A stretch of DNA of 62,816 nucleotides, the filler included, from Basidiobolus ranarum (Eukaryota): the NCBI GenBank assembly GCA_040143965.1. It is 19 parts of 19 records of this genome, joined end to end, with 100 filler letters (N's around TTAATTAATTAA, not from the genome) between each part and the next. Parts side by side here need not be neighbours in the genome. Positions count along the whole stretch, not along the records: positions 36,485 to 39,693 come from JASJQH010002649.1; 18 more parts are not named here. The stretch is one strand, 5' to 3'. The notes beneath the pieces were generated by a model. The model was not told the DNA's origin, searched no databases, and saw only the letters and a list, made by a program, of their open reading frames with translations. Each line of letters opens with the position of its first letter. Within the stretch, counting starts at the first letter, position 1. This document shows positions 1 to 62,816 of this stretch, piece after piece. The position numbers were made by a program, and so were the translations under genes.

Positions 1-502
1 ATTTTCCGGAGGAGCTCAAATAACGATCATCACTCCGCCTAGGACTTCGATGACGATGGCTGTCAGAACTATCTCTACGAGATCTATGACGACTTGAACT
101 CCGTTTGCGCTCACGCTTATCATAACGATGGTGACGGCTTTCACTACTACGATGTTTGTGGCGATCACCTTCATCTTCGCTGTAACTGCTACGTCTAATA
201 GCAGAAGTGTAGCTAGCGTAAAGTTCTACCTCCTTTTCATAATCAATTTTTAAATTTTTAGCAGGAGGTGATAAAGGTGGCAAAGAAGTATCAACAACTT
301 GACTTGAAGTAGTAGTAGAAGAAAATGGCTGCTCAATGTCAGCAGAATCAGCAAGAGAACGTTTCTTACTAGTTTCCTCCAACTGTTTTACATTATCTTC
401 CATTGTGCTCGCGACGTACGGAGTATCGTCCAGTATTTCCCCTTCCTCAACATCACTCAACACTGAGGTGACATGTCTGTTGCAAGCGGTATCAAGGGCC
501 AT
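1..502 (-). CDS. 5' part of an Arg/Ser-rich nuclear protein, truncated by the contig end; possibly the N-terminus of a PRP4/CDK-like splicing kinase
   Basis: Manual translation of the minus strand from ATG at 502 is open to the window edge: MALDTACNRHVTSVLSDVEEGEIL...DRHKHRSSESRHHRYDKRERKRSSSRHRSRRDSSDSHRHRSPRR. It has an SDxEEGEI motif and an RS-rich tract, and is missing from the ORF track because it has no stop. Confidence 0.6.
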   Translation of the reverse strand, partial: MALDTACNRHVTSVLSDVEEGEILDDTPYVASTMEDNVKQLEETSKKRSLADSADIEQPFSSTTTSSQVVDTSLPPLSPPAKNLKIDYEKEVELYASYTSAIRRSSYSEDEGDRHKHRSSESRHHRYDKRERKRSSSRHRSRRDSSDSHRHRSPRRSDDRYLSSSGK

Positions 503-1333
503 AAGATTCGGATACGATATGTATAGATATGTAAATAGAAATAAGTTGAAAGTTTGAGTTAAATACTAAGTCCACTTCAGTAATTCAGTTGATAGAAATT
601 CTTCAATAAAAAACCAAAAAACTATTCTTTTAAAATAAATCAAATAGAAAACCAAATCTCAAAATAGATTGTTTAACGACTTTTAAAGCTTTGGTATCTT
701 GGTTCAGGGTGTTATTCGTACTGAGACAACTGGTTCGGCCAAATCTTTAGCTCGCTATTTAGAAATTTCTTGAATAATTAGATAGAATCAAACGATAAGA
801 AATAATTATCAACCACAAATTGTATTCAAAAGTGTACCTAAGCGGTGTCTTTTTGTGTATGTCAAGAAAAGAACTCAACAAACGAAGGTGCTCCCTTAGC
901 ATAAAAAAATCGATGATTTAAGAAATTGCTAACTTACTCAATTAATCAGGAATGTCACCAGCATCATCAATATGAACTTTATCTTCTGATCTACCTAGAC
1001 CTTGTCATCATCATACTATGAATAGTAATTTGACAATCTACCAACCAAATCCATACAGAATATGTCCAATCAGTTCATTTCACCTATGGATAGAAATCTA
1101 TATGCACGTACGGATAATTACCGAAAGAATCAGAAAACACTATACCGCAGCTATTATACCAAAGGACTTGAATATATTAAAGAATGTATGGTTCGTATGA
1201 AATAGAGCCAAGATACCGAAGAAAAGTGATTGGCTAAACCAACAAATACCGTGATTGTCCTAAGAAGAAGAGGTCTATATATACTTGCTGTTCGCTAATC
1301 TGTTACCCGCTTGATCACGGTCAATATACTACC

Positions 1334-1720
1334 ATGTTAAATTCACTAAAGCTAGCTCATTTATTTCTCTTTGTCACTCTCTTTATCTCTAGCTTAGTAT
1401 CTGCACGCACATGCCCTCATTTGAAGCTTGAATTACAAGATTCCAACCCAGCCGAATTTCTCAATACGCAAACATATAAATCATATATTGTTTTCTTTAA
1501 ACCTGAGACCGACCTTGACATTGTACGTGAGGCTGAAGAGGATGTTGAATGTTCTGGCGGACTCATAACACATAGATACCGTGCTGGTGTCATCGGGTTT
1601 TCTGCCCAGATTCCCACCGATGCTGTCAATACTTTCTCTACTTCTCCACATGTTCAAGTAGTTGAAGAAGATCAAGAGGTTCATACATTTGACAATAAGA
1701 AACAACAAATGGGATTCTAG
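1334..1720 (+). CDS. Secreted stand-alone peptidase inhibitor I9 (subtilisin-propeptide-like) protein
   Basis: Signal peptide followed by YIVFFK...GGLITHRY...GFSAQIP...PHVQVVEEDQEVH, the Inhibitor_I9 pattern. A stop follows with no S8 domain. TATA-like TATATATA lies at about 1276. Confidence 0.85.
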   Translation: MLNSLKLAHLFLFVTLFISSLVSARTCPHLKLELQDSNPAEFLNTQTYKSYIVFFKPETDLDIVREAEEDVECSGGLITHRYRAGVIGFSAQIPTDAVNTFSTSPHVQVVEEDQEVHTFDNKKQQMGF

Positions 1721-3222
1721 ACAGCTACATATAAACTCTTCGCCATATGGATAAGAGAACCAACATCTTTGAATATATCATCGTTCTACTTGTAACAAAT
1801 TATTGAAATTTCGACCTTTATAAAGCTACATTAAGAAATACTATCTTGTCGATTAATGGATTTGTAATACCTTTACTAGTGTACCAAGGGTTTTTCTGAT
1901 TTCTTTTTGACCAAATGAAACATGTGATTTTGTATTAAGCAGCTAAACACGAAAGGTTAGTGAATAGTAGTATCCATGGTTCGTTTGGGTGCATGTGGCA
2001 ACAATCGAGAGGATACAGTCATGAATGCTGATATATCCAGTGAAAGAGCATTTTTCATCAATACATATTCTCAACCAACAAAGATAATGGCTCTAATTAT
2101 GAATAGAGAGAATATTATTGCTAATATCAAGTAATAACGAACGAAAAGACGATGGAGAAATGGCGTGGATCAATTATTTAACTGATGCGATTGGTAGTCA
2201 TCAACTTCGAGATAAAGTGGCGTTTTCTACTTTATCATGGGAGCATATCTCAAACATTCACTAGCTCACCAGACTGGACTGATGGCTATATCTGTATAAA
2301 GAGATCCCTTTTGTTAGTGGGAAACACAGTTGTAGAATTCTGTAATTAACATTTTTTAAATGGTGAATGATTGGATATAAAATATTCTAAATCGGTTTCT
2401 TGCTAATACAAATGGCTTTGTTTCCGAACTTAATGAAAAAAGTGATACATGGAATAGAAGAACTTCATGTATGACTGGGCTGAGTCGATGACACCGGGTA
2501 CTGCATTTATACTCTTTTGTTGTTCCAGGTGCTCAAGAAATCAAACATAGAGTGTATGGTCTAGGTAGATGGAAGATTAGGGAAATATCTGGACAAGCAG
2601 TGGCTGAACACTTCTAGCAGCCATCAAGAATATACCATTATATTGGGGCACAACTGCTCTTCTCATATTGGAGCCAGATGAACGTCACTTTTATAAAACT
2701 AGTTTAGCATTAACAGCATGTAGCGATTGTAACAAAATTAACTAGAATTCTGACCGTTTATATAGGATTACTCTTATTACAACTCCTAATGAGCATTGAT
2801 ACTCAATACTGAATATTCCGATGGATATACGAGTGCACTAAGAATAAATAATATCCACAGCATCGCACATGAAGCCAGCCATCAACAGCATATATGAATG
2901 TATCAAATTATGACGGTTTGAGTCAACTCACTCGAGATTAAACAGGTAACAGCCTATATCCCGCATTCATCTACATTTTAAATTGTGACCAATCTAATAC
3001 ACATACACATACACACACACTTACATGAGCAACATATATAATTGGCTATCTCTATTATTGAGTGATGCGAAGCGAAGATTTATTATCTTCCTCCGCCAAT
3101 GGGGCCTGCTCATTGACCAGATCGAGCTGCGGTCTTCTGATGTTACATTTATTAAGAATATCTCTCAGATATCACGAGGGCTCGTAGTATTACCAGAAGT
3201 CACTCTTCCCGAATCAATTTAA

Positions 3223-3322
3223 NNNNNNNNNNNNNNNNNNNNNNNNNNNNNNNNNNNNNNNNNNNNTTAATTAATTAANNNNNNNNNNNNNNNNNNNNNN
3301 NNNNNNNNNNNNNNNNNNNNNN
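3223..3322. other. Artificial contig linker N44-TTAATTAATTAA-N44 (first of 18, recurring every ~3.3 kb up to 59516-59615)
   Basis: Identical 100-bp spacer with stops in all six frames; segment lengths never increase along the window. Confidence 0.98.
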
Positions 3323-6300
3323 ATCAATATTTTAACATGTATGAATACCGCCAAGATACCGTCAAGAAACCGCCGTCACACCATCAAAATCCCTGGCAGA
3401 ATGCAAGCCAACAATATTGTGACGGTTCTCTGATGGTTTTGCTATTTCGGAGGGTGGATCCAATCCGGATCAAATCGATTTTATTTTTGTTAGGGAGTCA
3501 GTACCTCTATAATTGGACTAGATTGCTTGTGTGATAATCTGACAGTACTTTTAGGAAAGCTGCAAGACAGACTTCTTGGTGAGATAGATCAAGATATGCA
3601 GTATTAATGTTTTAGCCATGGGGTAATCTATTCAAGCAGTGGCACATCTACTTGTGGCAGGACATTTGTTGACTGCAAGTTGGGGATATATCGGCCGAAT
3701 TCTTTACAGAAACCTGCCAAAATTCAAGAGCTTATTCTCATTGTGAATGGTAACAAGAGTCAGCTATTTGCCAATTGTCAGTGCTATTCAAAGTTTCAGA
3801 TGTTTAGCAATTTTTTCATAGTTAGTTTGCTGGTAAAGCATACTGATGTTATTGAGTTATATATAATCAGTCAAGTATGTGCATATGTAGAGATTAAACA
3901 CAATGAGATTCTTGTATTTTTTGATTCTCATTATGTCTGGAATACAAAGCCTAAAATATCTAAATAAAGGCATGCATATTAAATCAAATTCCTACAGCAG
4001 TAAACCCAGTAGTTTGCCATTTGAAAATTATATTTTAGCAAAAATTGCCAGATATTGAATAATGTATGCCAATTTGAGGATCAATATTTTAACATGTAGG
4101 AATACTGTCAAAATACCTTCAAGAAACTGCAGTCACATCATCAAAATCCCTGGCAGAAAGCAAGCTAATGATATTTTGACGGTTCTCTGATGGTTTTGCT
4201 CTTCCAGAGGGTGGATCTGATCCAGATCAAGTTGATTTTATTTTTGTTGGGTATCAAAATCCACTCATCTAGGCATTTATTCAAATGCTAAGACTGGAAG
4301 TATTGGATTTGTATATATTCAAGTGGAGTTTTGAAAAGATTTCTGCCTGATAAGTATTGCCAACCTTGGGAGTTGTTTGTGAATATTGTTAATTTATTCT
4401 TACAGCATCAACTCACATGGGCAGATATGAGGCAGATACAGCAACTGTGCAAAGATCTTGTAATTGGATATGAAAAACTTTATTACAGGTTTAAAGAAGA
4501 GAGTCTGAGTCTATGCCAGTATTGAATATATACCATAAAGAAACCACCATTACACCATCAAAATCCCTGGCAGAGCACAAGCCACCATTTTTGTGATGGT
4601 TCTCTCACAGTTTTGCTATTTCAGAGGATGGATCTGATCTGGATCATATCAATTTTATTTTTGTTAGAGGGTATTAATTGGTTCTCTTACACTTTACAGG
4701 ATTGTAGATAGCTGTTTGGAGTCTTTGATTGCGGAATTTAAACAATTATCCAATGGGTTCAGATAGGTGAATAATTTATTTGAGCTAATATCATTGTATG
4801 TATTGGTGACACTCCTGCCATCAGCATACTTGAAGATTTTTGCAGGAACCATGCACTATCTTGATGCAAATTTTATCAAATCAATGGAGTCTACTCTATC
4901 AGGCATATGCATTACTACTATCCTAATACAAAACTAAACTCATATTCTTACCATCAAGAGCCCATTCCGATTTCAATATGATCACTGATATCAATTCACC
5001 AAACAGTCAGTCCGGCATCAAACTTGGTATTAGCTGTATGCCTAAGATTATATTGGTAAAGAGGATCATTTGGAGACAGAGCTTCCCATAAAGTACTATG
5101 CACTTACTATTCAGCAACATTCCAATATTACTTACTCAGCTATATATTGGAAAATTCTATATGAATGAGCCATTTGAGGTAGGATCAAAGTTTGTATTGA
5201 TTGGGAAGATGCTTGAAAATGTCAAGATATCATTGTATTATACCAGGATCTGCATCAATATCCGCTCATCTAGGCATTTGTTCAAATGCAATGGCTACAA
5301 GTATTGGATTTGTATATATTCAAGTGGAATGTTGAAAAGATTTCTGCCTGATAAGTATTGGCAAGATTGGGAGTTATTTCTGTATATTGGTAATATACTG
5401 TTATGGCAGCACCTCAAATTGGCAGATCTCAGGCAGACACAGTGACTATGCAAAAATTTTGCAATTGGATCTGAAGAACTTTATTACAGGTTCAAAGAAG
5501 AGAGTCTAAATCTGTGCCAGTATTTAATACATTTCCTGCTGCATCTTTCACAATGCTTTGAGATTTTAGGCCATTGCTATACATTCTGGGAGTTCCCAAT
5601 GGAGTGCACCTGTGGTGAAATGATGCTCCATGTGAAATCATCAGTATTACCATATGCTGATCTGATTAACAATGTGTCATCAAAATCAGCAATGGATGTA
5701 ATGCAATGGGTTAAGGAGACTCTGGAGTATACCAACCTTCCAACAAAGGGCTCTTTTCAATGTGCTCATGGGCTGTCATATTGTTTGGGCACAACAACAG
5801 CAACAAAGCCAAATCCATGGATACAGAGTAAGTACCTTTATAATTTGGACTAATTTGTTAGTGTAATAATATGATGGCATTTCAAGGAAAGCTGCAAGAC
5901 AGATTTTGTGTTGAAGTAGATTGAGATACACAGTATTATTGTTTTAACCATGTTGTAATCTATTAAAGCAATGACACATCTGCTTGTGGCAGGCCATTTG
6001 TTGACCACAAGTTGGGGATACATTGGCTGAATTCTTTACAGAAACTTGCCCAAATCCAAGAACTTATGCTCATTGTGAATGGTAACAAGAGTCAGGTATT
6101 TGCCAAGTGTCAGTACTATTCAAAATTTCTGAAGTTTAGCAATTTTTCCACCATTAGTTTGTGGCTAAAGCATATTGATGTTGTTGAGTTATGTCTGATC
6201 CATCAAGTATGCACATATGTAGAGACCAAACATAACTAGATTCTTGTATTTTTTGATTCTTATTACAGCTGGAATACAAAGCCAAAAATATCTAAATAAA

Positions 6301-6543
6301 GGCATGCATATTTATTCAAATTCCTACAGCAGTAAACCTAATAATTTGCGATTTGAAAACTATATTTTTGCAAAAATTGCCTGAAATTTATAGCACATGC
6401 CAAATATGAGGATCAATATTTTAACATGTATGAATACCAACAAAATACTGTCAAGAAGCCACCATCACACCATCAATATCCCTGGCAGAATGCAAGCCAC
6501 CAATGTTGTGAGGGTTCTCTGACAGGTTTGCAATTAGAAGGGT
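3323..6543 (+). mobile_element. Degenerate CACTA/EnSpm-like DNA transposon copies (transposase pseudogene ~4700-5850 plus duplicated 3' region)
   Basis: GDTPAIS..F...HALS*CKF at ~4805, MHLLFSNIP, and HFLLHLSQCFEILG..YTFWEFPME (DUF4218-like). Internal direct repeats 3500-4250 vs 5820-6543 and 4260-4520 vs 5260-5520. Many stops. Confidence 0.7.
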
Positions 6544-9045
6544 NNNNNNNNNNNNNNNNNNNNNNNNNNNNNNNNNNNNNNNNNNNNTTAATTAATTAAN
6601 NNNNNNNNNNNNNNNNNNNNNNNNNNNNNNNNNNNNNNNNNNNGGTGCTGTGTAATAAATATCCAGTATGCAGAAAATCGTCGATACATCGGATCCCCAT
6701 ATACACCAAGTCTAGACCAGGCCGATTCTCTTGATCATTCAATTCTGGATGTATCTTGTGATAATACTCAACTTTGTGTGCAGCATTCATCAATTCGGTA
6801 TCATGTGAATCTTCAAAATGGGTTAGCGAGAATTCTTTCTCGATTTCCCTAATATTGATAGTAACTCAATGTACTTGTAGTGCAAATTCCTAAATATACA
6901 TAGGGCTAACTCGACTAGTCGTCATAATTGGTACAATTTGGTGGGCAGGCGCTTATAGGCTAGAGGGATTCCAGGTTCTTGCCGATGCTATTTTTGAAGA
7001 GTCACAGTTGGTGAGCTATCTTTAAGGCGTGAGCTATATGGGCATAGTGGCCCATTCGCCTGGTGGCTGGCTTTGGGTATGTTGTGGTTCCAATCACACA
7101 TGTTTGAATGTATTACCAGATATACATTTGTGCATGTTTCAACTGTAAATACGATGCTGGCGAGTCAAGTCAGCTCACGTGAGATGCAAGGTATTTATTG
7201 AGCGTTCACCTGAAACTAAGAACCTTCCTACATCTTGCCTCTACAACCAATGTTTCTTCACTTCTCAACAGTAATACTAAGTTTCAGGATGCGGGCATAA
7301 GCTTAGCCATCTTAATCGAATATTTTATCTTTTGATCCATTTTAAGCATCGCAACCATTCAGATGTTCATTGTTGCATTGCCAAACCTAATTAGGTGAAT
7401 ACACGCCATTATATAAATTATCCTCATACTGACATGAAAGTGGTAGCTTAATGTGGTCACATTTAATGCCATCATCTGAGTTCGGTAGTTTACACTCTCG
7501 TGTTGTAACACATGCCTTTATCATCTGAACATTGGTGGCTCTATCTTCAGAGTTACGGTGTAATTGCTACATTGCCAGTAATGAGCATAGGCCGTATAGC
7601 TCTTCACTCGAGGCAACTTTCATATTCAGACCAGTTCCTTTTGTTACTCCTGGGCTGTGAACACTTATCAATCATGGGTAAGTTAGTCACCACACCCAGG
7701 TGCGAAAGGCACTTGCAGCAGGGTTCATCATAGTGACAGTACCATGATTCACAGTCAGAGCCAGTACCAGCTCTGATGACCATTGGAAGCATAGCCGTAC
7801 AGTTCTTCGTGGAATTTAAGCTATGGTTCCACGAACCATTCTCATCCCTGGTTCAATATGAACATATCTAACATTCAATTCTGCATTGTATTGGATTCAG
7901 TTAATAGTGGTTATCCCTGTATTAGGCCAGAGTAATCCCAATCTGAGATTATCACACCATATAGTGATTTCATACTATTTCTAAGTATGACTTGCTCACC
8001 TTGCTCATGTAACTAACTTGCCAGTGTATGACCTCATACTACTTGATAGATGCTCAAGCCAGACTACAGATATCCACTTATGCACCTTTGGCATAAAATC
8101 AGCCAAACAACAGGTAAATGTTACATTGAAACGAAATATCTGACGCCTACCGACCAAATGTATAGTAGATTTATCGTAGGGACTTTTTATTCATTGCTAT
8201 TCTGCGAGTGATGAGGCGAAGTATGGAAATGTCAACATGCTTTAATAGCTTAGCAGCTCATCTCCGATGTTTGCCAATAAAGTAATGAATTGACAATTAT
8301 GTCGCATAATGTAGCACTCCTGGATAAGCTATTTGTTATCAATAGCGCTTAATGTACAGTAGAGAGTTCAATTTGAAACACGAATGGATTGATCTGTGCT
8401 ACGTAGCTTGCTGCCATATATTGAATCTTCGACAGGGTAGTTTCAATCATGTAAGGTACAATTTGGCTGAAAACCCATTTCCCAGAAAGATTGGTTTCGA
8501 GGGGCGTTAGCTAGTTACTTAGCCTAAAAGTAGACAACATTTAACTTTGTAAATCGGATTGACTACTCGATAACATCCCTTTACGAGCAATTTGATTTCA
8601 TTCTGGTGAGTGATATAGAATTGGTATTTTCAATGAACAATTTTGCATCCAATAGTGTGATTAGCGTTTACATGGCCTATCTCTGTAACGCTGTTACTGT
8701 GTCTAGAAAATATGTCTGAAGCATTGGATTCTTGACGAGGTCACCGTATTCTGGAAAATCTAAGACCAAGGTATATGCTAGTTGCATCCATCACGTTTTG
8801 ACATAGAAAACACCAAGAATCTGATGGCCACTTCCATTGGATTCTTAAAACATCAGAATTGTTGATGGCTGGAATGAAGCCTTAGAGCAACCAACCTGTG
8901 TACTTCATTTAAGAATGCCAATCAAGTTGCTAGCCAGTAGAATCTGCCATTCCTACCGAAGATGTAATTCATATTGTGCAGGCATACAGAGGTTCTAATG
9001 AAATTCTAGTATCAACTCATATAGTTGTTTAAGTATTTGGGAGCC

Positions 9046-9355
9046 TGTTGGAAGTGGTTTGGAGAATTAGAGAATTTGGTGGTTTTCACTTATTGATTTC
9101 TTAAGTATTCAGTCGATATTTATACTTTTGTCTAGATATAAACAAACTAACGTGTAGAATGTGTTAAGGAAGGTCCCAGGAACATGTGTGCAAAGTTTAG
9201 GGCTTCTAGCACAAGTTTCAAAAAATCTTCATATCTTCAAGCTTCTAAGTAAATTCCGATATCAAATAATGAATCATATTTTAGTTCAATATAAGATAAC
9301 TAAATACCAAGCTATATATGACTATATAGGTGTTTAGGCAATGCTAATTTCAACA
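9046..9355 (-). mobile_element. LTR, family B (copia-associated)
   Basis: TGTTG...CAACA termini. Related copies at 23235-23490 and 29863-30140 (the latter followed by gag), and a new copy starting at 9848. Confidence 0.7.
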
Positions 9356-9963
9356 ATAGTATCTTTTATCAAACTTTAACAAGCTGGTAATAGCTCTAAT
9401 TGAATAATGTGTGCAGATAATAGTATATCGAAGGTTGCGGTTTCTCCCAATGCCTGGGAAGCATTTTTTAATTTGCAATTCTTAGTTGTGAGACAAACAA
9501 ACCTCAAGTATTAAAATATCAATTCACATTTTGTACAACATTGTATTTATCAAACAAGAGATGTCTAATATGGACATATTTCCTTCTTCTGTATTGAATA
9601 AATAGATTTAAATAAGGCTAATTTAACATTGATTTCATATTTTTCACTCTGTTATAGCTTTTACTGTAGTATATGTATAAAATATTTATGAGAAGAATGA
9701 TGCGTTTCAAATTGGATTAAACGGAAGTAGCCGCACAGTGTAGAAACATTTGTAATTGTGTAGCGGCGAAAAGCAATGTATTTGCAAGCCATATGGAGTA
9801 AGCATTGTTATCCAGTGATAAAATAACACAAAAGAGTCACTAGTTTCTGTTGAAATTAGCATANNNNNNNNNNNNNNNNNNNNNNNNNNNNNNNNNNNNN
9901 NNNNNNNTTAATTAATTAANNNNNNNNNNNNNNNNNNNNNNNNNNNNNNNNNNNNNNNNNNNN

Positions 9964-12900
9964 GTTGGAAGCAACTAGTCAACAGTTAGAGAGTCACTCA
10001 ACAATAATACAAGACCATCAGAATGCTGTACTTGAGCTACAGCAACATGCTGCTCCCTCCATCTAGTCTCATACATGATTTCAATCAATCTCACATGATA
10101 CATATCAATGTCACTTGGACAATCAAGCCAAGCAGAATATGTGTTTGACCATTAAGCCTTCACAACAGCCCAAAATTGCTTGACAAATGAAAGTAGTAAT
10201 CTCATAGGGAAACTAAATATCAAAAAACACTGAATTTCAAAGCTGCTGTCACTTGTTCTGATGATGAGTGGTTCAACATTTGGAAAGTGTGTGGAATGTT
10301 GCCCAAAATCACCTTGATTTGAGCCAATTGTGGAAAAACCAGAGATCAGGCATTACTCTGAAGGTTCTTGACTTAATTCATGTGGCTTATCCTGGGTTTT
10401 AGAAAGCAAATGGCAATTGGGATAGTATAGGCCTATTCATGAAATATCTCAAAAGTGTATGCAATTATTGACTTGGAAAGAAAGAAAAGCAGCTAAAGAG
10501 GTACCCAAGGACCAGGAGATTAGTAAACACAAGGAAAAGCAAAGGGGACAGTGAATTTGGAGTCTATTGCACCTCTTATTGTATTTTTTACGCTATGACA
10601 AAGCTCTGTTTTTCCAGAGTCAGACATGTCAGCAGATATACTGGCAAAAAGGCTTAATTATACCATGGAACCAAGTACACCAGCCGGAAGAGTGCTGTAT
10701 TTGGAGGTTTATCCAATAACATGCTGGAAACTAATTCAAGTAATAATGAAGCATTGATCAACTTACCAGATATGCTCCTTTCCAGCAATAGTGAAGGTGA
10801 AGAGATTGTAATCCCCCAATTATGTAGTAAATCAATAGTTGAATAAAGCTCAACAGAAACCCTGTCAGGACCATCAACTTCCAAAATGGCTACTTTGCCA
10901 ACTATTGAACATCCCTCCAAAAATATTTGGATAGAACTATAAAAACAAGGAAATCTCATGCAGAAATTGATAATGATTGGTATGCAATCATAAGTAAAAA
11001 CTAAAGAGTTGCTAAACAGGCCATGACAAGCAACAATGCCACAATATTGTATTAATGCAGTGCTCTGAAGCAATAGGGTAACAGTTAGACAGTCACTTGA
11101 AAATGATACAATACCATCAGAATGCAGTACATGAGCAACAGCAACATGGTGCTCCCTCTCTCCATTCTCATATGGGAATTCAATTAGTCCCACACCATAC
11201 ATATTAACATCTCCATGACAATCTAGCAGAGCAGAATATGTGTTGGACCCATAAGCCTACACAATGACCCAAAACTGCTTGGGCACATGAAGGTAGATAT
11301 CTCATAGAAAAGCCAGCAAACCAAAAGACTCAGAATGTCAGAGCTGCTGTCACTTGCTTGGATGATGAGTGGTTTAACCTTTTGGAAACAGTGCAGAATC
11401 TTGCCCAAAATCACCTTGATTTGAGCCAATTGTGGAATTACCAAAAACCAGGTGATACTCTGAAGGTTCCTAACTTTTTTACGTAGCTTATCCTGGGTTT
11501 TTGCAAGCAAATGGCTACTGGGCTAGTATAGGCCTATTCATGAAGCATCTGAAAAATGTACACAATTATTGACTTGTGTTGGAAAGAAAACCAGCTAAAT
11601 AAGTACTCCTGGAGCAGGAGGTCAGTAAACCCAAGAGAAAAACAATGGAACCAGTGAGTTCAGGCTCTACTCTCCCACTTAGCAAATTCTTCATATCATT
11701 ACAAAGATCTGTATTCCCAATGTGAGATATACTGGCAAAAGCTTAATTTTACCATGGAATCAGGTACACCAGTTGGAAGAGTGCTAAATTTGGAATTTGG
11801 TCCAACACCTGGCACCTCTCAGCAAGCCAAAAAGTCAGCAAATAAAACTCATGGCTCTCCAACCTCAACTGGTACTTTCCATAGAGTTCAGTTATCACCA
11901 AGCTTAAAAGCAAGCAAAAAGGCACATAAGCACCACAAAGCACCCTTAGTAGTGTCACACTACTGAGATATATAGAGTACTAAAAGTGCTTGGGGAGTAT
12001 TTTCAAAAGTATGAAGGGAAAAAAGCAGTGGAAGCATGCAGAAAGTGGATTCAGAAGAAGAACATTCAACTTGACATTCAGTCTGGTGTTGACCATGCAG
12101 ATATCTGTGAAGAACTTAACACAGAGTGGCACAATATTGCAGGGTATCTACCAGATAGCTGGAGGAATGTTGACTCAGTGATGTTAATACAATGGTGAGC
12201 TTTGAAGGATATATTGATACAAACTTGTATTGAATAAGTGCTAAATCTTTGGTATGAACAACTATATTGAAATATTCAGGCAAATATATCAAAGAAACTA
12301 GTGATTATGTAGTTGTCAAGTTAGCATTCAAGTGGTAAATGTGTAAATTTGAGTTATATTTTTTGCATATGTGTTGTTCCACAGTTCTCTGAGATTGTAG
12401 CCAATCATATGCAACTTCTTTGCCTATCTAGAATTTTGACTCTTGAAACTGAAAAAATTGATTGAAAGCCTATCTAACTTGGCAATTTTATGAATATTAT
12501 GACAGTAAGTAAATGGTCAGTCCAAAATTGTTTGCAATTGTGATGGTATTTCTGAAATATTAATCCTCATATTTCTGTCAGGGCACACCAGTACCTGCCT
12601 GCTCACTAGCCTCTAGGCTCTGCTTTCCCTACTTGTCCAGTTCCTTATTGTGACAGAAACTAGAGATTTCAAAGGTGAGAAATTAGTGTTCAAGTTGTAA
12701 ATGTGCAAAATTTGGTTTAGCAGCATTTAGCTTGTCTTTGAGTTTGGGGCTAATTTTGACACATTTGAAGTTCCAGTTGAGGTTGGAGAGCCTGTACTTC
12801 TGTTTGCTGATATTTTGGTTTTATGAGCTATGTAAGGTGTTGGATAAACTTCCAACTGTTGAACTCTTCTAACTGGTGCACTGAGTTCATGGCAAAATTG

Positions 12901-13075
12901 TGCCCTTTTGCCAGTATTTTTGACTCCAGAAATACAGATTGTTGTAAAAACATAAAGACTTTAGTAAGTTGGACAGTTGAACACTAATTTGTCACCATTG
13001 AAATTCCTAGTTTCTTTGATATATTCTCCTGAATATTTTTATAGAGTTCTTCATACCCAAAGCTTAGCTCATATC
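9964..13075. repeat. Unclassified degenerate TE-derived repeat family, internally duplicated
   Basis: 9980-10690 is similar to 11080-11800; 11500-12470 is similar to the reverse complement of 32100-32940; 12770-12950 is an inverted copy of ~11700-11880. Almost no CpG. Confidence 0.7.
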
Positions 13076-13182
13076 TGATAAAAGTGTTTAGGGGATTTGG
13101 AAGTGTTTTGGACAAGATTTGGATTTGTGAATTAGACACTTAAGTTTTATTGAATTGAATATGTCCTATTTATAGTTTACTA
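13076..13182 (-). mobile_element. Partial LTR, family A (copia)
   Basis: TGATAAAAGTGTTTAGGGGATTTGG... also occurs at 20628, 23045, 35606 and 36092, and as the reverse complement ending at ~28295, ~28523 and ~34585. Confidence 0.75.
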
Positions 13183-13577
13183 NNNNNNNNNNNNNNNNNN
13201 NNNNNNNNNNNNNNNNNNNNNNNNNNTTAATTAATTAANNNNNNNNNNNNNNNNNNNNNNNNNNNNNNNNNNNNNNNNNNNNTCCAGAAGCTAAAATGTA
13301 CTCTTCATGGTTTATTAAATGATTGAGCTTTCGTATGGATACCATAGTTCGTGTGAATATCAGGAACTCTCCAATCAGTAGACTCATTAGTATTATCTGA
13401 GTTTTACAAGCTTATCTAAGAGCGTGTGATCAATCTAAATAATCAAATGACGCTACATTTTTTACAATATTCGGTTGCCTAGAGTCGAAACCACAATGGT
13501 TGGCTAAACATTGCCAAGATTAAGAAGATATTGGAAATCAGATTCAGTATTATTGATTTTCACACCCAAACTGTGAT

Positions 13578-14310
13578 GTGGATGACAATCGTTATGTGAA
13601 CATCAACAACTGCTGGGTAGTCCCACACAAACTGTACCTAAGTATCACGTGCAACTCTCATATCAACGTCAAAGTCTGCACATCGATGTCCATGGTTGAG
13701 TATTTATACAAGTATGTCTACAAGAACCATGGCCGAGTCAATGTGGGCATCAATCCTTATGCCAATCCTGTCAACGATGAAATACGTCAATTCCAAGTTG
13801 TTGTTCTTGGTGAGGACTTTCATCAAGTCCTCCCTGTTGTTCTCCATGGGTCATGTAGGCAGACTGAGGCTGAGTATTTTAAGACCTATCATCTTGATGT
13901 AGAAAATGGCACGGAGCCTGCTGACCCTAGTGAGATATATCCCGCCAGAAGCCAGCGCTTCGAAGTCATATACCCCACCACTGATACAACACCATTGCTT
14001 CCAGAGCTGTTAATGGAAAGTGCAATTTTCACCGCACTCAATGATGATGTCAAAAAACTCAACGACCTGACTATGGGGATGCACCATGCAGCTACTTCAG
14101 ACAGGATAGCCTACTTGATCCTGAAGGCAAAGGAGCAGGAACCTACTGCTAGGAGTACCTCAACTCTCTCAACCTGGCAGGCCTGCCTCCTTATGAACTC
14201 ATGTTGAAGGTTGGCTAACCTATCATGCTGCTCCGGAACATGGATCCCAAACAAGGACTCTGCAATGGTACACGGTTCATTATTCGAGGGATCCAGCATC
14301 ATTATTGGCA
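13578..14310 (+). mobile_element. Internally deleted Helitron Rep/PIF1-helicase fragment (pseudogene)
   Basis: NCWVVPHKLYLS...HINVKVCTS...YLYKYVYK (Helitron Rep region) is joined to VVLGEDFHQVLPVV (PIF1 GDFRQ motif) and SAIFTALNDDV; in another frame [31 protein letters not shown]. Confidence 0.85.
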
Positions 14311-16619
14311 TCTAAGGAGCATTCTACTTTACGAGGTTTACTTATTTGGGGCATGTTTACGCCCTTAGATTTGTTTTGTTGGTTGTCACTTAAATTGCGT
14401 GCTTTGTTAGGTCCGGTACTCTAGTCAAGCTCATTGACAGAGCTAATAAAGCTTCTGGGCTATGGAGATGCTGGATGGTTTCTTTCCTCAGGCTGTATTT
14501 TATATACAAAGTTTCATATGCTTTGGAGAATACTTCCATCCTGAGACCCACTTTCTCCTTTATAAGCGTATGTTGCTGATATCGACGCATTTAGTGTTGA
14601 TATTTGCTCCAAGTTCCATAGGGCAAGTATAAATAGCTTTTACATGAATTATACGCAATTCAATGGCGCTTAATATGTGAGTGTGGAAAAGTATTCAGAT
14701 AAAAATGATCCAAAGGCCCTTGAACTTTTCATAGAGGGGCTTCTTCAGCACAATTAAATTTAGTGAATAAGTCTCCGTTGCCCAACCACTCCATTCTCAT
14801 CTGCCAATTACTACTAAACAAACTAACCCTAAGAAAAACCACTAGGTTTTATGCAGAAAAGTACTATCAAAAGTAATATGACATTCCACATAAATTCTTG
14901 ATCATATAATAAGAGGAGGTTAGTTGGTCCATTTGTTGTTGTTGAATACTTGGTGTGTTCATCAAGTAGCACTTAAGATACAACCATCGAATCCAGGATT
15001 TGTTTCTATTATTTCCAACAATTCAGCCTCACATTCCTGTAGCAACAGATAATGAATATACTGGTAGCATCACTTGGACCACATATCACAGACCATCGAA
15101 AACCAGTAAGAAGAAACTTCAATCAGAGAATATCTCGGCCAACCCCGCCAGAATCCCAATTTTAGGCAGTACCAATTACAACACCAATTAATCTCCGAGA
15201 TGCCTACTACCTAATAAAAATTTCATGAAGGCCGGGCTCACTAATTGCTGCGCTTCCCTTATGTTGAATTTTTGAATAGGACAGGGAATTCCATCATTCA
15301 AAATGCAGAGATAAGGAATAGATATTGAGGTGGTGGATGTTGTGCTACCGTCGTTACTTGAATTTAGGACCATGAGAAGAATCCGTGAAGATGACGATTC
15401 AGGGTATTCAGAAGTTCACTGCCTGAATTTTGATAATGCAAGTACGTAGTAACTCACATTGGTTTTTTCCCACTGTAACCTAAGAAGCCAGGACAACTCC
15501 AGACATAAGCAACACCCCACGTCAAATGGAGCAATCTTAGAAGTCATGGGTTACACGCGCACATGTACTCTAGCAGTTCCCAGAAATGCAGTACTGGGCA
15601 CAAATAGAATCCATAGATATTGAGCACATAAAAATATTAGCACTATTGCTAAAGGACGTACTAAAAACATGTTACGTTTCAGGCCAATTGGAGTGATTTG
15701 TTTGCAGGTTATACAAGCAATGCATGACACGTTTAATCATAGCAAGTCTCAGCCATCACCAAGAATTATCAACTGGTTACTCATTAGATACCCATCGTGT
15801 TCAAATCTAGATATGAATCGTGTGCTAATATTAGCACTATTTTTACAACATTTGATCATATACACTTGGCAGTATTGATTAGAATCGGCTTTCATGCCTC
15901 AATATTCTTTAAAAGCATGAACTTTTCGGTGATTTATTTAAAAGACCGTCTTTGTGTGCTTACTTATGCACTTTAAATAGGCTATTAGTTTTGCATACAC
16001 TCCACGATATCCATTACTAGCTCTACCTACCAAAAATGATTATTTATGACTTGCTTTTAACAAACATAGAAACACTTATAGTTGGCATTTGTTTCTAACC
16101 CCAAACACTTCAGTAACTGTTCGATCATTGATGTTTTGATCAAGAAAGTGATTATCACCCAATAAAATTGTAGTAAACTAAAAGAAGGTTTGGCCTAAGA
16201 CTAATCCTATTAGTAACCCTATCCTAAGTAGTAGCCCTATCAGTGTAGTAGCAAACCATTGAATTATATTGGGAATACTAGAGACCACTCCAAGCTAATG
16301 TATAACATATAGATTAAAGATGTGAATTCAGATAAAGGGTAAAAGCTTCAGTATTTATCTCATCAACGTAGGTATATACAGTGCTTCACATATTGCTCAA
16401 TTAAGCTATTATATATTGGTACCCATATTATATGCGGCAATCTTTATTTTATTCAATATCAAGCTGATTTCTCCTTTGCTAGTACTTGCCATTCAGATAA
16501 NNNNNNNNNNNNNNNNNNNNNNNNNNNNNNNNNNNNNNNNNNNNTTAATTAATTAANNNNNNNNNNNNNNNNNNNNNNNNNNNNNNNNNNNNNNNNNNNN
16601 TAGAGAAATGTGAATGTCA

Positions 16620-17277
16620 GTTTTCGCAACTACCTTAAATATTCCATTAGCCTCTTTGACATTGGCTGATTTACCGGTTCTCCGAACATCGTAATACTTG
16701 TCAGGTTCTTTGCCTAGCAGATAGCTCGATTATTTACTGATATTCTACATACAACCAGCAGTATTAAGAGACTACCTTTCTGCTTATCCTTTTTATCTTT
16801 TCTACGGATATCTGGTTGCTGTTTGTGGAATTTGCTTTTGTGATTTTCAAGTGATCCTGCTGATGTATGATCTAGACAAGGTTATTAATTAGTTGGTTAC
16901 CCACAACTTCAATAAGAGGCATTTGCCTTTAATCAGGTTATGATTATCATTTCTTGATTTTCGTTTATGATGTTGCTTCTTTCTGTTTCTGTGGATTTTT
17001 AGTATTACAAAATACCTAGTTTATTCAATAATGATACTTACCTTGAAGAACTTATTAAAACAGATCCTTGTCTCGTTTTTAGACCTCCAACTAGGTTACG
17101 TCTTTTTGGAATAATTGGTGGTAGGGGTTCCTCTACACTATCATCTTCTTTTGTACTATCACATTCGCAACTTTGTACGAGCTTTGACTGCTGCTGTACC
17201 CATTCTTGTATGTATTCTTGTTTGTAGCCAACATCATAGGGATTGCTAAGTAGTTGAGAAAGCCCCAAACCACTCAT
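16620..17277 (-). CDS. Hypothetical multi-exon protein, 5' part, running off the contig
   Basis: The 79-aa ORF ends at a GTAAGT donor (~17040). Downstream CTAG acceptors and GTAGT donors bracket open K/R/Q-rich exons. No recognisable domain. Confidence 0.45.
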
Positions 17278-17533
17278 AATGAGATACTTCCAATAGTGGT
17301 GGGATAGAGAGAAAATTTATAGCTACTTTATGGAGGTTATACTTTGAAAACTTGTTTGGATGTACAAAGTTATTGAGCGAGTAAAAGATAGATATTTAGC
17401 TTATATCGGGAAATATTTTTTACTGCAAAACATATTTGCCAAAGAGCATTCAGAGTTGATCCAGTTTCAGTGAATTTGGCATGATGTCAACTATTGACTA
17501 CCTATCATGATTAATCATACGTCTCTATATCAG

Positions 17534-17869
17534 TCAGAATTCCTCAACATATTCTGCCATCTCAGCCACCTCTTTATACTGGAGATCCATCGCTCTCTGC
17601 ACCTCGCCTTCTGTATGTAACTCGTACATACAATCCAAACATCTAGCTAAATCATGGAACTTACGCTGATTTTTTGCAAACTCTTTAAGACTCTTAGTTT
17701 TCTCGCACAAAGAGCAAGTAAGTTCTGAATTGGTTGGGGGCGTGCACAATTGACAACTGGCCATTTTACCTCTCGATTCATTACCATTCGTAGAAGGGTT
17801 TGCTTTGGCACGTTGAGACTTGGAGAAGTTATCGAGGGGCTTATATTTCTTGCAACTGTAGCAATACAT
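17534..17869 (-). CDS. Stc1-domain tandem zinc-finger protein
   Basis: CYSC.KYK...FSKSQ...CQLC...ELTCSLC.KTK...FAKNQR...ARCLDC: eight Cys in the Stc1 (PF12898) spacing, with an acidic C-terminus. An upstream exon is possible. Confidence 0.8.
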   Translation of the reverse strand: MYCYSCKKYKPLDNFSKSQRAKANPSTNGNESRGKMASCQLCTPPTNSELTCSLCEKTKSLKEFAKNQRKFHDLARCLDCMYELHTEGEVQRAMDLQYKEVAEMAEYVEEF

Positions 17870-18820
17870 CGTTACTCTCTAATGAACTACCGAGGTATTC
17901 CAGAGATTCTTTGTACGACTTAGACTGATGAATATATATATTTGTGGCTAATTAGTGGTGAATCAATCCAACCCCAGAATTTGAATCGAAACTTTGATCA
18001 GGTAGCGTGTAGTGATGAGTTTGGATTGACAACGTTGTATCATTCACATAATTTCAATTTCGACGTCATCCGCTTAAAATTACAATTAAATAGGCTAGTT
18101 AACACTGTGTCCGACGGCGAAGTTAACTTGAATGAAGTTGATGCACTTGTCTTGAATTCCAACAATGTTTCTTTTAATGAGACAATTTTGAAGAGGCTTG
18201 GATATTAGTCCTTTACAAGACAAATCCACTATTTTTCGTTATTACCCATTTAAGCTCGTTCCTGGTATGACCTTTGGCTCATTTAAAATTTGGATTTTTA
18301 TGGTAACCATGTCCCGAAAATATAAGGTTATTCTTCAAAACTTTAAATTCTGTAATTCTATTCTGTGTCACTTGGATTGTTCCGACCAAAGTATCAGGTG
18401 AATTTCAGTCAGGCGTTATAGCCCAGAGTGGCTATCCCTCATTCTATCCAAGTTCATTGGTTGGATAAGTGCAAGCTCTCTATGCAGGTGATATTCATTT
18501 CACGTGATGTACCCGAGGAGGGATATATTCAAATTCTCCACTTTCGAATTTTACCTTTTCATTGGCCAATACCCATGCCACATACTGTAAACTGGCTATA
18601 TTGAGTATTATTGTTGGAATAATTCATAGCAATACCTAGATCATTTGGATTTCCAGAGTCCTTTTAACAAGCCCTCAGACGGTTCAGAAGTTTTTTAGCA
18701 CACCGTTCATACTCCTCACAACTTATCAGCCTTTTTTAAGATAAAGGTAACTAATAATTCCACTGTGAAGCACAACATATGGAAACCAATTTCTAATTGT
18801 AAGGCTTTATTTTAGCAAAG

Positions 18821-19507
18821 ATGTCCAGACCTCTCAACGACCAAGAAGTTCTCAACGAGATGAACAAGATGGTGGCTTTCATTAAGCAAGAGGCCCAAGA
18901 AAAGGCTCGTGAGATTAAGGTTAAAGCTGATGAAGAATTCAATATCGAAAAGGCCAAGCTTATTCGTCAAGAATCCATCAATATTGATACTGCCTTCGAT
19001 CGTAAAGTGAAGCAAGCTGATGTTCAACGTCGTATTGCTCAATCTAACGTCATCAACAAATCTCGTCTTCAATTATTGGCCACCCGCCAACAATTATTGA
19101 ACGACCTTTTCAGCGAAGCCACTGAGCATCTTAAGTCAGTTGCCAAGGATAAGGACAGTTATCAAGTTCTTCTTAAGGACTTGATTCTCCAAGGCCTTTA
19201 CCAACTGATGGACAAGAAGGTTCATCTTATCTGCCGTCAAGAAGACGTCTCCATTGTTGAGACCGCTCTCAAGAACGCCCAACAAGAGTATAAGAATGCT
19301 TTCAATACCGCTGTCGAAATTACTATTGACAGAGAAGAGTTCCTTCCTAAAGATTCCAACGGTGGTGTCATCCTATCATCCCTCGAAGGTCGCGTCAAGT
19401 GCCACAATACCCTTGAATCCCGCTTGGAATTACTTAAGGATCAAATGCTTCCTGATATCCGTTACATGTTGTTTGGACACTCTCCTTCTCGTAAATTCTT
19501 TAACTAG
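18821..19507 (+). CDS. VMA4: V-type proton ATPase subunit E
   Basis: EMNKMVAFIKQEAQEKAREIKVKADEEFNIEKAKL...GGVIL...NTLESRLELL..QMLPDIR..LFG.SPSRKFF. The CDS is intronless, with a probable 5'UTR intron at 18747-18815 (GTAACT..CTAAT..TTTAG). Confidence 0.97.
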   Translation: MSRPLNDQEVLNEMNKMVAFIKQEAQEKAREIKVKADEEFNIEKAKLIRQESINIDTAFDRKVKQADVQRRIAQSNVINKSRLQLLATRQQLLNDLFSEATEHLKSVAKDKDSYQVLLKDLILQGLYQLMDKKVHLICRQEDVSIVETALKNAQQEYKNAFNTAVEITIDREEFLPKDSNGGVILSSLEGRVKCHNTLESRLELLKDQMLPDIRYMLFGHSPSRKFFN

Positions 19508-20099
19508 ACTAGTTTAATCTGTCGCAGCTTGTTATGATACCATGATCTATTAAGAGAAAGTCTTTCAATTCATCAGCACCTTCCTAATTTGAGAATAAAA
19601 TTTAAACTTATAATAAAAACAAGATATAATCATTATGAACCATATATCACTCCAGATTGTGTCTTAACGAGTATTTATATTATATTGGCCAGCAAATCGC
19701 ACAACTCGTGTACGAGGTCGTATAAAGTATTGAAGACATTGATGGATGAAAAAGCTTATCTACGTAAATTTAATACAATGTAACTTTATATAAGCAGAGT
19801 ATTGTTCGGGCAGATTCNNNNNNNNNNNNNNNNNNNNNNNNNNNNNNNNNNNNNNNNNNNNTTAATTAATTAANNNNNNNNNNNNNNNNNNNNNNNNNNN
19901 NNNNNNNNNNNNNNNNNAATACTCCAAAAAATGTTGAAGTTTATAGTCTTTATCATATTTGTTATCTCTATCTTTATACACCTGACTATTTCATATATCA
20001 CATATAAGTTAGTTAACATTACTTAGTCAAATATCGCTTAACTACAAATCAGAACATATATTATATATATATGTGAATAATGTGAGAGCAGGACAATAA

Positions 20100-20975
20100 T
20101 GAGGTTCCCAAACTTGTTTTACAGGCCTTCAAGTAGTGTCATGACTAAGTCATCTTCATTTAGAGGTGCTCCAATTGATCAGAGCTGATGTGCCATAGTT
20201 TACATCTAATTTTTACACTTAGCCACAGAATCATCCAAATGCATCTGAATTGAGAATAAGTTTTGTCTAAGATATAGCCTGTTAGCCAGATTTTTGGTTT
20301 CATATAGTCCCTCATGTATTTCCCCAGAAGTTTGGATATTATTGATTTAGTGTATGTACCTCAATTGAGGGTCTATGAGATGGAGACATGGTATAGAGAG
20401 TGCTTTCCTCTACTTCTTGTTGAAAGCAAGGATAGCTTCTGGTGGTGCCTTTGGCTCTGTTTCTTCTTCTGAAACAAAACCACAAAGGTTCTTGTCTTCT
20501 AGCACCCTTTGCCTCTTGAACTTCAAAAGGTGAAAGTCTTCACTGTCAAACTTCTGTGTAGATGCAAAAATGTCGGTAATAGGAATGTTAGACATTTCTT
20601 TGAACAGCTAGCTTGGGGCTCATACTCTGATAATAGTATTTAGGGGATTTGGCTGTGTATTGGCAAAGATTTGGATTGGCAAACCAGATCTTGGGTGTTT
20701 TGAATTCATATGTCCTACTTATTGTTTACAATGAAATAGGACTATTGGATGTGCTCAGATCATAACAAATATGCCTGTAAAGCATGGTTGAAGATATGAA
20801 GTTATTTGATGAAGTTTTGAGAAATAGTGAAAGTTGGTAAAAGTGATCTGTTTGATACTTCTATTGATTTAAGCAATAAAAACACATATTTAAATGGCAG
20901 AACTCAGTGCTATATCATCAGATTAAGAATATGCTAACTACTAAATAATAAATTGCTACTGCCCCAATTTCAGCA
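20100..20975 (-). mobile_element. Ty1/copia 5' end: LTR A (20628-20975), PBS (20616-20627) and gag pseudogene (20595 to ~20100)
   Basis: The LTR ends ...TATCA and is followed by GAGTATGAGCCC. Gag reads KFDSEDFHLLKFK..VLEDKNLCGFVS, then LYETKNLANRLYLRQNLFSIQM and SIGAPLNEDDLVMTLL, with stops. Confidence 0.85.
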
Positions 20976-21329
20976 GATTTTATGTTCAAGAAGGCTAGTT
21001 GCACTATGACAGATCAGAATAAAACAAAATTACACACTGGGATATAACTCAAAACTTATACAAGCTGGAAATCAACAAAACATATCCTGAGCTTGCAAAC
21101 CTGTCCAAAATTGTTAAAAGTAGTTATCAAATGTGGCATAGAAGCTCAGGCCGGTGAACAAAAACCTACCACAATTATTAGACCTGTTCCATTGGACTTT
21201 GTCAGATCATGCCACTCAATTCAGCATGCTAACAAACTTTCTGGCACAATCTGTCATTTACCAAGGGTAGGTCCTATAATACTCAAATGGTGGATATCTT
21301 TGAGTATGACTGGTTTGAAAATAAATAAG

Positions 21330-22050
21330 GATTTTGATTACTTTGCATGAGTTTGATTGAGGCCCACAAAATGATTTTCCTCTATGCTTTCCTGCTACAA
21401 TGCTATATCTCTTTAGGCAACCAGCACTATGTTCTACACCTGCACTAAAATGCAAAAAATGGCATTAAAAAGCTTTTGCCCCTCTGTGAGTATCCCGCCT
21501 CTGGGCCTCTTGTTGGCTGTGACACATCCTAGCCTTGTGCATTCTTCCCCAGCATATGCTAAATTGGCCATAGTCAACTCATATTTTACAAATGGTGCAT
21601 GCCACTCAACCTAAAGCCTTTTGTCATGGTATCTCCCTGGATGTGGTAACTGAGCCTAATGACATTTCCTTCCAAATCTGTCAAAGCCTGGAACTTTACA
21701 CAGTGAGCTTTGAGCTTGCCAGAATGGAATAGCATTTGGTTGCTTTTGGGCCAGTTAATTCTCATAGGAAATGTGTCAAGAATACTTCCAATATGAGCTC
21801 TTTGGGGATTACTCCAGGAAATGGAATGAAATCAGAGTCTTCATATCTTTTGACCCAGGCACCTTCAACATCATTCATCAATAAAGCTAGATAATTCTCA
21901 CCTACTTGAAGCCTGGCATGGAAGCTCTTCTCACTTTTACTACCATCAATAGTGCACTGAAATCTAGTTGGACAATAGTTTTTGTAATAACAAAACAAAT
22001 TGACTAGCTGCTTTCTGGTAGGTATTGGAGTTTACAAGCCATAGTTTTTG
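21330..22050 (-). mobile_element. PIF/Harbinger-ISL2EU (DDE_Tnp_4) transposase pseudogene
   Basis: Across frameshifts: GSILDTFPMRINWPKSNQMLFHSGKLKAHCVKFQALTDLEG, PGRYHDKRL, MANLAYAG, KRPRGGILTEGQKLFN and VEHSAGCLKRY, i.e. the DDE_Tnp_4 motif series. Confidence 0.75.
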
Positions 22051-23234
22051 TAAATATAGCTTCTAAAGTGGTGATAGAAGAGCTAGTTGCTGCTTTTGGA
22101 TTAGTGAGGAATGACCATTCAGAGTAGATGGAGAGCATAATACTAATCTTGTATTGATCTGGCTCGTGTAAGCTATGTATCTACGAGTTTCAATTATTGT
22201 GGTAAAATTTGCTGCATTCTGTATGATAAGATTTCTGTTTGCATTTATTATCCTGAATATTTCAGGTGTATGCAATTGAATGGATGTTATATAATAAAAT
22301 GGATCAGAAAAGTTTATCATAGTTTGATCTGAATAATTTAATTATGCATACATATCAAAAGAGCTCAATATGGAATGCATTATACTTGATCACACTACAG
22401 AAAATTTGATTTCACATTTTAACCAATAATATCAGAAGATCCCTAACTTTGATTGAAACCAATAAAGTTTAACATCATAGGTTTGTATGGCAGTTATGTA
22501 TCAAGTCAAAGTAGATGCTTCCTGATTCACAACCTACTTTGGTACAGGAAGCCACCACTTCCAAATCTTTGCATGAGCAGTCAAACTAAGGTGTATATGA
22601 TGCAAAGCAGTGTGTGCCTAAAGATTTTGCAGATGCCCAGGTATCCACTATGAGTTCTTGCCTGGATATACTGGAGTTATTGATGACTTGACAGAAGCTG
22701 GGGAATGGGGCATTAAACAAAAGTGGAAGCAACTATCAACTCTGCTTTAGAGAAAATTATATCTTCATGCCTTCAAATTTCTGCAAGAAAATATACAATA
22801 AAACTCATGTAGAGACAAAGGATGAATTGAGAAGTAGGAATTTCAACAATGAGTCTGCTAAGTCCCCATTTCAATTGCATTTTTGCTTTCATGGACTAGA
22901 AGAAAATAATGCAACCTCAACTTAAGAGACAAAAGATATTCTGAACAGATATCTACAATGGCTCAATGAGACTTTGCAGCAATTGTTGATGGAGATTGCA
23001 GGGCTAAAAACAACACTTCAGGATACTTTGACTAGAGTAATCAATGATAAAAGTGTTTAGGGGATTTGGATGTGTTTTGGACAAGATTTGGATTTGTGAA
23101 TTAGACACTTAAGTTTTATTGAATTGAATATGTCNNNNNNNNNNNNNNNNNNNNNNNNNNNNNNNNNNNNNNNNNNNNTTAATTAATTAANNNNNNNNNN
23201 NNNNNNNNNNNNNNNNNNNNNNNNNNNNNNNNNN

Positions 23235-23490
23235 TTTTATAGTTTTGTCAAGATGAAAAGAAACTAACATGTAGAATATGTTAAGGAAGGTCCCAGGAAC
23301 ATGTGTGCAAAGTTTGGGGCTTCTAGCACAAGTTTGAAAAATCTATATATCTGAGAACTTCTAAGTTGGTAAAAATATTCCAAGTAAATTCCAATTGAGG
23401 ATAATTGATAATATCTTAATGAATTATAAGATAACTAAGTACTAAGCTTTATATGACTATATAGGTGTTTAGGCAATGCTAATTTCAACA
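23235..23490 (-). mobile_element. Partial LTR, family B
   Basis: Highly similar to 9120-9355; ends ...GCTAATTTCAACA. Confidence 0.7.
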
Positions 23491-23599
23491 ATTAATATAT
23501 CATATTTAGAGTCCCAAATAGCTTACCACATGAGTTTCAGAGCCTAGTAATAACTCCAGAATCAAGCACTGAAAATTTGACCTTAAATTATGTATTTAG

Positions 23600-24677
23600 C
23601 CAACTTCTGAAAGAAGATTTACACAAATTGGGATCCAACAAAAAGAATGAAGAGAATGCTTTGATTGGCTATGGCAAACCTTCCTATAAAGGTCAAAAGC
23701 ACTTGAAAAAGAAATGTAACACAGTCTGCAATTATTGTAAATGAACTGGACATTTAAGCACAGATTGCTTTAAAAGAACTGCACAAAAAGAAAAATGTAC
23801 AGAATCTGGAAATGTGGTTACAACAGAAAGTCACTTGTTCATGTCTGCTCTATCTGTGACTACCAACAATGATTCTCAGACATGGTACATTGATTGTGGA
23901 GCCTCCAAACATATCACAAATCAAAACATTAGTTTGTGTATCATGAAGAAATCCCTATAAGAAAGGTTTAGTGGCAGATGACCACACAATGGATGCTATT
24001 GGAATGGGAACAATTCAAGTCAACTTAACTGGAGCTGCTGAATAGAAAGTATAAGTATTAAGGATGTTCTACTTGTTCCAGATACTGCCAGGAATTTAAT
24101 ATCTGTATGCAAGGCCACCTCAGAAGTGCTAGAATTCAATTTTGATAAGTCAGGATGCACCATCACTGACCAAAATGGGAATTATTTAGCTTCGGCAAAA
24201 GGGATCAAAGCTTATACAAACTTACATAAAATCCAAGAGGTTTATGAGTAATTACAAGTTATTCAAATCAAGAAATTATTCAAATATAGCACAAGAGATT
24301 TGGGCATATTGGATTTGATTATTTGAGCAAAATGATCAAAAATTCCTAATTTCTGGAATCCAAAATAAACCACAAACCAAAATGGAAATTTCTCAGGGTT
24401 GTATATGTAGAAAGCAAGCCAGGCAACCAATCAAGAGCTCTGGTTTTATCAAATCTTTGAAAATAATGGATTTGATTAATTCAGATATGTGTTGATCTAT
24501 GCAAACTTTATCTCTAGGTGGAAAACAATATTTAATCACATTTATTGATGGTTATACAAGGTACACTTGGGTCTAATTTATGGAAAGAAAGGAAGAAGCT
24601 CTCCCTATCTTTGGGAATTTTAAAACACTTGGGGAGACTGAAATTACAACCTAGATAAAGAAATATATACTGATAAT
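23600..24677 (+). mobile_element. Ty1/copia gag zinc knuckle, protease, pre-integrase and integrase pseudogene
   Basis: CNYCK*TGHLSTDC, WYIDCGASKHIT, VLLVPDTARNLISV, HKRFGHIG, SDMC*SMQTLSLGGKQYLITFIDGYTRYTWV and TDN. Truncated by an LTR insertion. Confidence 0.9.
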
Positions 24678-25192
24678 TGTCACAACTAGAAGCAGTGATA
24701 AGAGGCTAGAAAGCAGGAGGGTGCTGCAGTGTAGACCACAGGGCAAGACAAGACAATACTAGAAAAGGAAGATACTTTGGCAAGAATGTTTGTTGATAAT
24801 TGGCATTGCCCAGACTGAGGTCTGATCAAGGAAACATGGAGTTTATATAGGTATTGCTGGGGAAACATAATATACTGAATAGGGATTATACAGTGGCAAG
24901 TTCAAGAGTTAGGGTGTTGGAGACTCTATGAACCAATGTGAAGAGGGATGATGTAAGGTTGATCAGGTGACATTCCATGGATGGACTTGGTGGAAATACA
25001 CTATGTGTGGGATGACATATTTGGTCAGGTTTTGTGGAATGTTCCAAAAATCAAGACATCCATGTGTGGTAACCTGCCTATACTCACCTAAGATTGCCAA
25101 GAAAGGATGGCACTGCAGATATGATGCCATAATCTAATAATAGAAGAGTTCTATTTGTAGTGGATGGCTATGCCAAGATCAGAATCATGACA
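24678..25192 (-). mobile_element. LTR, family D (~515 bp, TGTCA...TGACA, probably Gypsy-type)
   Basis: Inverted TGTCA/TGACA termini. An opposite-orientation copy starts at ~26223 (TGTCATGATTCTGATCTTGGCA). Confidence 0.6.
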
Positions 25193-25299
25193 GTATCCCT
25201 TCCTTCAGTGGTGGCTTCCACACATCACCCTAACAAAGCAGATTTGATTTGATCCAGATAGGATCCCCCATTGGGATTGCAAAATCATCAGCAAATCAT

Positions 25300-25537
25300 T
25301 GTAGTTGTTTTTGGATGGAAGATTGTAGAATTTTACAGAAAATAATAGGGCTAATGTGGGTTAAAACCAATAAATCTGAAATAATAAGGGATAATACTAA
25401 TGGTGTGATTTGATTGGCTAGAGAATATGGGTAAATCAAATATGGAAAATAAAATTGAACTTGGTCAATAGTAATCATATGTGCTTGGAGTGGAAATAAG
25501 TCAACCTGCCAGTAGGTAGCAATGCTGGCCCATGACA
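25300..25537 (-). mobile_element. LTR, family C, nested in a CACTA-derived repeat
   Basis: TGT...TGACA ends; the reverse complement matches 32942-33073. The flanks rejoin into the repeat seen uninterrupted at ~29230-29310. Confidence 0.55.
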
Positions 25538-26220
25538 CTGTCCCAATATTGATGGCTAGCATTCTGCCAGGGATTTAAATGGTGTGACAGAGGCTTATTG
25601 AAGGTACTTTGATAGTTCTCATACATATTATGATATTGATCTTCATATTTGGCAGGCATTGTTTAATTTCTGGCAATTTTTGCAAAAATATATTTTTGAG
25701 TGGCAAATTACTAGGTTTATTGCTGCAAGAATTCAAATTAATATGCATGCCTTGATTTAGATAATTTGGCTTTGTATTCCAGCCATAATGCGAATCAAAA
25801 AATAGAAGAATCTTAGTGTATTTAGTCTCTACATATGCACATACTTGACTGATCAGACATAACTCATTAATATCAATATGCTTTACCAGCAAACTAAAGG
25901 TGGAAAAACTGCTAAACATCTGAAATTTTAAATAGCACTGACACTTGGCAAATAGCTAAATCTTGTTACCATTCACAATGAGAATAGGATCTTGGATTTT
26001 GGCAAATTTCCATAAACAACTCAGCAAAATATCCCTGACTTGCAGTCAGCTAATGTCCTTTCACAAGTAGATATGTAATTGCTGGAATAGATTACCCCAG
26101 GGCTAAAACAATAATACTGTGTGTCTCACTCTATCTCACCAAGAAGTCTGTCTTGCAGCTCTCCTAGAAATATAAGCAGATTATCACACAAACAAATTAG
26201 TCCAAATTATAGAGATAGTT
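25538..26220 (-). repeat. CACTA-associated 3' repeat (same family as 3500-4250, 5820-6543 and 29230-29762)
   Basis: Reverse complement similarity; it translates to the same FSTFSLLVKHID..ELCLISQVCAYVETK...FFDSHY.WNTKP segment. Confidence 0.7.
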
Positions 26221-26659
26221 ACTGTCATGATTCTGATCTTGGCATACTGATCCACTACAAATAGAACTCCTCTATTATTAGATGATTCCATCATATCTGC
26301 TGTGCCATCCCTTCTCGGCAATCTGGTGTCAGTTCATCCAGATTACCTTATATGGAAGTCATGTTCTTTGGAACATTCCATGAAACCTAACCAATCATGA
26401 CATCCCTCACATAGTGTATTTCCGCCAAGACCTTCCATGGAAGGTCACNNNNNNNNNNNNNNNNNNNNNNNNNNNNNNNNNNNNNNNNNNNNTTAATTAA
26501 TTAANNNNNNNNNNNNNNNNNNNNNNNNNNNNNNNNNNNNNNNNNNNNACAAAGCATCCTCAAAAGTGTCATACTACAAGGTGTACAGAAATAGTCAAAG
26601 TGCTTGCACAGTATTTTTAAAAGTATGAGGGCAAAAATGCAGTACAAGTATGCAGAAAG

Positions 26660-28295
26660 TGGCTTGTTTAGCTCCACTAGATTAATCATGGTGCTTGCAG
26701 CTGTCCATTACCTTGATATACAACAAATGGATGTAAAAACAGCCTGTCTGAATGGAAATCTAGAAGAAGAGATCTATTTGGAGCAACCAGATGGATTTGT
26801 TGACCCAAAACATCCTGACATGGTCTGTAAACTACAAAAATTGCTATATGAACTCAAGTAAGCATCCAGGGCATGGTACAACAAGATAGAGATCTATTTG
26901 AAATCACTGCAGTTCTAAAAATGCACAGCAAATGACAGTATTTACATCAAAACAACTGGAAATAAGATTCTTATCTTGGCACTATATGTGGGTGACTTGA
27001 TTGTATGATCTGGAAGCCCTTAATCAGAAAAAAAGCAGCTTATCAAACCAATATCAGAAGTCTAATATTGGTGAATTGAGTTATTTACTTGGAATCCAAA
27101 TCAAGAGAGATAAACCCAATCTGAAAATCATGCTGAATCAGTCTAGATAAATCCTAAAATGTTTCAACATGGAGAATGGCCAATGGATCCCACTGTGAAA
27201 TTAATCAAAATCTTATCCAATTTGGCCTTGAATGACTCAAATCAAAGCCAGGAGTTCCCTTCTCAATCCATGGTCAGTAGTTTAACATATACAATGGTCA
27301 GAACATGTCCAGCCATTACTGTGGTAGTGGGAACTGTTAGCAAATATCTCAAAAACTCAAGATTTGAGCACAAAACTGCAGTAGAATGAATATTCAGGTA
27401 TTTGAGAGGAACTGTAGATCTAGTTCTAGAATACTCTGCCACTGCTGATGCACAAAATTTTGAAGGCTAAAGTGATGCAGACTGGGGAACAAACCTTGAT
27501 GATAGAAGTTCAACAACTGGGTACACTTTTCTCTATGGTTATGGAGCCATTACTTGGAATAGTAAGAAGCAACCAACTGTAACACTTTCCACTACAGAAG
27601 CAGAGTATATGGCTGCCTCTGCTACTACACAAGAAGCTCTACGGTTCAGGAGTTATTTACAGGCTTAGTATACACACAAAAATGTTCTATAACTGTATTT
27701 GAAGATAATCAAAGTTTTATTTCATAAGCTAAAAACCCAACATTTCATGCTACAACAAAACATACAAATATTAGGCATCATTTTGTTAGAGAAGATATAG
27801 AGAATGATATAATTGAACTGGTCTATTGCCCTACTGAAGAAATGATAGCTGATATCTTAACAAAATCTTTAGCTCAATGACAATATGAGTTATTAAGATA
27901 TAAGTTTGGTTTAAGAGAAATACAAAATAATTGGTTGAGTGGGAATGTTGAAATTAGGTAAATAGCAACTCATTATTTAGTAGTTAGTTTATTCATATTC
28001 TGATTTTAGCACTCAGTTCTGACATTCAAAAATGCATGATTATTGCTCTAATTGATAGTAATATCAATTAGATCACTTTTACTAATTTTCACTATTTTCT
28101 CAAAACTTCCCCAAATCACCTCAAATTTTTACCCATGCTGAACAGGCATGTTTATTATGATCTAAGCATGTCCAATAGTCCTATTTCATGGTAAACTATA
28201 AATAGGACATATTTAGTGCACTAAAACTTAAGTGTCTAATTCACAAATCCATAACTTATCCAAAATGCTTCCAAATCCCCTAAACACTTTGATCA
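26660..28295 (+). mobile_element. Ty1/copia RT (RVT_2) and RNase H pseudogene, PPT (~27936-27945) and 3' LTR A (27946-28295)
   Basis: [85 protein letters not shown] and ADILTKSL. GAGTGGGAA is followed by TGTTGAAATTAG...GATCA. A partial second LTR copy extends to ~28523. Confidence 0.93.
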
Positions 28296-29862
28296 TTTAA
28301 CCACTTTTACCAATTTTCACTATTTTCTCAAAACTTCTCCAAGCCATCTCAAGTTTTCACTCACACTTAACAGGCATATTTGTTACAATCTAAGCATGTC
28401 AATAAGTCCTTCCTTATAATAAACTATATATCAAACATATTCAATTCAATAAAACTTAAGTGTCTAATTTACAAATCCACATCTGTTCCAGAACACTTCC
28501 AAGTCCCCTAAATGCTTTTAACAGAGATGTTGAGTGTAAATGACCCACATGGAGGATGTTGACTTCATCAAAACTAACTCTATGGTATTTTCCATTGTTG
28601 AGTTTACTGAGCAACTTGGCACAATAGTTTAACAGGTTGAACTTCCATATTTAGCAGTAAGCACTGGGAAAAGTCCTGGTACACAAATGGTAGTGGGTAC
28701 CAAGTCTTAAATTCATGAGAAATGGCAGGCAAAAGGCAAGTTGAAAGTGAATATGAAATATATGCAACTACAAATATTGCAAATGGTATAGGTCTTGATT
28801 CACTCTCATCAAGTCCTGCTGGTGCTAAAGTAAGTGAGAGTGATAAGGCAATATCAATGACCATTGAAGGAGAGAGGTTTGCATTGAACACAAGTAGCTG
28901 ATCTTTTGCTGGGATTCCTCATATATTACTGCAGCTTATTCCTAGTTCCATATAACCACAGACATAATACAAGTGGAAAACTTCAGTGTGCAAACTCACA
29001 TATGCTCCAGCCATTGTTTCATTACCATCAAGTACCAACAGCTACTGTTGTTCAACTAAGTACAAGATTATTTTGCCAAAGCTATGTTAATTCAAGTTAT
29101 TTAAGTATTTAATTAGCTACTCACCATTGACAACAAGTCACTTGACTATATCAAGTGACTTTATTATACCATCTGGCACTGCCTGGATGTCTATTCTCTA
29201 ATCATTCCCATACAAAAAAATTGGTTTGTGTGGATTAGATCCACCCTTCTGAGGCACAAGACCATCAGAGAACTGTCCCAATATTGGTGGCTTGTACTCT
29301 GCCTGCTATCCTGATGGTGCAAAGGCAACTTTCTAGTGGCATTATGTTGGTCATCTTACATGGTGAAAGATTTATTCTCAGACTTGCATACATTGCATAA
29401 TTTCCAACAATTTTTGAATGAAAAATTACTTGGCTGACTGCTATAAGTATTTGAATTTATATGTATACCTTGATTAAGATATTTCAGGCTTCATATTCCA
29501 GCCATAATGAAAATCAAAAAATATAAGAATCTTGTTGCATTTAGTATCAACATATGTGCATACTTGACTAATCTGATGTAACTCAACAAAATCAATTTAT
29601 TTTACCAGCACACAATAGGTGGAAAAACTGCTAAACATCTGAAATTTAGAGTAGCATTGACACTTGGCAAATAGCTGAATCTTGTAACCATCAACAATGA
29701 GAATAAGCTCTTGGATTTTGGCAAATTTCCGTAAAGAATTCAGCCAATATATCCCCAACTTGNNNNNNNNNNNNNNNNNNNNNNNNNNNNNNNNNNNNNN
29801 NNNNNNTTAATTAATTAANNNNNNNNNNNNNNNNNNNNNNNNNNNNNNNNNNNNNNNNNNNN

Positions 29863-30520
29863 GTTATTTATAGTTTAGTATTTAGTTATTCTATATTGAG
29901 CTAAGATATCACCCACTATTTTCAATCAGAATTTACTTAAAATATTGACACCAACATAGAAGTTCTCAGATATATAGATTTTTCCAAACTTGTGCTAGAA
30001 GTCCCAAACTTTGCACTCATGTTCCTGGGACCCTCCTTGACAAGCTCTACATGCTGGTATGCTTACTGCTTGTCAAAACTACAAATGTTAAATTTTTACT
30101 CAATAAATCAGCAAATGAAAACTACCAAGTTCTATAAAACTAATGACAAATTTGAAAAATTCAAATCATAATGCTGCTGCCAGAACAAGAACTTTAGAAA
30201 ATTGTTGAAGGAGAAGAAAACAATGCAAAGCTGTCTGAAACCAAAGTTGTTATCAAGGTTAAGACAGAATAAAGTGCCTTCAATACATTTTGTCTTAATG
30301 TTGCCAACAAGTTGCTAATTCAATGTTGAAGAGCTAAAGCTGCCAAATAGGTATGGAAAGCCCTTAAAGATATCTACAAATGTGTTTCTACCAACTAGTA
30401 GCTTCTAAGAAGAATAATCTTGAGCTTAAAAATGAAGCTAGGAGAAGATATTGAATTTGCAATCAATAAAGTCAGTAGTTTTGGGGATGAAGTAGAATGC
30501 ATTGGATTACCTACCATTAA
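29863..30520 (+). mobile_element. LTR B followed by a copia gag remnant
   Basis: LTR B similarity, then KFKIIMLLPEQELLEIVEGEE (copia gag N-terminus) and LKMKLGEDIEFAINKVSSFGDEVECIG. Confidence 0.7.
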
Positions 30521-30529
30521 TCAGGATTA

Positions 30530-32000
30530 CATAGTCCCTATGAAAATGTATTATATATGCCCTGGATTGGATCCTGCTCAACTCTATGGAATACCATCAG
30601 AAATTCTGCATACAACCAGTAACATGAATTTTGCCTGCTTTTACACAGATTATGTGATGGTTTTCTGACAGGGCTTCTGTAGTATTTTTTGAAACAGATT
30701 TTTTGACCAAAATTTTATTCCTTTTACACATTCCTTATTCTGAATTCTTCCCAGCTCTGACAGTATTAACTTGGCCCCTACCATGCATACTTTTGGTACA
30801 CTTGTATTAAACATTCATAATTTTTTTTGTATCAAGACTTTTTGCAGCTGCAAAGGGAGTCAAAAAATAAGATAAATTCTGCTTTCTGCACTTTGAGATA
30901 GACTCAATTATGAGTAAATAGATATATCTCCAAAACTTTGATGCTTCCCCCCAACATTCTCCATGGTAAAGTTGCTATACACATTGTATCACTTGAAACA
31001 TGTATATTTTGCAAATAAAGGGTTCTTGTGATTTCTACTCACCATGATTAACCTCTTGCTTGGCCAAATATCTGTGGAGTATTCAGCTAGAAACACCCTA
31101 TGTCTATTTATATAATTGAAGCATGCCAATATCATGGGCTCATATTAGAGTAAGCATCGTCATGTACAAAATTATACAATTGCACTCCATCCAGCAAAAT
31201 CCTGAACATATTGAACTAATTTGTTCAAAGTCAAGCTTAATGTTAGATTTTGCAACTAATACTGAAATATATAATAAGCTCAAGTGGTACTCATGCTAAT
31301 ACTGACAATCTCACACAGAGCATCATTTACCACTGGTGCCCTCCACTGGGAACTCCCAGAATATATTTCAAGGGCCTATATTCTCGAAGCATTGTGAAAG
31401 ATGCAGCAGGGAATGTATTGAATACTGGCATAGATTCAGTCAATCTTCTTTAAACCTGTATTAAAGTTCTTCCTATCCAATTTCAAATTCTTTGCTCAGT
31501 TGCTCTATCTGCCTGAGATCTGCCAATGTGAGTTGATGGTGTAAGAATGTATTGACAATATGCACAACAACTCCCAATGTTTCCAATACTTGTCAGGCAG
31601 AAATCTTTTCAAGATTCCACTTGAATATATACAAATCCAGTACTTCCAGTCTTGGCATTTGAATAAACACCTAGATAATTGGATATTGATGGGAGTCCTG
31701 GCAAAATATGATGGTATCTATGAGCACTGATGATTTAGCTCCAGTCATGATGGATTGTATCAAAATATTATGACTCTTATACCATTCTGAAGGAGGAAGA
31801 TTTAAGTTAATTAAATTAATTGGCCTGCAAGCCTCTCCAATGAAATATTTGCTTAGTGAGAAACAATCCAGTGCCAATACAAATACATGATCATATATGT
31901 TATCAATGAAACCTTCACTTTTGAGTTTCTGGTAGTGATATCCATTAAGTATATTGGTAATATCACCAGCTTTACGGTGAATGCTTTGGTATTGGATCAA
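30530..32000 (-). mobile_element. CACTA/EnSpm transposase (Tnp2/Transposase_21) pseudogene
   Basis: DITNILNGYHYQKL...FVLALDCFS...INLINLNLPPSEWYKSHNILIQSIMTG. 31340-31680 is the reverse complement of the 5260-5640 region. Confidence 0.75.
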
Positions 32001-34237
32001 TGATCTATCCCTGACAGAAATTTGAAGATTGTTATTGTAGAAAATCTGTCACAGTTTTAATCCATTTTGTATTTACTCTTTACTTACCATTGTAAAATTG
32101 TCAAGTTAAATTTGATTTTAGTTCACTTTTTCAGTTTCAAGAGTGAAATTTCAAGATCTTGCAAATAGTTGCACATGAATGGCTACAATCTCAGATATCT
32201 ATGGATCAACATGTGTCCAAAAAACATAACTTAAATTTTACACATTTATCACTTGAATACTAATTTGGCACCTCCAAAATCCCTAGATTTTTGATGTATT
32301 TTCCCAAATATTTATATAGAGTTCTTCATACTCAAAGTTTAGCTCATATCCAACTTCAGTTTGGATCAATATCTCCATCAAAGCCCACCATTGTATCAAT
32401 GTTGCTAAATCCAAATTCTTCCTACTATCTGGTGGATACCCTCCATTATTGTGCCACTCTGTATTAAGTTCTCCCTAGATATCTGCATGGTCAACATCAG
32501 ACTGAATGTGGTGCTGTGTGTTGTTTGTGCAGCTTTTTGCTTACCTTTCAGTTTGGGGCTAACCTCAACACTTTGAAAAGTACTAGTTGAGGTTGGAGAG
32601 CCATGAGTTTTATTTGCTGGCATTTTAGCTTGTTGAGAGATGCTAGGTGTTGGATAAATTTCCAAACTTAGCACTCTTCCAACTAGTGTACCTGGTTCTA
32701 TGATTAAACTAAGCTTTTTGCCAGTATATCTAACTCTGGAAATACCAATCTTTGTAATGGTGTGAAGAATTTGGTAAGTGGGACAGTGGAGTCTAATCTT
32801 CCTGGCACCTTTGCTTTTCCCTTGGGTGTACTTACCTGCTGCTCCTTCAGTACTACTTCAGCTGCTTTTCTATTTTATCCAAGTTAAGAATTGCATATAT
32901 TTTTGAGATGTTTCATGATTAGGCCTGTACTAGGCCAACAGTGTAGTGGGGTAGCATTGCTACCCACTGGCAGGTTGACTTATTTCCACTCCAAGCTCAT
33001 ATCATTACTATTGCACAATTTCTATTTTATTATCCTTATTTGACTTACCCATATTTTCTAGCCAATCATATCANNNNNNNNNNNNNNNNNNNNNNNNNNN
33101 NNNNNNNNNNNNNNNNNTTAATTAATTAANNNNNNNNNNNNNNNNNNNNNNNNNNNNNNNNNNNNNNNNNNNNCAAAGAAGAAAACCCACCGTTGTCAGG
33201 CAGCCATAGGAAAATCTTGGGTGAAATCACAGTTCCCAAGTAGTAGCCCACAGTTTTGATGCTTCAACAGTATATATCAGTATTATTGCTAATACAAGCA
33301 ATGCCACTGCCCAAATATGAAAAGCACCTATTGGTGTTATCAACTTCAAAGACAGTAATTATAATTCATAAGGTATTGAGGAATATTTCACTAAAGTTGG
33401 TCAGTAAGCAGAACCAGGCTGTATTGTGCATTTCCATAAGCTGACAAGGCTTTTATAAAGTACAGTTCCTATAGAGAAATTTCATGAGAAACTAAATCAC
33501 AAATGGCACATCAATGCAGAACTCCATTCACTTTGCAAACAAAGCCACAGCCTTGGTTCATTGAGAAAATGGTAGATTCTTTTCAAACTGCATGCTACTC
33601 TACTCTTCATGCCATAACTTGTTGTAATACAGAAGGCTTGCAATATTTTGTCAGAATATAAATAATGAAACTCAAAGTATCTAATTCTGTGCAGTGAGGA
33701 TCATCCTTTTATGGGTAAGAAATTTTTACAATGAATTTTAGTTAATACTAGATCAGCATTCCAATTGAGTGATAAGCTTGGTGGGCTGCTTTTAAGGTTT
33801 TGATAGTTGAAAACCAGTCCTCATCCCATATTAAGATAAGTTTCTTGTGTTTAATCAGTACTAGCAAAATTTCACCAATTTCTGTTTGAGAATTTGACTT
33901 GCAATTTTCTAAGGGAAAAGATTTTTCATTGAGAGTGCTGCCCCAGTATATTGGCTTATTTTTCATATACATAGCACTTAGTTTTGAATCTGCTCTGATT
34001 ATGCTGATGCTGAGTGGTTGTCACAGTATTCTTAAATAAAATCTTGTAGAACTCTTTGTCAATAGCAATGAGATTATTTGTATCAAGTAGTGTGCAACGA
34101 TATTAGCACATATTTTTGCGCAAAAAAAATGCTGCACCAAATCAGAAAGTTTGGAGCAGAAACTAGGCAAAAAGCAGTGAAACATTATTTCAAATAGTAT
34201 TTAAGGTTTAGTTTTGCATCTTATAGGGCTTAAATTA

Positions 34238-34586
34238 TCTGAAAGTAGGTAAATAGCAGCTCATTATTTAGCAGTTGGCTTATTCCTATTCTAATTATTT
34301 AGCACTCAATTCTGCCATTCAAAAAGATGTGTTTATTAGTCTAATTAATAGAAATATAAATTAGATTACTTTTACCAATTTTCCCTACTTTCTCAAAACT
34401 TCTCCACATCATCTCAAACTTTCAACCGTGCTTTACAGGCATGTCTGCTGCAATCTAAGCATGTCTAATAGTCCATTTCACAGTAAACTAAAAATAGGGC
34501 ATGTTTATTTCAATAAAACTTAAGTGCTTAAATCATAAATCTAAACCTAGTCCAAAACACTTCCAAATCCCTAAAACACTTTTCTG
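34238..34586 (+). mobile_element. LTR A copy
   Basis: Colinear with 27946-28295 (GGTAAATAGCAGCTCATTATTTAG...CCAAATCCCTAAAACACTTTT). Confidence 0.75.
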
Positions 34587-35882
34587 AAAAAAGAGGTTGA
34601 ATATCTTAGCAAACTTGTTGGGGATGTTCTTTTACATAGAAAGCAGTAGCAATAGATTTGCCCATGATTAGGAATATATGCTCTACCCATTTTGCAGCAA
34701 CCTTGCCATCTCTGCTTTTATCCCAGTGGGCATTCCAGATCTCTACCAGACGAGCTTCATGCTAGAGCAAAGACTATCAGAGCATTTAGAGCAGTATTTT
34801 TACCATTTTGAAAACTTGGGGTCTTTATTAGTGAGGCTGATTCTCTAGATACTGTTATTTTGCATTACTTGAATCTATATGAAGCATGCAAACTTGATGT
34901 AAGATAACTTACTTACCTTTCTTGTGCTCATTGTCAATAACTAGTGTAAATTACCTTTTATGTCCAAAAATATAAATCTTACGGACTCACACAAAATATC
35001 ACAAAAGTTCATCTCCCTAAAGCCTGAAGAAAGCCATTTGTGTTGTCTCAATATAAGCAACCTGCACAATGATGTAATTTGGTGAAATTTAGAGCTTATA
35101 CTTCTTGGGTAAGCTGATTTTGGATCATATGGAGTAGTTTTTGACTTCCAATGTTTTAAAATCATCCATGAAGAACTTGACAAATTATTTTTTGGGGTTC
35201 CTGCTTTTGAATGTTACAGTCTATAATCTCAGTGGCTTGTTGTGCATTATTTTGATCCATGATAGAGCACACAGCTCTGCTGGGCATGAGACTCAGTTAT
35301 TAAGCAGTTTGCTGACTCAATAGTTAGAGATTATTAGCATATATGCTGCATACAGTTATTCATCCCATTTCAGACTATGAGGCAAAGTCTTGGTTAAATG
35401 GAGAAACACATCACCCTGATAAACTGCACTTAATCTTTAGTCATTCTAAGGGTGGATTCTACTTAGAGCCAACAGTTTTGAGCTGGAACAAGTCTTTTTT
35501 GTCTCCCCAATGTAGAGAAGCTTCTGAAAGGGTGTACCTTGTTTCTGACCCTCATCAGATATTGGTGATTGCTAACCCACCAATAAATGCTCCCTATCAG
35601 TGCTTTGATAAAGTGCTTAGTGGATTTGGAAGTACTTAGGATAAGATTTGGATTTGGAAGTTACATACTCAAGTTTTATTGAATAAAGTATGTCCTATTC
35701 ATATTTTCCTATGAAATGATGTTGTTTGGGGTTTGTTGGTGTTGAATTCTGAGATAACATTGGTTTTAAGTATGATAGCAGTTTTATTACTAGCAATAAA
35801 TTGTTGGACATAAAGATTTTTATAATCATCTCCAACAACATAAGTTTCTTTGGGTTCTTTGTCAACTAGGGTTCAAGTTTTG

Positions 35883-36091
35883 ATGATTGAGGGATGGGAA
35901 GAGTTTTTTGAGTACAATCTCAATATATTGGCAATGATAGCTAAGAAGTTAAAGAAGTCAAATTTGGAAGTATTACTGAAGAAGAGGAGTGTAATTAAGA
36001 CATTGAGACTGATGAAGCCAGATGACATAAAAGTTGTCATAGTAAGTATTACACCCTATCATATGAGGTGCAATGTACTGGGAGTGGAGCT
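35883..36091 (+). pseudogene. Degenerate N-terminal fragment of a family-1 uracil-DNA glycosylase-like gene, truncated by LTR A
   Basis: MIEGWEEFF...LAMIAKKL...VLLKKRSVIKTLRLMKPDDIKVVIVSITPYH resembles W..F...L..I...L...P.K..VF..L.L.....VKVVILGQDPYH. The catalytic motif is degenerate. Confidence 0.5.
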
Positions 36092-36270
36092 TGATAGAAG
36101 TATTTAGGGGACTTGGAAGTGTTTTGGACAAGATTTGAATTTGTGAATTAGACTCTTGAGTTTTATTGAATTGAATATGTCCTATTTACAGTTTACTATG
36201 AAATAGGTCTAATGGACATGCCTGGATTATAGCAAACATGCCTCTTTAGCATGGGTCAAAATTTGAGGTG

Positions 36271-36384
36271 GCGCACTCCTGCCATCAGTAAACTTGGAGG
36301 TTTTTGTGGGCACAATGCACTATCTTGCTGTAGATTTTGTCCAATCAATGGAGTTTACTCTAACAGGCATACGCATTACTACTA
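36271..36384 (+). mobile_element. CACTA transposase fragment
   Basis: TPAISKLGGFCGHNALSCCRFCPINGVYS, a less decayed copy of 4810-4920. Confidence 0.7.
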
Positions 36385-36484
36385 NNNNNNNNNNNNNNNN
36401 NNNNNNNNNNNNNNNNNNNNNNNNNNNNTTAATTAATTAANNNNNNNNNNNNNNNNNNNNNNNNNNNNNNNNNNNNNNNNNNNN

Positions 36485-36610
36485 AACGATGACGGAAGTG
36501 TGTATACGAGTAACTGGAACTACATAATCAATGGAGAGGGAGGACCTTATATCACCACCTACGTCACCTTCAACACTGGTGAAGGAGTATCATTCATCTG
36601 GTATGAGTAG
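36485..36610 (+). CDS. CHAP amidase copy 1 (3' end only; contig edge)
   Basis: NDDGSVYTSNWNYIINGEGGPYITTYVTFNTGEGVSFIWYE*, identical in protein to the C-terminus of copy 2. Confidence 0.9.
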   Translation, partial: NDDGSVYTSNWNYIINGEGGPYITTYVTFNTGEGVSFIWYE

Positions 36611-37764
36611 ATACCACTTCTGGCCATAGATACCTGCAATAGATAAAGCGACTAGCTATCTTTTGTTTCTCATTCCCTTTTCATACTTTTGATATGGAAT
36701 AATCAGAACGTATTAAATGCAAAATAAATATACTATCAATGAAGCTTTTGTCACGTTGAATATATATTTTTAAAACCTTGATCTCCTATTTTTGTAAACA
36801 TCGGCAGAATCAAATAATATGTAGTCTAAGATCATTGCTAAAACGTTGATATCACTCTAACTGATTCATCTTTTTTTCTTTCTCACTCTATCCTTCTTAT
36901 TTGTTGCAATCATAAATTGACGTATTGTAGTTCAAAAAGTTCACATACTTGGAACTATATTATGGTTAAACGTCTACCTGTATTCTAGAGATTCTGAATA
37001 ATGCATTAAAAGATAGATTACAACCTCCTATGAAGCATAGGAGTATTACTTAGTATCTTGAGTGATGCAGTTTCCTACCAACTACAGCTTGTTTTAGAGG
37101 AAATAGACCATTCGATATCAATTACCAAGGTAATCTTACTCACCACTTTTGTCAGTGGATCTACATTTGATACACTGAATCGACTGTAGAACAACCGTCT
37201 AGCTTATTTCCCGTAACAAAACCCTTTTTACATAACCCGGGCATCTTATTAATAAATCGAATTCCTTAGTTGATACAAGTTCAGGAGTTACTGGTGACTT
37301 TTCAGGTTCATCCTATCGCATATTGAAAGGACTCTCGCATGCTGATTTCAAGTTACTATGGAATTCTCTCTAACCTAAAATACGGAGTAATATTTAATCT
37401 GAACCAATCTACACTGCTGGGAGTTAAATGATTTCCAGTCACAGAGGAGACTTTGAATTACTATATATGGAATATTTACTCTCATGTTCAGTAGACTATA
37501 TTTCTGACTACACTTTAAACAAATATCTTTAGAAGGATTTAGACAACAGGTCCCTACCATATTCAATCATTCATCCATATATGGTGAGAACGATCGGGAA
37601 CTGAAAATAACAAGATTGAAGGTTCGTTCCTGAGGATTCACTTGGATCAGGATCCGTAATTCATTGGATAAACACTTGCTGGACGGAAAAGCTGCTTAGA
37701 TATAAAGCCTAAACTCACGCCACTATTGAGCTCACAGTCAATTATACTGCAATACAAAATTAAA

Positions 37765-38304
37765 ATGGTCAAAATCTCATCTGGTCTATCTTACATTTGC
37801 CTTACTGTTGCTGCTTTTTTGGGCTTAGCGGTGCAAGCTCTTCCAGCTCCAAGCACTACCTCTGCTACCCAACAGCTCAACCACACCGAGATATTGTCTG
37901 AGAAGAGCATACTCGGCGATATCACCAACTTTGACGCTTGCTCTCTCCAATTTCGTTTTGACAATGGCCAGTGTACTGACTGGGCCGATGCTCGCTACTA
38001 CCAACTCACCTGCCAACACACTCAGTGGTGGGGTAACGCTCTCACATGGCCTAACAGCGCCGAGAATACTCAAGGCTGGGTGGTGTCTGATCAACCCCGA
38101 GTCCCTTCAATTATTGCCATCCAGCCAGGATATCAAGGATGTGACTCATATGGCCACGTTGCCGTAGTCGAAAGCATCAACGATGACGGAAGTGTGTATA
38201 CGAGTAACTGGAACTACATAATCAATGGAGAAGGAGGACCCTACATCACGACTTATGTCACCTTCAATACTGGTGAAGGAGTATCATTCATCTGGTATGA
38301 GTAG
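37765..38304 (+). CDS. Secreted CHAP-domain (Cys/His-dependent amidohydrolase/peptidase) protein, copy 2, complete, 179 aa, intronless
   Basis: True start is AAAATGG at 37765 (the ORF track begins upstream at a TTG). Signal peptide, then GQCTDWADARY..WGNALTW..GWVVSDQPRVPSIIAIQPGYQG..YGHVAVVESINDDGSVYTSNWN. TATAAA at ~37701 and AATAAA downstream. Confidence 0.92.
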   Translation: MVKISSGLSYICLTVAAFLGLAVQALPAPSTTSATQQLNHTEILSEKSILGDITNFDACSLQFRFDNGQCTDWADARYYQLTCQHTQWWGNALTWPNSAENTQGWVVSDQPRVPSIIAIQPGYQGCDSYGHVAVVESINDDGSVYTSNWNYIINGEGGPYITTYVTFNTGEGVSFIWYE

Positions 38305-39414
38305 ATACCACTTCTGACCATAAATACCCGCAAAAGATAACGTAACTACATAACTCTTGTTTCTTATTCCCCTTTCACACTTTTGATAAAGAATAATTAG
38401 AGAGTATTGGAAGTAAAATAAATATACCATTAATGAAGTATTGGCCACGTTAAATATTTATTTCTTGAACTGTAGTCTAATGTTTATGGAAAAATTAGCG
38501 AAATTATTTTTTCAAAATCTCTAAAAATGTATTGAAAAGTATGTAGTGTAGGACTTTTACCAAAATATTGATTTTACACTGTCTTTCTCGCTCTATCCCT
38601 CTTACTTGTTGCAACCACAGATTGATATGTGTTGTACCTCAAAAAGGTCGTCATACTTGGACCAATATTGTGATTAAAGCTCTATCTGCATTCTCGATAC
38701 TCCTAAAAAAGTACTAGATGTTCGATTATTATCTCTTATGTGTATGGGAGTGCTATGTCATTTCTGGATGGAGAGTTCACTATTGACATATGATTTTTTA
38801 GTTTATTTCCCATAACGAGACCCTTTTTACACAATCAATTTGTAACCAACTAATTTCTTATCAAAGAGGCATTCAAGTGTGGTCTAGTGTTGGAGCATAT
38901 TAGTATTCTTATTGAGCATCTTTTCAATAATGAAAATTTCTTAGCTTATACTCAGGAGTTACTAGTGATTGTTCAGATTTAACCTATCGAATATTGAAAA
39001 GATTCCGGCGTGCTGATTCCAAGATATTACGGAATTCTCTAACCAAAAATATGAAGTGAATTAAATCTGAACTGATCTAGACTGCTGGGAGTTAAATGGT
39101 CTCCAGTCACAATGGAGAGTAAGAACTACTATATATGGTATATTTGTTCCAATGTTCAGTAGACTATATTTGTGACTACTCTTTAAACAAATATCTCAAC
39201 AAGGATTCAGACAACAGGCCTTACCATATGTGGTAAGAGCGATCGGGAACTCAAGATAACTGGATTGAAAGTCTGTTCCAAAGGATTCACTTTGATCAGG
39301 ATCCGTAAGTTCATTGGATAAATACTTGCTAGACGGAAAACCTGTTTAGATATAAAGACTAAACTCACGTCCCTATTAACCTCACAGTCAATTACACTGC
39401 AATACAAAATCAAA

Positions 39415-39693
39415 ATGGTCAAAATCTCATCTGGTCTATCTTACATCTGCCTTACCGCTACTGCTTTCTTGGGTTTGGCAGTACAAGCTCTTCCAGCTCC
39501 AAGCGCTACTACCCAACAATTCAACCACACTCAGATATTAGCCGAGAAGAGCATACTCGGGGATATCACCAACTTTGACGCGTGCTCTCTCCAATTTCGT
39601 TTTGACAATGGCCAGTGTACTGACTGGGCCGATGCTCGCTACTATCAACTCACCTGCCAGCATACTCAGTGGTGGGGTAATGCTCTCACGTGG
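39415..39693 (+). CDS. CHAP amidase copy 3 (5' part; contig edge)
   Basis: Near-identical to copy 2 through WWGNALTW; the upstream promoter region is also duplicated. Confidence 0.9.
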
Positions 39694-39893
39694 NNNNNNN
39701 NNNNNNNNNNNNNNNNNNNNNNNNNNNNNNNNNNNNNTTAATTAATTAANNNNNNNNNNNNNNNNNNNNNNNNNNNNNNNNNNNNNNNNNNNNCTTTAAT
39801 GATAGTTGAGATGATTTATTACACAGTAAAGTATTATATATTACAGGGTCACGCAAAGAGTACTCGTGCTTGCTAATCTGCACTGGGACCGAG

Positions 39894-40262
39894 CTAGACC
39901 GCGGCTGTTGGAACTGGTGCTTTACTGTCCAAGTATAGTTGGCGACGAGGAGCACAAGGAGTAATAGTCTTCAACCTCTGGGATGGTTGGAGTTGGCGAT
40001 AGTTCTGATGGCTTCTTTTAGCGATAAATTCTCCCTCGTTCGTAAGTTCATTATTACCGAGAACGCAACCGAGAGAAGCCTGGATATAACCAGTGCTGGC
40101 TTGGAGATTAATGTAAAGCTCTTCCATATCGGATTTGTTGGTATAATCAAGCAATGGTAGGTAGTTATGAATATTCAACGAGCGGTATACTTGTTTTATA
40201 TATGGTACCGTTGCCATGGTATCCTCACCGATACATGAAAAAACCGCGACGCCATAAAACAT
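39894..40262 (-). CDS. Hypothetical ORF or gene remnant
   Basis: 122-aa ORF with normal CpG content and no recognisable domain. Confidence 0.2.
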   Translation of the reverse strand: MFYGVAVFSCIGEDTMATVPYIKQVYRSLNIHNYLPLLDYTNKSDMEELYINLQASTGYIQASLGCVLGNNELTNEGEFIAKRSHQNYRQLQPSQRLKTITPCAPRRQLYLDSKAPVPTAAV

Positions 40263-41390
40263 CTATATTAAGTAACTAACCAAAAGATTTCATCACAATG
40301 ATAACCTCGAGCTTTTGGGGAACTCCGAATTCAATCCAAGCCACATCGGAAGAACGATGATGCTTTTTTACAACTCGGCTATATGTCAACCAATGTTTTT
40401 AGGATTGAGTAACCATTCTTTAGATTTAGGCTACTGTGACGTAACATGGAAGTGAAGATATCTGATTCAATCAGCAGCCTCTCCTACTCAATTTAGCCAT
40501 ATGATCGATTGACTGTGCCAGTTTTGTGGGGAGAGCCATGCTTGAATGTGGGGAAACCGTGATCGAACGGAGCTTATTCTCTCTACGTCGTGATTTTACA
40601 AAGAGTAAGGTGGTTGTAATACTGGCGATTTACGTAAGCCTCTCGCCATGCTTTATATCGCGATTCGTTCTAATAGTTCTCTATTCTGGGGGATTTCACA
40701 ACTCGAGCTACAATATTCTACCAACTGTATTGTAGTTTGCACAGTACATCATCCATGATCATCTTTGCATACATCCACCAGTAAGCATAGAAGAGGCAGA
40801 TGCTTTACCACTGCAGCATTGTTTTTGTTTAATAGCAAATGATGACAAGTGCATATCTCTAATTGAGTAGATTAGCATGAATGACCTCCATCATTAGCAA
40901 TTCTGCTCGCAACCATAGGAATTAGTAATTCCCTAAACCATGTTTTAAACTAATGAAATCAAGGGATTCCTTTAAATAGGGTGAAATAACATCATCAACA
41001 GTTGCACTTTTCTCCTGACTTTCTGAAGTATGCTTTTAATTCAATCTTGGGATGAGGCAATACCGCTTTTCTTTGAGTATTTACCACCTGGATCTTGCAG
41101 GATCCACATGTGCATGTGCTCTAATTTCATGAAAAGGGGCTTGCTGGAACCATTCTGATGTGATCGCACAATCCACCATTGATTTGAATATTTTAATACA
41201 CACATTGTTCTGCTTGCGGTCTTTGTCTTTCAGACTTTACTTTGTTTTAACGTACACGTAGAATAGGGTTGCTTTATATTCCCAGGAATTACTTCTTCCT
41301 TTTCATAGAGTTTATTAGTTTTAATAGAGACAAGACCTACTTTACCTTTATCTACTCAGGCTTTGGGATACGTTTTTGAGCGAAAAAATC

Positions 41391-43000
41391 ATGTCCTCTC
41401 TCACAAAGCATTCTAAACCTTCTTCCGTTTCACAACTCTGGACTCAAAGAAACATACATAGAACGTCACCGTTTCCACGACAGGATTATAGTGTTTGTGA
41501 ATTCCAAGATGATATATACATCTTTGCTGGAAGTATAGAAAGTGTACCTCAAAACGATGTGCATATTATTCACTCACGTTAGTGTCTCGTATTCGCTTTC
41601 TACTCCGTTATAATAACGCACTGAACATTTACTACTTCTATACAGAGAGTTTTTCAAGTGAAGTAGTGGTAACTTCAGGGGAGGTACCTTGTCCTCGTTC
41701 GGGACATACAGCATTAAGCGTAGGAAAGCATTTATTAAGTAAGCCAAGATTTCTCATAGCAACGAGGGTTTCAGAACAGGAGCTGATCAATATGATTTGT
41801 AGTTTTTGGCGGGGAAACATTGAGCAGTCGTTGGGATGATTCGTTGTATTCGCTTAATATAGGTACGTACAGTGATTTAATGCTTTGGTGTTTACTATAT
41901 CAACCCACTACACCTCCCTAGAGAGTAAAATTTGGACTAGGCTGCCCATGCAGAGCAATTCCTTGGTGGGAAGAATAGATCATTCTGCAGTTGCGGTCGG
42001 ATCAACCATGTATTTATTCGGTGGCCAAGTAGATGGCTACTATCTCAACGATTTGGTTGCGTTTGACACGAAAACATGTACGTGATACTGGTTTTTATCT
42101 ATATTAGGGCTATATATGTTGTGTAAATAATGTTTCTCACCCAACATTTAAACTCAGTGTCCACTCAGTGTCCGCACTGGGATTATATTGCATCAGGATA
42201 CGAGAGTCCACCAGAGAGAGCTTGTCATTCAACAGCGGTTTACAAGAATCGGATTTACGTGTTAGTCCATTTTGAAGTCGATGATGGCAAGTGTTGTTCG
42301 CTAATTCATTCGTTTCTAGCTTCGGTGGAAGAGATACAGACAGGTATTTCAACGATCTCTGGTGCTATGATCCGGAGTCGAACTGCTGGTCCCAGATTGT
42401 AACTGGCAATGGTCCTGGGAAACGAATTGGCCACACCGCTTGTACTCGCGATGATTTGATGTATATTTTTGGGGGCCAAGACGAATCGGGAACGTTCCTC
42501 AATGAAGTTCATGTCTTTAGTTTTCTGAGTAATTGATCTTAATCTTGTGAAGGTTACATACGAAAGCAACCTACTAAACCTTGATACCTATTTAGAGGAG
42601 GCGTGGTTGGACCTTCCCAGTTTTCATTTGGGTGACACATTGCCCAACAAGGTAAAGGCTTGCTTGATTCATGAGAAGATCCATGTGTTGGTTGGTGAAT
42701 GTAACTCAGTCCATATCCTGGATAAAGGTATGTCGGCAATACTCTTCACCGTTCGCGTGTGAGCATACTAAATCATTATTAGTGAAAGGCAAAAATTACG
42801 TGAATGTTCATTTGGGTGAGGACTACTTCTCTAACACTCAGGATCATCCAACACCTACCGAGGCAAACAATGAACAGTATCCCAGAAACCACCCTTCCCA
42901 ACTAGAAATCTCGCGAAGAGGATCCACTATTAACTTGGAAATCAGTCGATTACTGACCCCTAGTCCAGTTCTATCTGAACCTAATCCGATTAAGGGTTCT
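41391..43000 (+). CDS. Kelch-repeat cell-polarity protein (Kel1/Kel2/Tea1-like), multi-exon, 3' truncated
   Basis: SPFPRQDYS..IYIFAG, PCPRSGHTAL, FGG..DDSLYSLN, GRIDHSAVAVGSTMYLFGGQVDGYYLNDLVAFD, PPERACHS, FGG..YFNDLWCYD and RIGHTAC..MYIFGG, separated by short GT-AG introns. Confidence 0.88.
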
Positions 43001-43100
43001 NNNNNNNNNNNNNNNNNNNNNNNNNNNNNNNNNNNNNNNNNNNNTTAATTAATTAANNNNNNNNNNNNNNNNNNNNNNNNNNNNNNNNNNNNNNNNNNNN

Positions 43101-44215
43101 AAAGAGGTTTTGTTTGGGTTGACAGGCTTCAGTAAATTCCAGTTTTTGTCAGCTGGATCTGAATTCGCTGCTAGAATTAACCCAGTAGTTTCAGTCATTC
43201 CATACATCGATGCAAGATTGACATTTTGTTTGATTAAGTTAGTGGCAATATGTTCAGAGAACGCTGCACCACAAACCATTACTACTTGTAACTTCCTCAG
43301 TAAGGGATACACAGTAGGATCTTCCTCAGCAACGAAGTAGACTTGTTCTAGCATCCAGGGTACCAATAATAGTAAGGTTGGTTGATATCTTTTCAAAGTA
43401 TCAATGATATTGCGACCAGTAGGAATGAAGGTCCCCAAGTGTGAAGTTGGAATTACGTAAGTTCCACCGTGATACATCATTCTTAGAAAGTCGCATATGT
43501 TGCTAGCAGCATGGAATAATGGTAGGAATGCACATGAAATACTTTCCGAGTCAACAAAACCTCTTTGAGAAGCCTCACAGTACCTAAGACCGGTCAGGAT
43601 CTGCTTGCTACCCTGGGTGATGAGCTTTGGAAAGAGAGTGCTCCCAGAGGTATGAATATACATGATACGTCGATCCATATCATCAGGTCGTCCTTTTCCT
43701 AGTGATTCCATCTCGGGGGTTATCGGGAAGGCTTCATTGGTGTTAGGACTCAAGTTCGGGATGCTTGGAAACTCATCAGACTCATGTTCAGTCAGAAGAT
43801 ATACCTCAATCGCGGGTATAGCTTTGCGGATATCTTTCGCTATCTCAATGAATTGAGGATGTACTGCCAAGACACTTGCCTTTCCTTCTTTCAGGAGGTG
43901 AACCATCCCATCAGAGGAATTTTTTGTGCTCAAGTTTAGGGATACAGCCCGTGCTCGTATCAAGGAATATACAAGCGTACAGTACTCAATACAGTTTGGT
44001 GCCAGGATTCCCACTACAGTATTTTCTTCGATCGAGATTTGATTCTTAGGCCACAAATAGTAGCTGTTATAGATGGTCAAATCCCGGAACAGCTTGTATG
44101 AGATTTGCTGTTCTTCACCTTGAGCATCGGTGTAAATAAGAGCGACTTTGGTGCCACTCTGCTTGCTATGAAGATCCAGAAGAGTATTGAAGTCGTTAGA
44201 TTGGAAACTGGGCAT
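43101..44215 (-). CDS. NRPS-like adenylation domain (fungal carboxylic acid reductase A-T-R type), 5' part
   Basis: ATG at 44215. Motifs YIHTSGSTLFPK (A3), FLPLFHA, LVPWMLEQ, CGAA and YGMTETTG (A5). Intronless to the contig edge. Confidence 0.88.
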
Positions 44216-45737
44216 TGTTTGCTGAATAGTAAACTGGTGTTTGCTCAAGACAAACCAGTGGCTATTTTATATACAAATTAATGACATTCGGAACATAACA
44301 TGCTCCACAGTATGAAGTAGATGGGGATGCATACATCATACAGTAACGTTCAACAATCGACTACATGCAAACATGATATCAAGGAAATACTTCAATCCCG
44401 AGTAACCGATTGACTCAATCCAACGAAACTGTACAAGTGGTAACTCAAACTCTTGCACTAGCTGCATGCGTTCGTACCTGTCGTCACTAATTCCACCTAC
44501 TTATTCTCTTGGGATTTCAAATCAATCTATCATTCTGTAAACAATATATTCCCAAGAAATGCTGTTGGAGGATGAAACTGTTTCTAATAGATAAGAGCCG
44601 TCAAATGTGATCAGCAAAGAGTTAATAATATCGGCTAAAATTAGAAGCCGTTGAATTCATCCGATATGTATCTGGAGTACAACTGGTTACCCTGATCAAT
44701 TACGAAATAGCATACCACAATCAATCAAGTCCATTAGCACATTTCATTGCATGGCAAAACTCGCACGTGACTAGCCAATGTTTATCTGATAACTTAAACC
44801 CGTGTAATTATTGGTTGAAGTATTCAGGGGATTCGGATAAACACATTTAACCATAATTTGAAATCAGCATCATTTGGGCATGATATCACGATCACATTCA
44901 CCCCTTTTGTTGACGTGAAATATGCAGACATCATTTGGGCTTTGCTTGTGTAAAAGTCATGGAGATAGGTTAAACTTTTTGAGGGCCCAACATTATTCCT
45001 TTCGCACTGAATATATACAGTAGAGAATAAACTATTATAGGTGACGGAATGGATGCTCTTATCGGTTATTTCCCAACAGAGCAACTAAACTATCATGTTA
45101 CTCAGAGTTGCTCCATCCCTTGGTTGGCTGACGCAGTGAACCTACTATGTTCAATCTTGATTACATGTATTACTTAGAAGCAGCTCTTGCGATACACATC
45201 GGGTGATCTTGACCATATTCGTATACTGATTACATATTTTTCTCCCAAATTCAGGTCGCCAATAATATTGACATTGTAATGTGTAACAGAGTACCATAAA
45301 CCATAGCTTGGTTGTTCCTAGCTACTGAAGTATAGAATATAGCTGATAAAATTATTAAGCACAGCACAGCCAAGAAGGGTTAGAAATTATAGTCATATTT
45401 TACTCACGTATTAGACGATATCTAATACAACATGGGATTAAGATATATCGGTAGTTTAACCTTCAGTATTTATTTGATTTTGAAGATGTAAGGTAGCGTT
45501 GGAGTTGATGCACAGGTAAGGAGATAAGAAATATGAGGAGGTTTGCATGCCATATATATATGTATGCATATTCAGTACCTACTGATTCTTCCTGGCCTAC
45601 CTTAATAAATAATTTAATAAGGGCCCAACATAAATCCCAAAATATTGAGTGAGTAAAAGCTGACTATAATTTACTGAGCACTGCCATCGTCATGTATTAT
45701 TATCCAGCATGGAATATCGCGACCATCATTACGAATA

Positions 45738-46305
45738 CTACAACGGAATTGGCAAGAAATCCAAATCATTCAAAAATCCGATTTGCTTCCAATATGTGAG
45801 ATAGCGCGAGATGAGTGATTCGTCAATGACCGGACAATCTCTAGCCAAAGTGGGGGATCTTTCGCAGGTTATCTTGGTTTCCAACCTGATGTCAACAGAG
45901 GCCAAAGGTGAACTGACTATTTTTTCTAAATATGGCAGCAGTGTGAAAATTGGATCTACAGTTCGAAGATCTTCATCTGCCTGAGCAAGTTGCTGCAAGT
46001 TCGACCACCATTCTTGTAATGGCACCATTCGGATTTTACGGCCTGTAATATGGCTAACATATTTGATGAATTCAGTCCATGGCTCAGCGGGATGAGGGTT
46101 GACTTGATGGTAAACGTTGATACCCTCTTGTCGCTCTTTAGGATATGTAATCAGTTCAACCAAGCTTTTGGCCCCGATGTTAACAGGGATCCAATCGGTC
46201 GGCAGAGTTACTATTGGTGCGATTCCGGTAGTTATTGCGTTCCGAATGAGAATAGGGAATTGCTCCCGGGTATTCCAAGCACCCGACTCACTATTACCCG
46301 ATATT
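45738..46305 (-). CDS. C-terminal thioester-reductase (NAD_binding_4) domain of a second NRPS-like/CAR gene, 3' part
   Basis: Open from the contig edge: ISGNSESGAWNTREQFPILI...DWIPVNIGAK...VYHQVNPH...PLQEWW...LETKITCERSPTL...YLTYWKQIGFL*. Confidence 0.85.
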
Positions 46306-46405
46306 NNNNNNNNNNNNNNNNNNNNNNNNNNNNNNNNNNNNNNNNNNNNTTAATTAATTAANNNNNNNNNNNNNNNNNNNNNNNNNNNNNNNNNNNNNNN
46401 NNNNN

Positions 46406-47550
46406 CATCACTTATCAGTAGTGTCTAGCACTTTATAAACTCTCCTTTAAGTGTTTCCCATACCGGACGTTTGTTATCACCATACCCTTTGTCTTTTGTT
46501 AGCAGGTTTTAGCTCTTAGTAGACTTCGCTATTAGTGTTTCCTGTACCCGACATTTGCTATCACCATACCTTTCATCATTTGTCAATAGTATTAAGCGCT
46601 TTGTAGACTTTTCTTAAAATGTTGCAAATACCCGTCGTTTATTATCACCATATCCTTTATCATTTGTCAGCAGTCCATAAGACTCGTAAACTCTTTTTCA
46701 AGTGTTTCCCATACCTTAGCAGTACCACTTCGTAGACTCTTCTTTTTTAAGAGTTTCCTATACCCTGCGTTGTTGTCACCATACTCTCGGTCATTTTTTA
46801 GGAGTCACCATACCCTTCATCATTTGTCAGTGGCCGTTAGCACTGTATAAACTTTTGTTCAAGTGTTTCTAGTCTTTATCAACATACCTGCCGTTTCTTG
46901 GCACCGTTCCCATAGGCATTTATCGGTGGTCTATAGCAGTTCGTAGACTCTACTTTAAGTGTTATCCAAACTTGTTATTTCTTGGCTCCATACCCTTCAT
47001 CGCTTGGTAGTAGCCTTCAGCACTGCCTAGACTCTCTTTTAAGTGTTTTCTGTACGAGTTGTTTTATTATTACCATACCCTTCGTCGTTTTCAGTAGTCT
47101 TTAGCACTTCCTTACCACTTTATTAGCTTTCCTTTAAGTGTTTACCATGCCCGTCATTTTTGGCACCATACTCTTCATCGTTTGTCAGTGATTTTAGCTC
47201 TCCGTATACTACCCTTGAAGTACTTCCCATACCTGTTGTTTCTTGGCACCATAACCTTTGTCATTTTTCAGTAGTCCATAGCATCTCCAAGGTTCTCTTT
47301 TAAGTGTTTCCCATCCCCGTCATTTGTGGCACCACACTCTTCTTTGTTTGTCAGTGGTCTTTAGCTCTCCGTATACTCTCCTTTAACTATTTCCCATACC
47401 GCTCTTTCCTTGGCATCATATCCTTTCCTTAACTTTCATCGTTTCTAAGCATTCTTTACCACTTCATAACCTCTTTGATCGTTAGCTCCCCGTATACTAC
47501 CCTATAAGTGTTTTCCATACCCGTCGTTTGTGGTCAAGTTACCCTTTGTC
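46406..47550. repeat. Diverged ~84-bp tandem satellite, array 1
   Basis: Approximate consensus AAGTGTTTCCCATACCCGTCGTTTCTTGGCACCATACCCTTCGTCATTTGTCAGTAGTCTTTAGCACTTCGTAGACTCTCCTTT, with units starting near 46449, 46534, 46617 and 46700. Confidence 0.9.
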
Positions 47551-48159
47551 TTTGTTTCAATTTTAACCCTATTATTAGTCTAAATTTCTAACCATATAGA
47601 ATATTCTAGTAACTTCTACCCTTCACTAGCACCAGTGGTCTTGTTGCTTTAAATCCAGAAGTTTGTATGTATTTAGCACAATATATGATTTAACAGGCAA
47701 TTCTTTGATCCGTTATAAACATGAATATTAAAATATTCGATTGAAAAGGAAACTATCCAAAAAGTGGCTTACGACAAAGCTAAGACTAGGTCACCTGAGC
47801 ATGATGAACTGAATAATTCAAGATGTTAACAAAGTATCATGCCGGGTTTTAATGTTTTGCATAACATCGAGACAGAGTTGGCCGATAATATTCCTGTTAC
47901 AACACACAAATGATTAAGCTAAGCCACAACCGCCTCGTGGCGTGAGTATTAATAGCACAGCAGTTGGAGATATCGCATGGAATTGAAATTGAAGTTTGTT
48001 TCACTCTTTCTTTGTTTGGATGAGACATTCATTAAGAGTTCAACTATTGATGTTAGTATAACTTAAAATAGCTATGATAATCAATTAAGATGAAGCGCAA
48101 ATAACTTTGTATTGAACAAAAATGAACCAGAATCAATAGGGCAAAAGAGGAATTATTAT

Positions 48160-49609
48160 GTTCATTAGTCAGTAGCCTTTGGCACTTTGCAGATTATCTC
48201 TTTAATGTTTCCCATAACCGTCGTTTCATGGCACCATACCATTTGTCGTTTGTCAGTAGTCTTTAGCACTTCGTAAACTCAACCTTAAACATTTTCCATA
48301 CCCATCGTTTCCTGGCGCCGTACCCTTTCTCTCTTGTCAGTAGTCTTTAACGCTTTGTAGACTATCCCGTGAGTGTTTCCCTTCACCATATTCTTCGTCA
48401 TTTATCCGTATACCTAAGCACTTAATAAACTCTACTTCAATTGTTTCCTATACCAGCTGTTTCTTGACACCGTACCCTTTGCCACTTGTCAATTGTTAAG
48501 TCAATAGTCTTTGGCACAAATCTACTTTAATTGTTTCCTAACCGCTGTTTCTTGACACCGTACCCTTTATCACTTGTCAGTTGTATTTAGCCCTTGATAA
48601 AATGTGCTTTAAGTGTTTTCCATCCCGGTCATTTCTTGGCACCATACCCTCCATTGCTTGTCAGTAATATTTAGAACTGCCTTGTTTCCTCTACCCATTG
48701 TTTCTTGACACCATACCTTTTGACATTTTTCAGTAGTCTTACGCACCTTCTAGACTTTACTTGAAGTGTGTACCATACCCGACGTTTCTTCCCACCGTAT
48801 AGTTTGTCTCTTTTCTGCACTTTATCGGCTCTCTTTTAAGTGTTTTCCATACCCGTCATTTCTTTGCTCCATACCCTTCGATATTTGCCAGTAGTCTGTG
48901 GCATTTCAAGTGTTTTCATATATATCATTTCTTGTTACAGTACCCTTTGTCATTTTTCAATAGTCTTTCGCACCCCGTACCTGAAGTGTTTACCATACCC
49001 GACGTTTCTTCCCACCGTATCGTTTGTCTCTTTTATGCACTTTATCTGCTCTCCTTTAAACGTCTTCCATACCCGTCGTTTCTTGGCACCATACCCTTCA
49101 ATATTTGCCAGTAGTCTGTTGCACTTCAAGTGTTTCCCATACCGCTTGTTTGTTATCACCATACCCTTCGCTTGTTTCAGTAGTCTTTAGCACTGCGTAA
49201 ACTCTGCATTAAGTGTTTCCCTCACCGCTTGTTTCTTGGCTCATACCCTTTGTCATTTTTCAGTAATCTCTAGCCCTTCGTGGACTCTCCTTGAAGTTTT
49301 CCACACTCATTGTTTCTTGGTACCATACCCTTCGTCATTTTTTGGTAGTCTTTAGCACTTTGTTGACTCTTTCTAACTTGTCTTATACCTGAAATTTCTT
49401 GGCACTATACGCTTCGTTTTTTTCTAGTAGTCTTGTGAACTGCTTGGACTCTCCTTTAAGTTATTTCCATACCCGCTGTTTATTATTACCGTACTCTTTG
49501 TCATTTGTCAGCAGTCTTTAGCATTTTGTAGACTCTCCGTGAGGTGATTTCAATACCACTCTTTTCCTGACACTTAGTAATACCGCTCTTTTCTTGGCAC
49601 CACGCCCTT
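48160..49609. repeat. Diverged ~84-bp tandem satellite, array 2 (same orientation)
   Basis: Same consensus; includes a higher-identity duplicated block at ~48760-48860 vs ~48980-49080. Confidence 0.9.
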
Positions 49610-50034
49610 NNNNNNNNNNNNNNNNNNNNNNNNNNNNNNNNNNNNNNNNNNNNTTAATTAATTAANNNNNNNNNNNNNNNNNNNNNNNNNNNNNNNNNNN
49701 NNNNNNNNNCTGACTCGAAATTTGAGAGAATGCGTTGATCTTGCCTATCTATGCAACATGCTACAACATAGACCAACTCATGCTGCTTAAACTATATAGA
49801 GTGGAGGTGATTATGGTGGATCTTACCTAGACCAACCATAATAACTGTTCTAGGCTTAATTTCTTATCCTAACGGCCTTATTAAACACATCCTGAAGAGA
49901 GTTGGGCTGATTTAGGTGGGAGGTAGAATGAGGATTAAGATTCAATTAGCTGTACTATCCTAAAATATATGTCCCAGCGCTCTTATCAATACAATTCCAC
50001 TAAAGGTACACGACGCTACAGAAAAGTCTGTTCC

Positions 50035-50120
50035 TTAACTATCCAATACTAATCTTAACTATTCAATACTAATCTTAACTATCCAATACTAATCTTAACT
50101 ATCCAATACTAATCTTAACT
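50035..50120. repeat. 20-bp minisatellite, 4 copies (ATCCAATACTAATCTTAACT)
   Basis: Units at 50041, 50061 (one mismatch), 50081 and 50101. Confidence 0.95.
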
Positions 50121-50326
50121 GGTCTTGGATTTGAATCTGTTTGCAAAAAATTGTTCCAGGATTCCTTATTTAATATCAATATGAATACACTATTTGGGTG
50201 TGCCATCTCAGTTCGGAAGAATGACTCCCACTTTACTGAAAGTGATTTAGGAAATAGTTGGAGTCAACTTAAGAACAGTTTATTGATATTGATATTAGGC
50301 TGTTTCTATATACGGAAGAGTTAGGA

Positions 50327-50974
50327 TTAATACAGCCAATCAATGGTGATTGGCGACACAAACTCTTCGTTTTGTTTGTACTTCTTGACTAGAGTACTCT
50401 TGATCCCCGATGTGAGCATGGTTTCGGTGACGGGAAGAATTGTAGAACACTCGTTGGTGCTGTTGTTGTTCACTCCTACACATACCTCTTCGCCTAAACA
50501 ATTGGACTCGCTGTAGAAACAGTAATAACTCTCCTGATAAGAGCTATCAGTCAAGACATATGCCGCGGTGTTTGCAACTGCTTTCATATTATAGCATTGA
50601 TTATACTTGTAATACAAAAGTACTGTACTGAGATAATCTCTCAGTTCTTCTTCAGTCGAACCTAGAGCTTCTAAACCGGGACTTGCCACCAAACTGTCCT
50701 TACTATAGGAGGACCAGTCAAGAAGTGACCTGGCAAGTGGTGACACGTTTGCAAGTGAGAACCATGATGGGTTACAAGCGGGAGCCCCAATGGCCTCTAC
50801 CTGGATATCACTCAGTATGTCACAGGAAGAAGGAGGTGAGTCTATAAGCAGAGGCTCAGTGCCTGGAACCGGAGCCATTGGGGTGATAGCTTGGAAGGCA
50901 GGAACCGGGCCAGCCAAGGTATGTTGAACAATGGCAAGAATAGGCAGAACAAGATTGACCGATAAGCAAAGCAT
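50327..50974 (-). CDS. Uncharacterised secreted protein, 215 aa, intronless, Cys-containing
   Basis: Hydrophobic signal peptide (LVLPILAIVQHTLA-GP), a Pro-rich N-terminus and several Cys; TATA-like TATATAA at ~51022-51028 on the minus strand. Confidence 0.75.
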   Translation of the reverse strand: MLCLSVNLVLPILAIVQHTLAGPVPAFQAITPMAPVPGTEPLLIDSPPSSCDILSDIQVEAIGAPACNPSWFSLANVSPLARSLLDWSSYSKDSLVASPGLEALGSTEEELRDYLSTVLLYYKYNQCYNMKAVANTAAYVLTDSSYQESYYCFYSESNCLGEEVCVGVNNNSTNECSTILPVTETMLTSGIKSTLVKKYKQNEEFVSPITIDWLY

Positions 50975-52054
50975 ACTTCAGAAGAGTCAAGGCTGATGAA
51001 TAGAACGGCTATACGGCCTGGTTATATAGCCACTAGAGCTGACACACTTGGAATGAAATTCGCATTAAAAACCTCATATTCGTTGAACTCAACTTCGAAT
51101 GCACCATGAAAGAAACTCTATATAGAACGTTCGATTAGCGACGTATTAAGGACCGGGGTTTGGTATCTCCATCTGAGCCAGAGCAGTGGTAAGAGGCTAA
51201 ACGAAATGTTTCTAGATTTCCAGCTCCAATTACGAATGTAGACGGTGGGAGGCAAGCAATTGTCCACGATATTAATGCATATATATGGTGTTTGTTAAGG
51301 CTAAATATAGCCAAACACGACAGACAGATAGCTACCAAGTGGAGGCAACCGAATGACATCAAAATGATAATATATATGACTCTGTTTGTGGCCAGATAAC
51401 AAAACCCTAACATCGGTGAGAGTTGGTCCGTGTATCTTCAGATTATTTCTTAATAAAAATATCTACCATATCGGAATAGATTATCATACCCAATTCGAAC
51501 CACCAAGTTAGTAGATTTACAGATAACCGCCAAAACGATATCATCAATTGCAGTTGGCTCAGACCACTCTTAGACTGGTGTGGAAGCTGACTTGGGGTCT
51601 ATTGTGAACGACTCTGGTGAAAATGGTAAAGCCACGGTTAATACGGATATGATACGGAAAACAGCTCGTATTCAGAGGAGCTAATATTCTCATTCATATC
51701 ATCGTTACCCTAATCGAGATGTCTAAAGTAAGGGTTAGTTTGTTGTTATATATTCGAATATTAGCATAAGTAGATACCTAAATAAACATTTGAGGATCGT
51801 CCTTACATAGAAAATTTCCTCTATTTTTCACTTTTAGCGATCAAATTATACTCGCAATGGACAAAAAAAGGGTAGGATTACAAATACTTGTATTCATTAC
51901 TGTGAGACCTACACAACTACTGCACAGAAAATATGAATGCACTATTGATAGGTTTATGGTTAACAGAATAATTAGGATGAAACACGGTGATTTTCTTACA
52001 ATTCTATTCCGCTGAAACACTGTATTTTTCTTACAATTTTATTCGGCTATCATT

Positions 52055-52480
52055 GGCTATATTTAGCTTTAACAAACAAAGCGCATTTGCCATATATATG
52101 CATTAGCATCATGGACAATTGCTTGCCTCCCACCGTATGCTTTCATAATTGGAACTGGAAATCTAGAAACATTTCGTATAATCTCTTACCACTGCTCTGG
52201 CTCTTTTAGTTAATCTGGTTCGGATGGAGATACCAAACCCCGGTCCTTAATACGTTGCTAATCGAACTTTCTCTATGGAATTTCTTTCATGTTGCATTCG
52301 AAGTCGAGTTCAACAAATATGAGATTTTTAATGCGAATTTCATTACATATATTACAAGTATAATCAATGCTATAATATGAAAGCAGTTTCAAACACCGCG
52401 GCATATGTCTTGACTGATAGCTCTTATCAGGAGAGTTATTACTTTTCTACAGCGAGTCCAATTGTTTAGGCAAAGAGGTA
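52055..52480 (+). pseudogene. Inverted, internally deleted partial copy of the 50327-50974 gene (promoter piece fused to a frameshifted CDS piece)
   Basis: 52055-52345 matches the reverse complement of 51050-51312; 52347-52480 matches the reverse complement of 50485-50615 with a 1-nt deletion. Confidence 0.85.
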
Positions 52481-53239
52481 AACTGATTGAAATCAAGTAT
52501 AATATTAATAGAGTTTACGAGAAGATCCTTTTAAGCAAAGAAGAGGAGAAATAGAGTGATTGTCTCTAACGCTAACCCCATGAATATGTAGTGCTTTCTT
52601 TTACACCATTGTTAATATTTAGCATTTTTATGTGTGGATTATGCTTTATTATTTGTTATAATTTGTAATATTTGTAGAGTGGTTAATCAAATTCCTGATC
52701 TACTTAGTTCCGCTTTTAGGTACTTTTGGAAGAAAGAGACATAATGATGATTCATTAGTGTGTAATGGGCACCGGGTACATCAATGTAATTATTGGGCTT
52801 TCGCGAGAAACCATCCCATTCAACCAATCTTCTTTCTTACCAGCTAAAGGAATGCTATAAAATACAGAGACTCGTTCTACATTTCCGCGGGGTTCATAAT
52901 TACGCCCCCATNNNNNNNNNNNNNNNNNNNNNNNNNNNNNNNNNNNNNNNNNNNNTTAATTAATTAANNNNNNNNNNNNNNNNNNNNNNNNNNNNNNNNN
53001 NNNNNNNNNNNTATGAAAGAAGCTACACTCTAATATGAAATGAAAGTGAACGGTGAGCCACAGTTTAATAATTATGGCCTCTCATATTAACATTTGGCGT
53101 TTAGGTACTAATAGTCGGAATCTATTGAGAGTAGACAGTCATTGAATTCTAGACACAAGATATAGCTCTTGACAACGAGCGACTCTGAGGTAGCTGCGTG
53201 GAGAGGGTGGTCCCTGGATTAAAAAGTGTTTTCTTCACA

Positions 53240-53780
53240 ATCAGTCACCAATACTGCTCTGAGTATACACATCACATCCAAGGATGTCAAGGATAATATG
53301 AATATAATCTTGGCTGTAAAAGCAGGCCGTGAGCCCAGGAGATAGAAGGGTCAGGCAGAAAGCATCAACCAACTTTGTGTTACTGGCAAGGAGCTGATAT
53401 CTCGTCTGATGACACCTGTCAACATAATGTCTCTGCAGTTGGATGGCATTCTGATTGGAATCAGATGCAGTGTCAATTGTCGCCAGATATTGCACTGATT
53501 CACAGATATGTAGTGAAGATGTATCAGTTCACAGTGGAATATTTCAACTTGTATGAGGTTGAAATGTTCATGTGAATCTGGCTGTTCCACTAGAAATCGC
53601 ATCCTATGTCAACAAACAAAAGCTACATGAGGAAGTTTCATTTGCATACTGAACATGCTTTCCAATGAGAAACTTGAGGCTTCTTCAAAATCATACCAGA
53701 TCTGACACAGCGCCATGAAGATGCTCAACAAGGATTAATGGATACCAAACACTCACGTTGAGCTTGAACTAAGCGTACAA
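53240..53780 (-). mobile_element. Possible highly degenerate Tc1/mariner transposase remnant
   Basis: AISGDN (cf. IVTGDE) and LLSPGLTACFY (cf. YSPDLAPCDY) lie in different frames with many stops. Confidence 0.3.
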
Positions 53781-54399
53781 CGTGCTAAGCAATATAGCCA
53801 ATCTTCTACACAATCATGTACGCACACTTGGTATTATCCTTGGCTGGTAGTTTTCACTTGCTCCTTGACGTGAATGTATACATATACTTACCAAGGGATA
53901 TCACAAGTAATGCTCACATAAATAGTCATTGGGTGCTTTAATGGACCACATGCAATGAAGGAAACATCACCGCTATTAATAGGCTTACATCGGAATTCAA
54001 GTAAGCTGCCTTCATTAACCTAAAATGTAGCAGTGAATCCTTCTCAGAGCTTCCGATTTAGGCTCTCCTGTTTTACTGCTTGATCCCAAAAGGTGGTGCC
54101 CATATTGGGTAAGTGAACTAAGGCTATCACACATGACTGCAGCTAGTTGCAGTTTTTGCCTCAAAGATATAAGAAGCATCCAAATCTCAGTGGCTTTATT
54201 GTTAGGTCTGCTTTCACGCAACAGACACATATCAATACACAGTGCAGTAACAAATAGACCTCTAATTCATGGCTTGAAACTTTCTACGTTGTCACATCTG
54301 TAAAGTACGAATACCCGCTCTTAACCTCCGTCCCTTTACCAAGCACTACCTATTGTAGAATCCCTTTATTCTTTCCTGTCGAGGAATATCGGGCTTGAA

Positions 54400-55800
54400 A
54401 TGATGTTCCCCACTCTTGGTCAGAATTTGGCGTGTGCAGCACTTGTGTTCCATTTCGCGATTGTCATAGTAACCACCACCATATTCCTCTATAATCGTCA
54501 CAAGTTCAACCATCGACCACATAGACTTATTTTGCTAGGTGCTGTTGGAAATTTGATTATTTCCGGAGCGTACTACTGTCGACTTATATTCTGGATGGGG
54601 TTCTCCTGTACTTTGGTGATTTGGGGAACTTATCTTGGCTCCGCTTTGTATTTCCTCCCATTCATGGCGCGTGGAATTCAACTCCTGGTGGTAGTCAAAT
54701 TCAATACAGCCAAAGTACATGGTCAACTTCAGGATACGTTTATCGATGACAAGAACTCTTTTGAGCTTATGGAGCACGAGACCTATCGCCATTCTCACAT
54801 TTCCCGTCAAGCATACAACAAAGAGCGAGTGACGGATAAAAAGTTGACATTCCTAGTTGCCCTTTTTATATTCATTCTCATTTCGGCCATATCGGTGATG
54901 CAACTTGTTAGGATGCTGGAGCCTGGTTTTGATGAGTATACATTGTGTGGGTTTGGCTGGCATTATTTCCCATTCTTTGGTATGACAGGACTGTTCCTTT
55001 TCGTCTGTTGTCCATTGGTGATTTATTTCTTTTGGAATGTTAAAGATGCATATGGTCTCCGCAATGAATTGATTACCTGCGTGTTTCTTGGTCTACTGAT
55101 CTATCCCATGTATTTTGTATGGACACTTGTTCTCAAAGAACAGCTTAATTCCTCCTTCTCAAGTTATTATTTCATCGCCCTTTTCATGCTACTTTCTCAC
55201 GTTAATACTGTTGGGGTGCCGCTGGGCAGTCTAGCCTATCGTGCTAGGAAGTTGAGGACGATAGCGGCGTATGACTCTGCTCATTTTCATCGGATATTTG
55301 AGAGCCCCGAGATGCTTCATCACTTCCGGAGCTTCGCTTCAAGATACTTGTGCAGTGAAAACACCTGCTTCATCGATGATTTCCAGCTATTGAAGCAGTA
55401 TTGTGTTGTAGCCGCTCAATCCGGAACTAAGGGGAGCTCAATGGAAACACCTCTATTATCTGCTAAGCCTATATCAATATTCAAATCTCGACCACCAGCC
55501 ATAACCCCAGCACATGTCGGCATCGCCGCCACCATACGTAAATACTCGGACAAAGAGCCAGTTCCGGCGGAGCTACATATTCGATTTCTAAAGTTTTATC
55601 GTACTTACATACAACCAGGAGCACTACTTGAAGTTAACCTGTCAAGTAATGCTCACACGGCAATCTTTCGGCAAATACAAAATGGGCATATCACTTGGGA
55701 TATCTTCGACGAGTCCAAAGATCAAGTGCTCTCATTACTGTACGACAACGTATTTCCAGATTTTGTGCAAAATTATATTCGAAGGAAAGGAGTTGTATGA
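54400..55800 (+). CDS. 7-transmembrane protein with C-terminal RGS domain (GprK/AtRGS1-like), intronless
   Basis: About 7 hydrophobic helices including VKDAYGLRNEL. A split RGS box reads FRSFASRYLCSENTCFIDDF ... FYRTYIQPGALLEVNLSS...IFDESKDQVLSLLYDNVFPDF. Confidence 0.88.
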   Translation: MMFPTLGQNLACAALVFHFAIVIVTTTIFLYNRHKFNHRPHRLILLGAVGNLIISGAYYCRLIFWMGFSCTLVIWGTYLGSALYFLPFMARGIQLLVVVKFNTAKVHGQLQDTFIDDKNSFELMEHETYRHSHISRQAYNKERVTDKKLTFLVALFIFILISAISVMQLVRMLEPGFDEYTLCGFGWHYFPFFGMTGLFLFVCCPLVIYFFWNVKDAYGLRNELITCVFLGLLIYPMYFVWTLVLKEQLNSSFSSYYFIALFMLLSHVNTVGVPLGSLAYRARKLRTIAAYDSAHFHRIFESPEMLHHFRSFASRYLCSENTCFIDDFQLLKQYCVVAAQSGTKGSSMETPLLSAKPISIFKSRPPAITPAHVGIAATIRKYSDKEPVPAELHIRFLKFYRTYIQPGALLEVNLSSNAHTAIFRQIQNGHITWDIFDESKDQVLSLLYDNVFPDFVQNYIRRKGVV

Positions 55801-57090
55801 TTTCATTTTCATTGATTGTGTATATTTGATGAGTTGTTATCAACAATGGAAACCTTGTTGAAAGGAGCTATAACCAGGATTTGAAGATGCCACAACCTTG
55901 GTTGTTATTTTATTCTATTTCACAAAGCAGGTGTGAATGAAAGTCAACTGGTTTAGTTTATATCTTGAACATCCCTTGGGTTTCTTGTAACCACTTATTC
56001 TCTTGAATTGTATTGATAATCATTTTATATATCTGGCAAATATGTTTGTAATTTCTCCCATTATAGCAGCAGTACGCCAATTTGTCACACTGCATTATTA
56101 GATTTTGCCAATTCCTCTCTATACCCCTTCCCTTTCCTACCCTTCTATTCCTTTCTTTCCCTTCCCACTCCTCGAATGTGGTTTCATCTAAAACATATTC
56201 ACGCTTAATCAAANNNNNNNNNNNNNNNNNNNNNNNNNNNNNNNNNNNNNNNNNNNNTTAATTAATTAANNNNNNNNNNNNNNNNNNNNNNNNNNNNNNN
56301 NNNNNNNNNNNNNCAGATCCTCCCACACTTTTGGTTTGACTACATCAAAACCAGAAAATCTTAGATTTTGGAAATAATCAAGCCACAGCATTCAAAATCT
56401 ATATAAAAATGAATGGCAGATTGGTATATAGGTGTATTGGGATTAGAAGAAAATGAAGCACTATACACTAAAGCATACCATGTTCACAAAATACGGATTG
56501 ACGAACTTCATGAAATTATTTTGAGTGGAAAGAAAATGCAGTAGTCCTCTTTCTAAAAATCATTCTTAATACTACTACCAGATTTACCTAATACAACGAT
56601 AACCCTTTATTGCCAGGCAAAATCAATATACCTTTTCACCTTACGAAAATCCCAGGAATTTCAGGTTCAGTATACCTGAAGTGCTGAGAGAGCGAGAGAA
56701 TTCCTAACGTGCTATTTCTGCATCCGACGTTATTGGCCATTCTTGGTATCAAGTAAAATATAAGTTCATCTCTTGGTAATTTGACTATGTTTATAAGCAA
56801 TGACTGGTGAATAAATTTGAGTGAAGAAAATAAGCAAGCAGTCATTGCTATACAGATTTACCAACCAGCAAAAACATGCGATGATATAAAATAACGAAGA
56901 AAATTTATGAATGGCAGTCAAGTCACGTGTAAGACCCCATTCTCCACAACGTGGCAAATGATCTGGATGATTTGAACCAATAGAACGTTAGAAAAATGCA
57001 AAAGCTGGATGGAATAAAATAAACCGATCATCCTTTCGGATCCTTCTCTCTTTTCCAGTTGGTGATTAGCAAGACTAGAATTAATTAGCC

Positions 57091-57471
57091 ATGCCCGCTG
57101 CCAGACAAACCAAAGCCAAAAAGGTCACTTACAAGTTCACCGTGGACTGCAGTGGTCCTGCTAACGACAAGATTTTCGATGCTGCTGCTTTCGAAAAGTT
57201 CCTTCACGATCGCGTCAAGGTCCAAGGTCGCACCAACAACCTTGGAGATATTGTCTCCATTAACCGTGGTGAAGATGCCAAGATCACTGTTGTCTCTACC
57301 CAAGCTTTCTCCAAGCGTTATCTTAAGTATCTTACCAAGAAGTTCTTGAAGAAGCACAACCTTCGTGACTGGCTCCGTGTCATTGCCACCAACAAAACCA
57401 CTTATGAGCTCAGATATTTCAACATTGCTAACCAAGAGGAGGAAGAAGAAGAGGCTTCTGATGAGGAATAA
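57091..57471 (+). CDS. RPL22: 60S ribosomal protein eL22
   Basis: [35 protein letters not shown]...[25 protein letters not shown]...YELRYFNI plus an acidic tail. Confidence 0.97.
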
Positions 57472-58005
57472 ATATCTTATCTCTACCAACCTTGTTAAAA
57501 ATTTATGAAATAAATGAGCAGGTCTCTTGTAGGTATTTGCTCAGACATTTATTAAATTCTGTGTCCTTTTGTATGACTCTGGTTCCGTCTATTTTATATT
57601 GTTTGGGATGGATGTATGGAGTATTTTAAGGATTGTCGTTTTTGTAACTGTATCTTCGCTATTTTATCCACGGCTAGAAGGGCTGGATCTGCATATTTAA
57701 CACAAAGTAGGTATATATTTCCAGTATTACAGAAGATTTGCTAGAGCCCACAGGCATATGGCGTTTATATATTCATTTATTCATATTGTTGCATATCAGG
57801 ATGGGTTGTTAATTAAAAGTATCAAGGAGATATTCGAGTGTCGAGATGGTCTATATAAATATGCTCCGGAAAAATTGAAGATTAATGCGATACTGTGGGC
57901 ATGTGAGCATAATATAGAAGCTTCATGTTTATATATATTGAAAAATACTGGTATATATGATGGGCTGAATTAAAGTGTAGCAATCATGAGCAGAGTTCAT
58001 CGAGT

Positions 58006-59497
58006 TTACTCTATATCTCCGTCGTTTTCGGTACCTTGTGTCAAATCCGTACTTTTTGAAGATTCAGTTGTATTCAACAGAGATTGAGTAAAGGAAGTCT
58101 CTTGTTCAGTGTCTTGTAATTTTGAATAATCGCCAGCAGTCTGAGTATTGACTCTATGTAAACGATATGCTGAGGCAACAACAATAAGTGTTGCGGCTCC
58201 AAACACGGCGATAATAGGATACATAGAGCTTATTATGGGTTGCTGAGATTTGGATGTAAGGTTAGGGTTTCGCGCCGCACCATGGGTCTCAATGTCCTCC
58301 GAGCGCTCCATGACTGGGTCATATCTAGCTCCATAGAAACTCAAACTCCAAGACTGCAGCGTCCCAACTTTGTCGAGATTTTGATCATCAACAATCAAAA
58401 GTGTCCAAGTACCTACAATAGACTCATCCCTAAAAACGGATTAGAAGAAAGGATAAAAAGCGGTTTCATAAACGATCTTACCAGTGCTTGACTGACATAA
58501 AAGTCCAATTTTCAAACCCCTCTTCACTTTCATCAAATTGACGACCTGGAGATAAGATTGAAGTCACATTGTTAGGTGAAATTAGATAGACCTCAATATC
58601 GCCTCGGCGCTGATGCTCTATATTCAAGGTGACCGTTACATGCTCCAGAAGATTTAGGAAATTCTTTCGTGCAACCTCAGCAGACATCACAAATTCTTGT
58701 TTAATTCCTGTGCTACTTGAGGGAATTCGTTGATTAACTTCAAGTGAACCAGAGCAGAGTTGTACTTGAGGCCCGATTGAATTGTAGGTTTTTGACTCCT
58801 CTACAATTCTATATGCATCTAATTTACCATAACCATATTTGTGATTGAATTTACGTCCAGACGTTGTTGGTTGCCAATCAGGATCATCTAGGGAGAAAGG
58901 TTGAGCAGTACGTACTGCAAGATGCTGAATATCTCTCCAATGGAGGTCAGGTCGAATAGACAGCACCAGAGCAAATAAGCCCGCAGCTAATGGTGCTGCA
59001 GCGGAAGTTCCACCATGTGAGTCGGTACAAGCCTCCTTACCTACATCTGTTGTATACTGATGTGATCACCGATTAGTATATTGTCATGAGTATTGATGTA
59101 CTAGAATTAGTTACAATTCCATCCCCTTCAGTACTGCTGCTGTATGTCACTGCTAGTTGGGCCGAGCATTGTTCGGAATAGAATGGGCGGTCATCGTAAC
59201 GATCAATGGCTCCAATAGATACCGTGTATATACTATTGGCATATCCATCAAAATTACAATTATCGCCATATTCTCCGCCATTTCCGGTAGCAAACACGAA
59301 TATACTGCCTTTTCCGCCTCGTCCTTTGGTGATCCCAGAAACCAGAGCATCAGATATAACTTTACTGGGCCCCTCCATTGATTTTCCATTATCAGGCGGA
59401 CCCCAACTACATGAATAAATGTGATTTTTCTGGTTCTCGTAAACTAAAGCCAATGCTTCATCTACATCACTGATGGGACCGGAGAGTATCCGAATTC
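58006..59497 (-). CDS. KEX2: Kexin-like proprotein convertase (S8B catalytic domain, P domain, TM), 3' part, with introns
   Basis: IYSCSWGPPDNG, GRGGKGSIFVFATGNGG, DNCNFDGYANSIY, HGGTSAAAPLAAG, LEHVTVTLNIEHQRRGD, WTFMSVKHW and a C-terminal TM. Introns at ~59060-59112 and ~58421-58480. Confidence 0.95.
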
Positions 59498-59615
59498 CTA
59501 CACGAACCCTTTGTGNNNNNNNNNNNNNNNNNNNNNNNNNNNNNNNNNNNNNNNNNNNNTTAATTAATTAANNNNNNNNNNNNNNNNNNNNNNNNNNNNN
59601 NNNNNNNNNNNNNNN

Positions 59616-61407
59616 GTATTGTCCGGTGACCGGGTTTACAGCATATTTCTGAGGGCATGAGTCGTCCTCGCCATGTGAATAGGAAGTGGGATAAGGGAAG
59701 GGGATCCCACGATTCGTTAAGAAGCCTATTGCATTGCCATACCCCACCCGATCCACAAACTTGGAAGAGTCCTGGTCGCATAGAATGAATAAGAACTCTC
59801 CGGCAGTATCCTTTGTGTGGCTCAAAACGCCCGTAGTCAACAATGAGATTAGAGAGTCAGAGAACCTTCGCCCTTTGCCTAACGGCTTGGAACGGTCACT
59901 GCAAAAGAACGAATTAGAAATGTAGAATATAAGATATATATAGCGTAACGAGTCCAACATATTATCCGGTAGTAAACACTCTTTCATCAAGGAGCAGGCG
60001 TGCAAGTTTTCCTTGGCGATATTATTCATAAGGATCAAAAGAGGAGGGAAAAACGTATCTAGAGAGGCTAAAAGATCTGATAAAGATTGGGATTCTTCTG
60101 AAAAACAATTATTCAATATAGATTTCAGCATTTCAATCAATGTCAACACTAGTATGTACGGTTCTTGGGAATCTTGCTGAAACCATAAAGGTTCTAAACT
60201 GGAAATTGTCATGTTGAGTAATACATGTATTGCATGAGAATGGGGAGGTGATACAGGAGCGGAGTTTTTGAATGGGATTTCTGTTATCACTCGGACTAAG
60301 ATAGGTATAAGGCTGAATACATAATATAAGTAATGCAAGTATTGTAAATAGTTTTAACGAAAGAGATGAAGTCCTCACCTGGAATACTTCAGCGACATTT
60401 TCTGCTTGGAAACCTCATCCTCGTCTGCTTTGTCTTTGTAATCAGAACAGGGAACATAGTTCGTTACCATGTTGAATAGCATTTTTAGATATTCACTGAT
60501 GATCATCACAGAGTTAAACTCCGAAAGTGACACCTCAGATCCCGAATTTATACATTGCCCTATTATCTAAATCAGTATGTTAGTAGCCGATTAAACTTGC
60601 AAGAATACTAATATTAAAGCACTAACTTCATCAATGGCGCTTAGAAAGTCACCGTTGTTTGCCAAAATGTTCACAACCTTTGGGCTCGAAACAGTTGATA
60701 AAAATAGAATCCGTCCGAACAGAAATTGCGAATCATTCGACAGAGAAGGAGACTAAAAGGATGTTTACATGTGAGAGTTTAGATTGGATAGGAATCAATG
60801 CTAAAAGAGTATTTACTTGAAATTTAGATACTAAAAGCTTTTCTCCTTCCAAACTGTGAAAAATTTCACGGGTTCTAGACTCAAGTAATAAGCAATTCGC
60901 CAAACATTTTAAGCTTTCGTGTATTACCGCGGAATCTCTATAACTTTCACTTAAAAGGTCAGCATGTCTCATCAACATACCAATACCCTGATAATAAATA
61001 TGTTGTAAGAAAATTTTCAGGATCAAGGAAAATAATCCTACACACTTCAGTAGTATAGAGGCTTTTTGCAGCCTCATAATCGCGGGATAACAACTTCAAG
61101 CTTTGCAATACCTGTAGTAAAGCTTTATGGTAAAGTTAGATTTAGAAAGTATAGAAAATAGCAGAGTAGATACGAGGTGAACCTTCTTGGCTCCATGGAG
61201 AGTATACTTCATCCCTAGCCAGGTCAGAAACTAATGTGGTGACTATTTTTTGCCTAGACTGTAGCTCGATAGCTAAGCAGAAGTACAATAAGCAGAGTTT
61301 CTATCTCGGAATATATGTAAAAAGTTACCTTGGTGTCCGGTAAGACTCAAGCTCGCTATGACAGCCTCAGAGCAATCCTTTTCTAGTAAGGAGATATAAG
61401 CGTCCAT
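59616..61407 (-). CDS. RIC8: Ric-8/synembryn G-alpha guanine nucleotide exchange factor, multi-exon, 3' truncated
   Basis: ATG at 61407; ESLKCLANCLLL; DRSKPLGKG; GEFLFILCDQDSSKFVDRVGYGNAIGFL..RGIP; VNPVTGQ. Confidence 0.88.
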
Positions 61408-62129
61408 GCTGTCTATAGAAACGACTTGGAGCCTAAATTTATGCATCCACTTTTGGTCATTTAAGTATCACCTCCCTATAACCAAACCATAAAAAGCAAT
61501 GCACTCAGTCTACATCCAGCTAACAATTTCTGGGATTTTCAATCTTTAAGGTTGCTGAATTTAATGGTGTGATTATAAATCGATGAAGATCATCAGGTAT
61601 CCTCTCCTTTGATCGCAATGAAATAAGATCGGTAATTGAAATAATATATTCTCCCAAAGCTAGGGCTAAGCTTCAATAGCTTACAAATAGAGTGTCTGTT
61701 CCTTACAAAAGTATCACCTGACTCATTCATATATATGATGATCAGAGTATATGCTTCAATGCTGGCATGATTCAACCATATAGTTTGTTTGTTGATCTAA
61801 TGAATAATAATCAAGTTAATTTAGCAGTCGCTCACTAGTAAATATCATAGCTTATTCTGAAAGTCAATATTATCTTAGACGTGGATCAAATCCGAATTTT
61901 ATTATCGCCAACAAACAGATTTGTTTACAGTTGGCTCATTCAAAACGAATGAAAATTCCGGGACTAAATAGATTGGCTTTTTATACGCTTAAAAAAGCAT
62001 TCGTTCGTACATAACTAAAGTACCAACAGGCGCGTCGAATATTAGAGAACCGTTACTTATTCCAAACAGTATCGTTACAGTAAACTTTCGTAACACGAAA
62101 GCTACTTCTTTTTTTTATAATTGCCAACC

Positions 62130-62816
<687 letters not shown>

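What the first reader, a model, noticed from the sequence alone, without database searches (positions are those of the whole stretch)
36485..39693. Tandem array of secreted bacterial-type CHAP peptidoglycan amidases in a fungal genome: candidate domesticated antibacterial effector family
Seen: at least 3 head-to-tail copies (period ~1.65-1.69 kb, array running off both contig ends) of an intronless gene encoding a signal peptide, a short S/T linker and a complete CHAP domain with the catalytic Cys (GQCT), His (GHV) and SNWN. Each full unit has a TATA box, an AAAATGG start context and a 3' AATAAA, and no Shine-Dalgarno site or operon layout. Established: CHAP domains are typical of bacterial and phage cell-wall amidases/endopeptidases, and fungi have no peptidoglycan. 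Inference: the motif style (WADARYYQLT..WWGNA..W, PSIIAIQPG.QG, F..G.GVSF) recalls from memory Ktedonobacteria/Chloroflexi CHAP proteins. That points to horizontal transfer, amplification and use as a secreted bacteriolytic weapon or feeding enzyme, analogous to the Dae amidases of ticks.
Basis: partly seen in the sequence, partly recalled or inferred. Interest (0 to 1): 0.9.

Follow-up and report, generated by a model that had tools for sequence, protein, structure and literature searches.

The report
Tandem secreted CHAP genes in Basidiobolus
A small contig from a Basidiobolus-like fungus carries head-to-tail copies of a secreted, bacterial-type cell-wall-cutting enzyme gene whose nearest non-fungal relatives are in Ktedonobacteria, a likely old gene transfer that then multiplied in these fungi.

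Summary
Contig 36485-39693 holds one whole 179-aa gene and two copies cut by the contig ends, with a period of 1650-1694 bp. The protein has a signal-peptide-like N-terminus, a short S/T linker and a complete CHAP domain (PF05257, E 2e-16; confident model; the best solved matches by fold are staphylococcal and phage wall hydrolases).

Adjacent copies differ at many synonymous sites and few non-synonymous ones (dS 0.35-0.40, dN/dS about 0.07). The duplicates are therefore old and under purifying selection.

The host is a Basidiobolus. Its CHAP paralogues are up to 73% identical to those of B. meristosporus, and a V-ATPase gene on another contig is 91% identical.

At least 19 paralogues each are on record for B. 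meristosporus and B. ranarum, often sharing a contig. Entomophthora muscae and Massospora cicadina also carry the family.

All fungal sequences form one clade (99/94). Their nearest relatives are membrane-anchored CHAP proteins of Ktedonobacteria (50-59% identity). The best tree nests the fungi inside bacterial diversity, but the AU test does not establish this (p 0.23).

My reading is one old bacterium-to-fungus transfer, a change from membrane anchor to signal peptide, then expansion. Antibacterial or feeding use is inferred, not tested. This is a new member of a known kind (Dae amidases, Saprolegnia CHAPs).

The parts
36485..36610 (+). Copy 1, 3' fragment: last 41 codons plus TAG stop of a CHAP gene, cut by the contig start
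   Evidence: The translation is identical to the last 41 residues of copy 2, with 7 synonymous and 0 non-synonymous differences. tblastn finds it.
36723..36728 (+). AATAAA, candidate poly(A) signal of copy 1, starting 113 nt after the stop
   Evidence: It lies at the same offset as in copy 2.
36611..37764 (+). Spacer 1 (3' flank of copy 1, divergent middle, conserved promoter-proximal roughly 400 bp of copy 2)
   Evidence: Windowed identity between units. Repeat families D4-D8. No Rfam match. The only other ATG ORF of 50 aa or more is a 61-aa antisense frame.
37701..37706 (+). TATAAA, candidate TATA box of copy 2, 64 bp upstream of the ATG (start to start)
   Evidence: one of only two TATAAA in the contig. 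The other is at the same offset before copy 3.
37765..38304 (+). Copy 2: complete intronless gene, 179 aa plus stop (P0001)
   Evidence: It aligns over 100% of its length to 179-181-aa Basidiobolus proteins.
37765..37839 (+). Predicted signal peptide (residues 1-25, hydrophobic core 8-22, VQA before LPAPS)
   Evidence: Hydropathy scan. This is a heuristic; no dedicated signal-peptide predictor was available.
37945..38301 (+). CHAP domain (residues 61-179)
   Evidence: Pfam PF05257 over residues 66-148. pLDDT is 93-98 from residue 61 to the end. Foldseek hits to CHAP wall hydrolases.
37972..37974 (+). Codon of catalytic Cys70 (GQCT)
   Evidence: Invariant in 76 of 76 aligned fungal and bacterial relatives.
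38155..38157 (+). Codon of catalytic His131 (GHV)
   Evidence: His in 75 of 76 aligned relatives.
38206..38214 (+). Codons N148-W149-N150 (SNWN): the polar third and fourth active-site positions
   Evidence: N150 is invariant in 76 of 76. Position 148 is N in 60 and D in 13 of 76. The motif aligns to SEMN of the solved CHAP 2K3A.
38417..38422 (+). AATAAA, candidate poly(A) signal of copy 2, starting 113 nt after the stop
38305..39414 (+). Spacer 2
39351..39356 (+). TATAAA, candidate TATA box of copy 3, 64 bp upstream of the ATG (start to start)
39415..39693 (+). Copy 3, 5' fragment: first 93 codons, cut by the contig end
   Evidence: Against copy 2: 19 synonymous and 6 non-synonymous differences, a 2-codon indel in the linker, dS 0.40, dN 0.028.

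Best explanation
The contig is a piece of a tandem array in the nuclear genome of a Basidiobolus-like fungus. Each unit is an intronless, independently promoted gene for a small secreted enzyme: a signal peptide, a short disordered S/T linker, and one CHAP (Cys-His amidohydrolase/peptidase) domain.

The family descends from a membrane-anchored, extracytoplasmic CHAP wall hydrolase of the kind found throughout Ktedonobacteria (Chloroflexota). It most likely entered an ancestor shared by Basidiobolus and the Entomophthorales once. It exchanged the bacterial N-terminal cytoplasmic tail and transmembrane anchor for a eukaryotic signal peptide. In Basidiobolus it then expanded to at least 19 paralogues per genome, many in clusters, kept under purifying selection.

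Inferred mechanism: the secreted enzyme uses Cys70 and His131, with N148 and N150 as polar helpers, to cut an amide bond of bacterial peptidoglycan. The bond could be MurNAc-L-Ala or a stem or cross-bridge peptide bond; which one is unknown. This would lyse or weaken neighbouring bacteria in gut, dung or soil, for competition, feeding or both.

Shown here: array anatomy, domain, fold, conserved active site, purifying selection, fungal host, fungal monophyly, Ktedonobacterial affinity. Inferred: direction and single origin of the transfer, secretion, substrate, biological role.
For: Anatomy
- Three copies with a period of 1650-1694 bp, with conserved promoter-proximal and 3' flanks.

Selection
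- Copy 2 against copy 3: dS 0.40, dN 0.028, ratio 0.07 over 93 codons.
- Copy 1 against copy 2: 7 synonymous and 0 non-synonymous changes over 41 codons.

Domain and fold
- PF05257, E 2.2e-16.
- PDB sequence hits: 2K3A at E 1.9e-10 and 5T1Q at E 2.9e-8.
- AlphaFold pLDDT of 93-98 over residues 61-179.
- Of the 14 Foldseek matches at E <= 0.001, those listed are CHAP domains of staphylococcal/streptococcal wall hydrolases and phage lysins; one (2LRJ) is deposited under the name 'staphyloxanthin biosynthesis protein'.
- Active site: C70 in 76/76, H131 in 75/76, N150 in 76/76, N or D at 148 in 73/76.

Host
- 30 of the 40 hits are named Basidiobolus, up to 73% identical, on contigs of up to 204 kb.
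- 8 of 10 further top representatives are Basidiobolus.
- Other contigs of the window encode V-ATPase E, RGS, Ric8 and a kexin P-domain. The V-ATPase E is 91% identical to B. meristosporus, with the next best hit at 64%.
- The contig's GC of 0.379 lies within the window's range of 0.347-0.41.

Family
- 19 distinct 90%-identity clusters each are named for B. meristosporus and B. ranarum.
- Several share one contig length and have near-consecutive locus tags. One example is a 3253-bp B. ranarum contig with two adjacent genes.
- E. muscae has 6 paralogues (7 counting P0177), including consecutive tags DSO57_1023045-47. Massospora has 1.

Phylogeny
- Fungi (15 Basidiobolus, 8 Entomophthorales, unnamed P0180) form one side of a branch with support 99/91, in 100% of 200 bootstrap trees.
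- With outgroups the fungal clade has 99/94. Basidiobolus (94/74) and Entomophthorales plus P0180 (97/78) are sister groups. Fungi plus the main Ktedonobacterial group have 93/81, with other Ktedonobacter and Tengunoibacter paralogues outside.
- In a 297-row FastTree the fungal clade holds the 36 Basidiobolus rows and the 5 Entomophthorales/P0180 rows, with no bacterial row inside it.

Affinity
- An exhaustive HMMER search of 1.84 billion representatives gives Basidiobolus first. Next come proteins that are 62-100% identical to named Ktedonobacteria loci.
- 76 of 76 genome loci are from Ktedonobacteria or unclassified Chloroflexota MAGs. That ranking was made against the Tengunoibacter row, so it is biased.
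- Phage matches are only 31-39% identical.

Architecture switch
- The hydrophobic segment lies at residue 1-3 in 11 of 14 fungal proteins examined.
- In 18 of the 19 Ktedonobacteria-type proteins it lies 47-144 residues in, roughly 90-135 residues before the catalytic Cys. In the 19th, a short protein, it starts at residue 6.
Against: - The contig carries no other gene, so physical linkage to fungal chromosomal DNA is not shown in this window.
- Nesting within bacterial diversity is not significant. A tree with all 40 ingroup bacterial rows held together is only 10.4 log-likelihood units worse (AU p 0.231). The alignment has only 123 columns.
- Basidiobolus domains are more similar to Ktedonobacterial ones (50-59%) than to Entomophthorales ones (30-42% over whole-protein alignment). 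Fungal monophyly therefore rests on the tree. Only one strict shared-derived residue was found: His85, in 33/35 Basidiobolus and 8/8 Entomophthorales, and not among the commonest residues of the 32 bacterial rows.
- The third catalytic position is Asn or Asp, not the Glu seen at the aligned position of 2K3A.
- No expression, secretion or activity data could be obtained.
- The gene's GC3 of 0.50 is slightly above that of 5 other ORFs of the window (0.31-0.46). The sample is small.
Confidence: 0.7

Rival explanations
1. The contig comes from a bacterial contaminant or symbiont co-assembled with the fungus.
For: The CHAP domain is a typically bacterial and phage domain. The contig is short and holds no host gene.
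Against: - Coding density is one 540-bp gene per 1.65 kb, with spacers of 34% GC.
- TATA, AAAATGG and AATAAA sit at fixed offsets, and there is no Shine-Dalgarno sequence.
- The N-terminus looks like a eukaryotic signal peptide, not the bacterial anchor architecture.
- The closest relatives (73%) are annotated genes of two separately sequenced Basidiobolus species, on contigs of up to 204 kb.
- The best bacterial identity is only 50-59%.
Confidence: 0.02
2. No bacterium-to-fungus transfer took place. Either the family is ancestrally eukaryotic and was lost elsewhere, or it moved from fungi to Ktedonobacteria.
For: The fungal sequences form their own clade. A topology with all ingroup bacteria as one clade is not rejected (AU p 0.231).
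Against: - In the searches run, named eukaryotic members are confined to Basidiobolus, Entomophthora and Massospora. Only 30 of the 150 listed representatives were looked up by name, 20 of them among the top-scoring or most deviant.
- The bacterial side has several architectures and many paralogues per genome: 14 PF05257 matches in Ktedonobacter racemifer and 6 in Tengunoibacter.
- Ktedonobacterial members span Ktedonobacterales and Thermogemmatispora.
- The rooted best tree places other Ktedonobacterial paralogues outside the fungi-plus-main-group clade.
- From established knowledge, CHAP wall hydrolases act on peptidoglycan, which fungi lack.
Confidence: 0.05
3. Basidiobolus and the Entomophthorales each acquired the gene from related Ktedonobacteria-like donors in two or more independent transfers.
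For: Basidiobolus domains resemble Ktedonobacterial ones more than Entomophthorales ones. The Entomophthorales branches are long, so their placement could be an artefact.
Against: - Fungal monophyly has support of 99/91 and 99/94, and appears in 100% of 200 bootstrap trees.
- The same clade appears in the 297-row FastTree.
- His85 is shared by the fungi.
- All fungal groups share the architecture of signal peptide, low-complexity linker and CHAP.
Confidence: 0.12
4. The enzyme is secreted but has been re-tooled for a substrate other than peptidoglycan. Candidates are a fungal wall or glycoprotein peptide, a gamma-glutamyl amide, or a host (insect or vertebrate gut) molecule.
For: The CHAP fold also serves non-wall amidases: E. 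coli Gsp amidase and trypanothione synthetase-amidase appear among the weak fold matches. The third catalytic residue is Asn or Asp here, not Glu. Entomophthorales are insect pathogens, not gut commensals (my own knowledge).
Against: - All strong sequence and fold matches are peptidoglycan hydrolases.
- The active-site and surrounding motifs are almost unchanged from the Ktedonobacterial wall enzymes. These include PSIIxxQPG, GHVAVVE and TSNWN, with 50-59% identity over the domain.
- A weak lead: some Basidiobolus paralogues carry an N-terminal Cys-rich module whose predicted fold resembles modules of Myxococcota M23 and Amidase_2 lytic enzymes.
Confidence: 0.12

Closest known systems
Membrane-anchored CHAP-domain proteins of Ktedonobacteria (e.g. 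Tengunoibacter tsumagoiensis 'CHAP domain-containing protein', P0040; Dictyobacter, Thermogemmatispora, Ktedonobacter, Thermosporothrix)
   Same: They are the nearest non-fungal relatives by exhaustive search and by tree, at 50-59% identity over the CHAP domain. They share the motifs GQCT.WA, PSII..QPG.QG, GHVAVVE.IN.DGSVYTSNWN and GVSF.W. They also occur as tandem paralogues: several loci hold 2-3 domains.
   Different: The bacterial proteins are 250-360 aa. They have a cytoplasmic N-terminal tail, one internal transmembrane segment and a QQATATA-type linker. The fungal ones have an N-terminal signal peptide and an S/T- or N-rich linker. Their genes have eukaryotic signals.
Dae (domesticated amidase effector) genes of ticks and other eukaryotes, derived from bacterial type VI Tae amidases
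   Same: The concept is the same: a bacterial peptidoglycan amidase of the papain-like Cys-His superfamily, transferred to a eukaryote, given a secretion signal and kept under selection.
   Different: This is not the same family. Tae1/Tse1 and Tae3 appear only as weak fold matches (E 0.07-0.1, probability 0.33-0.57). The donor lineage here is Ktedonobacteria housekeeping-type CHAPs, not T6SS effectors. Here the family is greatly expanded and tandemly arrayed. No antibacterial activity has been shown.
Secreted CHAP family of the oomycete Saprolegnia parasitica (Jiang et al. 2013, PMC3681718; passages read)
   Same: It is a secreted CHAP-domain family (7 genes) in an osmotrophic eukaryote. The paper attributes it to acquisition from bacteria followed by repeated duplication.
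   Different: The host is in a different eukaryotic supergroup. No Saprolegnia protein was among the 30 representatives that I looked up by name or in the fungal clade, so it is presumably an independent acquisition. I did not test relatedness directly.
CHAP domains of staphylococcal autolysins and phage lysins (5T1Q, 2K3A, phi812 hub 9EUM/9EUF, LysGH15 4OLK, LysK CHAPK 4CSH, PcsB 4CGK)
   Same: Same Pfam family and fold. The catalytic Cys and His are aligned.
   Different: Identity is only 17-32%. Those enzymes carry SH3b, amidase or coiled-coil partner modules. The acidic third residue of 2K3A is Asn or Asp here.
HGT-derived gene set of Basidiobolus (Tabima et al. 2020, PMC7466969; passages read)
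   Same: The paper reports 806, 426 and 212 bacterial-origin candidate genes in three Basidiobolus genomes. These are mostly intronless, embedded among fungal genes, and have host-like composition. The CHAP genes fit that description.
   Different: The main text focuses on secondary metabolism. It has no occurrence of 'CHAP', 'peptidoglycan', 'amidase', 'Chloroflexi' or 'Ktedonobacter'. Tables S4 and S5 may list these genes, but supplements were closed.

Membership tests
CHAP domain (Pfam PF05257; MEROPS peptidase family C51) | Profile match above the curated gathering score | tested here: met
   60.6 bits against a cut-off of 26, E 2.2e-16, profile positions 7-79 of 81.
CHAP domain (Pfam PF05257; MEROPS peptidase family C51) | Conserved catalytic Cys at the N-terminus of helix 1 and His at the start of a core beta-strand | tested here: met
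   C70 begins helix 70-82 and H131 begins strand 131-138. C70 is invariant in 76/76 and H131 is present in 75/76 relatives. Both align to the Cys and His of 2K3A and 5T1Q.
CHAP domain (Pfam PF05257; MEROPS peptidase family C51) | Papain-like alpha+beta fold | tested here: met
   pLDDT is 93-98 over residues 61-179. There are 14 Foldseek hits at E <= 0.001 and probability 1.00; those listed are solved CHAP-fold domains. I could not inspect side-chain geometry of the active site.
CHAP domain (Pfam PF05257; MEROPS peptidase family C51) | Polar third residue (Glu/Asp/Asn) about 17 residues after the His, followed by a conserved Asn | tested here: met
   N148 (N in 60 and D in 13 of 76) and invariant N150 align to the E and N of SEMN in 2K3A. 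Which of these acts in catalysis is inferred.
CHAP domain (Pfam PF05257; MEROPS peptidase family C51) | Amidase or endopeptidase activity on peptidoglycan | not testable with these tools
   This needs recombinant enzyme and muropeptide analysis.
Domesticated antibacterial wall hydrolases of eukaryotes (Dae-like, by function rather than homology) | Bacterial origin shown by phylogeny | tested here: inconclusive
   The nearest relatives are Ktedonobacteria, and the best rooted tree nests the fungi (93/81). The alternative with all ingroup bacteria as one clade is not rejected (AU p 0.231).
Domesticated antibacterial wall hydrolases of eukaryotes (Dae-like, by function rather than homology) | Integrated in the eukaryote's genome with eukaryotic gene structure and a secretion signal | tested here: met
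   Eukaryotic signals at fixed offsets. An N-terminal hydrophobic signal-like segment. Homologues on Basidiobolus contigs of up to 204 kb and E. muscae contigs of up to 847 kb. Linkage of this particular contig to host genes is not shown.
Domesticated antibacterial wall hydrolases of eukaryotes (Dae-like, by function rather than homology) | Homology to type VI Tae amidases | tested here: not met
   Tae1/Tse1 and Tae3 appear only at Foldseek E 0.07-0.1. There are no sequence hits. The resemblance to Dae is therefore in how it may work; it is not a member of that family.
Domesticated antibacterial wall hydrolases of eukaryotes (Dae-like, by function rather than homology) | Expressed, secreted and bacteriolytic | not testable with these tools
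No activity data exist.

The most novel reading that the evidence does not exclude
A single, very old transfer of a Ktedonobacteria wall-remodelling CHAP enzyme into the common ancestor of Basidiobolus and the Entomophthorales was converted into a secreted enzyme. In Basidiobolus it became a large, tandemly arrayed and architecturally diversified antibacterial arsenal with three forms: short, long low-complexity linker, and Cys-rich targeting module. Through this arsenal the gut-dwelling fungus kills or digests bacteria and shapes its host's microbiome. It would be a fungal counterpart of the animal Dae system and one of the largest eukaryotic families of bacterial-origin peptidoglycan hydrolases.
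Probability: 0.35. Interest if true: 0.65.

Novelty: new member of a known kind. Interest (0 to 1): 0.5.

Why it matters
Basidiobolus lives among dense bacterial communities in amphibian and reptile guts. It is already known for unusually many bacterial-origin genes (PMC7466969). A multi-copy family of secreted peptidoglycan hydrolases under purifying selection would give a concrete, testable molecular route by which this fungus competes with or feeds on bacteria.

The presence of the family in insect-pathogenic Entomophthorales suggests that the acquisition is old and has been kept through very different lifestyles. It also adds a fungal case, with an unusual donor lineage (Ktedonobacteria), to the short list of eukaryotes that domesticated bacterial wall-degrading enzymes. 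The small single-domain enzymes could interest those looking for new lysins.

I found no paper that describes this family:
- Basidiobolus + 'CHAP domain': 0 papers.
- Basidiobolus + horizontal gene transfer + peptidoglycan: 3 papers, 2 listed. I checked one by term search and saw the other only in the listing; neither showed anything on this family.
- Entomophthora + CHAP: 1 irrelevant paper.
- C51 + Zoopagomycota: 3 irrelevant papers.
- Ktedonobacteria + fungi + HGT: nothing relevant among the 15 listed of 23.

The proteins themselves are already in public databases as uncharacterised 'Peptidase C51 domain-containing' entries. They may also appear in supplementary HGT tables that I could not open.

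Tried and rejected
- I started the ORF one base late. This was corrected.
- no whole genome is held for this window, so copy number and linkage could not be checked in the assembly.
- The search for related loci with the single fungal protein found no bacterial relative. The patterns were too specific. Repeating with an alignment worked, but its ranking is relative to the Tengunoibacter row and so is biased towards Ktedonobacteria. For that reason I rely on the exhaustive search together.
- earlier findings of this scan returned nothing.
- crashed at the second comparison because the stop coordinate was wrong. This was fixed.
- timed out and was redone. One search stopped on a grouping error. 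Searches were continuations of the same careful tree searches.
- the AU test did not reject bacterial monophyly, so I do not claim nesting as shown. The same call printed tblastn rows for many proteins because the file held more than one record. Only the P0001 rows are used.
There is no evidence on expression, poly(A) sites or read depth.
- no Rfam family in the contig.
- no Pfam family besides CHAP in 10 longer Basidiobolus paralogues at E <= 0.01.
- 10 more deviant representatives are all unnamed metagenome proteins. I could not name any non-Chloroflexota bacterial phylum among the close relatives, nor exclude one.
- a scan for shared-derived residues of the two fungal groups found only one strict case (His85).
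- Rows dropped before the trees: domains covering fewer than 90 (proteins and loci) or 75-80 (outgroups and late additions) residues of the query. Redundancy above 78% identity was removed. Three of every four remaining unnamed representatives were left out, apart from eight kept by name, to get 104 rows. The rooted set of 70 rows was hand-picked to span the clades.
- Considered and rejected: a bacterial contaminant, and a phage origin of the fungal genes. Phage matches are only 31-39% identical.

Full report
WHAT IS THERE

The 62.8-kb window is not one stretch of genome. It is 19 contigs of about 3.2 kb, in descending length order, joined by N44-TTAATTAATTAA-N44 spacers. The finding's coordinates, 36485-39693, are exactly one such contig of 3209 bp. 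'Running off both contig ends' is therefore literal.

The contig holds three copies of one gene:
- the last 41 codons and stop of a first copy (36485-36610);
- a complete 179-codon ORF (37765-38304, protein P0001);
- the first 93 codons of a third copy (39415-39693).

The units are 1694 and about 1650 bp apart. Identity between units is 90-96% in coding sequence. It is 80-90% over the roughly 400 bp before the ATG and the roughly 200 bp after the stop. It falls to 39-70%, with many indels, in mid-spacer.

The eukaryote-style signals are real and sit at fixed offsets:
- TATAAA occurs only twice in the contig (37701, 39351), each 64 bp upstream of an ATG (start to start).
- Both ATGs sit in AAAATGG.
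- AATAAA starts 113 nt after both stops (36723, 38417).
- There is no Shine-Dalgarno-like purine run within 20 nt of either ATG.

Nothing else is in the spacers. There is no Rfam family. The only other ATG ORF of 50 aa or more outside the gene is a 61-aa antisense frame. No other contig of the window has a CHAP match.

THE PROTEIN

- Residues 1-25 form a hydrophobic, signal-peptide-like segment ending in VQA. This comes from hydropathy scans. No dedicated predictor was available, so secretion is inferred.
- Residues 26-60 are a disordered S/T/Q-rich linker with pLDDT below 65 and one N-glycosylation sequon.
- Residues 61-179 are a compact domain modelled at pLDDT 93-98.
- Pfam gives CHAP (PF05257) at E 2.2e-16, 60.6 bits against a cut-off of 26.
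- By sequence, the best solved relatives are the S. saprophyticus CHAP protein 2K3A (E 1.9e-10) and the S. aureus amidase 5T1Q.
- By fold, there are 14 matches at E <= 0.001. Those listed are CHAP-fold domains, mostly of staphylococcal or streptococcal wall hydrolases and phage lysins (5T1Q, phi812 hub, phage Andhra tail tip, LysGH15, PcsB, LysK CHAPK). One, 2LRJ, is deposited as 'staphyloxanthin biosynthesis protein'.
- The active site is conserved across 76 aligned fungal and bacterial relatives. Cys70 is in 76/76, His131 in 75/76 and Asn150 in 76/76. Position 148 is Asn in 60 and Asp in 13.
- In the HMMER alignment to 2K3A, SN148WN150 lies on SEMN. The acidic third residue of that CHAP is therefore an Asn or Asp here and in the Ktedonobacterial relatives. 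I recall the staphylococcal Cys-His-Glu-Asn arrangement from the literature and did not check it.

SELECTION

Copy 2 against copy 3 has 19 synonymous and 6 non-synonymous differences over 93 codons, giving dS 0.40, dN 0.028 and a ratio of 0.07. Four of the six replacements and the 2-codon indel lie in the signal peptide or linker. Copy 1 against copy 2 has 7 synonymous and 0 non-synonymous differences over 41 codons. The neighbouring copies are thus old duplicates, each kept functional. They are not assembly artefacts or recent amplifications.

WHOSE GENE IS IT

- Of the 40 database hits at E <= 0.001, 30 are named Basidiobolus meristosporus CBS 931.73 (17) or B. ranarum (13). They are up to 73% identical over 100% of the query. 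Most lie on contigs of tens to 204 kb.
- Of the next 10 representatives looked up, 8 more are Basidiobolus.
- Five of eight long ORFs from other contigs of the window match Pfam families. Four of these are typically eukaryotic: V-ATPase E, RGS, Ric8/synembryn and the kexin P-domain. The fifth is AMP-binding.
- The V-ATPase E ORF is 91% identical to B. meristosporus. The next best hit is 64%.
- The contig's GC (0.379) is within the range of the other 18 contigs, 0.347-0.41.

The assembly is therefore a Basidiobolus, or a very close relative, that differs from the two named species. The CHAP contig belongs to it with high probability. It carries no second gene to prove linkage.

THE FAMILY

- Counting distinct 90%-identity clusters by name gives 19 for B. 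meristosporus and 19 for B. ranarum. These are lower bounds.
  - four on a 176,536-bp contig;
  - three on a 122,520-bp contig (tags 302510, 302513, 302515);
  - pairs K7432_005503/04 and K7432_016307/08. The last pair is on a 3253-bp contig with both genes partial, the same situation as here.
- Architectures vary:
  - short forms like the window's (161-183 aa);
  - forms with long N/S/G-rich linkers (200-320 aa);
  - forms with a 55-residue Cys-rich N-terminal module (P0015, P0018, P0019).
  No second Pfam family is found in any of these.
- The window's protein is nearest to B. meristosporus P0002, at 88% over the domain. Subfamilies therefore predate the split of these species.

AN UNEXPECTED EXTENSION

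Among the representatives least like Ktedonobacteria, 4 of 10 looked up are from Entomophthorales: Massospora cicadina (1) and Entomophthora muscae (3). A search from an E. muscae protein found six E. muscae paralogues (seven with P0177). They include consecutive tags DSO57_1023045/46/47 on one 260-kb contig. After these come Basidiobolus, then Dictyobacter and Thermosporothrix. These proteins also have a signal-like N-terminus, a Pro- or N-rich linker and a C-terminal CHAP.

NEAREST NON-FUNGAL RELATIVES

- The exhaustive HMMER search of 1.84 billion representatives gave 945 hits at E <= 0.001 and listed the best 150.
- After the Basidiobolus tier (146-208 bits, plus one at 122) come proteins of 72-122 bits with 38-69% identity.
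- I compared 148 non-Basidiobolus proteins with named genome loci. These were the listed representatives plus the unnamed hits and cluster members.
- Their best identity to a named locus was at least 80% for 28, 70-80% for 32, 60-70% for 49, 50-60% for 32 and under 50% for 7. Five of the last 7 are the Entomophthorales/P0180 set.
- The named loci came from a pattern scan of 185,579 species genomes. All 76 loci kept are from one of two groups:
  - Ktedonobacteria: Tengunoibacter, Dictyobacter, Ktedonobacter, Ktedonospora, Ktedonosporobacter, Thermosporothrix, Thermogemmatispora;
  - MAGs titled Chloroflexota or 'Chloroflexia'.
- That scan ranks by likeness to the Tengunoibacter row and so is biased. 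The unbiased evidence is read through.
- Phage records give only 31-39% identity.
- The bacterial proteins differ in build. In 18 of the 19 examined, one hydrophobic 19-mer lies 47-144 residues from the N-terminus, roughly 90-135 residues before the catalytic Cys. The 19th, a short protein, has it at residue 6. This indicates a membrane-anchored extracytoplasmic enzyme.
- A second bacterial or metagenomic class has CHAP at or near the N-terminus and C-terminal transmembrane segments.
- Ktedonobacter racemifer has 14 PF05257 matches and Tengunoibacter has 6.

TREES

- A FastTree of all 297 domain rows puts the 36 Basidiobolus rows on one side of a branch (95). The smallest clade joining them to the Entomophthorales rows holds 41 rows: those 36, the four Entomophthorales proteins and unnamed P0180. 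No bacterial row is inside it.
- A careful IQ-TREE (LG+C20+F+G4 PMSF; 104 rows x 123 columns) puts the 24 fungal rows on one side of a branch with 99/91 support, in 100% of 200 bootstrap trees.
- The outgroups were four phage-record CHAPs and two divergent Ktedonobacterial paralogues. With them (70 rows), the careful tree gives:
  - fungal clade 99/94;
  - within it, Basidiobolus (94/74) sister to Entomophthorales plus P0180 (97/78);
  - fungi plus metagenomic P0049 at 89/75;
  - that group plus the main anchor-type Ktedonobacterial group at 93/81;
  - five other Ktedonobacter/Tengunoibacter paralogues and the N-terminal-CHAP class branching outside.
- This is the nested pattern expected for bacterium-to-fungus transfer. 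The AU test does not reject the alternative with all 40 ingroup bacterial rows as one clade (difference in lnL 10.4, p 0.231).
- With 123 columns, nesting is favoured but not shown.
- The sister relation of the two fungal groups fits one acquisition before their split. Caveats are long Entomophthorales branches and only one strict shared-derived residue: His85, in 33/35 and 8/8 fungal rows, with W or Y in most bacterial rows.

MECHANISM

Shown: a conserved, foldable CHAP active site; purifying selection; fungal gene structure; the anchor-to-signal-peptide switch.

Inferred: the protein is secreted and cleaves a peptidoglycan amide bond of neighbouring bacteria. Fungi have no peptidoglycan (established knowledge), so a self-wall role is unlikely.

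The ecological use may be killing competitors, digesting bacteria for nutrients, or controlling the microbiota of the gut or of an infected insect. This is open. The bond specificity, amidase versus endopeptidase, cannot be read from the sequence.

COMPARISON WITH WHAT IS KNOWN

- The domain is a member of PF05257/C51. All testable defining features are met.
- In concept it works like the Dae amidases of ticks (recalled, not read). It is not homologous to the Tae family beyond the shared superfamily fold.
- The closest published parallel I could read is the 7-gene secreted CHAP family of Saprolegnia parasitica. That paper attributes it to acquisition from bacteria and repeated duplication (PMC3681718, passages).
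- Basidiobolus is already known for 2-5% bacterial-origin, mostly intronless genes (PMC7466969, passages). That paper's main text does not mention CHAP, peptidoglycan, amidase or Chloroflexi.
- The 44-genome survey of HGT in early-diverging fungi has no occurrence of CHAP, peptidoglycan, amidase, lysozyme or Ktedonobacter in its main text (PMC11291939, term search).
- The protein-family expansion survey PMC8778642 has no relevant CHAP or C51 passage.
- Five literature searches found no description of this family.

VERDICT

Three refinements apply: the transfer is old and shared with Entomophthorales, nesting is not statistically secured, and function is untested. This is a new member of a known kind. 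Interest is moderate at 0.5. It is a clean, expandable case with an unusual donor lineage and a large family, but conceptually it has precedents.

Noticed in passing
window 1-62816: The window is a concatenation of 19 contigs of 3201-3222 bp, in descending length order, joined by N44-TTAATTAATTAA-N44 spacers. Neighbouring 'regions' of the window are therefore not physically linked.
   Followed up: yes
window 46449-49551: Several arrays of an 82-84-bp tandem repeat (also periods 69 and 220; 66-84% matches) cover most of one contig and the start of the next. They coincide with strong negative GC and AT skew. This is an unexplained satellite-like sequence.
   Followed up: no
window 28074-28512: A 228-bp unit repeated 1.9 times at 81% identity.
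   Followed up: no
window 18821-19507: An uninterrupted 228-aa V-ATPase subunit E ORF, 91% identical to B. meristosporus with the next best hit at 64%. It is useful as a host marker and appears intronless here.
   Followed up: yes
window 43049-44248 (- strand): A 399-aa open frame with an AMP-binding (adenylation) domain, E 1e-36. Basidiobolus is known for bacterial-origin NRPS-like genes (PMC7466969). I did not examine its origin.
   Followed up: no
Basidiobolus paralogues P0015, P0018, P0019 (residues about 20-80): A 55-residue Cys-rich N-terminal module precedes the linker and CHAP domain, with no Pfam match. The Atlas's predicted structure resembles modules in Myxococcota secreted M23 peptidase and Amidase_2 proteins and small Ascomycota proteins (TM 0.53-0.77 over about 56 residues). 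This is a weak lead to a wall-targeting module.
   Followed up: partly
loci L001, L014, L018, L020, L045, L047, L057, L069, L071, L082, L088: Many Ktedonobacteria loci of under 4 kb hold two or three CHAP domains: 113 domain hits in 96 loci. Two adjacent genes in Tengunoibacter lie about 1 kb apart. The family is therefore tandemly duplicated in the presumed donor lineage too.
   Followed up: partly
proteins P0058, P0063, P0085, P0098, P0117, P0131, P0133, P0134, P0153: This is a third architecture among close relatives. CHAP lies at or near the N-terminus, once after an SLT-like segment, with one or two C-terminal transmembrane segments. All are from unnamed metagenome contigs of 12-23 kb where a length is on record. 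They may be phage or conjugative-element proteins of Chloroflexota. I did not examine them further.
   Followed up: no
protein P0180 (unnamed metagenome contig of 9049 bp): It has a signal-peptide-like N-terminus, a long N/Q/G-rich linker and a CHAP domain. It groups with the Entomophthorales proteins on a very long branch. It probably comes from an unsampled fungus.
   Followed up: partly
Entomophthora muscae proteins P0175 and P0177: These two paralogues differ mainly by the number of copies of a Pro-rich repeat (PNPNPYPNNPFLPKKP...) in the linker: 474 against 322 aa.
   Followed up: no
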